Shown: positions 1 through 64,000 of the stretch, piece after piece | How the letters are laid out: every line of letters begins with the position of its first letter | Position numbering within the stretch: the stretch's first letter is position 1 | Assembly (NCBI GenBank): GCA_964247055.1 | Contig: OZ176055.1 | Coordinates: 8,990,001-9,054,000 of the forward strand | DNA: 64,000 bases | Source: Paragordius varius | Lineage: Eukaryota; Animalia; Nematomorpha | Direction of reading: 5' to 3' | Notes under the pieces: model-generated | What the model was told of the DNA's origin: nothing | Seen by the model: only the letters and a program-made list of their open reading frames with translations | Database searches by the model: none | Translations under genes and position numbers: made by a program

Positions 1-340
1 AATGTGGAAAAATCCTTTCAGAAAGGAAATGGAATTCTTGGTTTAATATTTTTTACTGGGGGGATCAAATTTAACTGGAACTGTTTTTTTTGTTAAGGAA
101 AACTGTTCAAAACTTATAAATAGTAATATTATTTTTAAAATGTTTCCCATTATTTTTAATGGTTAATTTTGGATTTTTTCACAAAAATGATCCTATATAG
201 GTAAATATTTTTGCCTGTTACCATATTAACCCTTCTGTAAATTCTTTCGAATCTAAATTAGATATTAATCACTAAACCGCTCTTCCTTGTATTTTTATTT
301 ATATACCTTTGAAATTTAATTTAAATTTTTAAACATTAAG

Positions 341-3300
341 ATAACCCTGATGAAATTCAATCTCAACAAAGACGCAAATTATCATACGAAAAATTAGGCA
401 TCGATTGTGATAAACCTTCAACTAGTTGTCAAACAAATATGGATTTCGATGATTCCAAAACGGGCAACACAGAAAAATATTTGATATTTACTACAGGTCA
501 TTTATTTCGATTCCTCCTAATTTTATGTAGAATTTAATCAATTTTCTTCTCTCAATCGCTAAAATCCAGTAAAATATATCATAATTGTTTAGGATAGATG
601 TGTGCGAAGTTTTCCGGTTGATATTTTTGTAAATTAATTATTCTACATAGTATATGTATCATTGGAATATTTGTAAGAATATGGCCAACGCTCTACATGC
701 TCCTTATTTATGATAAACCAACCATAAATTGGTGATTTTATAGAAAAAAAATGGCGACAGCTCTTTAATCGATACTTTTTTTTTCAAACACATGAATTTG
801 TCCTCAATTTTAATTACTGTATTTATGTATTATAGGTTCGCATTCGTACGTTCCACACCAAGTAGGTTTTAAGCGAATAGCTAAAACGCTCAATTTACCG
901 AGCGTTTGGGAAAGTGTACAAAAAGCCCGATTAAATAACCTAGTTGAAAGAATTGAACACCAACTTTCAAGCTTTGATTATGATGGCGGCGGTGGTGACA
1001 TTCAACAATCAGGCGACAATTCTAATTTCTCTGCATCTCACACAACACCTAGAAACGAGGAAGAAATTCAAAATTTAATTCAACGTAAGATTTGGATTTT
1101 AAATTTTTCAAATTTAAGAAGCCGTATATTTTGAAAAAAACAGGAGGGCTAGTCAAAAAATTATTATAATTGCTTAGACTACTCACTAATATTATATATA
1201 TCTTACTTGAAATGTCATATAACTTTATCTGTGCAAAGATTTTTTATTATATCTATATAAAAATTGGTTATATCCCAAAACATAGTATATTAATTACACA
1301 ACAGTTTATGTTTAATTATGCGCCCTCAAATATTATTGCAAAACAGATTTAAAGCTATTTTTAATAGGAAAAATTAGGTTAAATTACCCTATAAAAATAA
1401 TTTCATCATGTAGTTAAAACTAAAATTCAAACGTAAAAATATAAAGACAATTTTGTTTTAAACATAACCAACCATACTTTTCAAACATATAACCTAATCT
1501 TGAAATAAGTAATCTATTTAATATATTGTAGTTTAAAACAATGCATTCATTATATTTAAAATATATGGTTGTGTCCTTTAAAAAGAATTTTGGTCTTTAT
1601 GATTTTTACGTTTTGTCGTTCGTATACAAATTCAATTTTTTTATTGTAAACCCGAATATTTTGGTGGGGGTAGATTACATTGAATTGGAATATATGTTGG
1701 ATGAACAAACCAATGCTACTAATAATAGTAGCTGTCCTTTTAACAATAATGACATTGTTCCTTCTTCTAGAATATTCTCTTCGAATGTGACGACTGCCCG
1801 TCTTATACCTCACCCCGATATCCATCCACACCCAGAAGAAGTTTGCTGTTTCAGCATTTTTGAAAAATTTTAAAAATCAAAATATATAGTAAAATTTGGG
1901 GTAAAATAGTTAAAAAAATGATTTTATTTCATTATAATCATCAATGCTGTTGTTCTTCAGAGTTGAAGGTAGCTGATTTGAGATAAGTTTTTATTGCTAT
2001 TTTCCAATTGTTTTTATTTTCCGCATCTTCTATTATTAATTTGGCCTCAGTAAGATCATCATATATAGTACAGGAGTTTAATTGAAAATTAAAAATGAAT
2101 CAAAATGGTTATTAACATGTTTATCCACATAGCTTACGGTAAAGTGCAGTGTCTAAGTTTGTATGAGCCTAAATAAGCTTTGACCTTTATATAGCATAAC
2201 GTCTTGAATGCTAAAATCAAATTTCTTTTTTGTAATAAAATCATACGTATTTTATACTAAACATTACAGTTAAAATTAAAAAAAAATTCCAAAATATATA
2301 TTATAAAGAACCATATTTTTAATGATGAACCTTAATTTTTTAATTAGGAGTGAAATGTAAATTGGTATGAAATTTAATTTTTACATAATTTGGTGTATAA
2401 GCGTGATTATATAGAAAAAAGAGCACGGATTAAAAAATAGGTTTTTTTATATAAATTTTTTTATTTTTCATGTTTTGTTAATTAATTATAAGTATTTAAA
2501 TAATATTACTATATATATATGTATACACAAAAAGAGATATTACTACAAATTAAAAGTATGTTTATACCTTAAAATAAGCTCGAATTTTACCCAATTTGAC
2601 ATCATACATTTTTATTACTTTATAAATTGGATTTTTTTATATATATGTTTTTTTCAGATGGATTTTGATAGTATTGATATGGTGCTTGAAATGCATGGCC
2701 ATATTGTTGGGTTATCATTGGACAGGGAGAATAGGTTGTTTTATGGGTTTTTTTAAAAAAGTATTATATACATATACCAAAGACTTTAATTTAATTACAA
2801 ATTCTAATTGCAGTACTACTAGGTTGCAGTACTACTAGGAAATAATACATAAACCAAAAATTTTTATGTATACCATTTACAATTCAAATCACCCTAAAAA
2901 TAGATTATGTGTTTTCCGGCTTATATAACTTATTATTCATATGAAATATATCTTTATGGCTTATTTTATTTTTCAGTAGTATTTTAATTACAAACAAAGT
3001 TTTTTATTTTAAAAATATGAAGAATAAGTAATCTTAATATATATATTAGAATGAACTTGAATTGTTCAATGATAAATTTAAAGCGTAAATGGTTTATAAA
3101 AATCAAAATAAGATTTTTTTTGGTTTTACTTTTAAAGTTCAGCCATTCTTTCTAAAATATTTAATATAGTGCATCGTTTTGCATTGAAAATACGGAATAA
3201 TGTAAATATTTTATATACCATTTGCACTTCAAGAGTGTCCTTAAACACTTCACTTTAACTCCTTAAACTTTTTAAGTTTGGAATCAACCATTAATAATGC

Positions 3301-6036
3301 ACGTATTTACTTTTAATATTATTATTTTTTAACCTAATTTTCTCCTTTTATCATATTATATATTCATATATTTTATATTAATAATGTTTATTTAAGAACC
3401 AATTTTTTGTTTCAAACTTATATCTTCAAATTCAACAATATTATTCAATCATAAATATTTTATATTGAAATGGTAATATTTAATTTTATGTCAAAATCAT
3501 ATTAAAATTAATAATATTTTATGAACATAAAGATATACGGTTTCTGAAGTCGATTAAGTAGTTAAATTAAGAGAATAGGTTCAAAATAATAAATATATTA
3601 ATGATACAACGGCTGTTTGATTGATTAAGTCAAAAATAGCTTAGTTTGTTTTGTAGGAGCAACTTAAAGTGCAAATGGTATAGGTTATGAAAAAAATCGT
3701 AAGGTTAAAACAAAATTTTTTGTCTCTTTTAAATTTTACATTTTGTTTTGCTATTATAATTTGAATGTTAATTTGTATATGCATATAGATGGTTATACGT
3801 GAATGTTAGACCATGGCCAGAAAACTGCATGTTAAGTGATCCTTTAAATCCGCCCCCCATGGCTCAACAATGTGAAATTCGAGTCATTGATATGCATACT
3901 TTAACGGTGTTGTGTTCTTTTATATTTTTATTTACTTTTTTTTTATTTTTTCCGCCTTCACAGGTAGTTTGTATAAAGACAAAAACATAAATAGCAAGAT
4001 TAATATAGTTTTTTTAGCTCTTTAGGCTCTCTTTTGTATTTTGTGGTTGTAAAATAGTGGAATAGAGTTATGAATTGGTAATATACAACAATTGCAAATT
4101 TAACAATAGAATTATAATAACATTATAAAAGTATGGATGTCTTTAGTATAAAAATAAAAACATTTTATCTATGAAGTTTTTTGTCTGTAAAATTTCGGTT
4201 TAATTTCAATTTTTGCTGTAGAATAAAGGATTAAAAGTGTTACTGCTTTGTATTTAAACACTTTGTTTTATAAATCTGCCGCCTATTATAATAGATTGTA
4301 CCAAATGTAATATACAGTTCCCATCTTGCCTATACACCCAATGATGAATGTTACTTTCTTTTCATGGATTCTTGTTCGGATTTCATTGCAAGGTGCTTAG
4401 TTTTAACACATAAAATGCCATTTCAAAATTCTAGTTGGTTTTTTATATCACACAACAAACAACGAAACTTTAGCCTATAAATTTTTTAAGAGCCATATTT
4501 TAGGAAATTAAACAATTGATAACTTATATGACTGAGATTTGATGGAATATGGGGTCAAGAAAATAATAACCCGCGTAACACATTTTAAGTCTACCTAATT
4601 TTGCTACAAGAAAAATATAAAGCTTTCATAATTATGATTAGTTACAATTTATTACGACACTGTTTTACAGTTAAAATTGAAATTATACGGATAAAATGCA
4701 AAAATTTAATGACAAATTGTTATAAACTGCAAAAGAAATTGTGATGTATATTGGTAACACAACCAATTTAATATCAACAAATTAAGGTTTGAAAATGTAT
4801 GATTGTGTTTTAGAAAAAAATATTTTATATTTTTACGTTTTATCGTCTATATTTGTCAGTTTTTACTGTAAAATTTACTTTTTAATACATATTTTACGTT
4901 TCAACTTATGTTTCAAATTTATCTACATCTTGTCTTTTCTACTAGTGGTTCTGAAAACAAAAACGCCTATATATGGGATAAAAGTAGCAACAACACTAAT
5001 TTATGTGTGGCTAAATTAAGGCATCGCAGTGTTGTTAATTGTGTTGCATTTTGTCCAACTGACCCGGAAATTTGTATTTCTGTGGGCAATGACCATGAAA
5101 TAAAGGTATATATTATTATCTTACTTATGTCTTTAATTTACTTTTTATCGTATAAAAATAAAATCATTACAATTGAATTATTAGATTTTTAATTTCAATA
5201 ATATATATATAATTTATTTATATATATATTATTCCATAAATATGGTTAAAATGATTATTATTATTAATAAAAGCTTTTTACATTATTTTAAGTTTAATTT
5301 GACGGTGTCAAAATACTTTAAAGCTACCATTTTATCAGGGAAAATTGGTTTATTTGCAGCTTATGAGTTTATATACGCCTATTATAAAATCTCATAATGC
5401 GTATGTTTATTACAGTTGAAATTAAAATTATATACAGATAAAATTAAAAACATATATAGACAATATTATTTATCAAAAAGACCTCTATAAACTTTTTGCA
5501 TTTCCATATAACGTATTAAATTTAAATTGTAAAATATATATACCGATCTGTATTTCTTACTTTGCAATTCAAAACAATGTTGTATTAAAAAAAGTAAGGG
5601 TTAAAAAGTAAGTACAACAGTTTTTTAAATGGGATATTTGTATTGTTGAAAGACGTTTTTTTCTGTATATTCCCAATTTTAACTATATTTGTATAAGTAA
5701 AAATTGAAATTAGAAAGAAACATAATAATTGAATATCTTCATAAAGTCAACTAACTATATTAGTTTAATCTTATTTTTCTCTAACATTTCGTTTTCTGTT
5801 GCAACATAAAAAATAGAGATGTGGATTTGTCAGACATCCAATATATATTTCTAAATTGTAATCATGGTAAGTAGGTATAATAAGTGAAAATTAAAGAAAT
5901 TAGGCTTTTTAAGTTTACCTCTTTATCCATTATTTTTACTGTATTTTATGTGATTTAGATTTGGGTTTCACGAAGGAAATATGCAAAGCTTAGACATCAT
6001 AACTCATTAGAGCCCATCTCATCTTACTTAACATGA
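341..6036 (+). CDS. FBXW5: F-box/WD-repeat protein 5, 3' portion (5' end lies upstream of or at the start of the window)
   Basis: Exons 341-496, 836-1084, 1674-1840, 2658-2734, 3789-3906, 4295-4392, 4946-5105, 5959-6036 have GT-AG ends and compatible phases. They read EKYLIFTTGSHSYVPHQVGFKRI...FDSIDMVLEMHGHIVGLSLDRENRWLYVNVRPWP...PPPMAQQCEIRVIDM...HLAYTPNDECYFLFMDSCSDFIASGSENKNAYIWDK...LRHRSVVNCVAFCP...HEIKIW, collinear with the FBXW5 C-terminus as I recall it (KYLIFTTG, PHQIGIK, HGHIIG, AYTPNDECFFIFLD, ASGAED, H.DVVNSV.F). Exon 1674-1840 is the least certain. Confidence 0.9.
3216..3680. mobile_element. MITE with TACCATTTGCACTT TIRs, related termini to the 21-mer family
   Basis: TACCATTTGCACTTCAAG...CTTAAAGTGCAAATGGTA flanked by TA; degenerate sibling at ~6387-6840. 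Confidence 0.75.
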
Positions 6037-7539
6037 ACCAAATATGAATTTTACCCAAATAATACCTAGCAAAAATTTGTTATAAATTATTTTTATTTAT
6101 TTAAATATTTGTTAATTATTAGATATAGTATTTAGTAGAATTAATATGATAGTAATTTATTGTTAATAAAGCTATTTTACAATATCTCGTGTTTAAATTA
6201 AGATAATATCCAACTATGCATATGTAACTAAATTTCAAATATAATAATTAGAGAAATGTCGTTTAGAGAAATTATAAAGCTAAAAAGTCAATAGAGTTTA
6301 TTTATTAAACAATTAAACTAAAAAATATCATATTTTGTGCCGTTATGGGTGCTTATATAAGTTGTATGTTAAAACATTTGCATTATACTATTTGAAATTG
6401 AAGAGTGTCCTTAAACACTTATTTGGTCCTTAAATATTTCAAGTGTCCTAGAACACTTCAAGTTGTTAGTTAAATTTTTTATTGATTTAAACCCAATTTT
6501 ATTTATTTATATAAATTTTTACAATTAAAAATAAAATTTATAACTTATTTTTTCCAATTAAATAAAATTATAAACTTATAAGTGTGTTTAATAAAAAATT
6601 GGAAATAAAAAATACAAAAAACATTAATTTAGGTGCTTTATAAATATTCAAAATAATTTTCAAGATATATGGTTTTTTGAATGATCAAAAGTCGATAATG
6701 ATCTTGATGTTAAATAAAAAAAATAGATAAAAAATAATTAAATAGGTGAATATACACGATTTGATTGATAATAGTTAAAAAGAAAACAAAAAAATTTTAG
6801 GACCAATTTGAAGTGTTCAAGTACACTTTTAAAATCGGTATACATCCAAATATTATTAAATTTACATAATATAATTATGAATGTATAACTATTTTGCATG
6901 ATCACAATTACTATAAAATAACCAACAAATATATATTAGCATTAACTCAAAATAAAGTTCTATCACAGGGGTGTTCAACACAAATATCTTCGCTGCTCCT
7001 TTAAAAAATAATTGTAAATTTTAGATAATGCATCCAAAGAATCGTATATTTTGATTAAATTCAATTTCATATATTTTAACATTTTTTAGAGCACTTTTGA
7101 ATACCGAAAAAGTGGACATGCTTGGTTTTAAAAATATGGATATTCTTATATAAACATATTTACCTAAAGTTTTTACGTTTTGTCTATACTTTCAATTTTT
7201 AAGAAATATATAGAGGTGCAATCAACATAAGATGGTTTTAGTTTTAATTTGTAAAATATATCTTGCCAATAACTTTGCTATTGGTTGTAAATATATTAAT
7301 GTTCTAAAAAATTTAAGGGTATTAAAATCGCTATCTTGAATTGACCTTTGACAGACACGAAAATTTGATTAAAAATAACCTTACCATATCTCAATATATT
7401 ATATATGATTAAAGTATTTATTTGTTTGTGTATGATATAGTAATCCCATTTTTGGGATGATGGATAATAAAACATTAATTGAATGATTGCCTATAACAAA
7501 ATTTTTTTGTAAATAAGTATTTTGAGTTAGAGAGGTATA

Positions 7540-9340
7540 TTGGTGACGGGTGGGTGTAAAACTTAATATACGTAACATTAAGACAGTTGCATCAAAATCA
7601 GTTCAAGTCTAACAATAAACCGACCGGTAAGATCTGTTTCAAATTGGTTCTCACCCAAAACAACCAATATTTCAAACTCCATCTATCCTAATGCTGAAAA
7701 ATGGTGGTTTTGGTTACGGATGGATGTAAAACTTAATATACTATAATCATTAAGACAGTTTCATCAAAATCAGTTGTCCAAGTATTACATTAAACCGTCC
7801 GGCAAAATCTGTTTCAAAGTGGTTCTAACTCAAAACAACCACCCCAACCTCCATCTATCCTAATACTGAAAAGTGGTGGTTTCGGTAACGGATGGATGTA
7901 AATCTACCTTTACATCAAAACACCCAATGCTTTAAGACATTTTCCTTTTGATATAACCACCACTTTTCAGTATTAGGATAGATGGAGTTTGGAATGTTGA
8001 TTGTTTTGGCTTAGAACCAATTTGAAACAGATTTTCCCGGACGGTTTAATGTAAGAGTTGGACAACTGATTTTGATGCAACTGTCTTAATGAGTAAAATA
8101 TTTGTTTTTAAGGGATAATAAATAATTTAGGCCCTTATTTAACTCACATACTCTCATAGGTTTTCTGAAATTTGGCTATAAAGGCATGCTGTATCGATAT
8201 GGTAACGCAGTTTTACGCTGGTAGCCCCCTAACCAGGGGCAAGACAAAAAAAGCTCGATTAAAATTTTTTCCTTAATTCGGGTAATATCTGGAATCATTG
8301 ATTCCATATACTCTCGTGAAAATTTCGAAAATCCTATATGGTGGCGCATTCTGGGCAAGGGCTCAATTAAAGGGTAAATTAATAAAACCGCTCTTTTGCC
8401 TTTTTACGGTTAATTTTTCAAGCCCTTATTGAACTCATATGGCCTGATAAGTTTGCTAAAATTTGCCTCCAAAGTCACGCTATCGATATGGTGGCGCAGT
8501 TGTTGGCGGGTAGCCCCCTACCCAGAGGTCAATATAGAAATGACGTTGATTAAAAATTTTGCCTTTATACGGGAATACCTGGAATCATTCATTCCATATG
8601 TTTTTAATAGTTTTTGGAAGAATGTTTTCAAAACTAAATAAAAGTTTAATGATAGCGCATTTTTTAGGACGTAAAAGGCCTAATTAAGGGCTATTTAATA
8701 AAAACCGCTCGTAAATTTTTGCCTTTGTACGGGTAATATTTCAGACAATTATTAAACATATGGCCTGATAATTTTTCTAAAAATTAACTCCTAAACAAGG
8801 CAATTTCAATGCGGAGGCGCAGTTTTAGGCGGGTAGCTCCCTAGCCAGAAGATGATGCAAAAAAAGCGTTTGATTAAAAGTTTTGGAGAGAATACCTGGT
8901 ATCATGATTGAATACATATGCCCTTATTAGTTTTTGGAAAGCCTCAAAAGTGAAAAATCATTCTATGGTGGAGCATTTTTTAGGTCGTTGAAGGTTTAAT
9001 TAACGCTAATTTAAAAAACCTAGGGTAAAAAGAGGGCCTAAATTAAAACAGCCGACTATGTTCGGCGCAATCAAAAATAAGTAAAAAATAATAAATATGC
9101 AACACGTTTTCTGAAAAATTGTCTCAAAAAGACACGAATTTTGTGGACTAAACCCGTTTTTTACACGGTAGGTGCCCGAACTGAAGGCCTAATTCAAAAA
9201 AAAGCGAAGCCATTGTCGTGGCATTCATCAATGATTATATTTTTTCGACATTTAGATTTGAATGAGTCTACCGGTTTTCCAGAAACAGATCCCAAAGCCA
9301 GCATTTATCGTTTCTATAAATATATAGATTATCTAAAGAA
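7540..9340. repeat. Composite repeat: 170-bp direct and inverted units, three ~300-bp tandem units, and a 330-bp segment shared with 30720-31050
   Basis: The unit GGATGTAAAACTTAATATAC...CTCCATCTATCCTAATACTGAAAAGTGGTGGTT occurs twice direct (7546-7900) and once inverted (~7955-8092). GCAGTT..GGTAGCCCCCT recurs at ~8208, ~8496 and ~8819. Confidence 0.75.
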
Positions 9341-12300
9341 ATCCAGCCAAAATGATAAACATTGATCTGAAATGAACACAACATATTGGAGCTTACTTTT
9401 TATAAACCGTATAAATCGGATTGGTATAAGCTTTTTACTAAATGACTCAATTTTAAAATAATGGTTAGCAGATTATATATATAAAATGAAAAAAACAACA
9501 ATATTTAGATTAATCAATGTTGATTAATGAAGATTAAATTTAAACATAATTATTAGATCGAGGCCTTAAATTTATTCAGCCAAAATCAGGAGACTTTTCA
9601 TTTAAAATCAACACTTTTTAATCCTATATTTAAATTCATTTTAAAAGTTTAATAACTATGAATATACCCTTAAATTTTAATTTTCTTATTTTTGAAGTTT
9701 TAAACTCATACTTTTTAAACTTTATTTATAATCATTTTAAAAATTTTATTACTATATGCATTTTCCCTTAAAATTATTTTTTATTTTTTGAAGTTTTAAT
9801 CAAAATATTTAATCTTTTGCATCATAAATATATGTTAATTTAAAAGAGCTTTATTGAACAATTAACATTTATGTAATTTAATACATCAAATACAAATATA
9901 AGCAAGATTTGGTGATTATAAATGCTTAAAAAATATTTATTAATTAAGTTTTAGTTGATTAAAAATAAGTTTTTGCTTGGAAAAATGTGGGTCTAATTAG
10001 AAAAAGCGTTGTTTGTTTTATAAAAGTATTTATATTTAACATATTCTTATCGTACAAATTTAGCTACCCTACTTAAAATGACGCCATCCCCAATGAGTTT
10101 AGCTCATAAAAAATAATATTTATGCTCATTTATCATTTCTTTTTGGGATATTATCTTAAATCATAGTTTTGTGGGAAAACACCTTTGTTGTCTCTAAAAA
10201 CTGGACCTAATTTTAACAAATATTTGAAATGTTTATGATGATAAACATAAGGTAATCCCTTTTTAATATAATGATTGCAAAGAATTTTTACCAAAATATG
10301 GGAAAATTGCAATATGAATATATGGGAACAACCCACAAATGATATAGGGCCACACTGATGACACTGCAAACAAGTACACACTTGTGAAGAAAGATTATAT
10401 TCAATTTGATTTTAATTTAACCCTTTTCATCATTATTTTTAACTTTAGTAAATATTTTTCGATTCAATATCAAATTGATCAATACTTTAGTTTGATGGGA
10501 TGATTGAAAAAGCTTGGGGCATAACATTTAAACATTTGCGAAAGCGATGATTGGAGGATGTGTTTTAATTTTTTAATCGTATCTATGTAGTTTGCGGAGC
10601 CCGGGACAAAAAACTCTTAGAGCGCCCCCCGCCTCTTTTTAAAAGCCACTTTTAGAACATTTCAACATAAACACTATAGATACGAGAGCACGGTCATATA
10701 AAATTTAATTCTAGTATATTTTAAAAAAGCGACATTATTAATTTATACAGATATATATAGGGCTAATTACTTATTGTATAATTGTAGTTTTAATCTCTAT
10801 TTATTGGATCAATAACTAGGGTTCCAGGTGTATTTAAGTTGTTATTATTAAAGGGTACCGGTTTGTGTCGCATACACTTTTTTAATGTTATTATAGTCAG
10901 ATATTTTCGTTAAATAAGATTTTATAATTATTCGCATTTTATTTGTTTTATATTCTCTTCCTGGATTTTTCGTTTTTGCACCGCTGCGTTTAGGCATTGA
11001 TATCTGATAAAAATGAAAGTAATCATAAAAAATACAAGGCTATATTAATAATAAAAACCTACCTTGTTAGAGATGGAATATCTTGGGGATTAAAATAAAT
11101 AAAATTGGGTTTCGAAATTGATATAATTAAAATAAAGCTATTATAAATTATAAGAATAAGAGATAAGGTTTTAAACAGAGTCAGAGGTTAAAATAATTAA
11201 ATTATAGGCAATAAAAGAATAACAATATGTGCCTGATAAAGAAACGTTTTTTAAGCGAAAAAAAGTTTGCACATGTTGAAGGGATTACCTACATGAAAGT
11301 TGTTTTTTGCATAATGTTTGCTCTTGATCTCATTTATATAATTTTTATATCACAGTAGCGTATGGCTAAAACATTGTTAGTGCAAAATAGGATAAAAAAC
11401 ACTTTTTTTATAAAAAACAGGGGGATATTATGGAAAGTTTATACAAAATTAGGGGATCTTGGTATATGTAAAATGTGCATATTTGGATTTTTAAATTGCG
11501 ATAGATAAATGTAAAAATATTATTGAAACATAATTTCCCAGATTTTTGATAAAAATTATATTTACGTTTTATGGTACAAATTAGGTTAATAATAGGGTAT
11601 ATATTTTAGGAATTATAACGTAAATTGCTGAACAATCTCATTAGAAAGTTCTTATTATTTTTGCATAATTAAAATTTAATTTTAATATTCATTTGGGCGC
11701 CCCTAAATAACGGCACCCGGGGCATGATGCACCCCCTTGCTCCCCCCCTTCCTCGGTACGCCCCTGATTCAAAAGGAGTAAACATTTTTCAGGATCATCG
11801 TTTTACAGTCTCAAATTTATTAAGAGGCAGTGTAGTTTACCATGCGTCCTAAAAACTGCTTTAAAAGATTACTTGTGGATTTTGGAAAATCCCTATTTTC
11901 ACAGGGGATGGTTGGAACATAGAGGCTATTTTTTAAAATAACTCAACCACCGGAGTATTGATAATTGAACAAAAAAAATATTTTTAGTTTGAATGGGTTT
12001 ACATATCCGGTTAATGTGAATGAATCAAACGCTAATTTCTACATCATTTCATAAATATATAGATATACAGTAAAAATTGAAATTATACGGACAAAACGTA
12101 AAAATATAAAGACAAAATATTTTTTCAAAAGACAATTATACTTTTTTGAACCTTAATTTAACTTATTAAAAATTAGTAACAATCATAAAATATGTAAAAA
12201 ATTTGTTACTAATATAAATCTCTATTGCATACTTTGGCGCTTAAAACAATATTTTACAGATAAAAAAAATCAAGATTTATATAATATGGTTGTATTTTAG

Positions 12301-12719
12301 AAAAAAATATTTATCTTTATATTTTTCCTTTTGTCCGAATTATAAATTTTACTGTAAGTGTCCTGAGCAAATAGGGCATTTCGAAAAAAAAACTTTGCGA
12401 TATTCTTTAAATATCTGGGATTCCACGCATTCTCGACCAACACATATAGGAGATGTTGTTTCCACTGATCATAAAAAAAGGTTTTTTTTGCATAAAACTT
12501 GCTTTCTTGGGTTAGAACTAAACATGAAACAAATTATAAAAAGTATATCCACGATGATCGGTGCATTTTTTAATGTCATTATATGTTTAAGGTCACTACA
12601 TTTGAATGGGGTTACATGCCCGACCGGAAATTGTTTGATAAACACACATTTATTTGTATAAAAAGCGCATTTTAAGGGAAATGCCAAAAAGCCTAAGCTT
12701 ATAGCGCTGAAGGTGATTT

Positions 12720-13400
12720 GTAGAAACGGTAGGCATTCTAGACAGGAACAGTGATCCAGAAAGTGTTTGGTCTCAGGTGGCAAAAAAAATAGGAGAGTCG
12801 GGAGTTAAGATGTGCGGAATGAAAGGTGGCAGAAATTAGGTTTATAGAGAGGGTTGGCTGAAAGACGAAAAAATAATTCTGAAATCGCGAGAGAAAAGAG
12901 CTTTTAAAATGTGGAGGTTTACCCACCAAGTAGAAGACAAGGAAAAATATAAAAGGATTAATAAGGAACTTAAAAGGCTTGTAAGATTGGTCAAAAAAAG
13001 ACGGAATCATTATATGAAGAGTTAAACAGTAAGCAAGGTCTAAACAAAGTTTTTAAAATTGCTCGACAAAGAAACAGAAGAAAGCTGGACTTGCCCCCTT
13101 ACGCGATAGCTATTAAAGATAAAAACGGCAAATTACTCGTTGAGGCAGCGAAAATATTGAAAAGGTGGAAAGAATATTTCCAGGACCTTGAATTGGACGT
13201 CAGTGAAACAAGTTTACCCGAAACACCAGATTATAAATCTGCGCATATTGAAAGTATAACAAAAGATGAAGTCCAGGCTGGTTTAGAAGAGATGTCAATA
13301 AATAAGGCTGCAGGTCCAGACGATAATATCATAAACTGTTAGAAAATATTGTCAGAGAAAGGTATTGAATTTTTGGCGGATATTTTTAATAATGTTTTGC
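12720..13400 (+). mobile_element. Decayed RTE-clade LINE fragment (linker and RT N-terminus)
   Basis: GKLLVEAAKILKRWKEYFQDL...ITKDEVQAGLEEMSINKAAGPDD, with in-frame stops; same family as 58300-59260. Confidence 0.8.
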
Positions 13401-14761
13401 ACTTATATAACATTATTAAACCGAAATATATAAAAATATTGTTCAAAAATACTTGATATTACTTATTTAAGCTAAAACCGAAAGGTAAAAATTTCGTCAA
13501 CGTGACATGTGTCAAATTGTAAAATTAAAAAATAATATAAGATAAACCGCTTTTTCTATTTCTATCAATATTAGATGTAATTTATGTAAAAATAGCTTTA
13601 GTTTTACCCTTAAAATTAAATGAAGACGATATTTTGCAAAAATTATGTATAATAAAAATGGCGTTGAAGTAGTTTGAGATGGAACTTTTTTTCAAAACAA
13701 AATTTTATCAAGATATTTTGGCATATTTATATTATTTTTATCAGGATAGAAGCATAAATTTAAATTGGTACCGTTTCCTTCAGCATTTTTTAAAAATATT
13801 AATTTAAATTTAGTCTGGGGTATTTAGACAACCCAATTTGAATCAAAGTGTTAATATTGCCGTTCATCAAAAGTCATTTTGAATTAATATTTTTTTATAT
13901 ATTGTAGTAATTTTATATAAGTTTAAACTTTTGGAACTAATATACACCTATTTGATTTTAGACGTTCTGTGTTTAATACTGTCCCAATTCGTATTGAGTC
14001 TACAAATTTTTTGAAAAATAGGTGTTATTATTACGCTAATATTAAAGCAATTTTTATATTATAACATATAATATTTAAAGAACCTCATTAAGTTGTTGCC
14101 TTATTTTTATTTAGCTAATATATGTTAGAAGTAAATTTTTACTTTGAGGTTTCTACATAAAATATGTAATATCAAGTTTTGTGGATGAATTATTTCATAT
14201 TTCGGTTCATCACTGTTTAAGTGCAAATTTTTTGAAATGGTGTCAATTTATTCCAGATTTTTAAAAATATTCATTTATGCAGGCTTGAGGTCCCCAAAGA
14301 CCCCAATTAGATCGGAGTAAAATGAATTTGTGTATTCAAGTGTTAATATTATTAAGTGGTTGATTTACAAATTTAGTCTGAATTAAAACCCCTTAAATGT
14401 ATAATCAACCAAAAAATTGGTATGTGTGCGATATAATAAAATGAATTTTACATATTTTAGATACAATACAGCCAGCCTTGTAATTTAAAGTTTATACGTG
14501 CGACTACCAGGGGTAATAATAACTTATAAGTTATAATAGTTTTAGTAATTACTTTTTATCTAAGCTTATATTAAGATATGTTTGCAACCTAAAATTATTT
14601 TTTACAAAATGCTTATAGTTTTCAATTTTTAAAAATTAATGTGCATTGCTTGTAAAATTTATATCAAAATAATAAATACATTTACATAACTATATACCAC
14701 ATACGCCCCGTAATATGATATAATTGCATGCATAAATTGCACATGTATTTAAAATTTTGAA

Positions 14762-26075
<11,314 letters not shown>

Positions 26076-26139
26076 GATTGATTTCATATGTGTCACATTT
26101 TTTACATATACATGATACCTCTATTATTTATTAATAAAT

Positions 26140-26370
26140 TCATAAATATTTATGATAATGATGGATATCCCCTAGTTTTTTTAAACAAACTCCGGATATA
26201 ATTGAGACAACTTGGACCATAAAATGCTGTTGTTTGATACATATCTGTACGGGCTGATAATTGAGTGATGATTGGATTTTTCTAGCGGAATTAGTTTTCT
26301 CGCTTTCTGCTATTTTTTCGGTCTCATCATATGAATTATACGTCATTTTTTGTAGTAGGCTCTGTTCAGG
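26140..26370 (-). CDS. Candidate terminal coding exon convergent with ATR, possibly belonging to the 30315 gene
   Basis: TATTTAG acceptor followed by 76 open codons (PEQSLLQKMTYNSYDETEK...SGVCLKKLGDIHHYHKYL*). It looks more GC-rich than the flanking non-coding DNA. No homology recognised. Confidence 0.3.
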   Translation of the reverse strand, partial: PEQSLLQKMTYNSYDETEKIAESEKTNSARKIQSSLNYQPVQICIKQQHFMVQVVSIISGVCLKKLGDIHHYHKYL

Positions 26371-27019
26371 CTAAATATACTTTGGTATTTTATCATTTAA
26401 TTTATATTGCCGAAAAAAATGTTTGTTGATTTTAAAACTACTTATTGGAAAACGTGTAGGTCCATCTATTCCATAAAAATTATTTTTATTCAATTTAACG
26501 GTTTTAAAAAATGGTGGCGAAAAGTGTGAGATGAGGATACTTTTCAAAAAATTGTTTTATTGGCCTAAAAGGCTAAAGAAAGCATATCTTAAATTTAGAC
26601 TTAATAAAATTTAAAATCGCTCTGGAATATATTACCCCAAAATCTCATGAAAAGTAATTAAAATAAATTTGATAATAATGAATGATAATTTTTCCTCTTT
26701 TAATATTAATTAATCAAAAATAAAATATAATTGAGACATATTAGTTATTTCTATATTTAAATTTGTAATACAACATCGGATAAGCTATTCTAAAATTAAT
26801 AATTAAAAGTTATACATTCCATAATAGAGATTTAGTCCTATTTATTGGTAGCTAAAATTTGCCGATTATACCTAGCATATTCATACCCTCTAATTTATTT
26901 TTTTCCATATTTTAAAAAGGTAAGAGCCTTAATTTTTTTAAATAGCACATAAACACTTGGATACAGCACATTCGTTTTAGTCATTCAATTCAAATTGGTG
27001 TAACTAAAAGGATTGCAAT

Positions 27020-28430
27020 TAAAAGAGGAAGAACGTGATCTAGATATACTAAGAGAGGAGGATAAATTAGCCTTAAAACAAATTCATAACAGCAAAGCGA
27101 CGGGATTAGACAATATCCCAATAGCGTTCATAAAAAACAATTGCTATAGAAACGTTACACAAGTTATGCCAAGAGCTGTGGTAAACATATGAGTGGCCAA
27201 AAAACTGGATATATCTGTATATCTCCCAACAAAAAAGAGTCCAGTGCGAAAACTACCGAAACATAGCTCTTATTAGCTACGCTAGTAAGGCCATGCCAAA
27301 ATAATATAAAACAGGATGCACAGCATTAGAAATGCCAGAAAATCAGGCCGGATTTATGAAGGAAAAAAGCACAAGAGACCATATATCAAACATGAGAAGA
27401 ATAATGGAAACTTTCAGAAAAAATATACATGTGTTTTTTTACACACAAGCTTTTGATTCAATAAATGATAATTTATTGTGGGAAATAAACATTAAATTTA
27501 GGGGTATCGTCCCACTTATTAAGATTGATTAGCTCTTTCTATGTAAAACAAAGAGTGATTATTGGAACATCAGCGGGGGACAGAGAAGAAAAACCTATCT
27601 AGAAAGGAGTCAGAAAAGGGTGTTGCTTATCCCCTTTTCTGTTCAATATGTGCACAGAAATGATAATGATAAAATTAGATGGTAAAAATATTGGAGTATT
27701 AATAGAAGGGAGAACAATCAATAATTTAGAGTTTGCAGACGATACCTCTTAGCAGAAAGTGTGAATGATATAAAGAAATTGATTGAAGAGATTCGGAAGG
27801 AAAGTTTGAGTTAATGTCTTATGCCTATCCTAACAAAACCAAAATATTATCTACTGGAGAAGCCTATAATTATTATAGATAAAGTGAAAATAGAAGTAGT
27901 TAATCAATTAATGTTTTTGGGTGCTTTAATTTCCGACGATGGCTCTTCAACTCCTGACATTAGAAAGAGATTAAGATTAGGTAGAGAAGCGATGACCAAA
28001 TTAATAAAGATTTGGAAAACAAAAGCGTAGGGCCTGAAACTAAGAAAAGATTACTCTACTGTTTTGTTCTCCGGGTCACCACGTATGTTGTGAGAGCGGG
28101 ACTCTCACAAAAAGAGACAAAGAAAGGCTCATGGCTTTCGAAAGGAGCTGCTGGCGTAGGATGCTAGGATACATACACCTAGAAGGATAAAATTAAGAAT
28201 GGAAATCTAACTACCGAAATAAACCCTAAAACAAACATCCTGGAGATAATTTTAAAAAGAACGTTAACATATTTTGGTCATGTCACGCGATCCAATTCTC
28301 TAAAGAAAGTCACAATATTTGGGAAGCTAGAAGGACAGATGAAACGAGGCCGACCACCGATGAGGTGGTTGGATATGGATGAGACTCAGATGACTTTGAA
28401 CAATCTCAATAAGATAGAAAGAAGTGGAAA
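27020..28430 (+). mobile_element. Decayed RTE-clade LINE, reverse transcriptase to 3' end
   Basis: KATGLDNIP, ENYRNIALIS, NQAGFMKEKSTRDHI, QAFDSI, GVRKGCCLSPFLFN, NNLEFADD, FLGALISDDGSSTPDIRKRL, GKLEGQMKRGRPPMRWLD; multiple disruptions. Confidence 0.85.
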
Positions 28431-29744
28431 TCATTAGTCAAAACTATATCCAAAAAATTGTTTACAACTGAGGAATAACCAACCAGTGGCTCCAGGCCAT
28501 TCTAGTATTTCAAGAAATATGGAATAAATTGAAACCATGGCAAAGATTTGTTTATATAACACTGATAAATCGATATATTAAAATACAGATTTATTTAAAA
28601 AATTTCATATTACTTTTTTTTGCGATAAATCTTAAGGTAAAACTTTAGTCAGATTGACATGTGTGCATTAGTATATAAATAATAAATAGCCAACTTTTTT
28701 TTATTACATTTTCACTTTTTTGTCCTAGTATTTTGGATCAGTATACCACAGCTTAATTTTGTAAATATACAGTGAAAGTTATAGTTAAAATCAAACATTG
28801 TTAATAAAAACACTTCCTATATATTTCGATTCTGCTCAACATTTCAACTTCGGAATTTTTATTAAAATATTGGTTTCTTCAAATTTATATTAAATATATA
28901 TTATTATTTTACCAAATTATAGACACTTATAAATCCAAACAAATTTTTAAATTAAAATTCTTAGCTTATACAAATGTTTGGAATCATCGAGTTATATAGA
29001 AAAGTGTTTTTATAATATCGCGCTTTCATACCGTTTAGCCCTCATAATATTAAGAAGTCGTTTGAACACAATTGTGCTATAAATTAATTTTTGAGCAAAA
29101 CATCCATTTTTTCGGGAAAAACTTTTTTTGGTTAAATTTAGCATGATATAATTTATATCGCACAATATCGATATCTTTGCGTTTATTTTTAAAAAATTAG
29201 CCATTTTTAGAATGGCGAAAATACTAGGGACCTTAAGACCCCATGATCCTCATACATTTCTATCAGAATATGTTTTTTCAATTTTTTTATACTCTTTCCC
29301 CCTTAATGATTTTGGTGGTAGTGTAATACAACAGGCAAATGTACAACACAACTAAAATTTAAAACAGGTTGATTTTTAGATTAGCTATTAGGAGATTTTC
29401 TAATATTTGACTCTAGAAGATAAAAAACCGTAAATATAATTTTTATATCTACAGAAAAGAAATAGTTAATAATTGAATTTTAACCGATACTCTTAAAATA
29501 GGATTTATTACAACTTTAAGCTTGGGATAGCAAACACCAAAATCGTTTTGAAAAATTGAGAAGGTAATGAAGTATTATGTTAGATAAAATTAATTATCAA
29601 ATAAAATTAAGAGTCATATATTTTCTGTATTTCTTAGCCGTCAGTATTTGTTTCCAAGCTGGTTATAAAGAAAATATTTTTTGTAAAATCAATGTTAATA
29701 ATTATAATAAATAGATTAACTTCTATAATGTAATGATATTGATG

Positions 29745-30315
29745 CTACAAACATTTTTTAATCATAAACAACATTGTGAAGCTTTCATCTATGGTTTCAT
29801 ATAAATGGTTAATGGTATTAAACTGATTTTGAAGATATAGCATCATATATTCATCACTATAAGCATTCCAATTCCTCCATACAAAATAAATGTCCTTAAA
29901 TTGGTTTGATCGAAGACGTATCTAAAAAATTACGAAAAAAATGTGTACCCTATATTTTGTTTTAAAATGTTTGGGTGGTTCATACTCTACACGCAACATA
30001 TGGATAACGGTAGTTATAAGCTATATTTTAATTATCAGCATTAACAATATTATATACTTGATTGGGTTTAATAAGCGCAATCAAGTTCAGAAATTTGTCA
30101 AAACTAATTAATATATCAGTGGTGTAACAATGTTGTAAGGGATTATATCGTTTCCTAATTTCTTTAACTGTATAAAATAGCCCCTCAGTTTCATTTTTAT
30201 TTGAAGCTTGGGATTTATAATTTTTCGTTTGAGAAAAATTGATTGTTATAAGCGTTAGCACCAAGAGACATACAATCAAAAAAGTAATTGCATAAATTAT
30301 TTTGTCATACCTCAT
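29745..30315 (-). CDS. Unidentified putative type II membrane protein, ~168 aa as modelled (3' end uncertain)
   Basis: The ORF starts MRYDKIIYAITFLIVCLLVLTLITINF (short basic N-terminus plus hydrophobic helix). Removing GT-AG introns 30057-30021 (37 nt) and 29948-29922 (27 nt) extends the frame by 24 and 58 codons. No family recognised. Confidence 0.55.
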
Positions 30316-32111
30316 TGAAAAAAAGAATAATATGATTTTTACGTGGAATTAATCTTTATATCTTTATCTTTGTCACCAATGTGCGAAATGCTCTATTTAT
30401 ATATAGTATTTATTTAAATTCTTAACAAGAATTTAACAACTATATAAGGTTTACTTTTTTTAGGGTTTTGACATATTTTTTATTAAAAATAACCAGCGTA
30501 AACATGCTAGGCAGCCCTAGGAAGTCATTCGGACTTCTGGGGGGGCTATTTGAAAAAAAGGGACAATAAAATGATCCACATATGTGGATTATTTCGAAAC
30601 ATTATTTAATAGCTATGATCTCATAGGAATCTAACTGTGCATTAATACTAATATATTGTTACTTGGGCGAAAAATAGATTCAAAAAATTATTGTGGATAA
30701 AAAACGGCATTTTACGGGGGAAGCGGGTAAAAAGAGGGCCTAAATTAAAAAAGCGAGCCGACTATGTTGGGCGCAATTAAAAATAAGTAAACAAAAAAAC
30801 ATATTTGAAATTGAATGGTCCAACACGTTCTCCGGAAAATTGTCTCAAAAACACGATTTTTGTGGACTGTTTTCAAAAAAATCGTTTTTACACGGGGCGG
30901 GCCCGAACTGGGGACCTAATTCAAAAAAAAGGGCGAAGCTATTCGGGGCATTCATTAATGATTAGATTTCGATATTTGGATTTGAATGGGTCTACCGGTT
31001 TTCCGGAAACAGATCACAAAGAAAGCATTTTCCATTTTTATAAATATATAGATTACCAATTTTGGATTTTATTTATTTTAATTTATAGTTTACGCGTATA
31101 TTTTTTCGGATTCTGAAAAAGCGGGCGTTCTCTCTTCATTTGTCTCATAAAAGGTGACAAGATTTGATAATAAACATGAGTTTTATGGTGATAATGTATA
31201 AGAGCAAGGAAATAGAAGCAAATTCTATTTTCCAGACTTTTTAAGAAATTTTATAAAAAAATGACAATATTTTTATTTTATTAATTTTGCCGTAAGATAA
31301 AAAAAATCACCTAAAGCTTTTTTCCATATATAGTTTTATTTAAATTAAATGTAACATAGGTTTTTTGATATTGCCAAACCATAAATATCCTACAAATGCA
31401 ATTAAAAAAATTGATATCATTAAATAAAAAATTATTTCCACAATTAAATAATTAACGCTATTTATTGTTAATAACTACAAGGGACGACGATCAATACCGA
31501 TTGTCAATTGTTAGGGTAAAAATTTCACAATACACATAATTGGTCTTGTAAAAGCATATGTTATATGATAATATGGATATATGGCAAAAAATTGGTTGAC
31601 AATTGATTTTATGCATGATCTAGATAAAAATGCAACATATAATGCACAGTAAAAATTGAAATTATACAGACAAAAGAACGAAAAAACGAAAAAATTAAAA
31701 TTTTTTTAATTAAAAACATCTTATATTTGTAAAATCATGGCTCTTTTAAATATAACCCATTGTTTTGAGTTGTAATTAGGGAATATAAATGTAGTAAATG
31801 GTTTAGAATCGATTAAATTAAAAAATATAATTAATGGTCTATCCAAGAAAAATTTCAGTACAGTCTATGTGGAACAGTATGGATATCGTTTTTTAAATCT
31901 ATTTTGTCTTTTGATATTAACATTTTGTCTGTATAATTTAAAATTTTTACTTTGTATATGAATAAGTAGGTATTTACATTAAAACATCGAATATAAAAAA
32001 TGAGATTATATTAATAATTGCATATATATATATATATATATATATATCTATATATTTGGAAGCTGTTTAATTGGGCGATAAAGGGAAAATGCACATATCA
32101 AATATATCTAA

Positions 32112-35100
32112 TTATCGATTTTTTTGAAAAGTCGGGTTTCTGTAAGTGGACGTAGCTTGACGAAAGATTGGATTTTCACCCTATATTCATATTGTGATAT
32201 AATAAAAAAATTTATGTAATATAAAATATAAACAAGTACTATAATATGACAAATAAAATCACGTAAAATAAATCACACAGCACATGCAAAAACGATATTT
32301 AAATTCATTCAAAAACTAAAAATAAAATTTTAATATACATACATACATGCGATGAAAAAATATCTAATAATGAAACAAACGTATTACCGTAACCCAAAAT
32401 ATAAATGATTTAATAAAACATTCTATTATGAGCAATTTAAGAATTCAAAATCAATCTTCATGCAATTTTTTTGCATTTTTTTGCCGAAGCCTTTATCGGA
32501 AAATTCCATATAAATTTGATTTAAATCCAACCATTTTACTAAATTATTTTTAATGCCTAAAAGGCAAGAAAATTTTATTTTATAATCATAAATGCGTGTA
32601 TACCGTATCCCATTTAGCGGATGAAAGATGTTTTTGGAATTTGGCATATTCCCTTCGATCATGGATCATGGTTAATATTTTCCACACAAACAATAAAGCC
32701 AATCCAATAATAGTTATACCAATCACGATGGGTAATATGATTGCTAATACTTTAGGGGGTTGAGGGCATGCTATTTTTTTCATTTCATTTCATTACATAA
32801 CAATTTTACATAACACAAGTGAAACATGCATATATAAATAATTTTTTATGCTTTAATTGCATGCCTTCTAATAATTCACACCCTTGAACATTCAATGCTA
32901 AAAATAATTTTGAGTTTTTGAGTTAATGTATCTCATCATTAATATGATATATTTCTTTGTGGCATAGTTTATAATTTTTTCTGTTTTATGGAAATTTTTA
33001 AGCAAAATTTATTTTTACCAATAAGATTATAGGTAATTTTTGTGATATATAAAAACCATAATATAAGGTGAATTTAAAATGTTCAGGGGTTTTAAATTGC
33101 TCAAGGGTAATTTAGAGATGTAAATAGTATATATATAATTAAATAGCCCATACATTTGCACCGCAGATTTTACAAGGCATGCGAAAATAAACCTCGCCTC
33201 AAGGATTATATTACACCGTATAAAATCTCTCATTCGCCAGTCCATGTTCAACTTTAATTCAAGGGGACAAAAATTGACAATCATAGCTTTTTGTTCAACC
33301 ATGCAAATGGATATCGTCAATTAAAGACGTAGAAATAACAAAATCATAGCAAATATTCATGCCAGAGCGAGAATAGAATGGAATAGAAATGTATAAAAGA
33401 AAGTCAATACAACAATTGCAATTCATGCATTTTAAAATGAGACTTTACAATCGAAGTTCGAAAAAAATGTATTATTACAGAATCCCATTTAGCATTTTCT
33501 TTGTCCCGTTCAAATTTAGCAAATTCGCGTGTGTCATGGAGATAAGTCACCAACTTCCAAACGAACAAACATATAAGTCCAATCATAATGATCCCAGCCA
33601 CGATTGGCAGGATTATGGGTAAAAGTTTTGGAAAATTTGGGCAAGCTTAATTAAATTTGTAAATGAAAAAATTAGTGGGTTGAGAAATTTAAATTGAGTA
33701 TATTTTTTTGCTTTTGTTTTAATAATTCTTATGGTTAACAAAGTTAAATTGTGAGATAAACGAAATGTTGTTGAATAATATAATTTCTACCCATTATAAT
33801 AAATAAGCGTTTTAACTGAAGGTTGAGGTTTTGACCGCCAGATATATAATAAAACTAATCAAATACACTAATGAGAATGCAGTCACTCTCAATTATAACT
33901 GATATCTTAGTACAACACCTTTAATATAACTTAATTAAGATTTGCAACAACAAATTAATTTGATTGAAAAAGTTAATCGGTAAATTAAAAATAAAAGGTT
34001 TTCCAATCAAATGTTTCCATTTTTAAGCATATTTTTTTAATTTGAAAAGCAATCACAGTTAGTGTTATTATTGCAATAAATTAGTAAATGTTTATAATCA
34101 ATTACTTATCTTTAATCCCAACACCCATAAAATCATTTAATAAAGGTATTTATTTAAGATAGATATAAAATTTACCCTTAGTTTTTTGCACTTTAAGTAC
34201 AAGGGTATGATTAGCGTCGTAGAGATACGTGAAATAAAAAGTGCAACCATCATCATCCTTAAATTGACAAAGGGTATTACTACTACTCTCTTTGTTGTCC
34301 TGTTCTTGTGTCGGCGTTTGTGATGAATCTATAAAACATATGAGTTGCTTATTTTTACAAAACAATTGAACCACAAAACCACTTTGAAAAAAACTTAGTC
34401 TATAATATACCATTAACAGTTTAAAACCATTCAAATTCACCCTTGAACAATTTAAATTCACCCTCTAACAACTCAAATTCCCCATTGAACAATTCAAAAT
34501 CCCCCCAAAAAAATTATGTTTTCAGGCTCAAATAATTTATTTTAAATATGAAATATATTTTTATGGCTTAGTTTATTATTTTATTCAATTTTATTTAATT
34601 TTGAACAAAATTTCATTTTTTAAAAATGTAAAAAAGTATAGGTAATTTTTAATCTTAAAAAACACATGATTTTTTTGGGGTGAATTTGAATTTTTCAAGG
34701 GTGAATTTAAATTGTTCAAGGAAATTAAAGGGTAAATGGTATATTAATCCGAAAAAACATAATTTATTTTTAGGGTGGCTTTGAATTGTTCAAGGATGAA
34801 TTTGAAGTGTAAATGGTATATATATTCTTTGTAATGCTAAATTTAAACCTTGAATTAAATCATCAACAGTGATTATATTTAATTGGCCGCATTGCCTATC
34901 ACATTCAAGTGTAGTTATGTGAGTGCTTGACTTTTTCTTACCTACCATTTCATCATCAGCCAATATTGATGGATTTAGGGTAGTTGCTAATAATTTTGAA
35001 AGTAAATATAAATTTGATAATAGTTTTTTTTAAATTTATTAATGTAAAACTTTTCATAAAATTCCATTCATATTTTTAACAATTTTTTTTGTAAATAGAA

Positions 35101-38100
35101 AAATAGTCAAGTGTGATGAAAGGCAGTTATCCTATAAATAATTACTTGTCATGGTATATAAATGTTTAAACTTAAAAAAAGCACAGTTCTATATTTTTTA
35201 ATCAAACTTGGATAGAAAAGGTTGATTTCGATATTATTTAATATTTCATTTTAAAAACAATATTATTTTGTATTTTGAGTATATTGTTACAATATAACTA
35301 AATAAATATCCTGAAAGAATAAAATAATATGCGATTATATATGCCATAGATATAATCCAACAAATTTTTCGTAAACCATAAACTTTTTAAAATAACTAAT
35401 CCTAAATCCTCCAATATATCTTAATAAAACCTATTGTATATGATATCCTTTCATATTTTATTCAAATTTTTTCTCTCAAAAACCAAAAATACAGTTAAAT
35501 ATTTAATAATATAAATATAGTTGTGAAAAAAAATCATAAATAGACTCAAATAAATTTAAAAATATGTGAAATTACCTTTATTAATGGCAGAAATTTCAGG
35601 TAAAGCAGAGGTTGTTGATGAGCTCAATGGGCCAGACCCAAAAACAGTGCATTGAACACAGGCTCTGTGTTGAGAACATAGGCCTGGACACGTTGGACAT
35701 TCTTCACAGGTTGGACCGCGATATCGTTCGCTAAAAACACCTAAAATGTACAGTTTAAAAATTAATATGAAAAGAAAAGTTTGATTTTTATACACAGAAA
35801 AAATTGAAATTGTTATGACAAAAGGAATAATCAGAAATCGAACCTCTATAACGACGTTTGTTAATAACACCTAAAATGTCAAAAAGTAATTTTAAAAGTT
35901 TGATTTTTATACACAGTAAAAATTAAAATTATTAAGACAAAGGACCGCGATATCGTTCGCTAAAAAAACCTAAAATACATTTAAAAAATAATTTGAAAAT
36001 TGTTTAATTTTCACACAGTAATTGAAATTAAGACAAAAGGAATAAACAGAAATCGAACCGCTATAACGACGATGGCTAAAAACACCTAAAATGTTAACAA
36101 AAGTAATTTTGAAAAGTTTGATTTTAACACAGTAAAAATTGAAATTATTAAGACAAAGGACCGCGATAACGTTAGCTAAAAACACCTAAAATACAGTTTA
36201 AAAAATAATTTAGAAAAGAAAAGTTTGATTTTTATACACAGTAAAAATTGAAATTATTAAAACAAAAAGAACAAAGTCACAAGGAATAATCAGAAATCGG
36301 ACCTTTATTGTTAATAACACCTATGGTTTAGGAGTTTCAAAAACAGTATGAATTGAATTTATAAGGACAAACTTAAAGTTAGAGTTAGACATATATATCG
36401 TTCGCTAATCACGCCTAAAATGTTAAAAAGCAATGTAGAAAAGTTTGATTTTGACACAGTAAAATTGAAATTATTAAGACAAAAGGAAGACAAAGACACA
36501 AAGAAAAATCAGAAATCGGACCTTTATTGTTAGTAACACCTATGGTTAAAAAATGTTTTAGGAGTTTCAAGACAGGGAATTTATAATGATAAACTTAAAG
36601 AGTTAGACATGCACGTTAATAACACCTAAAAAAATTTAAAAGTTTGATTTTTATACACAGTAAAATTGAAATTATTAAGACAAAAGGAACAAAGTCACAA
36701 GGAATAATCAGAATCGGACCTCTATAACGACGTTTGTAAATAACACCTATGATTAAACAAAAATTTTTAGGAGTTTCAAGACAGGGAATTTTTAATGATA
36801 AACTTAAAGAGTTAGACATGCATGTTAATAACAAAAAGTAATTTGGAAAAGTTTGATTTTTATACACAGTAAAAATTGAAATTATTAAGACAAAAGGAAT
36901 AATCAGAAATCGGACCTCTATAACGACGTTTGTTAATGTAACATCTATGAGTAAAAAAGTTTTAGGAGTTTCAAAACAGTATGAATGGAATTTATAAAGA
37001 CAAACTTAAAGAGTTAAACATATATAGAATTAATATCCAGGTTAAAAAATAATTTGGAAATTTTTTAATTTTCACAGTAAAAATTGAAATAATAAGACAA
37101 AAGGAAAAAGACACAAATAATAATCAGAAATCGGACCTCTATAACGACGTTTGTTAAAAACACCTATGATTAAACAAAAAGTTTTAGGAGTTTCAAGACA
37201 GTATCAATAGGATTTATAAAGACGAACTTAAAGAGTTAGAGTTAGACATATATGGCATTTGCTAATAAAACTATTAGAATTTAAATAATAAGAAAGTTTA
37301 AATTAGGGTAAAAATTATATATAACATAAAAAATAGTTCGATAACACCTAAAATGTTATACAATTAAATAAATATTTAAATTATAATGACAAAACGTAGA
37401 AATAACTTAAAGGCAAATATTTTTGGCATAGATGAGAATTCATTTTTTTCTTATTTTGATTATTGCAATTTACAAATATATAATTAAGAAAGTTACCAAT
37501 TGATACCTTTATTTCATTATTTTGCAAATCAAAAGATTAGTTAATAAACAAGATTTAAAAGTTGCTTGTCTTAAAAAAATATTTGACTTTCGAATTTTGC
37601 GTGCTATCTTATAATTTTAATTTTTTCTGAAGACTTTTTGTGAAAAAAAAAACTTCAAAAAATCTAAATTTATTGATTTATAAAATTTAAATACCAGAAT
37701 CTGATTCTGTTTCATAGGAATCGCCAAAATTTGACCCAAAATTATTATTATTGTTGTTAAGGTTAGGTTTTGCATTACAAATGCAAACTCCACAATCACA
37801 AACACCCACGCCGTTACACAATTTCTGCACAAAATATATGTATATATATATATAAATATAGAACAATTAGAAGAAAATTCGTATTTTAAATAATAAAAAA
37901 TTAAAGTTAAATTAAAATAACAAGTTTGGTGATTACAAAACTTATGTCTTTTGGTCAAAAAGTATATAATTTTTCTTTATAATTTTTTTTTAATTTTATA
38001 ATATTACGCAATTATATTATATTATACCAATTACAATTCACCTTGAACAATTCAATTTCACCTGTGTTTTGAGGTTAACATTAACTCAACATTGATGCAA

Positions 38101-41100
38101 AATATATCTTTATATTAGAAATTATTAATTCTTCTGTACATGTTTTTAAATTCAAACACATTAGGTACATTTCGATATTGTAGGCACATAATAAAAATAA
38201 ATAAATAATTTGTAAGAGATGAGTTTGAAATGAATATTATATTATATCATTTACAATTCAAATTCCCCCTTGTACAACAATTCAAATTCACCTAAGTTTT
38301 AGAGTTTATATAACTCAACATTGATGCAAAAATTATTTCTTTATATTAGAAATTATTATTCTCTTCTATACATGTTTTTAATAAAAACAGGTAAATTATT
38401 ATGATTGATGTTCAAGAGGTGAAAATGTGTAGGTATTATATCATTTACAATTCAAATTTTGCCCTTGAACAACGATTCAAATTCACCTGTGTTTTAGAGT
38501 TTATATAACTCAACATTGATGTCTTTATATATTAGAAATTATTATTTCTCTTATGTACATGTTTTGAATTAATAAAAATAGATAAATTATTCGTAGGAGA
38601 TGATTTTGAAACAGATGATTGATGTTCAAGGGGTGAATTTGAGGTGTAAATATTGTATTATTGGTTTGGCCCAGTTATTGGGATTCCATGGATTAATTTA
38701 CGATATATATACCATTTACAATTCAATTTCACCCTTAACAATCCAAATTCACCCTTGAACAATTCAAATTCACCCATGAACAATTCAAATTCACCCTCGA
38801 ACAATTTAAATTCACCCTCGAACAATTCAAATTCACCCTTGAACAATTTAAATTCACCCTCAAATAAAATATATGTTTTTTAAGATTAAAAATTACCTAT
38901 ATTTTATATATTTTTAAAAAATAAAAATTCTATTTTAAATTTAAATAATACTGAAAAAATAATAAACTATACCATAAACATATATTTTATATTAATAATG
39001 AATTATATTAGTTCGAAAACACATAATTTATTTTTAGGGTGAATTTGAATTGTTCGAGGGCGAATTTGAATTGTTCAAGGGTGAATTTGAATTGTTCAAA
39101 GGTGAATTTAAATTGTTCGAGGGCGAATTTGAATTGTTCAAAGGTGAATTTGAATTGTTCGAGGGCGAATTTGAATGGTTCGAGGGTGAATTTGAATTGT
39201 TCAAAGGTGAATTCGAATTGTTCAAGGGCGAATTTGAATTCAAGGGTGAATTTGAATTGTTCAAGGAGGGCGAATTTAAATTGTTCAAGGGTGAATTTGA
39301 ACGGTAAATGGTATATCTCTATCATTTGTGACGTTTCGAGGTATATTCAGAAGAAATTTAAAATCTTGTTTTATGATTTATTTGAGTTCAAGTTGTTGGT
39401 ATATATATATATAATTGTAAAATTATGAAAAAATTACCCCATTACTGGCTATGCAAGTGGCATTAGAGTTTGGGCATTGACAAGCATCCCCTATCCAACC
39501 CTGGGCACAATTGCACGTTCCGCATTCACAGGTACCTCGACCTGGCCCTCCGCATACTTTGCCCTCATAACGATCACATGAAAAATTATCACATTCACAA
39601 AACTGACCACTAACAATTTCCAACGCATTTTCTCTACACAAGAATGAATTATATATTTTAAACGTTTATAGGAGAGGAAAATGAAAAAACTAAAAAATGT
39701 TTAAATTGAAACCAAAAAATTATGACATAACGCATTCTACACAAGCCGGAATGAGAAATAAGTATTTAAAAGGTAGATAGGAGAGGAAACTTATTATTAC
39801 ACCAGTCAAAAATGTTTAAATTGAAATCAACAAATTATGACATTCACAAAACTGACCGCTAACGATTTCAAGGCATTTTCTCTACACAAGCCGGAATAAT
39901 TTATAAATAAATATATAACTAGATAGTTTAAATTGAAACCCAAAAATTATAACCTTCAAAAAGCTGACCACTAACGATTTCCAAAGCATTTTCTCTACAC
40001 AAACAGCAGGAATGAGTTAAAAATTAGATAGGAGAGGAAATTTATTATTACACCAGTAAAAAAAATGTTTAAATTGAAAAAAAGATATGACATAAGGCAT
40101 TCTACACAAGCCGGAATAATTTATAAAAATTTAAAAAGTAGATATACGAGAGGAAACTGAAAAAAACCATCAAAAAAGAAACTTATTATTACACCTGTAA
40201 AAAACTGTTTAAATTGAAACCAAAAAAACTATGACATTCACAAAACTGACCACTAACAATTTCTAATGCATTTTCTCTATAACAGCAGGAATGAGTTACA
40301 TAAATATTTAAAAGGTAGATAGGAGAGGAAACCTATTATTACATACCAGTAAAAAATGTTTAAATTGAAACCAAAAAATTATGACATTCATAAAACTGAC
40401 CACTAACAATTTCCAACGCATTTTCTCTACACAGGAATAAATTATATTATTTAATAGATAGAGAGGAAACTTATTATTACATCAGTAAAAATGTTTAAAT
40501 TGAAATCAAAAAAATTATGACTTCAAAAAACTGACCACTAACGATTTCCAAAGCATTTTCTCTACACAAGCCGGAATGAGTTATAAATATTTAATAGATA
40601 GGAGAGGAAACTTATTATTACACCAGTTAAAATGTTTAAATTGAAACCAAAATTATGACATCCACAAAACTGACCACTAACAATTTCCAACGCATTTTCT
40701 TTCACAGGAAAATGTATTGTCATTAGATATTAAAATTAAAATCATGGATAAAATATAAAGACAATTATTATTTTGTAAAGACAACCATACTTTTTTAACC
40801 TTAATTTTTTGAATATACCTCTCATTATTTAAAAGTATGAAATATAGATAAAACACAATCAAGTATATATATTTTACTATTGTAATTAAATAATTTAAAT
40901 CTAAGAAAAATTAAGGTTTAAAAAAGTATGATTGCATTTTAAAACAATATTTTTCGTTATAGTTTTAATTTTTCTGTCTGTACAAATTTTTACACTATAT
41001 AGCCAAAACTAAAATTTGTTATAAAGTACAACCATACTTTTTTAACCTTGATTTTTTTAAAATATAAATCCATAGTTTTGAGTCGCTAAAAAAGGGATAG

Positions 41101-44100
41101 ATATGTAAATTGGTTTAACACACTCAATTATATATACAACACAATCGAATAATTCAAGTTAAATAAAAAAATCAAGGTGTAAAAAAGTATGGTTGTCTAT
41201 GTATACCATTTACAGTTCAAATTCACCCTTGAACAATTCACCCTCGAATTCACCCTGAAAATAAATTATGTGTTTTAAAGATTAAAATTTACTCTATATT
41301 TTTTTTATTTTTGAATATTGAAATTTTGTCTAAAATTAATATAGTACTGAAAAACTAATAAGCTATGCCATAAAAATATATTAAGTATGAAGGATGAGTT
41401 ATATTAGCCCGAAAACACATAAATTATTTTTAGGTGAATTTGAATTGTTCGAGGGTGAATTCGAATTGTTCGAGGGTGAATTTAAACTGTTCAAGGGTGA
41501 ATTTGAATTGTAAATGGTATATGTCAAAAATATTTGTCTTAACTTTTTACTGTCCTTATAACTTTTACCTTTTTTATATCTATCGATTAGTAAAAATCCT
41601 TGTTTTCGCAATAATTTAGATGAAAAATCAACTAATAAATTGGATTTTATATATAAAAAAATCCGAGAATTATATAATTCATATGTATGCATACCTAGGC
41701 CAACATTCACATATACCACATATACAATCCCCTCGACCAGAACAAACTATATCTTTGGTGATGAAGGGTTCATTATTTATATTACTGTTACTGATACTAA
41801 AATCATCATTAAAATTGGTATAATCTAATGGAGTTTTTGTTTTGGTTGTATTAATATTGGCATAAATGCTTGAAACTTTGCCTCGTATACAATAATCTGT
41901 CATAGTTAGGGTTTGTGGCTGTTTAGCTGGTGAAAAACCTTAAAATTTTGTTTAGAATAAAAAATTTTGAACACTACCCTTGAAATATTAAATAATTTTA
42001 TTATGATAGAAAACTAAGATGAGTAAATATAAATTAAAATTCCGTGACCAAATTGATAAAGACTGGGTATCTAGAAAAGGCGGTATTATATTAAGAAAAA
42101 AGCTTGATTTCCAAACCAAACTATATTTGTCATAAAACCTTTTTTATATGAATATTTTACGTTAACCCTAGGATTTAACCCATAAAATAGGAGCCATAAT
42201 ATCCAATTATTTAAACATTTTCATCAATTCAAACATAATTCCCTCCATCTATTAAATTAAATTTTAATACAATAAAACTATGTTTAGCAGAAAAACTCAC
42301 TATTTTTGGATTAAATACTTTGGCTATTTAGAGCTTTTTATTAAAAAAACCTGATAATTAGTATTCTGGCTAATGAGCGAATCAAAAAAAGAAAAATCTA
42401 ATCATAAGTAGCTTATCTAATTAATTTTGGCAAAAATGGTTTATGAAAAAAAATTATAGATTTTTTGCTATTTATAGTTTTAGTTAAGTTATTAAAAATT
42501 TATAAGAATTACCTTGTTTAATTATGTTTGTTTGAAAAAGATACTCAATAATAGATAACGGCTAGGGAAAGATTAAAAGGAAGTATCAATTAATACACTC
42601 AGATAAATTTTTTTAGATCCCTAATTAGATAAGTGTCTTAATTTACTAAGTTAAAAAAGAAACTCAATAATACCCTGCTCTATAATCAATAGGAATCATA
42701 TACATTATCTATTTAAATTTAAAACTACATTTGAAACGCAAAAATTGCTATTGATGATTAAACAGAAAAAAATCCAATAAAATTATTAGCCTGTGGCTAT
42801 TATTTTTAGTTACAGAAAAAATAATAATTACGAAAACTCAATAATAATACCCTGCTCTCTAAAATCAATAGAACCCAAATTTAAAAATACATTTTAAACA
42901 CAAAAATGCTATTGATTTTAGTTATAAACGCAGAAAAAAAATCTAATAAAATTATTACCCTATGGCTATATATTCTTTGAGTTATGAGAAAAAAACAATA
43001 ATTACGAAAACTCAATAATAATACCCTGCTCTAAAATCAATAGGAACCCAAATTTAAAACTACACTTGGAACGCAAAAAAATGTTATTGATTTTAGTTAT
43101 AAACGCAGAAAAAAAATCTAATAAAATTATTAGCCTGTAGCTATTATATTTTGAATTATAGAAAAAAACAATAACTACGAAAACTCAATAATACCCTGCT
43201 CTAAAATCAATAGAACCCAAAAACTACATTTAAAACGCAAATTCGCTATTGATTTTAGTTATAAACGCAAAAAAATCTAATAATATTATGGCTATTTTGA
43301 GTTATAGAAAAAACGATAATTAAGTACCCTGTTCCTCTAAAGCGGTTGGTATCATATGAGTTGCAGACATTGAATTACATTCACAATTTCGTCCAAATCG
43401 TGATTCATGACATTTACAGGTCCCACACTCAAACGTACCATGACCGCCTGAACATTTCGGGCTATTTATTTCCTAACGACACCAAAATACTTATAAAATT
43501 TTAAAAAAATTGTTTTAATTCAAAAGAAAGAGCTATATAAAATTCTTAAAAAAATTTTTTCATTTCAAAAGAATCAAAAAGACCAAATATAAAAATGCAC
43601 AATATTTTAGATATGGAATATAAAAAAATTAATTGTATGCCCCCCCCCTCTCCCTACAAATTTTAAAAGGGTAAAATAGTGCTAACATTTTGGATATGCT
43701 AATTTTGTTGTAAATTTAATGTTACATCAACTATTATGTTTGGTATATACCATTTACAATAAAGTCACCCTCGAACAATTAAATCACCCTTGAACAATTC
43801 CAATTAAATGTGTTTTCGGGATAATATAAATATCATTAATATGAAATATATTTTTAAGACATAGTTTATTATTTTTTCTATTAATTTTAAACAGAATTTC
43901 ATATTTTAAAAATTCTATAAAATAAATGTAATTTTAAATCTTAACACATAATTTATTTTAGGGTGAATATGAATTGTTCGAGAGTGATTTTGAATTGTTC
44001 AAGGGTGAATTTGAACTGTAAATGGTATATTAAATTATAGATTTTAAAAACTTTCAACGCCTATTCTTTAAAATTTACTCTTTCAATTTCATTGAATTTA

Positions 44101-44821
44101 GGCAAAACAAATCCAAAAAAATTTAATATATATATATATATATATATTAATTTGTAAAATCAAAAAAAATATATAAATTACAGCATGAGGCGGATAAGCA
44201 CAATCACATTCACAAATACTTTCCACATTAATGGTTAATTGTTCAGAAATTCCGATAGGATTTATACGGATTTCAGTTTCTCGCCTTCCAGTTACACAGG
44301 AATCCAGTGTTAATGTTACATCAAACGTAACCTAAAGAATACGGGCAAATTGGTTTCATGATTGAAATTTTTGAATAAAATTATTTTTTTCTTTTTGAGA
44401 AAAAAAAGTTTGAAATTTTTTTTAGCTTGTCAACAAAGTATCTATTGCCTTCAAAGGGTGTCATTTGAAAGGACTATTTTAGCCTCTTTTGTAATGAATA
44501 TTTTTTGCACAGAGAAGTTTTACTTTTAAAACGAACAAAACAAGATATATATTTGAAAAATATAATTTTTTAAAAAAAGATTTTTTACTACATTTCTTAT
44601 TTTAACAAAAAGAGGTTAAAATTTTACAAAAAAATTACCGTATCTCCGACTTTAAGACCATCGCAAACTTTAGTTTTTTTGAGTTTCCCGTCCAAACAAG
44701 TCGATTCATAAGTTAGAGTCATATTGGGTAATGCATTATCTTTCAACTCCACTTTCGAGGTGATTTTCTACCGAAATCAAATAAGATTAAGGAAGAAATT
44801 AAAATAAGGACTTATAAAATA

Positions 44822-44855
<34 letters not shown>

Positions 44856-47800
44856 TGGTGTACGTTTTGCTTTTTTATGATAAACTTTATTAATTAAAAA
44901 CATTCAGTTTGAAAATAGTTTATAAAATTCAAATATTTAGGAAGGATAAAAAATTTGTTTGCATCTAGTAGAAATCTATATTATGTGGCTTATAAAAGCG
45001 TTTATTTACGCCAATAAAAAGATCTTTTAAGCCAATAAAATGGCTATTTACTATTTAATTTTTAAACAAGGACACCACATTCAATAAATAAGTTGAGTGG
45101 ACGCTCGTTATAAAGATCCTGATTAGAAGAAATAAAAAAATTTTATGAAAAATTAAATTTTAATTAAAATCAAATTAAGGTCAAATTAAAATTAATATTT
45201 AAATTTATTAATTAATATATAATAATTATAATAATGAATTACAGATTTATAAAAAAATTATCATAAATAACTAAACATATTTAAATTATTTTTGTCCTAA
45301 TATGAGGATTTCGTGATACCCACAAAGTAGGAAATTTATAAGAAAGTATAACAATTTTAAACGTTTTTATCTTGAAATCTAGGCGCCTTATTTTAATCGG
45401 AAAAGTTTATAATGATTAACAAGTTATTAATTTACGTAAAAAATTAAATTATACAGGCAATTAAAAACTAAAATAAAAATATTTTTTTGAAAAAAAAACA
45501 AACCATATTGAGTGTATTAAATTTTCACAATTTCTTTTCTTACAACATAAACCGATGGTTTACTTTAGATAAAAAAAATCAAAATTCTCATAATATAGTT
45601 GTCTTTTGTAAAAATATTGTCATTAAGTTTTAAGCTTTTTCTTTATAATTACAAATTCTACTGTAAAAACTCAATTAGTTCCTTAATAAAAACTATAAAA
45701 TATCAATGATATGTATACCATTTACAATTCAAATTCACCCTTAAACAATTCAAATTCACCCTCGAACAATTCAAATTCACCCTCAAATAAAATATAAATT
45801 TTTTAAGATTAAAAAACACCTACCTATATTTTATATATTTTTTTAAAAATAAAAATTTTGTTTTAAATTAAAATAATACTGAAAAAATAATAAACTATAT
45901 TATATACATATATTTCATATAAATAATGAGTTATATTAGTTCAAAAACACGTAATTTATTTTTAGGGTGAATTTGAATTGTTCGAGGGTGAATTTGAACT
46001 GTAAATGGTATATATATATATATACATTATAATTTTCTTTAACCAACTCCACAATGTTGGAGGAATCATTGGCTAATTGTCCAACGGTGGAACCTTCTAG
46101 AATTTCACTAAATTTCTGATATATAGATAGCTGTTCCCCCGTAATGGCAAATATTACATTGACAGATTTCTCACGCACTTTTTGAATGATTTGACTAACG
46201 GATGGATAATCCTGTGTGTCAAATATAATAAATTTAAAAATACTTAAATCAAGGGAAAATAACGATAAAATACATACTATTAACTCATTTTTGATAGAAA
46301 AAGAATAATTAATATAGGATCATGAAAAATTATTTCCTGAGTTTTTAATACCCAATAACTTTATTCGTTTTATACTTTATCATAAAACACCAACTATTAG
46401 TTATAAATGTAGGTATACCATTTACAATTCAAAAATTACCCTTAAACATTCAAATTCACCCTTGAACAATACAAATCCACCCTTGAACAATTCAAACCCA
46501 CCCTCGAACAATTTAAATTCACCCTAATATAAATTATGTGTTTTAAGGTTAAAAATTACCTCTATTTTATAATATTTTTGAAATATGAAATTCTGTTTAT
46601 AATTAATATAATGCTGAAATAATAAACTATGTCGTAAAAATATATTTCATATTAATGATCAGTTATATTATCCCAAAAACATTTAATTTATTTTTAGGGT
46701 GAATTTTAATTGTTTGAGGGTAAATATGAATCGTAAATGGTAAATTAAAAAAAGTTTAAGTGTGTGTCGTTTAAAGTTGTAAAAATAAAAAAATGTTAAA
46801 TATTAATAAAAACAACTGTCTGTCCTTATAAAAAAACATTAAGGTCTCTCTTAAACTGTATTCTTTAATGGATAATCATCGCTTGAAAAAAAATAGATAA
46901 AATCACACATAGAGAATATTAATGAAAAAGTGTTAAAAACCAACCAGTATATTTCCATGCGTATAGTATCCCTTATTATCCAGATGACATTGTCCATCAT
47001 TGGGTATAACTATACCCCCCAATTTGCCATCCCCCGCAAAGTGAAAGCTGGCATCACTGCTATATATGAGCAGGTGACGGGCATGAGGTCTCCAACCAAT
47101 TTGTTCTCGACATGCAATTACCTTTATTTACACGGAAAGATATTCATTAAAGTCATGTATGTTTAGAGTATATACGTTTTTAATTGATTTTACTTTGTTT
47201 TTAATTGTTTACAATCAATAAGCTATTATTATTTTAATGCTTAAAAATGCGCATGTTGAAAGTTGACATATCAAACATTAAAACAGTTAAAAACAATTAT
47301 AAACATTTAAAAACGAATTTCTGTCAATTCTACATATACATGACTGAAAATGGTAAAAAAAATTGTAAGTAACAAAATAGTAGGTTTAAAACATTATTAA
47401 TATATATATTAACCAGTATTACGTTCATAACCACAGTCATTATATCTGAAATACAGGTGTCCAACACGGATATTTTCGCGGCCAACTTAGATATTTATGC
47501 CTTTTTTTTACTATTTACTTTAAGCTCAATTCGAATGATACTTCTTACTAATAATCGTAAATTTTTAAATGGAATTTACAATTTTATATTTTTGACATTT
47601 TTTACAGTACTTTTGCATACTGAAAAAAGCATGTTGGACACCCTTGATCTGAAATGCCATAAAAGAATAATACGATAACCAATTAAACAAACTTCAAACG
47701 ATTATATAAAGATTAATCATAAATACGTAAAATTCTTTATTTTAATCACAAATATATCATTCCAATTATGAAATGCCTGCGTTAATTTACACCTCTATTC

Positions 47801-50800
47801 CTTATTTAACCAAAGCAATCGATTGTATAAAAAATCCAAGTTTAACAAGGAATCCATAGTTGGTGAATATTAATTGAAAATAAAAATTTCAGGTGAAAAA
47901 TTTATTAAATGATAAAAAAAAATATGTAAATATTGCGTAATAAATGAATCGACATTCTTATCAATATAATAAGCTTGTTCTTGGAAATGTTTACCCACAA
48001 AATGATTGGTAGAACAAATTAAAGCACCTCTAATAGTTAATTATTAAATTATAAATAAATAAACGTATCCATTTACATATTATCTATCCCAAGATAACAA
48101 TTTAAAATGAAGGTTTTTGTTAAAAAAATCCATGGCCAAAAAAAATAGCGGTGATATTAATAAATGATTACGAAAAAAAAAAGGTAATAAAAACACCATA
48201 TAAAACCCTTGATGAATGATTTCAGTTGTATATACTTAGACATTTAACATATTTTTTAACCATGTGCGGCTAATCCTTTTTTTTCATTTGGATATTCATT
48301 TGTTGTTTTTTTCGTGATAATCAATCAATCTCTTACTGTATTATTAAAAATGAATGAAAAAAAAAATATATTTTCTTAAAATGACACATCACCTTTATAA
48401 AAAAATTGTATTGAATACTAAGATTATTAACAATCATATATCTATTAACCAATTTAATCTCCAGTTCGGGTTTATCAAAGAAACAGTAGGCACCATTTAG
48501 GAAAAAATATTGGAAAAATTCCTTGGCACTGTTTAAAATTATATGTAAAAATTGGAGGAAAAAAAAGTTATTCAAAAAAGATGATATATTTTTTGAACCG
48601 GTTTCCAGTTATTTCAAATAAAATCTTTGGCACTATCTTAGCACAAATTTTTAGGTCCGACAATAAAAGTCATTATATAAATTCTGAGCCATCGTTTAAG
48701 TTTAAAATAATAAAGAGAAAAAGATATTTAACACAACTTATATGTTTTTGGAACCTGGAGCAGCTGTGTTCCAATTCCCATAAAAAACGAACTAAATCGA
48801 GTTCTTTCTATGAAAAATTTCGGCACTAATTAAACTCCATTTTCCGGCTACAAATAAATGTGCTTCCGCTTTCAAAAAAACCGATCTTCTTAAACCGATA
48901 AAACCCCACTTCCGCTCCCAAAAAAATAGTTTCGGGGCGGTCCCAGTTATTTCAAATAAACCATTTTTTCCGGTCAAGTTAACAGTAAAAAAATAAAATT
49001 CTTTCGTAAAATATCAATATTTAATAACCTACCTGCATAATAGCATCAAGTCCCCCCTCAGGGGCATCCAAATTCCCTGAAACCGGCGTGGATTTAATTT
49101 CATGGGCAAAACGAGAAACATCGCTCGTTAAGCCGAGATGATTGCGAAAACTATAGGGGGCGGCACACCGTTCACATGGGCGAACCAATTTCTCAGGCAC
49201 AACACTCACGTAAGGCATAACGACTTTATCTACGAAGGAACCAAATCCCACCTTAAAATTTGATGTTATGTTTCGCATACTAGTAGCTAGATGGATGAAT
49301 TTAGGTTAAAAAATATGTATAAATGTGTATGGGTTTTTTTTCATAATTACAGATACAAATATTATAATTAATTATAAAGTTTTTATTCCAAAATGAATAA
49401 ATATATGTTTAGGAGAGAGAGTTTTTTTTTACAAGAATTTTTAATTTTTTTAATAGCAAATTTCTTACATTACGCATACTAATTCCTAATTCGCATACTA
49501 GTAGCTAGATGAATGAATTTAGGTAAAAAATTATATGTATAAATGTGTAAGTTTTTTTTGCATAAGAATTATTGTAGTTTTTGTAAACCAAAGTTATAAT
49601 GTAAAGTTTTGTTTTGTAAGTCGTATACTCGTGCTAGAGAATTGAAAAAATGAATTAAGGCAAGCAAAATAATGGTAATTAAGAATAAAAAGTGTTTTAT
49701 ATACCATTTCACCCTCGAACAATCCAAATTCACCCTTCTAAAAATAAATTATGTGTTTTCTAACTAATATAACTCATTATTAATATGAAATATATGTTTA
49801 TGGTATATTTTATTATTTTTTCAGTATTATTCTAATTTAAAACAAAATTTTTATTAAAATATATAAAATATAGGTATTTTTTATTCTTAAAACACATATA
49901 TTTTGTTTGAGGGTGAATTTGAATTGTTCAAGGGTGAATTTGAATTGTAAATGGTATATTATAATTAATTATAAAGTTTTTTATTCGCTTAGAGGTAACT
50001 ATTCCAAAATGAATAAATATAGGTTTAAGAGAGAGAGTTTTTTTATAAGAATTTTTAATTTTTTTAATAACAAATTTCTTACATTACGCATACTAGTCCC
50101 TAATTCGCATACTAGTAGCTAGATGAAATAATTTAGGTAAAGAATGTTTTAAAAGAAGTTTTTTTTCCATAATTACAAATACAAATATTATAATTAATTA
50201 TATAAAGTTTTTTATTCGCTTAAAAGTAACTATTCCAAAATGAATAAATATATGTTTAGAAGAGAGAGTTTTTTTATAAGAATTTTTAATTTTTTTAATA
50301 GCAAATTTCTTACATAACGCATACTAGTCCCTAATTCGCATACTAGTAGCTAAATGGATGAATTTAGGTAAAAAATTATAGTGTAAGAGTTTTTTTCATA
50401 AGAACTACGGTAGTTTTTTGTAAACCAAAGTTATAATGTAAAGTTTTTGTTTTGTAAGTCGTATTCTCGTGCTAAAGAATTGATAAAAAAATGAATTAAG
50501 GTAAGCAAAATAATGGTAATCAAGAATAACAAGTGTTTTATATACCATTTACAGTTTAAATTCACCCTTGAACAATTCAAATTCACCCTTCTAAAAATAA
50601 ATTATGTGTTTTCGAACTAATATAACTCATTATTAATATGAAATATATGTTTATGGTATATTTTACTATTTTTTCAGTATTATTCTAATTTAAAACAAAA
50701 TTTTTATTTTTAAAAAATATAAAATATAGGTATTTTTAAAACACATATATTTTGTTTGAGAGTGAATTTGAATTGTTTAAGGGTGAATTTGAATTGTAAA

Positions 50801-53398
50801 TGGTATATTATAATTAATTATAAAGTTTTTTATTCGCTTAAAAGTAACTATTCCAAAATGAATAAATATATGTTTGGGAGAGAGAGTTTTTTATAAAAAT
50901 TTTTAATTTTTTTAATAGCAAATTTCTTACATAACGCATACTAGTACCTAATTCGCATACTAGTAGCTAGATGAATAAATTTAGGTAAAAAATTATATGT
51001 TAAAAAAAAGTTTTTTTTGCATAATTACAGATACAAATATTATAATTAATTATATAAAGTTTTTTATTCGCTTAAAAGTATAACTATTCCAAAATGAATA
51101 AATATATGTTAAAGAGAGAGAGTTTTTTATAAGAATTTGTCATTTTTTTAATAACAAACTTCTTACATTACGCAAACTAGTACCTAAATAAAGTAAAATA
51201 AGATAAAAAAATATATGTTAAAAAGAGGGTTTGTTTTTCATATGAGAATTACAGTAACTCTTTAATATATCAAGTATAATATGTAAAATTTTGATTTTGT
51301 ATACTCGTGCTAGAATTGGTAAAAAAAAGTGTACAAGTCGAATTAAAGTTTTTTAAATGTTTATATAAAATTTTATGTTCCACATACTAGTTGCTAATTT
51401 AAGAAAAAAATATGTTTATGTTTGGATAAAATGTTTTTAATATTTCAGTAACCTTAACTCATTATATGGCAAAAATAAAGTTGAAAGGTTAAAAAACAAT
51501 TGTTATAAGACACAGAAGCTTTGCATTTTATTCAACTATTTGAAAAAAAATATACTACTTTATAGTTCGCAATTGATTAAACACTAGTGTAATAATTGAA
51601 TAGATAGATCAATTTTGACTTTATTTCAAAGATTATTGTATCGTATACCTAATAAATCACCCAATGAAGCCAATTTTTCTTTATCATCCTCCATGGAATT
51701 GGATAAATCCATCAAATAATACAAATCTATGGGATAATCTTCGGCTTGTCGAAATTTGATTTGGAATTTAAGGGGTCGTTCTTTCGAATTTGAAATAAAA
51801 ATATTTAAATAAACGTAAAAAGTAATAAATTTATAATATATTTTAATTAAAGTTAAAACTTTTCCCGGTCAAATTTTGAAAAAAATAAGATATTTAGCTT
51901 TTAATAAGCATGTATAATCTCTAATCTTAAATTTTTTAGCACATTTTAAAATTTTATGCAAAATATTTTTTAATCTAAATTTGCTTTAGGGGGTATTGAG
52001 TGTTTAATTACTTACGTTTTTTTGAAGGAAAAAATATTTATACATATTAAATTGGGTATCAATAAGAAATTCATAATTTAGTGATTATAATTGCTCATTA
52101 AACATTTAAGTTAAACATTTTTTATAAGATTCAAGAATCAATAATTTTGAGTTTGAATCAAAACGTATAAAGTAAATTTTATTAGAAAATTGTTGAGTTT
52201 GCTAAGCAATGTTGTATTTAATCGAAAAAAAAGTTATATGAAATTGAACGGGCCTTAAACCAATTAAATATATTCAACCTTATTTCGCAACCGATACGAT
52301 AGGTTACATAATTATATAAAAATCAAGGATTATTAAAAAAATATGGTCTTTCTTAAAACAAAATTACCTTTTGCTTATTAATTAATTTTATTATATATTG
52401 TATTTGTTTATAACATAGCGATTCCTCCCTTGCTACCCAAGGTAATTATAACAAAACAGATTTCAAAAAATATAATGGTCTCTAAACAATAAGAATATTA
52501 GTCTTTTACTTATTAAATTTGTTTGTTTTTTTACAATTTATTTTTTAATGAAAATATATCAAACCATATCAAATAATTTCTATTCCTTTGTATATACTAA
52601 GTTAAATTTAAAAAAAATACGGTTATCTTCAAAACTAAAATATAAATATTCTTTATAATATTAGATTTTAACATAAAAAACAAGATCAAATATCAAATTT
52701 TTTACTTGGCCTAACTCTAAGCCGTGTTTTTTGGGGGAAAATTTGAACAAAATGTTCTTGAGTACCGGGCATACTTAACGGTTTTGAATCAACTAATTGC
52801 ATTTGATTTTGAGGATCAATAATGTATTTGGTATCACAACCTCTCTCCAAAAGGTTTGGGAAATAATCGCATCTCGGTTTCCCATCTAAACCATAATTCT
52901 ATTGCAAATGAAAAATAAAATTATAAATTATGGACAGTATAGATTCGAATTATAAAGATATAACGTTGGGCATATGACGACTTTATTTTTAAACTTATTT
53001 ATCTATAGTAGAGTTTAAAAAATAATTAATAGAAAAAATTGGAAAGACAGTCACTAATATGTTAAAATCGTAATTATAGAGGGTAGGTATAAAAAAAACA
53101 TGCAAAAAGTATGGCTGTATCGTTTAATTTGTTTTATCTATATAATTTTGATTTTTACATATAGAAATATTCAAAGTACTGATTATATATCATAAAAAAT
53201 GCATAATAAACTATAAATCATTTACCTCTTTTGAACACCATGCACATTTTGAATGAGCCATTATACATTCCCCACAATGTTTTTTGGCAGAACATGGATT
53301 CTTTTTAAGATCTAAAAGAGTTAAATATATGTGAAACCTTCAGAAAAGACGACTAAAACGGACAAAACGGATAAAAATAAAAACAAAAGATTGCGCAT
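32112..53398 (-). CDS. ITGB1: Integrin beta subunit, betaPS/beta1-like, ~924 aa, 18 exons per mRNA with two alternative exon 17s
   Basis: Exons on the minus strand: 53398-53338, 53311-53226, 52898-52706, 51780-51649, 49286-49033, 47121-46945, 46211-46026, 44767-44639, 44331-44182, 43472-43328, 41938-41695, 39633-39438, 37824-37695, 35740-35576, 34986-34849, 34328-34176, [33645-33479 or 32770-32604], 32180-32112. All phases are compatible (2775 nt). The product has a signal peptide, PSI cysteines, [26 protein letters not shown], a short PCERC specificity loop, [30 protein letters not shown], four I-EGF repeats, beta-tail, TM and the tail [18 protein letters not shown]. The gene symbol indicates the family only; orthology was not tested. 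Confidence 0.95.
32181..33478 (-). promoter_or_regulatory. Cluster of Rbfox-type UGCAUG splicing elements around exons 17a/17b
   Basis: Sense-strand TGCATG at 33429-33424, 33305-33300, 32830-32825, 32464-32459 and 32288-32283; additional GCATG at 33362, 33182, 32864 and 32350. Confidence 0.65.
32604..32770 (-). CDS. Integrin beta alternative TM/juxtamembrane exon 17b
   Basis: 167 nt, ATAG acceptor and GTATAC donor, phase 1 to 0; reads [56 protein letters not shown]. Confidence 0.9.
33479..33645 (-). CDS. Integrin beta alternative TM/juxtamembrane exon 17a
   Basis: 167 nt, TAAG acceptor and GTAATA donor, phase 1 to 0; reads [56 protein letters not shown]. Confidence 0.9.
35713..37250. repeat. 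Tandem array of the integrin exon 14 5' edge plus acceptor
   Basis: About 9-11 degenerate 100-220-bp units, each with GGACC(G/T)C(G/T)ATA..CG..T(C/T)G(C/T)TAA(A/T)AACACCT, the reverse complement of the exon start [10 protein letters not shown]. Confidence 0.85.
38025..38640. repeat. Three ~210-bp tandem units built on a truncated TACCATTTAC-MITE end
   Basis: CATTTACAATTCAAATT..TTGAACAA..TTCACCT.GTGTTTTAGAGTTTATATAACTCAACATTGATG at ~38025, ~38245 and ~38440. Confidence 0.75.
38710..39313. mobile_element. Fold-back MITE (TACCATTTAC termini) with expanded 21-bp subterminal repeats; longest copy of a high-copy family
   Basis: Termini TACCATTTAC...GTAAATGGTA flanked by TA. The arms are built from the 21-mer TTGAACAATTCAAATTCACCC and its complement around a ~170-bp AT core. 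Siblings: 2871-3094, 22288-22579, 34408-34741 (extra right end to 34818), 41204-41519, 43748-44027, 45716-46010, 46416-46742, 49702-49956, 50543-50805, and degenerate 32875-33125. Confidence 0.9.
39585..40710. repeat. Tandem array of the integrin exon 12 5' edge plus acceptor
   Basis: ACTGACCACTAACAATTTCCAACGCATTTTCTCTACAC at 39602 (real exon) with copies at 39851, 39963, 40245, 40395, 40530 and 40669, and truncated copies at ~39721 and ~40088. Confidence 0.9.
42655..43340. repeat. Tandem array of the integrin exon 10 3' edge plus donor
   Basis: ATACCCTGCTCT at 42670, 42847, 43021 and 43191 (spacing 170-177 bp) versus the real junction GTACCCTGTTCCTCTAAA at 43324. Confidence 0.85.
47452..47646. 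mobile_element. hAT-type MITE in integrin intron 5
   Basis: Imperfect 15-bp TIRs (TACAGGTGTCCAACA / TGTTGGACACCCTTG) and an 8-bp TSD ATCTGAAA on both sides; a related left end sits at ~6963. Confidence 0.7.
49270..51200. repeat. Tandem and higher-order array of the integrin exon 5 5' edge plus acceptor, with a duplicated MITE
   Basis: CGCATACTAGTAGCTA(G/A)ATG at 49274 (real), 49492, 50106, 50337 and 50954; spacings 218/614/231/617 give a ~845-bp higher-order duplication. Confidence 0.9.
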
Positions 53399-53446
53399 CT
53401 GGGTGTGCCTAATACATGTGGCTTAATGAATTAATCAAATTTCAGC
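53399..53446. promoter_or_regulatory. 48-bp interval between the divergent integrin beta and MTR3 start codons
   Basis: Integrin ATG at 53398 (-) is preceded by CACCCAG; MTR3 ATG at 53447 (+) is preceded by AAATTTCAGC. Confidence 0.7.
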
Positions 53447-55262
53447 ATGGCTCGCATGGATGGTCGAAATTTTAATGAAATAAGGAACTTAAGTTTAAAT
53501 TTTATTTTACCTTGTTTTTAGATATAAAAACCGATATTATAAATGCTGCGAAGGGCTCAGCTTATATGGAACAAGGAAACACCAAAGTTGTTTGCTCTAT
53601 ATTTGGCCCAAAAGAATATATACAAAAACGAAAAGCCTCTGAAAAAATTAACCAAGCTGTTATTGAATGTAACATAAAGTATGCGCCTTTTTACGAAAAA
53701 TCTCAGGATTTGTTGTATAAAAATAATACGACACAAACTTATTCATACTCAAATTTGGTTAAAGAAGCATTAGAACCATATATTAATACAGTACTAATAA
53801 CCTAATTTTTAGTACCAATATCCAAAATCTAAAATTGAAATAAATTTATTGGTTTTGGAGAATGATGGCTCACTTTTGTCCGCATTGATTAATTGTGCAA
53901 GTGTCGCAATCGTTACTGCGGGCATTGAAGTTTTTGATATTCTTTGCTCTTCAACCCTTTTATACACTACAAACGATAATTTACTCGTAGATCCTATCTA
54001 TGATGAGCAAGTAATCTTATAAAATAATTAAACGATATTTTAATGCTGGATAAATACCTTTTTTCATTCAAATTTAACATTTTTTCAACCAAACCCAACA
54101 CCTTTTCGTCCAACTTAACATTTATTTTTAAACTTCCTTATAAGGCTTTATAATTATCAAGTGTTGAGTTATATGTGATAATTCAATAACTAAAAGTTGT
54201 ATCGTACTGATGAGTGCTAAAAAGCTTGGTATTTTCTATTTAGGTTTTCAGTTAGTTTCAGTTTATAGAATGCCCTTTCTTAACCTTTTCAAAACGATTT
54301 TTCAATCCAATGTTTTGAGTTTTTGAGAAACGTTTTAATCGAGAATCCGTTTTCAAAATAACTATGTTTTTTTTAATCAATTCTATTTCAATGTTCAAAT
54401 TTTATTCATTTTTTATAAATGTAAGCTTTTAATTTTTATGATTTGAAACAAATGTTAATGGTAACTGCTTCATTTGATTATTTTTATTTTCAATATATTA
54501 AAGTTTTATTTCGGATCTCGTTTGGCATTATCTAAATTTTTTCAAGCGCCGAAATTATAATTATATAACTTGAAAAATTATATAAATTTAAAGATAAATT
54601 GCTGTATTGTATAAAAAGGTTAACCAAGACTCAATGAATGAATGCATACTAGCGTACATGCCTCAATTAAATCAAATTTCCATGTTGGAATTTCAGGGGT
54701 CATTTGATCAAATAACGTTTCAAAAGGTTTTTTACACAATTGTTTTTATTTTCAATGTGTTTTTTTGATACAAAGGCTGATACCGGAATGATAAGTTGTT
54801 TTTTGAACTGTTATTTTGCTTAGGGTTCTTTAATTTTTAACATATTTTTTTACACGTAGAGCATACAATAAATATATGTAGTTTATGTATGTCTATTTAA
54901 GATTATTATTCACAATGCAAAAAAATTAGAGTATCTGTAAATTAACATTAGGCTTAGATTCACATTTATATGGCCAAAATGGAATTGACCACATTTTTAG
55001 CCAAAATCAATGGTAGGCATTACGTTCAGAACTGTTTTTTAAATATATTTGAAACAAATTGGAGCAAAAAAAAAATTACCATTTTTTATTATTTTTTTAG
55101 ATACTCAATCACACTATGAGTGCGGCAAACAAGATACAGGAATATCTTAAACATATTTGTCATGAATGGATAAATAATAAATGTCCTCAAAAATATTTTT
55201 TTCTTTATAATCGAACAAAATTATATATTTTTATTTTATATATAAGATGTGGCATTTTGTAA
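53447..55262 (+). CDS. EXOSC6: Exosome complex RNase PH-like subunit MTR3 (EXOSC6-like)
   Basis: Exons 53447-53492, 53522-53790, 53813-54010, 54619-54726, 55101-55262; the exon 4 acceptor and the 3' end are uncertain. Motifs AKGSAYMEQGNTKVVCSIFGPKE, KYAPF, EALEP..YPKS, VLENDGS, AGIEVFD, DP, AYMPQLNQIS fit MTR3 better than RRP41. Confidence 0.8.
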
Positions 55263-55484
55263 AATGGTGGGGTTTTCAGATGATATATTCGGAAATTAAG
55301 TATTTGAAGAGGCATTGATGGCCTATTATTTACTTTGGTTTTGTATTCAAGGAAATTGTTAGTTGGTTGCATATATATATATATATACATGCGGATTTTT
55401 ATTTGATTTTTATAAAATTTCCCATCTATCCTATTGTATGGTGACGGGATAGATTAGTTAATTTTTTTACTGTTCTGTTTAAGT

Positions 55485-57802
55485 CAGTGATACTCAAACC
55501 GCGGGCCGCATGCGGCCCTTAGAGTGCTCTAAAATTGCCCTATGACCATATTGATACTTATATTATTTTTTTATTGATGAATTTTTAAAACACACATAAA
55601 CGAATTTTTGTAGCTTTTATTTTTTACCCAATTAGAATGTAGAAAAAATTCCTTACATTAGAATTATTTCGAAATTTTGGCACATGTTTTTGTTTCTGTA
55701 TTCTATTTTCTTTTCTATTTTGACATTTTTATTGCATTCCTTTTTTGTCTTTAAGCAAGCATTTCACTCAAACTCCATACACGTAATCTTTTGCTATCCT
55801 GTATCATTTTTTATAACTTATTCCCATAAAATATTTTTCAAAATAACTTCATTAAATTTCGACCTATTTTTTTATATCATAATTCAAATTATATTCCTAA
55901 TTTTTTGAAAAAATCTACATAATATTTGAACATAAATTCAAAGGATGACATTTTTTGCTAAAAAAACGTAAATTACCGATGAAAATCGCTTCTTTAAAAA
56001 GAATGGGAAGAAAAATTCTTTGTCGTTCAAAATAAAATTGTTTTTACCTGCCATATATGTAAGGACAACATTTTTATAAAAAAATATTGAAAGACATTTT
56101 ACAATCTATTTTCATAAATTACCTGAAAATCATGAGGAAAGAAACGAAAAATATAAAAAGATTAAGGAATTATAGGAATCTATTATGTCCTTAGTTCCCC
56201 GGAAAAAGCTTTAACATTAGCTTCGTATGAAAGCTATATTTTAGGAAAAATATGAGTTTACTGATTCCCAACTAATAAAAAAATGTCTTTTAAATGGTTG
56301 CACTTTTTTTGTTGATAAATTCCATAATAAAAATCAAATCATGAGGCAAATTAAAAAAATTAAACTTTCTGATTGAAACATGTGCTCGGCCCATTCAAGA
56401 TATGTCTAAATATATTTTTAACAATACAATATTAACTCTAAAAAACTGTAAATATTTTAATGCTATTGATTCTAGGACTGATATTAGTTCAACACCTCAA
56501 TATGAGCTCTTCGTGAGATTTCGCAACGACAACAAAATCAACGAGGATTTAAAAATTTTACCAATGAATAATACCACGAAAGAAAGTTTTCTCGAAATAA
56601 TTAGCACTTTTTTTCGATAGTAATGGTTTATAAAATTGGTGATCTGCACAGATGGGAATAAACAAAGGATTTATTCCTCTTTTAAAAACAAATATAAAAA
56701 ATATTTTATCTTTTCGCTGCCTCATTCATCAGCAAAACTTGGTTTCGCGTGTAAAAGATGAATCACTCAATTCAGTAATTAAAACGGTTGTGGATATGAT
56801 TAACCACATCCGTGGCACAGAATTTAAATCCCGTATATTCAAAAAACCTTCTGAAAGATGTCCACAATGAGGATGATATTATTTGTACACCGGTGTGAGG
56901 TGAAGCCTTGCAAAGTATTAAACAGATTTTTTGTTTTAAGTTATGAAATTCTATTATCATAAAAATAACAGAATTGACGAGGAAATTAATAGTGACAAAT
57001 GGTAAATTTTATTAACCTTTGCGACATTACTTACAAACTTAGTATTTTTAATACAAGTCTTAAGGAGCAAAATAATAACCCAATTTGCTAATCAAATATT
57101 GCTTTTAAAGAAAAATTAATAATATATAATACAGATTTTATAAATAAAACACTCTTATATTTTCCAACACTTAAAACAATTCATGAAGAAAATATAAAAT
57201 TTACCGCGGATATTAATTTAATGATAGATAATCATTTAACATTTATATAATGAGATGAAATTCAGATTTGAATTTAAAAATATTAAAAATTGGTTTAAAC
57301 ACATTTAAAAGCAATGGCATATGGATCCAATTTTGATCAGGCGCATATCATTAAAGAATTCGTAGATTTCAAAAATGATTCCAATTTGGAGGCTATATTC
57401 AAGGATAATCGAGTAGAAAGTTATGTAGAGTTTTGGTAAGATGTGCCAAACAAATATGAAAATATAAAAAAATGTGTTCAGTTATCCTAACTGTTTTTCC
57501 CTCAACTTACACGTGTGAGACGGCATATTTAAAAATGAAGTATGTCATGAATACATACAGAAATCGCTTAACCGATGATCATATGGACGACGTATTCGGC
57601 TTGTTATTGGTTAATATCAAAATATTTTAATTTTTTAAACTAAATGGTGCAAAGATACGCAAAAAATTCGTGCTGATTTAGAGTATAAATATGTGCATAT
57701 TTGTCAAATAGCTATGGAATATTTGCCATTATAAGGTTCATGGCCCTCGAAAAAAAAATATATTTTATTTGGCCCGTCAAATTTTTTTGGTGAGTACCAC
57801 TG
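55485..57802 (+). mobile_element. hAT (Buster/Charlie-like) DNA transposon, complete ends, decayed transposase
   Basis: TIRs CAGTGATACTCA...TGAGTACCACTG, a perfect 8-bp TSD GTTTAAGT (55477-55484 and 57803-57810) and subterminal GGGCCGCATGCGGCCC. Transposase remnants AIDSRTDISSTPQ..LFVRF, RCLIHQQNL, FPSTYTCE and RNRLTDDH are broken by stops and frameshifts. Confidence 0.9.
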
Positions 57803-58299
57803 GTTTAAGTTATATTTGGGATCTAAAAATAATGAAAAATTAAATATAATAAAGTACGAATTGTAAAATATATGAGTCCTAATTTTTTGTTAATATTTAA
57901 ACCTATTTTTCTCCGTTACAACCCTGAAACATATATATTTTTTGGTATCGTCAATCAATTTTTTATTTGCGAGCCTATGAAAATTTTGGAAATTTTTGTT
58001 TAGTTTATGATATACTTGGTATGATTTTGTAATGAAAAATTTTTTTTCTCTTAACACGAATAGTTTAACAAAAAAGGAGTGTATAATTGTTAAAACACTA
58101 GCCTTTAAACAAATTTTTTTATAATTATATAAACGAATTTAATGTTGCAAAATTTAAGTTTCAACCATTTGTTTTTTACGCATACGCTACTGTATTGCCA
58201 ATAGGTTGACGATAATGTCAATTGGTCAATATTAATATGCATACTGTATTTGAATTGTGAAATATTTTAATAAGACAAAAACGAATTACTCGTTGTTAA

Positions 58300-59260
58300 G
58301 AGAAAATTTACCCGAAAACCAGATTATGTATCTGCGCATATTGAAACTATTACTAAAGAAAAGTCCATTTACTATAAATAAAACTACAGGTCCAGACGAT
58401 ATCAACAAAAACTGTTAAAAATAATGCAGAGAAAGGTATTGAATTTTTGAAGGATATTTTTAATGATGTAGTTACTACAGGTATGATACCATCATGGAAG
58501 GAGAGTTTCACTGCTTAAATTTTCAAGGGTAAAGGAAATATAAATGATTGTAACAATTACACAGGAATAAGATTGATGTCGCATTAAATGAAGTTATTTG
58601 CGGTACTAGAAAAATGAAGAAAAATGTTATTATAGAGGGTAATCAATTCGCTTTTATACCGGGAAAGTCCACCTTTAATTCGATTTACGCAGTAAGAAGG
58701 TTATTGAAAAGCATATAGAAATCAAAAAGTAGTTGCATGGAATTTTAGTCGATGTTGAAAAGGCGTTTGACAGGATACCACGCAGTATATAGTAAAGTTT
58801 AATACGAAAATAGGATCATGAGGGTTATATTAAATTTCTATAAAGCATGTATGGGTATGTTTTGTGCGATAAAGATTTTGAATTAAAAGTCAAGGGTAAG
58901 ATTCCAGTACTGTTGTACAGCCAATAATGTACAACTTTCAGACATGGGCATTGAAGAAATCAGAAGAGAGGCACCTTAAAGTTATTGAAATGAGAATTCT
59001 TATATTGATGGGTGTAACGAAGAAAGACAAGGTGAGGAATGTATACATTAGAGTTACGGAAATTGAACCAATAACGCAAAAGATAACGTTAAATTGTCTT
59101 AGATGGTTTTGACACTAGAATGAAGAGATAATAACTACATTAGTAAAAAGATTGAGAATCATTGAAAGGTAAGAGGGGAAAGGACGCTCTAAAACGCGAG
59201 GACGCCATAGACATGGTTATATGGCGAAATAGTTTACGGATATGACCGCTTGAATTATCA
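58300..59260 (+). mobile_element. Decayed, internally deleted RTE-clade LINE
   Basis: TGPDD, IFKGKGNINDCNNYTGIRLMSH, NQFAFIPGKST, VDVEKAFDRIPR, TWALKKSEERHLKVIEMRIL, LRWF; shares the TTACCCGAAA..CCAGATTAT..ATCTGCGCATATTGAAA segment with the 13.2-kb copy. Confidence 0.85.
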
Positions 59261-59951
59261 TAACTGTTTTAACAGTCCATTAGCTTTTGGGATTGTTTTA
59301 TTTCCCAGAGCGATTTGAAATTTGAATATCTTAAAATGTAATAAAAGTATTAAGCCGAATACAAAATAATTTGTTCTAAAAATGTAAAATTGTAAAAAAA
59401 TACTCATCTGATTTTCGGCGCCATAATCGGTAACCTAACGGGTAAATAATGTATTTATGGTTGGAGAAATCAAACAATAATTTTTAAGACTCTGAGGCTA
59501 CACATTACCAGAAATTTAATATATTTGATTTCTATATCAGCTGTTTGTTTCATTTGTGCTTTGAAGTTGTCCACATTTTATACTCTAGAAGCCACAAAAC
59601 TGTAAAAAATACGCTTTTTTATCACATGAGTAATGTTTGATATATAAATTTTAACTAAAATAACTTTCCAAACTAGTTGCATACATGAGCTCTTGGATAC
59701 AAATGCAACTCAAAAGATAAACTAGGACAAAAAAGTGAAGATGTAATACAAATTTTTTATGATTGTTAAAGTATTTGACTAACAAGATATATAAAAGGGA
59801 TGTATAAATGGAATATCAATATTATATGTTTGTATAACTTTTAAGCATAAAAAACTTAAAGCGACTATTTTTTATTATACGGTCAATCCAGAAAATTTAG
59901 TAAATTTATATGGGTGCATGGACATAAACCAATTCTTTTTACACTTTATCC

Positions 59952-61227
59952 CAGGGCTTGGAACCCGACCTAAATTTGTAACCGGTTCCAAAGAGTTCTA
60001 AAATTTTAACTTTTTTACATTTTTTTGTTCTAGAACCGGTTATATAAAAAGTCAAACCTGTTGTAAAACGGTTCCTAAAGTTTTAAAACTGTTCTGGTTC
60101 CCCCATTTTATTAAGTTCCAGAACAGGTTATTAAATGGTTACCCATATATCAAAATATTAGATAAGTATTCCAAAAACAATATGCACCATCTAAACACCT
60201 ATTATTTAACACTTCGATTCAAATTGGGGTATCTAAATACCCCAGACTTGAGTTAGAGTTTTAAAAAACTACTTAAGGAAACGATATTAATTTAAATTTA
60301 TGTTCTATCCTAAAAAAATTATATAAATATGCCAAAATATCAAAAAATAATTTTGTTTTGAAAAAAAGTTCCATGTCAAACTACTTCGACGCCATTTTTA
60401 TTTTACAAAGTCTTTGCGAAAATCGCCTTCATTTAATTTTGAGGGTAAAATTAAAGCTAATTATTTAATTAAATTTCATCTAACATTGATAGAAATAGAA
60501 AAAAGGGATTATATTGTATTATTTTTCAATTTTACCATTGCACGCATGTCACGTTGATTAAATTTTTACCTTTAGGTTTTAGCTTACAATAAGTATTAAG
60601 TATTTTTAAATATTTTTTTTATATATTTCGGTTTATTAATGTTATATAAGTGCAAGAATTTGCCATGGTTTCGATTCCTTTCATATTTTTTAAAGCAATT
60701 AATTTTAAACAGCTGCGGTATTTAACTACCCCAATTTGAATCGAAGGACTAAAATGAATGTGTTGTATCCAATGTTAAAAGATACAAGCAATTGGATAAG
60801 TTTAACAATGCAATATTATCACCTACTTCCAATGAATTTACATGACTTACTTCATTCGACGTAATACGTCTATGAAGAGCCAATAGGTTATTTATTGCAG
60901 TGCATTTTTCCTCTTATCGAAGTTCCTTTATAAAACTAGGATCCAAATAAAAAGCAATGGATTTTTATGATATTGCTGCTCTTTATTGGGCAAACATTCC
61001 ATTTTACAACTATTTACTGATCTAACTTAAAAAATACATCTTCCAGATATCAAAAAATGTGAAATAATAATATCGATATGAGCGTAACAATGCTTGCCTT
61101 ATAATATATAAAATGTTGGTCTCTAAAAAGTTTCTTAAAAATTTAAAATATGTTCCAAAAGGGTTCTTAAAATTTTAACACTGTTCCGGCTCTCATAGCG
61201 TAACAACGGTTCTGGTTCTAAGGCCTG
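59952..61227. mobile_element. Probable non-autonomous hAT-like element carrying a nested piggyBac-like MITE
   Basis: Ends CAGGGCTTGGAACC / GGTTCTAAGGCCTG, subterminal AACCGGTT/GGTTCC repeats, degenerate 8-bp TSD (5/8 match). Confidence 0.5.
60210..60748. mobile_element. piggyBac-like MITE (TTAA target); right boundary approximate
   Basis: TTAA|CACTTCGATTCAAATTGGGGTA...TACCCCAATTTGAATCGAAG. A reverse-oriented truncated copy at ~13400-13850 ends GAATCAAAGTG|TTAA; another degenerate copy is at ~61400-61790. Confidence 0.7.
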
Positions 61228-61799
61228 CTTATTGCCTTTTCAATTTTTATATAAAAAATATTCGTGGGCGAATCTTAGGACTCAAAAGTAATAAATTACA
61301 AGCCCAAAATCATATTGTTAAAATATAATTATCACATTGAACTGTATATTAACATTTCAAATTGGTTTACCTAAAGACCCTAGGCAACAATTAAATATAA
61401 TTAAAAAACTAGTGAAGGACACGGTTCCGAATGAGATTTTTTTTTTCTATCCTAATAAAAATTATATTAAGCCAAAATATATAAATAAAATTCTATTTTG
61501 AAAAAAATCCCATTTTAAACTGCTTCGACGCCATTTATATTTCGCAACATTCTTGCGAAATATCGTGTTTCAGTTTAACGCTAAATTTTAGATGATTTTT
61601 AATTAAAATTACATCTAAGATTAATATAAAGAGCAAAAATCGTTTTTGCATTATCTGATCACAATACTATAAGGAATCAAAAAATATGTAGAAAATCGAG
61701 TCCAGAAAAAGTTGTGTCACAGTGTTATTTAGCTAACTCAGTATGTCATGCTGGCTAAATTTTTACCTTCGGATTTATGCATTTAAGAAGTGCATCTTT

Positions 61800-62045
61800 T
61801 TAAAAAGGATTTGATTTTTGGAAAAGTTGAAGGGAAAAGAAAGGAGTACCGATGTTCAGATGGCTGGATACTGTTAAGAAGGAATCTGGTAGATGTATAA
61901 AGGAATTGAAAAAAAATAGCATGGGAAAGAGACAAGTGAAGAGAACTTGTCATTTTAATTTAAAATGGGTCAAACTCAACCTAAGAAACATTTTAATTTA
62001 AAATGGGTCAAACTCGACCTAAGAAATTACCTACCTACCTACCTT
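61800..62045 (+). mobile_element. RTE 3'-end fragment followed by a ~38-bp tandem duplication and ACCT repeats
   Basis: GKVEGKRK..PMFRWLD-like remnant; TTTTAATTTAAAATGGGTCAAACTC(A/G)ACCTAAGAAA occurs twice. Confidence 0.55.
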
Positions 62046-62619
62046 ATCCATAAAATATGAAATATCAAACTTTTTTTATATTTCGACGCATAATTGTTAT
62101 ATGCAAACCTTTGCAATGGTTTCAATTTGTTTCATATTATTCTAAATATTTAATTTTAAACACTCGTGGGCTCCGCAAATTATATTTTCTACTAATTTTC
62201 ACAAAATAGCTTTAATTCTATTTATTTTAACTTTGTTTGCCCAAAATTTTAACATCAAACTTTTATATTATAACTCTGACGTGATAAAATTGAGCATCAT
62301 CAAATTATAGAGAAACCTTGTTTTTATAATATCTTAAGGCGTTATACCATTTCCACCATGCCTCAAAATAGAATGAAGTGCGATTCAACAAAATTTTACT
62401 GAAAATTAAATTTTCGTATATATCGTTTAAAATTATTTTCAGTTTAAATCAAAATTTCGCTTATAATTAAATTTTCTCGCACAATCTCGGCATTTTTGCG
62501 TCTATTTAAAAAAATCTAATATCATAAAAATATTGATTTTTCTTTTTATAGGTAGTTTATGATAGATTTTAGTGATATTTAAAGAAGCTTAGAGCTTCCC
62601 CAAAAAATAAATATCCCAG

Positions 62620-62627
62620 CTCTTCCT
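62620..62627 (+). promoter_or_regulatory. Possible TCT/5'TOP-like start motif upstream of RPS19
   Basis: CTCTTCCT ~290 bp upstream of the ATG; polypyrimidine initiators are typical of ribosomal protein genes. Short motif, weak evidence. Confidence 0.25.
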
Positions 62628-62907
62628 ACCCGTAAACTGGTCTGGACTCTATTTTATAAATATGCATTTATCGAATAAAAAATATATATCTTAAAAACAT
62701 TTATTTATCGATTCGTATGTTTTCGCATCAAAGAGAATACAACATTTTTTTAAAATAATAATATGTTATATATATATATATATATATGCATATAAAAATA
62801 AAATACCATTATATTGTATATTTGAAATTTTAAAAATATGTTGATTTATTTTTATAAAATTATAATTAACACATGGATTTTACAATCTAAACGCTTAAAT
62901 CTTATCC

Positions 62908-63765
62908 ATGCCTGCTGTATCTGTAAAAGACGTAGACCAACAGGAATTCGTTGATGAATTAGCTTCTTTTATCAAAAAGTATGCATTTTAGATCTCTTAC
63001 ATGTATTTTTACATGTTTGGTTTGCAAATTTGCTATAAAATTATGGTTTTAAATTAATGCTTATAAAACCTTTCCATTAATTTAGGAGTGGGAAAATAAA
63101 GCCGCCAGAATTTGCTGAATATGTCAAATTAGGTACTATGAAAGAACTGGCTCCTTATAATGAAGATTGGTATTATGTACGTGCAGGTATAAAAATTTAT
63201 ATTGTAGCATCGATGGCAAGACATTTATATATTCGAACTCCTGCTGGTGTTGGTTCTTTTACCAAAATTTATGGAGGTATATTATGTGTTTGTTAAAATT
63301 ATTTTATAGCCCGTAAAAACAATGGAGTAATGCCAAGTCATTGGGTGCGTGGCTCCTCTTCTATAGCCAGAAAAGTTTTACAATCGCTTGAACAAATGAA
63401 CCTTATTGAAAAAGATAAAGTTAAAGGGTAATACATTTTGCCTATACACTAAAATTAATTATTAAGAATTAAAAGTTATATAATAGACAGATACATTTTA
63501 GTAAACCTTGATTTTTAAATAATTTTATTATTACAGTCATAGAATATGCTTCATTTCTATGCAATATTTTGTAACTAAAAATAGATTATATTTTCAAAAA
63601 ATCAATAAATGTATAATCTTATAAGTTTTACATTTTGTCTCTATAATTTTAACTTTTACTGTATTTAGTGGTCGTAAACTCACAAGTCAAGGGCGAAGAG
63701 ATTTGGACCGAATAGCTAATCAAATTCATAAGAGGAAACATGCAATTGATGTTGAAGATGAATAA
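62908..63765 (+). CDS. RPS19: 40S ribosomal protein S19 (eS19), 151 aa
   Basis: Exons 62908-62978, 63086-63186, 63208-63276, 63310-63427, 63669-63765 give [151 protein letters not shown]. Confidence 0.97.
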
Positions 63766-64000
63766 ATAAATATATCAAATACATCTTTTAAAAATATCTA
63801 TCACGCACAAAAGGGTTAAATGTGTTATTATTCGTTTATAAAATATAATGTGATTAATTATTACATTTTACGTTTGGTGTCTCTTTAATTTTGTTTTCTG
63901 AAAGCTTTTTAGGCAATTTTATATAATTGTATACGTAAACACCGCAACTTATTATAAAATTTAATTATATTTTGCAATATCCTCTTGTTTTACAAGATAC

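Follow-up and report, generated by a model that had tools for sequence, protein, structure and literature searches.

An integrin beta gene of the horsehair worm Paragordius varius carries two homologous copies of its transmembrane/juxtamembrane exon, here called 17a and 17b, which probably go back to an old tandem duplication and have been kept as a mutually exclusive alternative pair. The gene lies in the 64-kb stretch of DNA that was analysed (hereafter the window) and is read from the minus strand. The gene and the parts of it around the pair are as follows.

32112 to 53339, minus strand: integrin beta gene with PSI, beta-I/VWA, hybrid, EGF repeats, beta-tail, transmembrane segment and cytoplasmic tail; the 5ʹ end is approximate
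34176 to 34328, minus strand: beta-tail exon, common to both forms, ending in ...VLKVQKTK plus one base (phase 1), with the GT donor at 34175-34174
33479 to 33645, minus strand: exon 17a, 167 nt, phase 1 to 0, with AG at 33647-33646 and GT at 33478-33477
32771 to 33478, minus strand: intron between 17a and 17b, 708 nt, with seven of the ten sense-strand GCAUG motifs
32604 to 32770, minus strand: exon 17b, 167 nt, phase 1 to 0, with AG at 32772-32771 and GT at 32603-32602
32181 to 32603, minus strand: last intron, with three sense-strand GCAUG/UGCAUG motifs
32112 to 32180, minus strand: terminal coding exon, common to both forms, encoding 22 residues, with the stop at 32114-32112; single copy in the window

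When four full-length integrin beta proteins were searched against the window by tblastn, they matched one collinear exon series from about 53339 to 32112, covering residues from about 14 to 790 in order, with the PSI, hybrid, EGF and beta-tail parts collinear. The Pfam domain Integrin_beta was detected on two separate exons with 118.9 and 44.9 bits, the MIDAS-type D-x-S-x-S motif was present as DLSNS in the exon at 51778-51629, and Integrin_B_tail scored 32.5 bits on one exon alone, slightly below its whole-protein cut-off of 33.6. The C-terminal signature of integrin beta was found as well, comprising the transmembrane Gly, W-K, HDxxE-aromatic-xxF...W and two NPxY/F motifs. As MAFFT misplaced the rows of the short EGF and beta-tail exons, alignments containing them were excluded. 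An intron of the same gene also holds, at 40562-40723, a dead truncated copy of the start of an exon (the exon at 39635).

Re-reading of the minus strand showed that the coordinates, lengths, phases and peptides given for 17a and 17b in the original prediction were correct in every detail. Exon 17a encodes (A) followed by 55 residues, which make up a linker, the transmembrane helix and the membrane-proximal cytoplasmic segment, and exon 17b likewise encodes (A) followed by 55 residues. The two exons are identical at 101 of 167 nucleotides and 33 of 55 residues (60% for both DNA and protein), and their flanks are without similarity. All splice sites at the pair are GT-AG, and the pyrimidine tracts at the 3ʹ splice sites are weak for 17a and 17b alike. 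The terminal exon supplies the two tail motifs as NPIF and NPTF, so that both NPxY motifs are NPxF in this gene.

Explicit translation of the four splice combinations revealed that inclusion of a single exon, either 17a or 17b, led to a complete tail. When both exons were spliced in, the protein ended in a stretch of 13 residues, with the stop 143 nt upstream of the last junction, and when both were skipped it ended in ...VQKTKG, with the stop within the last exon. Inclusion of both or of neither thus breaks the frame by an early stop, just as had been proposed.

The 708-nt intron between the exons is long enough for splicing, which rules out steric hindrance as the mechanism of exclusion. The best long-range RNA duplex in 32100-34330 had a value of -27.7 kcal/mol, a strength that shuffled sequences also reach (-22.5 to -30.1), and a docking/selector RNA structure received no support, the listed inverted repeats being weak (-11 to -14 kcal/mol). 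In C. elegans, most mutually exclusive exons whose lengths are not multiples of three need nonsense-mediated decay against multiple-inclusion or skipped forms (PMC4165533). With the other mechanisms set aside, what remains is that exclusivity would be enforced by the reading frame, as in C. elegans; each mature message would carry exactly one of 17a and 17b, and nonsense-mediated decay would clear messages with both, as it does for the C. elegans exons of this kind. Among the weak inverted repeats, one pairs the two acceptor regions over 15 nt, and another has an arm at 32300-32337 with two possible partners.

The same frames could also mean that both exons are functional and that the pair acts mainly as a dosage or truncation switch, with one full-length form dominating. 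Double inclusion would then give a protein ending in AKWDS plus 8 residues, which has no NPxF and would be subject to nonsense-mediated decay, and double skipping would give a soluble ectodomain without the transmembrane segment, whose stop in the last exon would escape decay. The two truncated products would both be made under regulation. It speaks for such a switch that the frames yield defined truncated products and that one exon predominates in several C. elegans mutually exclusive pairs (PMC4165533). However, the full-length coding constraint on both exons, including the transmembrane helix, would be left unexplained by a pure poison-exon role, and we regard a switch of this kind as improbable, though it is the best of the alternatives to a mutually exclusive pair.

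This constraint was seen in several comparisons. Both exons aligned end to end with residues 724-778 of human integrin beta-1 (8oxz_Q numbering), 17a with an E value of 1e-17 and 17b with an E value of 2e-16, a resemblance that, judged from the alignments, is far beyond chance. The Pfam domain Integrin_b_cyt scored 36.0 bits on 17a and 37.8 bits on 17b, with a cut-off of 23.4. Between 17a and 17b, the Nei-Gojobori method gave a pS of 0.81, which is saturated, and a pN of 0.28, and the identities by codon position were 34/55 at the first, 43/55 at the second and 23/55 at the third. Both exons are free of stops and indels. Among neutral copies simulated at 60% nucleotide identity with the local base composition, the frame was open in 3-5%, and the probability of an open frame combined with at least 33 of 55 identical residues was below 1e-4, an estimate of neutral decay that is conservative because the simulation modelled no indels.

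Across 26 family representatives, the 22 positions at which 17a and 17b differ fall in variable columns, with a mean entropy of 2.16 bits compared to 1.42 bits for the 33 shared positions, and all family-invariant residues (Cys1, Gly22, Asp37, Phe44 and Trp53) are kept in both exons. In a maximum-likelihood tree, 17a and 17b were sisters with a support of 95/88 and similar branch lengths (0.42 and 0.33); since neither exon has a long branch, the tree gives no sign of a decaying copy. By these comparisons, both copies are under strong coding constraint, that is, purifying selection. It is 17b that resembles the family consensus more in the helix and in HDRREY, and 17a that does so in the ExE segment, and the identity to the corresponding exon of the nematode Soboliphyme is 62% for 17b and 49% for 17a.

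The constraint also bears on the idea that one of the exons is an unused relic of the duplication, which never enters mRNA and leaves the gene with a single protein. Both exon junctions are predicted from DNA, the introns of the gene hold truncated junk copies of exon ends such as that at 40562-40723, and the acceptors at 17a and 17b are both weak, all of which would suit a relic. What does not suit it is the synonymous saturation with a pN of only 0.28, the lack of any stop or indel, the invariant residues kept in both copies, their similar branch lengths and their near-equal Pfam and PDB scores, and a neutral copy keeps such properties in fewer than 1 of 10,000 simulations. The pair does not look like one of the junk duplicates of this genome, and we consider it very unlikely that either exon is a mere leftover.

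The transmembrane exon was the only integrin exon that tblastn matched twice in the 64 kb, all others being matched once, and a sensitive search of the window, including the region between the pair, detected neither a third copy of the transmembrane exon nor a second terminal exon. A second sample (organism B), which is 97-100% identical and consists of low-coverage, DNA-like contigs, gave partial cover of both exons. For 17a, 111 nt (33483-33593) were covered with one difference, which was synonymous, and for 17b, 59 nt (32604-32662) were covered and identical, the contig over 17b continuing into the downstream intron. At the level of sequence, organism B is an independent confirmation of the DNA and is too similar to inform on conservation. 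That the second copy is part of a paralogous gene next to this one, as the original prediction had considered, or arose in assembly, for instance from two haplotypes or from collapsed copies set side by side, is a general possibility only and is extremely improbable, given that no other integrin exon and no terminal exon is doubled in the 64 kb, that the 40% divergence is far above allelic difference, and that both exon regions are matched in an independent sample, whose contig over 17b enters the downstream intron.

Further sequences were searched for the pair and for relatives of the gene. A search for sequencing runs with the locus listed none recorded as RNA, and three small read sets guessed to be RNA yielded only one unexplained contig, which was 47 nt long, had six mismatches and was unrelated. 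A beta-I exon, searched against 1.84 billion protein representatives, matched no horsehair-worm integrin, the best match being 72% identical and coming from a metatranscriptome. A profile of 17a/17b searched against proteins of 30-96 aa matched vertebrate and insect fragments only and no horsehair-worm sequence, and a C-terminal profile searched against proteins of 108-345 aa matched no horsehair-worm sequence either, with a best identity of about 56%. That a highly conserved exon has no match above 72% is in keeping with a phylum that has been little sampled. The genomic fragments from vertebrates and insects all read through ...WDT into GT and so share the exon boundary after WDT/WDS. Beyond the near-identical organism B, which was matched in part over both exon regions, a contig of the clade-I nematode Soboliphyme and one metagenome contig show no duplication but the ordinary layout, in which a single transmembrane exon with these boundaries leads on to the terminal exon.

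To place the differences between the two proteins, beta-3 numbering was transferred via beta-1 alignments, exon position n being residue 686+n. Contacts with alpha-IIb have been reported for six beta-3 residues, M701, I704 and G708 of the outer clasp and W715, I719 and D723 of the inner clasp (PMC3195670, PMC4345508). The equivalents of all six are identical in 17a and 17b, the clasp aspartate included, and so is the snorkelling Lys after the Trp. The original prediction that a changed alpha-beta inner clasp would give the two forms different activation thresholds is therefore not supported. The ten differing positions between 8 and 35 have a mean direction of 170 degrees from the G708 face, although the statistic is weak (resultant 0.43, permutation P 0.064; P 0.012 with a provisional residue list). 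In the cytoplasmic part, Asp37, Glu40, an aromatic residue at 41, Phe44 and Trp53 are common to both. The aromatic and the Phe, which we take to be the two membrane-proximal talin-contact positions, are kept in both copies.

Directly after the clasp aspartate, the residue is Thr in 17a and Arg in 17b, the aromatic position is F in 17a and Y in 17b, and the following cytoplasmic stretch is ERDKEN in 17a versus QKHLSS in 17b. At the ExE position, 17a has ERD and 17b has QKH, both acidic residues being lost in 17b; in the family sample, 92% have Glu at the third ExE position. In beta-1, ExE is 767-EKE-769, a direct binding site for G-alpha-13, and its mutation abolishes outside-in signalling without a reduction of talin binding (PMC4603935). 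From the residues that differ, a functional difference more likely lies in partner binding at the ExE/membrane-proximal segment and in lateral helix contacts than in the clasp. The two receptors would have the same alpha-subunit interface and the same NPxF tail. What would set them apart is the lipid-facing side of the helix together with the membrane-proximal cytoplasmic segment. The consequence would be expected in proteins that bind the ExE region from the cytoplasm, in outside-in signalling or in lateral contacts within the membrane, and less in the clasp itself.

For signals to pass the membrane, integrins rely on the transmembrane helix of the beta subunit and on its first ~25 cytoplasmic residues. 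If the pair is used as proposed, evolution would be able to tune the transmembrane/membrane-proximal segment separately by tissue, and the gene would offer a natural experiment that separates the inside-out function of the clasp from ExE-dependent outside-in signalling. It would also provide two natural variants for testing activation, clustering and outside-in signalling, ExE being bound to G-alpha-13 in mammals.

To our knowledge, the natural isoforms of integrin beta change the ligand-binding loop or the distal tail, and never the transmembrane/membrane-proximal part. The exons 4A/4B of Drosophila myospheroid (beta-PS) and their insect equivalents are likewise mutually exclusive, of equal length, homologous and in tandem, but they switch the beta-I ligand-binding loop, whereas the horsehair-worm pair switches the transmembrane and membrane-proximal segment and leaves the ectodomain unchanged. 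The beta-PS isoforms X1 and X2 of Agrilus planipennis, which are of the 4A/4B type, both have 834 aa and differ only at residues 231-259; those of Anabrus simplex differ in the distal tail, and none of the retrieved insect beta-PS isoform pairs differed in the transmembrane exon. Vertebrate beta-1A/B/C/D and the Anabrus tail variants likewise alter the cytoplasmic face, their variable part starting at the conserved boundary after WDT/WDS. They replace the distal tail with its NPxY and keep the transmembrane/proximal part, while the horsehair worm does the opposite and has the distal tail in common.

Clusters in C. elegans, among them egl-15 5A/5B, unc-32 and lev-11, are likewise tandem exon duplications with lengths that are not multiples of three (PMC4165533). 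These are enforced by nonsense-mediated decay, with the choice made by Fox-1 family proteins via UGCAUG (PMC4165533, PMC2777236), whereas regulation in the horsehair worm is inferred from motifs. A paper that validated 29 mutually exclusive clusters of C. elegans makes no mention of integrin or pat-3 (PMC4165533), and full-text literature searches turned up no integrin beta for which a switch of the transmembrane exon is described, in agreement with the view from which the analysis started. The origin of mutually exclusive exons by tandem duplication is well known; its place within this protein appears to be new.

Candidate regulatory motifs are concentrated around the pair. Between the 17a donor and the terminal acceptor, a span of 1.3 kb, the sense strand has 10 GCAUG compared to 0.54 expected (P 3e-10) and 5 UGCAUG compared to 0.21 expected (P 3e-6). 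This GCAUG cluster is the densest in the window and was reached by 0 of 300 shuffles, and the antisense strand of the same 1.3 kb has a slight excess (3 GCAUG versus 0.56 expected, P 0.02). The motifs start at the following positions.

33424, 33358, 33300, 33178, 32860, 32825 and 32767, minus (sense) strand: GCAUG in the inter-exon intron, the last one spanning the 17b acceptor
32459, 32346 and 32283, minus (sense) strand: UGCAUG, GCAUG and UGCAUG, respectively, in the last intron

The 17a donor is followed downstream by motifs at 50, 117 and 174 nt (from the motif 5ʹ end), and near the 17b acceptor there are motifs 90 and 54 nt upstream, plus the one across the acceptor. According to the positional rule of the Fox-1 family, downstream sites enhance and upstream sites repress, for which egl-15 5A/5B of C. 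elegans is a precedent (PMC2777236). With three sites downstream of 17a and three upstream of or on the 17b acceptor, such a factor would favour 17a. The cluster suggests regulation of the Fox-1/Rbfox type. The choice between 17a and 17b would then be tissue-regulated, probably by a protein of this type binding the (U)GCAUG cluster, and where the factor is present, 17a would be favoured through the enhancing sites after 17a and the repressing sites before 17b. We tentatively propose, as a possibility clearly less secure than the mutually exclusive pair itself, that one gene makes two receptors with a shared ectodomain, alpha face and NPxF tail, of which a Fox-1-type factor picks one per tissue. 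One motif of the cluster is also found 140 nt downstream of 17b (from the motif 5ʹ end).

The reading frames of the integrin beta gene would allow further C-termini besides those predicted with exons 17a and 17b, the homologous transmembrane exons. When the beta-tail exon was joined directly to the terminal exon (junction 34176/32180, minus strand), so that both transmembrane exons were skipped, the reading frame ended in ...VQKTKG*, with the stop within the last exon. As judged purely from the reading frame, such a double-skip message could evade decay, and its product could be a secreted form of the beta ectodomain without a transmembrane segment. Another terminus would arise if the 17a donor were left unused, and it concerns the following features.

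33407-33478, minus strand, open frame continuing 24 codons further past the 17a donor
32112-32180, minus strand, terminal exon with NPxF at both cytoplasmic NPxY sites (NPIF and NPTF)

Read-through of the 17a donor would, on the predicted frame, yield a tail lacking the NPxF motifs and formally resembling vertebrate beta-1B, which is produced by read-through at the same boundary. As both NPxY motifs read NPxF, the tail encoded by the terminal exon has no tyrosine inside either NPx motif. Among the matches from the protein searches, the mite protein P0025 carried the identical NPIF/NPTF pair, and the family member P0060 carried NPIF/NPNF.

A 47-nt contig was present once in each of X4 and X5, two small sequencing runs that share the species label and are presumed to be RNA; its depth was high in both (315 in X4, 107 in X5). 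It differed from the cytoplasmic part of 17a (window 33483-33524) by 6 mismatches over 42 nt. This contig could originate from a paralogue or from another organism.

Possible pairing between the two acceptors involved the following stretches, complementary at 14 of 15 positions.

33661-33675, pyrimidine stretch ahead of the 17a acceptor
32771-32785, purine-rich segment with the 17b acceptor AG as its last two nucleotides

The resulting duplex was weak (-11.4 kcal/mol) and within chance for AT-rich sequence here.

Elsewhere in the gene, the intron upstream of the EGF exon at 39635 contained a truncated copy of the first part of that exon (40562-40723, minus strand). This copy resembles a splice junction that was duplicated and is now dead, whereas 17a and 17b are both intact. 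A 21-nt unit (GGGTGAATTTGAATTGTTCAA, with variants) was repeated in arrays at window 34425-34505 and 34678-34721 and in many other introns; the arrays belong to a very high-copy family, with a summed contig depth of up to about 27,500 across these stretches in sequencing run X3.

Follow-up and report, generated by a model that had tools for sequence, protein, structure and literature searches.

The locus considered here raises the question of whether a segment of just 22 nt, flanked on both sides by sequence that encodes parts of one conserved protein domain, is an intron that has to be removed for the gene to be read at all. It lies in a window (the whole stretch of DNA that was analysed, 64,000 nt) from the horsehair worm Paragordius varius, with a G+C content of ~26% (26.9% in the genome of its relative Gordionus), in an assembly of 110.6 Mb, versus the 200–300 Mb reported for studied nematomorphs. 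On the forward strand, positions 53791–53812 read GTACTAATAACCTAATTTTTAG, which is 22 nt long and has GT at its 5′ end and AG at its 3′ end. When the frame of the upstream exon is carried into this segment, it meets TAA at 53803–53805, and when the frame of the downstream exon is extended upstream, it is blocked by TAG at 53810 and by TAA at 53798 and 53795. A first-pass annotation of this DNA had taken the segment for an obligatory intron on the grounds that its length is not a multiple of 3 and that it holds an in-frame TAA, and had placed a further intron, of 29 nt, at 53493–53521; the sequence and the frame reading bear out both claims, with the 29-nt segment also running from GT to AG and read-through from the ATG at 53447 stopping after 24 codons. 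Neither length is divisible by 3, and read-through of either segment reaches a stop codon.

From these frames and the comparisons described below, we consider it highly probable (roughly 90%) that 53791–53812 is a genuine U2-type GT–AG intron, 22 nt long and in phase 0, in the single-copy MTR3/EXOSC6 gene of a nematomorph, and that this intron and the 29-nt phase-1 intron 269 nt upstream would both be obligatory for a frame of 260 codons. A ciliate-type code, with TAA and TAG as sense codons, was rejected, and the standard genetic code applies, because a frame of 1779 codons elsewhere in the window is free of all three standard stops. That frame is a single exon at 14753–20089 with a FAT domain, belonging to a PIKK-family kinase gene; no other open frame in the window comes near it in length, and its G+C content is raised, at 33%. 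Also rejected was a reading of the 22-mer as a repeat or introner, since it occurs only once in the genome; the one 2-mismatch match found is at chance level, a control pattern likewise giving one.

Gene model and identity of the exosome subunit

The gene model (Table 1) comprises five exons with 780 coding nt. It was searched exon by exon, and the frames were joined only to look for stops; in addition to Pfam and structural chains, we used a profile of 79 full-length homologues built for this analysis, and protein P0151 of Gordionus sp. m RMFG-2023 (XP_065322695.1, named by NCBI "exosome complex component MTR3-like"), which is the best named relative of exon 2 among the 1.8 billion representatives searched. 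The summed alignment score of exons 2 and 3 is 372 for Gordionus and 317 for the next best.

Table 1. Exons and introns of the MTR3 gene model (positions in the window; paired profile numbers separated by a slash are the residues on either side of a junction; "profile" is the 79-homologue profile)
Feature	Positions	Strand	Length	Description
Exon 1	53447–53492	+	46 nt	ATG, 15 codons and base 1 of a split codon; R-x-DGR-N, at the start of the RNase PH fold
Intron 1	53493–53521	+	29 nt	GT..AG, phase 1; profile 41/42/43 continuous
Exon 2	53522–53790	+	269 nt	First part of RNase_PH (PF01138, E 1.2e-14); best named relative Gordionus MTR3-like
Intron 2	53791–53812	+	22 nt	GT..AG, phase 0; Pfam 91/92, 2wnr_B 115/116, profile 126/127
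Exon 3	53813–54010	+	198 nt	End of RNase_PH and start of the C-terminal half; 55% identity to P0151
Intron 3 (predicted)	54011–54618	+	608 nt	GT..AG, phase 0; profile 191/192
Exon 4	54619–54726	+	108 nt	Y-M-P-x-LNQI motif of the MTR3 C-terminal half
Intron 4 (predicted)	54727–55100	+	374 nt	GT..AG, phase 0; profile 227/228; counterpart is Gordionus intron 5 (46 nt)
Exon 5 (tentative)	55101–55262	+		Coding to 55259, TAA stop at 55260

The outer exons were placed by collinearity. Exon 1 is collinear with profile positions 26–41, a weak match on its own (E 0.15), and has a local match to P0151 (RMDGRN/RSDGRN). Downstream, the apparent stop codon at 54019 falls within an intron, and the gene runs on through introns of 608 and 374 nt, a continuation that had been overlooked in the first reading. 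For the first of these introns, the closer AG at 54593 would, as acceptor, bring in an in-frame stop. Exon 4 aligns by tblastn to residues 205–236 of P0151 and matches profile positions 196–229 (E 9.7e-5), and exon 5 is collinear at profile positions 229–254 (E 4.2 alone), with a local match to residues 250–268 of P0151. Over its last 26 codons, exon 5 has the look of non-coding sequence, with a negative codon score, and the true 3′ end is therefore uncertain. Pfam RNase_PH_C (PF03725), searched against the genome and against exons 4 and 5, gave no match at the MTR3 locus, and a search of the protein and transcript collection by way of the Gordionus orthologue found no entry from the same species.

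The subunit encoded by the gene can be told from its relatives mainly through the orthologue. Exons 2 and 3 jointly cover positions 7–130 of the RNase_PH profile, and when the exons are scored directly, MTR3 and RRP41 are nearly tied. For P0151, in turn, the score is 113 bits with human MTR3, compared with 57 for RRP41 and 26 for RRP46, and its other named relatives are MTR3. The genome also holds a separate RRP41 gene (L004; 47 bits over 53 residues), an RRP46-like gene (L006) and a PNPase gene (L003/L008). The assignment of the gene as the MTR3/EXOSC6 orthologue holds, at the level of sequence comparison, because P0151 favours MTR3 and because the genome has RRP41 and RRP46-like genes of its own. 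MTR3 is an essential, RNase PH-like ring subunit of the RNA exosome. With human EXOSC6 and yeast Mtr3 (PDB 2nn6_F and 4oo1_F), the predicted protein shares the RNase PH-like fold, the ALEP motif followed after 6 residues by YP(K/R), and a C-terminal P-x-LNQ, but its identity to them is ~30–35%. As far as we know, human EXOSC6 has no introns, so that intron positions cannot be compared with those of the human gene.

Protein continuity and intron positions

The flanking segments each match RNase_PH when searched alone, with abutting profile coordinates, and so the exon–exon continuity across the 22 nt is, as judged from these alignments, not a product of chance. Residues 1–87 of exon 2 match positions 7–89 of PF01138 (E 1.2e-14), and residues 2–39 of exon 3 match positions 93–130 (E 7.7e-9), so that exon 2 ends at position 91 and exon 3 starts at 92. 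Archaeal Rrp41 chains likewise cross the intron with zero offset (115/116 in 2wnr_B and 116/117 in 8xfx_A), and tblastn alignments show no gap there (133/134 in P0151, 137/138 in P0002, 135/136 in P0010). At all four junctions, the 79-homologue profile is unbroken (Table 1). The earlier claim of a conserved 6-residue spacer across the junction also stands: ALEP-YINTYQ-YPKS here is equal in length to ALEP-TINLLQ-YPKS in Gordionus and to ALEP-AVRLGR-YPRA in human MTR3.

The Gordionus gene (locus L012), whose model was rebuilt exactly from the RefSeq protein, provides a direct comparison of intron positions. It has five GT–AG introns, of 40, 40, 42, 46 and 46 nt, the first of which is without a counterpart in the Paragordius gene. 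Gordionus intron 2 (40 nt) lies at amino acid 25 in phase 1, in the codon two residues before KTD, which is the site of the 29-nt intron; Gordionus intron 3 (42 nt) lies at amino acid 133 in phase 0, where it splits EPTINL/LQYPKS, and the 22-nt intron splits EPYINT/YQYPKS. Thus, codon, phase, flanking protein motifs and GTA..TAG ends are all shared with the two micro-introns, whereas the Gordionus introns are about twice as long, and all five of them fall at 40–46 nt compared with 29, 22, 608 and 374 nt here. Given the shared codon and phase, the micro-introns would therefore be old and would have become shorter in this lineage. Towards the 3′ end, the gene has introns of 608 and 374 nt (54011–55100), where Gordionus has 46 and 46 nt (L012, 3747–3949). 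On this comparison of the two gene models, within one gene the 5′ introns have shrunk and the 3′ introns have grown. We note in passing that two deposited Gordionus protein variants depart from the spliced model, P0003 beginning inside intron 2 (L012, 3117–3156) and P0152 reading into the last intron (3904–3949), which suggests either intron-retaining isoforms or annotation uncertainty, even at intron lengths of 40–46 nt.

Splice signals and competing explanations

The best U1 snRNA gene in the genome keeps ACUUACCUG, and in the best U2 gene the GUAGUA box that binds the branch site is intact; since both snRNAs are canonical, it is likely that the ordinary major spliceosome removes the micro-introns. 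As to the genomic arrangement of these genes, dozens of U2 copies or fragments occur in 270 kb of contig 3 (~257,000–527,000) and near the ends of contigs 4, 6 and 8, and U1 copies are grouped on contig 6, at ~565–633 kb. Across the four micro-introns examined, the 5′ sites have in common only GT followed by A or T, and all four end in TAG, the two in MTR3 having a run of five T and then AG. The 5′ splice site of the 22-nt intron agrees with the U1 consensus at GTA only. Pairing of its adenosines with the U2 GUAGUA box, counted by hand, is 4/6 for A15 (CCTAAT), 5/6 for A10 (TAATAAC) and 6/6 for A7; A7 (TACTAAT, at positions 2–8) stands 7 nt from the 5′ end and overlaps the 5′ site. The CCTAAT adenosine, which the first-pass annotation had proposed as the branch point, is a plausible candidate, being one of two that are sterically possible; the other is A10, with a 10-nt loop. 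Splicing would then proceed by intron definition between a minimal GTA 5′ site and a T-run/TAG 3′ site, with the branch adenosine probably at 14/15 (7–8 nt from the 3′ end, giving a lariat loop of ~15 nt) or at 10. Retention of either micro-intron would shift the frame into a nearby stop, so that an unspliced RNA would encode a truncated product and probably be degraded.

A minimal 5′ site, reduced to GTA, would also fit a reading in which the 22-nt intron exists but its splicing is inefficient, with many transcripts retaining it and being lost to nonsense-mediated decay. There is a precedent in very short microsporidian introns, whose median splicing efficiency is ~25% (cited in PMC13644364). 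This reading, which differs from efficient splicing in degree only, is one that we hold to be unlikely, as inefficient removal would sit poorly with a gene that is both essential and single-copy. The remaining explanations would do away with the 22-nt intron itself. One is that a different pair of donor and acceptor sites is used and the intron is longer. We listed all GT/GC..AG pairs that keep the frame open. The shorter alternatives with a GT donor, at 53758–53812 (55 nt) and 53791–53860 (70 nt), do leave it open and come closer in size to ordinary animal introns, the remaining pairs being longer or starting with GC; but they would delete 11 or 16 residues that align without a gap to Gordionus, human and archaeal homologues, among them the conserved Y/F-P-K/R-S motif and the ALEP helix, and the Gordionus intron is located at the 22-nt position. 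A longer intron in place of the 22-nt one is accordingly very improbable. For the 29-nt segment, no frame-keeping pair other than 53493–53521 preserves the R-x-DGR start together with the KTDIINAAKGSAY block.

We attach equally little weight to the possibility that the locus is a decaying pseudogene, in which the 22- and 29-nt segments would be small insertions that begin with GT and end with AG by chance. The odd, AT-rich tail of exon 5 fits such a history mildly at most, and is not specific to it. Against it stand the location of both segments exactly where the Gordionus orthologue has introns, and in the same phases, the five exons that are all open and collinear with the profile, and the finding of no other MTR3-like locus in the genome for what is a core exosome subunit. 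Splicing of two obligatory micro-introns is thus the reading that we retain: every homology test run agrees that both are correctly delimited and that the gene is MTR3/EXOSC6, as the first-pass annotation had it. Its description of the 22-nt segment as the strongest proof of micro-intron splicing goes further than the data; homology, reading frames and intron orthology all support splicing, but "proof" is too strong a word for what they provide.

Other short introns and comparison with known systems

Short introns are also seen at other genes. In RPS19 (63087–63425 in the window), a 21-nt phase-1 intron lies at 63187–63207; its length is a multiple of 3 and it contains no in-frame stop, so that retention would add 7 residues in frame and cause no truncation. 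A second RPS19 intron, at 63277–63309, is also in phase 1 and is 33 nt long, just above the limit of the <30-nt class. Pfam S19e coordinates run on across both (22–53, 55–76 and 78–113). Outside the window, a locus with a gene for a paralogous RNase PH subunit of the exosome (Rrp42/43/45-like; L002, contig 4, ~3.507 Mb) has on its reverse strand, at ~1637–1666, a likely GT..AG intron of 30 nt with an in-frame TAA, and a candidate intron of ~54 nt (~1456–1509) just upstream of it. In the RRP41 paralogue, the first intron is long, and the gene gave no further micro-intron; genes of the proteasome family, searched as a source of split matches, have mostly long introns. A de novo scan of the window, in which open frames were joined over GT..AG pairs of 16–60 nt and compared with decoy dinucleotides, showed no enrichment, and a codon log-odds filter on the same scan brought no gain, because codon usage differs too little here between coding and non-coding sequence. 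Rfam found nothing in the whole 64,000-nt window.

The mitochondrial genome shows a further feature of the lineage. Contig 44 is a mitochondrial genome of 15,693 bp with COX1, and carries dozens of inverted repeats that are 95–100% complementary, with arms of up to 208 nt; 12 of the 13 largest palindromes lie within long mitochondrial open reading frames. Long perfect palindromes in mitochondrial protein-coding genes are a trait of Nematomorpha (PMC6649704), and contig 44 shows this "coding palindrome" trait. A myxozoan or dicyemid origin of the DNA was also weighed, and was rejected on the grounds of these palindromes and of the affinity to Gordionus. At ~6750–7450, directly upstream of COX1, it also has a tandem array of hairpins of 49–52 nt.

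We lean towards the reading that obligatory introns of 21–30 nt came about independently in a third lineage of animals, the horsehair worms, the first among ecdysozoans, in which cap-proximal introns (40–42 nt in Gordionus) underwent lineage-specific shrinkage and downstream introns grew more than 10-fold. If this is true, one spliceosome would remove introns of 22 nt (with a lariat loop of at most ~15 nt) and of 608 nt from a single pre-mRNA, which would point to a position-dependent, 5′-end mode of intron recognition. The hairworm locus is a clean case, because a relative has orthologous introns of 40–42 nt, from which one can read where the introns lay ancestrally and in which direction their length changed, namely by shrinkage; and an obligatory 22-nt intron in an essential gene would be a good substrate for work on the minimal distances between 5′ site, branch point and 3′ site that an animal spliceosome accepts. 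On the practical side, such genes will be broken by gene finders that accept no intron below ~30–40 nt, and the broken models may contribute to the low BUSCO scores and the apparent "gene loss" that have been reported in Nematomorpha.

To our knowledge, introns of less than 30 nt were long held to be absent from animals. The published animal examples that we found, as of September 2026, are confined to dicyemids and myxobolid myxozoans: ultra-short introns have been described in myxobolid Myxozoa (median 22–27 bp) and in Dicyema japonicum (Hadjez et al., Mol Biol Evol 2026, PMC13644364), with a 5′ signal reduced to "GTa". Nematomorpha are not mentioned in the main text of that paper, nor are introns mentioned in the Gordionus genome preprint. 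Judged from the gene model, the MTR3 locus would be a solid addition of <30-nt introns in a third animal group. What it has in common with Myxozoa and Dicyema is considerable, taking in GT–AG introns of less than 30 nt at conserved positions between conserved exons, a GTA 5′ signal, a canonical U2 snRNA, and a parasitic animal host with an AT-rich genome. It differs in its lineage, Nematomorpha being ecdysozoans, in the clear T-run and TAG 3′ ends of its micro-introns, and in that only the first two MTR3 introns are tiny, those that follow measuring 608 and 374 nt; short introns are therefore not pervasive within the MTR3 gene.

Beyond animals, introns of this size are familiar from protists, at ~25 nt in Paramecium and 18–21 nt in the Bigelowiella nucleomorph. 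Those of Stentor are shorter still, at 15–16 nt (cited in PMC13644364). As in the hairworm gene, canonical GT–AG splicing operates in these systems at 15–25 nt, and retention usually leads to a premature stop codon. These are, however, protists in which nearly all introns are tiny, whereas here a bilaterian mixes tiny and ordinary introns within one transcript.

Follow-up and report, generated by a model that had tools for sequence, protein, structure and literature searches.

A probable 21-nucleotide spliceosomal intron at a deeply conserved position in the RPS19 gene of the horsehair worm Paragordius varius

A segment of 21 nt that interrupts the gene for ribosomal protein eS19 (RPS19) in the horsehair worm Paragordius varius is most probably, with a likelihood that we put at roughly 0.85, a genuine GT-AG (U2-type) spliceosomal intron that is constitutively spliced. 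The segment occupies positions 63187-63207 of the forward strand of the window, that is, of the whole 64-kb stretch of DNA that was analyzed, and has the sequence GTATAAAAATTTATATTGTAG. It splits codon 58 in phase 1, between the residues YVRA and ASMARH. We favor an intron because of the GT..AG ends of the segment, the intron found at this site in the sister genus Gordionus, the very low G+C content, the lack of any comparable insert in homologous proteins, the location of the junction within helix alpha-3, and the in-frame TAA that the segment carries in another sample.

The spliced product of the five-exon gene, which lies on the + strand at 62908-63765 (Table 1), is a full-length eS19 of 151 amino acids. 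With the Pfam profile PF01090 (Ribosomal_S19e), for which the gathering score of 29.4 bits was used as the cut-off, the spliced protein scored 183.7 bits over profile positions 1-136 of 137, as compared with 170.4 bits when the 21 nt were retained. In solved ribosome structures, the eS19 of rabbit and human matched the spliced protein with an E value of 4e-58, and residues 1-117 align with mammalian eS19 without a gap, the 21-nt junction included. The assignment to RPS19/eS19, which a preliminary description had proposed from the sequence alone, is thus borne out by the profile score and the gapless junction. When checked on the sequence, the 21-mer of that description, its coordinates and phase, its placement after CDS nucleotide 172, and the YVRA/ASMARH junction were all correct. 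The introns that it listed after nucleotides 71, 172, and 359 are all present, but the 33-nt intron after c.241 had been left out. An in-frame splice of 123 nt (63187 to 63309), by which exon 3 would be skipped, was also considered and rejected; it would remove the invariant segment ASMARHLY...KIYG. In an Rfam scan of positions 62000-64000, the introns gave no match to snoRNAs or to any further RNA family.

Table 1. Positions in the window of the RPS19 exons and introns, of the short introns in a second gene, and of the variant within the 21-nt segment
Feature	Position	Strand	Length (nt)	Remarks
RPS19 exon 1	62908-62978	+		CDS nt 1-71; begins with ATG; intron after c.71 in all four mapped orthologues
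RPS19 intron 1	62979-63085	+	107	GT..AG; phase 2; after CDS nt 71
RPS19 exon 2	63086-63186	+		CDS nt 72-172
RPS19 intron 2	63187-63207	+	21	GT..AG; phase 1; after CDS nt 172
RPS19 exon 3	63208-63276	+	69	CDS nt 173-241; between the 21-nt and 33-nt introns
RPS19 intron 3	63277-63309	+	33	Phase 1; after CDS nt 241; in-frame TAA
RPS19 exon 4	63310-63427	+		CDS nt 242-359
RPS19 intron 4	63428-63668	+	241	Phase 2; after CDS nt 359
RPS19 exon 5	63669-63765	+		Includes the TAA stop
MTR3/EXOSC6-like intron	53493-53521		29	In-frame TAG
MTR3/EXOSC6-like intron	53791-53812		22	GT..AG; shifts the frame
Variant in run X4	63192	+		A>T; in-frame AAA to TAA, third codon of the 21-nt segment

The 21-nt intron starts with GTATAA and ends with TTGTAG (5' context CAG/GTATAA, 3' context TTGTAG/C), and no GT..AG pair other than that formed by its ends restores the reading frame. 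Its G+C content is 14%; that of the other introns of the gene is 15-23%, that of the exons 35-38%, and that of the CDS as a whole 37%, in a window that has a G+C content of about 27% throughout. The sole match to yTnAy in the 21 nt is TTTAT, the A of which, at position 63199, is a candidate branch point on the basis of this motif match only; it is position 13 of the intron, 12 nt downstream of the 5' G and 8 nt from the 3' end. Recognition would be expected to proceed by intron definition, with a reduced GTA 5' site, a TAG 3' site and a branch A some 8 nt upstream of the 3' end, for which 63199 is the candidate. Removal of the 21 nt from the mRNA would then leave a message for the normal 151-residue eS19.

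The 21-nt intron is not a one-off, in that an MTR3/EXOSC6-like gene in the window contains introns of 22 and 29 nt. In its predicted protein, the match to the RNase_PH profile covers profile positions 7-89 on one side of the 22-nt segment and, in a different frame, positions 93-130 on the other. This segment must be removed, because the match runs on across the frame shift. It contains a CTAAT motif, a motif match with its A 7 nt from the intron end. The four micro-introns in the RPS19 and MTR3 genes of the window begin with GTATAA, GTATAT, GTTTAA, and GTACTA. The 21-nt intron is probably one member of a class of micro-introns of 20-33 nt that exist in this genome alongside longer ones. When the window was scanned, irrespective of homology, for short GT..AG segments that join open frames, 322 "obligatory" cases were returned, and seven control dinucleotide pairs returned 277-511; the scan is useless as a census because 322 lies within the control range.

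The longest intron of RPS19 has features of its own. Intron 4 contains a high-copy stretch of about 42 nt (63626-63667), the end of which lies one base short of the 3' splice AG. In run X1, the word depth over this stretch is about 33,000, as compared with about 670 in its flanks; a similar excess was seen in runs X3, X4, and X6, and many contigs break at both of its edges. It has the appearance of a dispersed high-copy repeat, and no second copy within 3 mismatches was found in the 64-kb window. In addition, intron 4 carries a direct repeat of 15 nt (87% identical), the copies of which (63432-63446 and 63629-63643) are spaced 197 nt apart and lie just within its two ends. Subtraction of 197 nt would shorten the intron to about 44 nt, a length near the 40 nt found for the Gordionus intron at that site, which suggests that intron 4 is a short intron enlarged through insertion or duplication. 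Elsewhere in the window, a frame scan detected a very long stop-free stretch on the + strand at 17207-20080 (up to about 1760 codons), which is probably the polyprotein of a transposon or retroelement.

The protein around the junction is highly conserved. Among the 120 best homologues, not one has residues in the seven columns that an insert would occupy, and the flanking residues are nearly invariant, namely, R56 (120/120), A58 (119/120), S59 (119/120), and R62 (120/120). A retained insert would follow A57 and lie midway along helix alpha-3 (residues 52-67 of the human protein). This helix is the central amphipathic helix of RPS19, belongs to its folding core and is a hot spot of Diamond-Blackfan mutations; A57 and A61 are packed in the core, and basic patch A, required for incorporation into pre-ribosomes, is made up of R56, S59, and R62 (PMC2034476). 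The seven residues GIKIYIV, which read-through of the reference sequence would add, would enter a highly conserved stretch of eS19, as the preliminary description had stated.

We compared the intron positions with those of four annotated orthologues that could be placed exactly on genomic loci, with the hemichordate serving as the deuterostome. In the horsehair worm Gordionus, introns follow CDS nucleotides 71 (169 nt), 172 (39 nt), 238 (38 nt), and 356 (40 nt); in the brachiopod Lingula, 71, 172 (605 nt), 241 (275 nt), and 356; and in the hemichordate Glandiceps, 71, 172 (1655 nt), and 411. The priapulid Priapulus has introns after 71, 241 (5846 nt), and 356 and has lost the c.172 intron. Every c.172 intron, including the one in the window, is in phase 1 and lies between R-A/C and A-S residues. 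The position is ancestral, because Gordionus, Lingula, and Glandiceps also carry a phase-1 intron there; on this comparison, the c.172 intron predates the protostome-deuterostome split, and the position was inherited from the bilaterian ancestor. Human RPS19 has introns after c.71, c.172, and c.356, plus a fourth after c.411. The c.241 position of the 33-nt intron 3 recurs in Gordionus, Lingula, and Priapulus (as the introns of 38, 275, and 5846 nt) and, by the same kind of comparison, is ancient too.

The closest homologue by far is the eS19 of Gordionus sp. m RMFG-2023, with 76% identity; the values for other animals are 70% or lower, and the protein collection contained no near-identical protein of this species, either spliced or with the segment retained. 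Intron 2 of Gordionus montsenyensis RPS19 (L001:3342-3380) resembles the 21-nt intron in its codon, its phase, its GTATA... start, and its TAG end. It is likewise very A/T rich, a multiple of three in length, and stop free, and its read-through would give GIYLFHSYNIYYL. The difference lies in the length, 39 nt versus 21 nt, and all three short RPS19 introns of Gordionus, with 38-40 nt, are of the normal lower size for animals. Exon 4 measures 118 nt both here and in Gordionus, as compared with 115 nt in Lingula and Priapulus; the additional codon (359 instead of 356) is derived and common to the two horsehair worms. They also resemble each other in base composition, with a G+C content of 26.9% in Gordionus and of about 27% in the window, and we regard the window as that of a gordiid-like nematomorph distinct from Gordionus. 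Three evolutionary claims made beforehand are in agreement with these data: that the c.172 position is ancestral (its absence from Priapulus notwithstanding), that the intron has shrunk, as judged by the 39 nt of the nearest sequenced relative, and that one extra codon lies behind position 359, which we located to exon 4 and found to be common to Gordionus.

The reading frame alone cannot decide between an intron and a coding insert, because, in the reference, the 21-nt segment is divisible by three and free of stop codons. According to a simulation with the intron base composition, a 21-nt phase-1 intron is stop free with a probability of 0.49, and the state of the reference is most simply attributed to chance, at about 1/3 x 0.49. 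Natural variation was more informative. Logan contigs assembled independently from the short reads of three runs, representing three samples and two studies, span the site. The contig of run X1 (62886-63300; word depth, 668) and that of run X3, from the other study (62991-63297; word depth, 3.4), show 0 differences from the window, and the contig of run X4, from another sample (63004-63400; word depth, 363), has one substitution and no indel within the intron. Runs X1, X3, X4, and X6 are genomic DNA, with contigs that cover introns, and on this ground we ruled out a reading of their word shares of about 0.35 as exon-only RNA. Runs X7-X11, which carry the same species label and whose RNA status is a guess, contained next to none of the words of the locus. 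A search of sequencing runs for the locus yielded none recorded as RNA, and exact searches of the metagenome collection detected neither the spliced junction nor, separately, the exon sequence immediately upstream of it.

The substitution in X4 (Table 1) creates an in-frame TAA, so that read-through of the 21 nt would stop eS19 at residue 59. The T is present at a depth of 362.8 of 362.8, in one contig of one run, 189 nt from the contig end. Because of this TAA, the open frame is to be regarded as a property of one allele and not as a conserved coding insert; it is not conserved within the species label. The earlier suggestion that the segment is 3n and stop free, and that its retention would evade nonsense-mediated decay, consequently stands for the reference allele but not for the other sample. 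Over the 397 nt compared, X4 differs from the window by 17 substitutions and 2 single-base deletions, with per-base differences of 13% in intron 1 (plus an indel), 9% in intron 3 (32 nt in X4, with two substitutions), and 1.5% in the exons. All of the exonic variant sites in the second X1 haplotype, X3, and X4 are synonymous (13/13); exon 2 of X4 has no variants and exon 3 has three, all synonymous, and, as far as the contig extends, the spliced X4 protein has the same sequence as that of the window. Evolution of the 21 nt as noncoding sequence fits these data, on the basis of a single variant. A T occupies position 6 of the intron in X4, and likewise in Gordionus intron 2 and in RPS19 intron 3, which weakly hints that the stop-free A at 63192 may be the derived state.

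The diversity under this one species label is very high. The window and X4 differ by 4.5% over the 397 nt and by 13% in intron 1, and 119 nt of the second haplotype of X1 contain 6 differences. Either hyper-polymorphism of a single species or the existence of cryptic species would account for this, and the X4 allele, with its 4.5% divergence, may come from a cryptic sister species.

Three other explanations were weighed. The one that survives best, although we consider it unlikely, is that the intron is leaky or regulated, in the sense that it is mostly spliced while a noticeable share of the transcripts retains the 21 nt. Retained transcripts of the stop-free allele would escape nonsense-mediated decay and give rise to some eS19 with a 7-residue insert, and those of the TAA allele would be degraded or truncated. 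This idea draws on the fact that both the reference allele and the orthologous 39-nt intron of Gordionus are 3n and stop free. In Paramecium, stop-free 3n introns form a class that lies beyond policing by nonsense-mediated decay, which also counts in its favor. Furthermore, inefficient splicing is possible for very short introns, with a median of about 25% for microsporidia as cited in PMC13644364. The joint chance of finding both introns 3n and stop free, (1/3 x 0.49) x (1/3 x 0.28), amounts to about 1.5%, but this figure concerns only two introns that were picked post hoc, and a protein with an insert in the invariant core helix is more likely to be waste than a functional isoform.

It is very unlikely that the segment has been exonized and is translated into a 158-residue eS19 with GIKIYIV after A57. 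Although the 21 nt are in frame and stop free in the reference and the retained protein passes the Pfam threshold with its 170.4 bits, the TAA that X4 has as its third codon there, the lack of such an insert in any of the 120 homologues, and the position in the alpha-3 hot spot argue against translation, as do the perfect GT..AG ends, the G+C content of 14%, and the intron at this site in the sister genus. An assembly artifact, namely, a longer intron collapsed to 21 nt, which the preliminary description had named as a possible refutation, or a sequencing error, deserves practically no credence, since the X1, X3, and X4 contigs each give exactly 21 nt at depths of 668, 3.4, and 363, and a collapse is thereby excluded.

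A constitutively spliced intron of 21 nt, our preferred explanation, has to be seen against the sizes known from other animals. In a survey of short introns in 51 animal genomes (Molecular Biology and Evolution, September 2026; PMC13644364), introns of less than 30 nt were found only in myxobolid myxozoans, with medians of 22-27 nt, and in Dicyema japonicum; conserved RPS13 positions were used for validation, and further lineages were predicted. Nematomorphs are not mentioned in that study, and the word "intron" was not found in the nematomorph genome papers among the literature searched. With less assurance than for the intron itself, but still on the favorable side, we propose that horsehair worms represent a third, independent animal lineage with introns below 30 nt, down to 21 nt, in a large and repeat-rich genome, and that the shrinkage is a recent event within the Gordiida, one that can be followed from site to site. 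Such a lineage appears to be unreported so far. Shrinkage within the Gordiida, and a recent one, is proposed because Gordionus keeps 38-40 nt at those sites. It would not be tied to a compact genome, because this relative has a genome of 288 Mb with 64% repeats (G+C content, 26.9%; BUSCO score, 71.6%).

If this is true, a 21-nt intron at an ancestral site of a gene that is universally conserved and highly expressed, in a lineage whose genome is of ordinary size and rich in transposons, would uncouple intron miniaturization from genome compaction, since both animal clades known to have such introns possess reduced genomes. Moreover, 39 nt versus 21 nt at one and the same site in two genera offers a clean comparison for defining the minimum substrate of the animal spliceosome. 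There are also practical consequences. The smallest intron that STAR accepts by default is 21 nt, and gene finders usually demand longer ones. Introns this short thus tend to be missed or read through, which in the present case would lengthen eS19 by 7 residues unnoticed, and read-through of micro-introns that are not a multiple of three would break gene models. Missed micro-introns may add to the low BUSCO scores of hairworms, such as the 71.6% obtained for Gordionus.

The closest parallels are provided by the myxobolids (Henneguya, Thelohanellus, and Myxobolus) and Dicyema japonicum (PMC13644364; PMC6736024), which are parasitic animals with GT-AG introns of about 20-30 nt. As in the gene studied here, their introns lie at conserved sites in housekeeping genes and have conserved exons on both sides, RPS13 being the worked example. 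Their 5' signal is reduced to "GTa," and the introns are A/T rich with little or no polypyrimidine tract; the intron starts in the window resemble these. The horsehair worm differs in belonging to the Nematomorpha within the Ecdysozoa and in having micro-introns beside introns of 107 and 241 nt in one gene. Splicing in the myxobolids and Dicyema is backed by Iso-Seq or RNA-seq, whereas the introns described here are known from genomic sequence. The comparison in the preliminary description with ciliate, nucleomorph, and dicyemid introns, and with an animal minimum well above 21 nt, is a fair one with respect to size, given that myxobolids and Dicyema are the only animals with introns below 30 nt in PMC13644364 and that Paramecium introns average 25 nt according to PMC8997360. 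Among the ciliates, Stentor introns are even shorter, with 15-16 nt as cited in PMC13644364. The ciliates Paramecium and Stentor resemble the horsehair worm in the size of their introns, and they raise the same question as to whether nonsense-mediated decay is evaded by 3n introns that lack stops (PMC8997360; PMC5014332); they differ in that they are unicellular and that nearly all of their introns are tiny. The introns of chlorarachniophyte nucleomorphs fall into a similar size range and again belong to a unicellular lineage in which nearly all introns are tiny. In contrast to the ciliates, tiny and ordinary introns are mixed here in a single animal gene.
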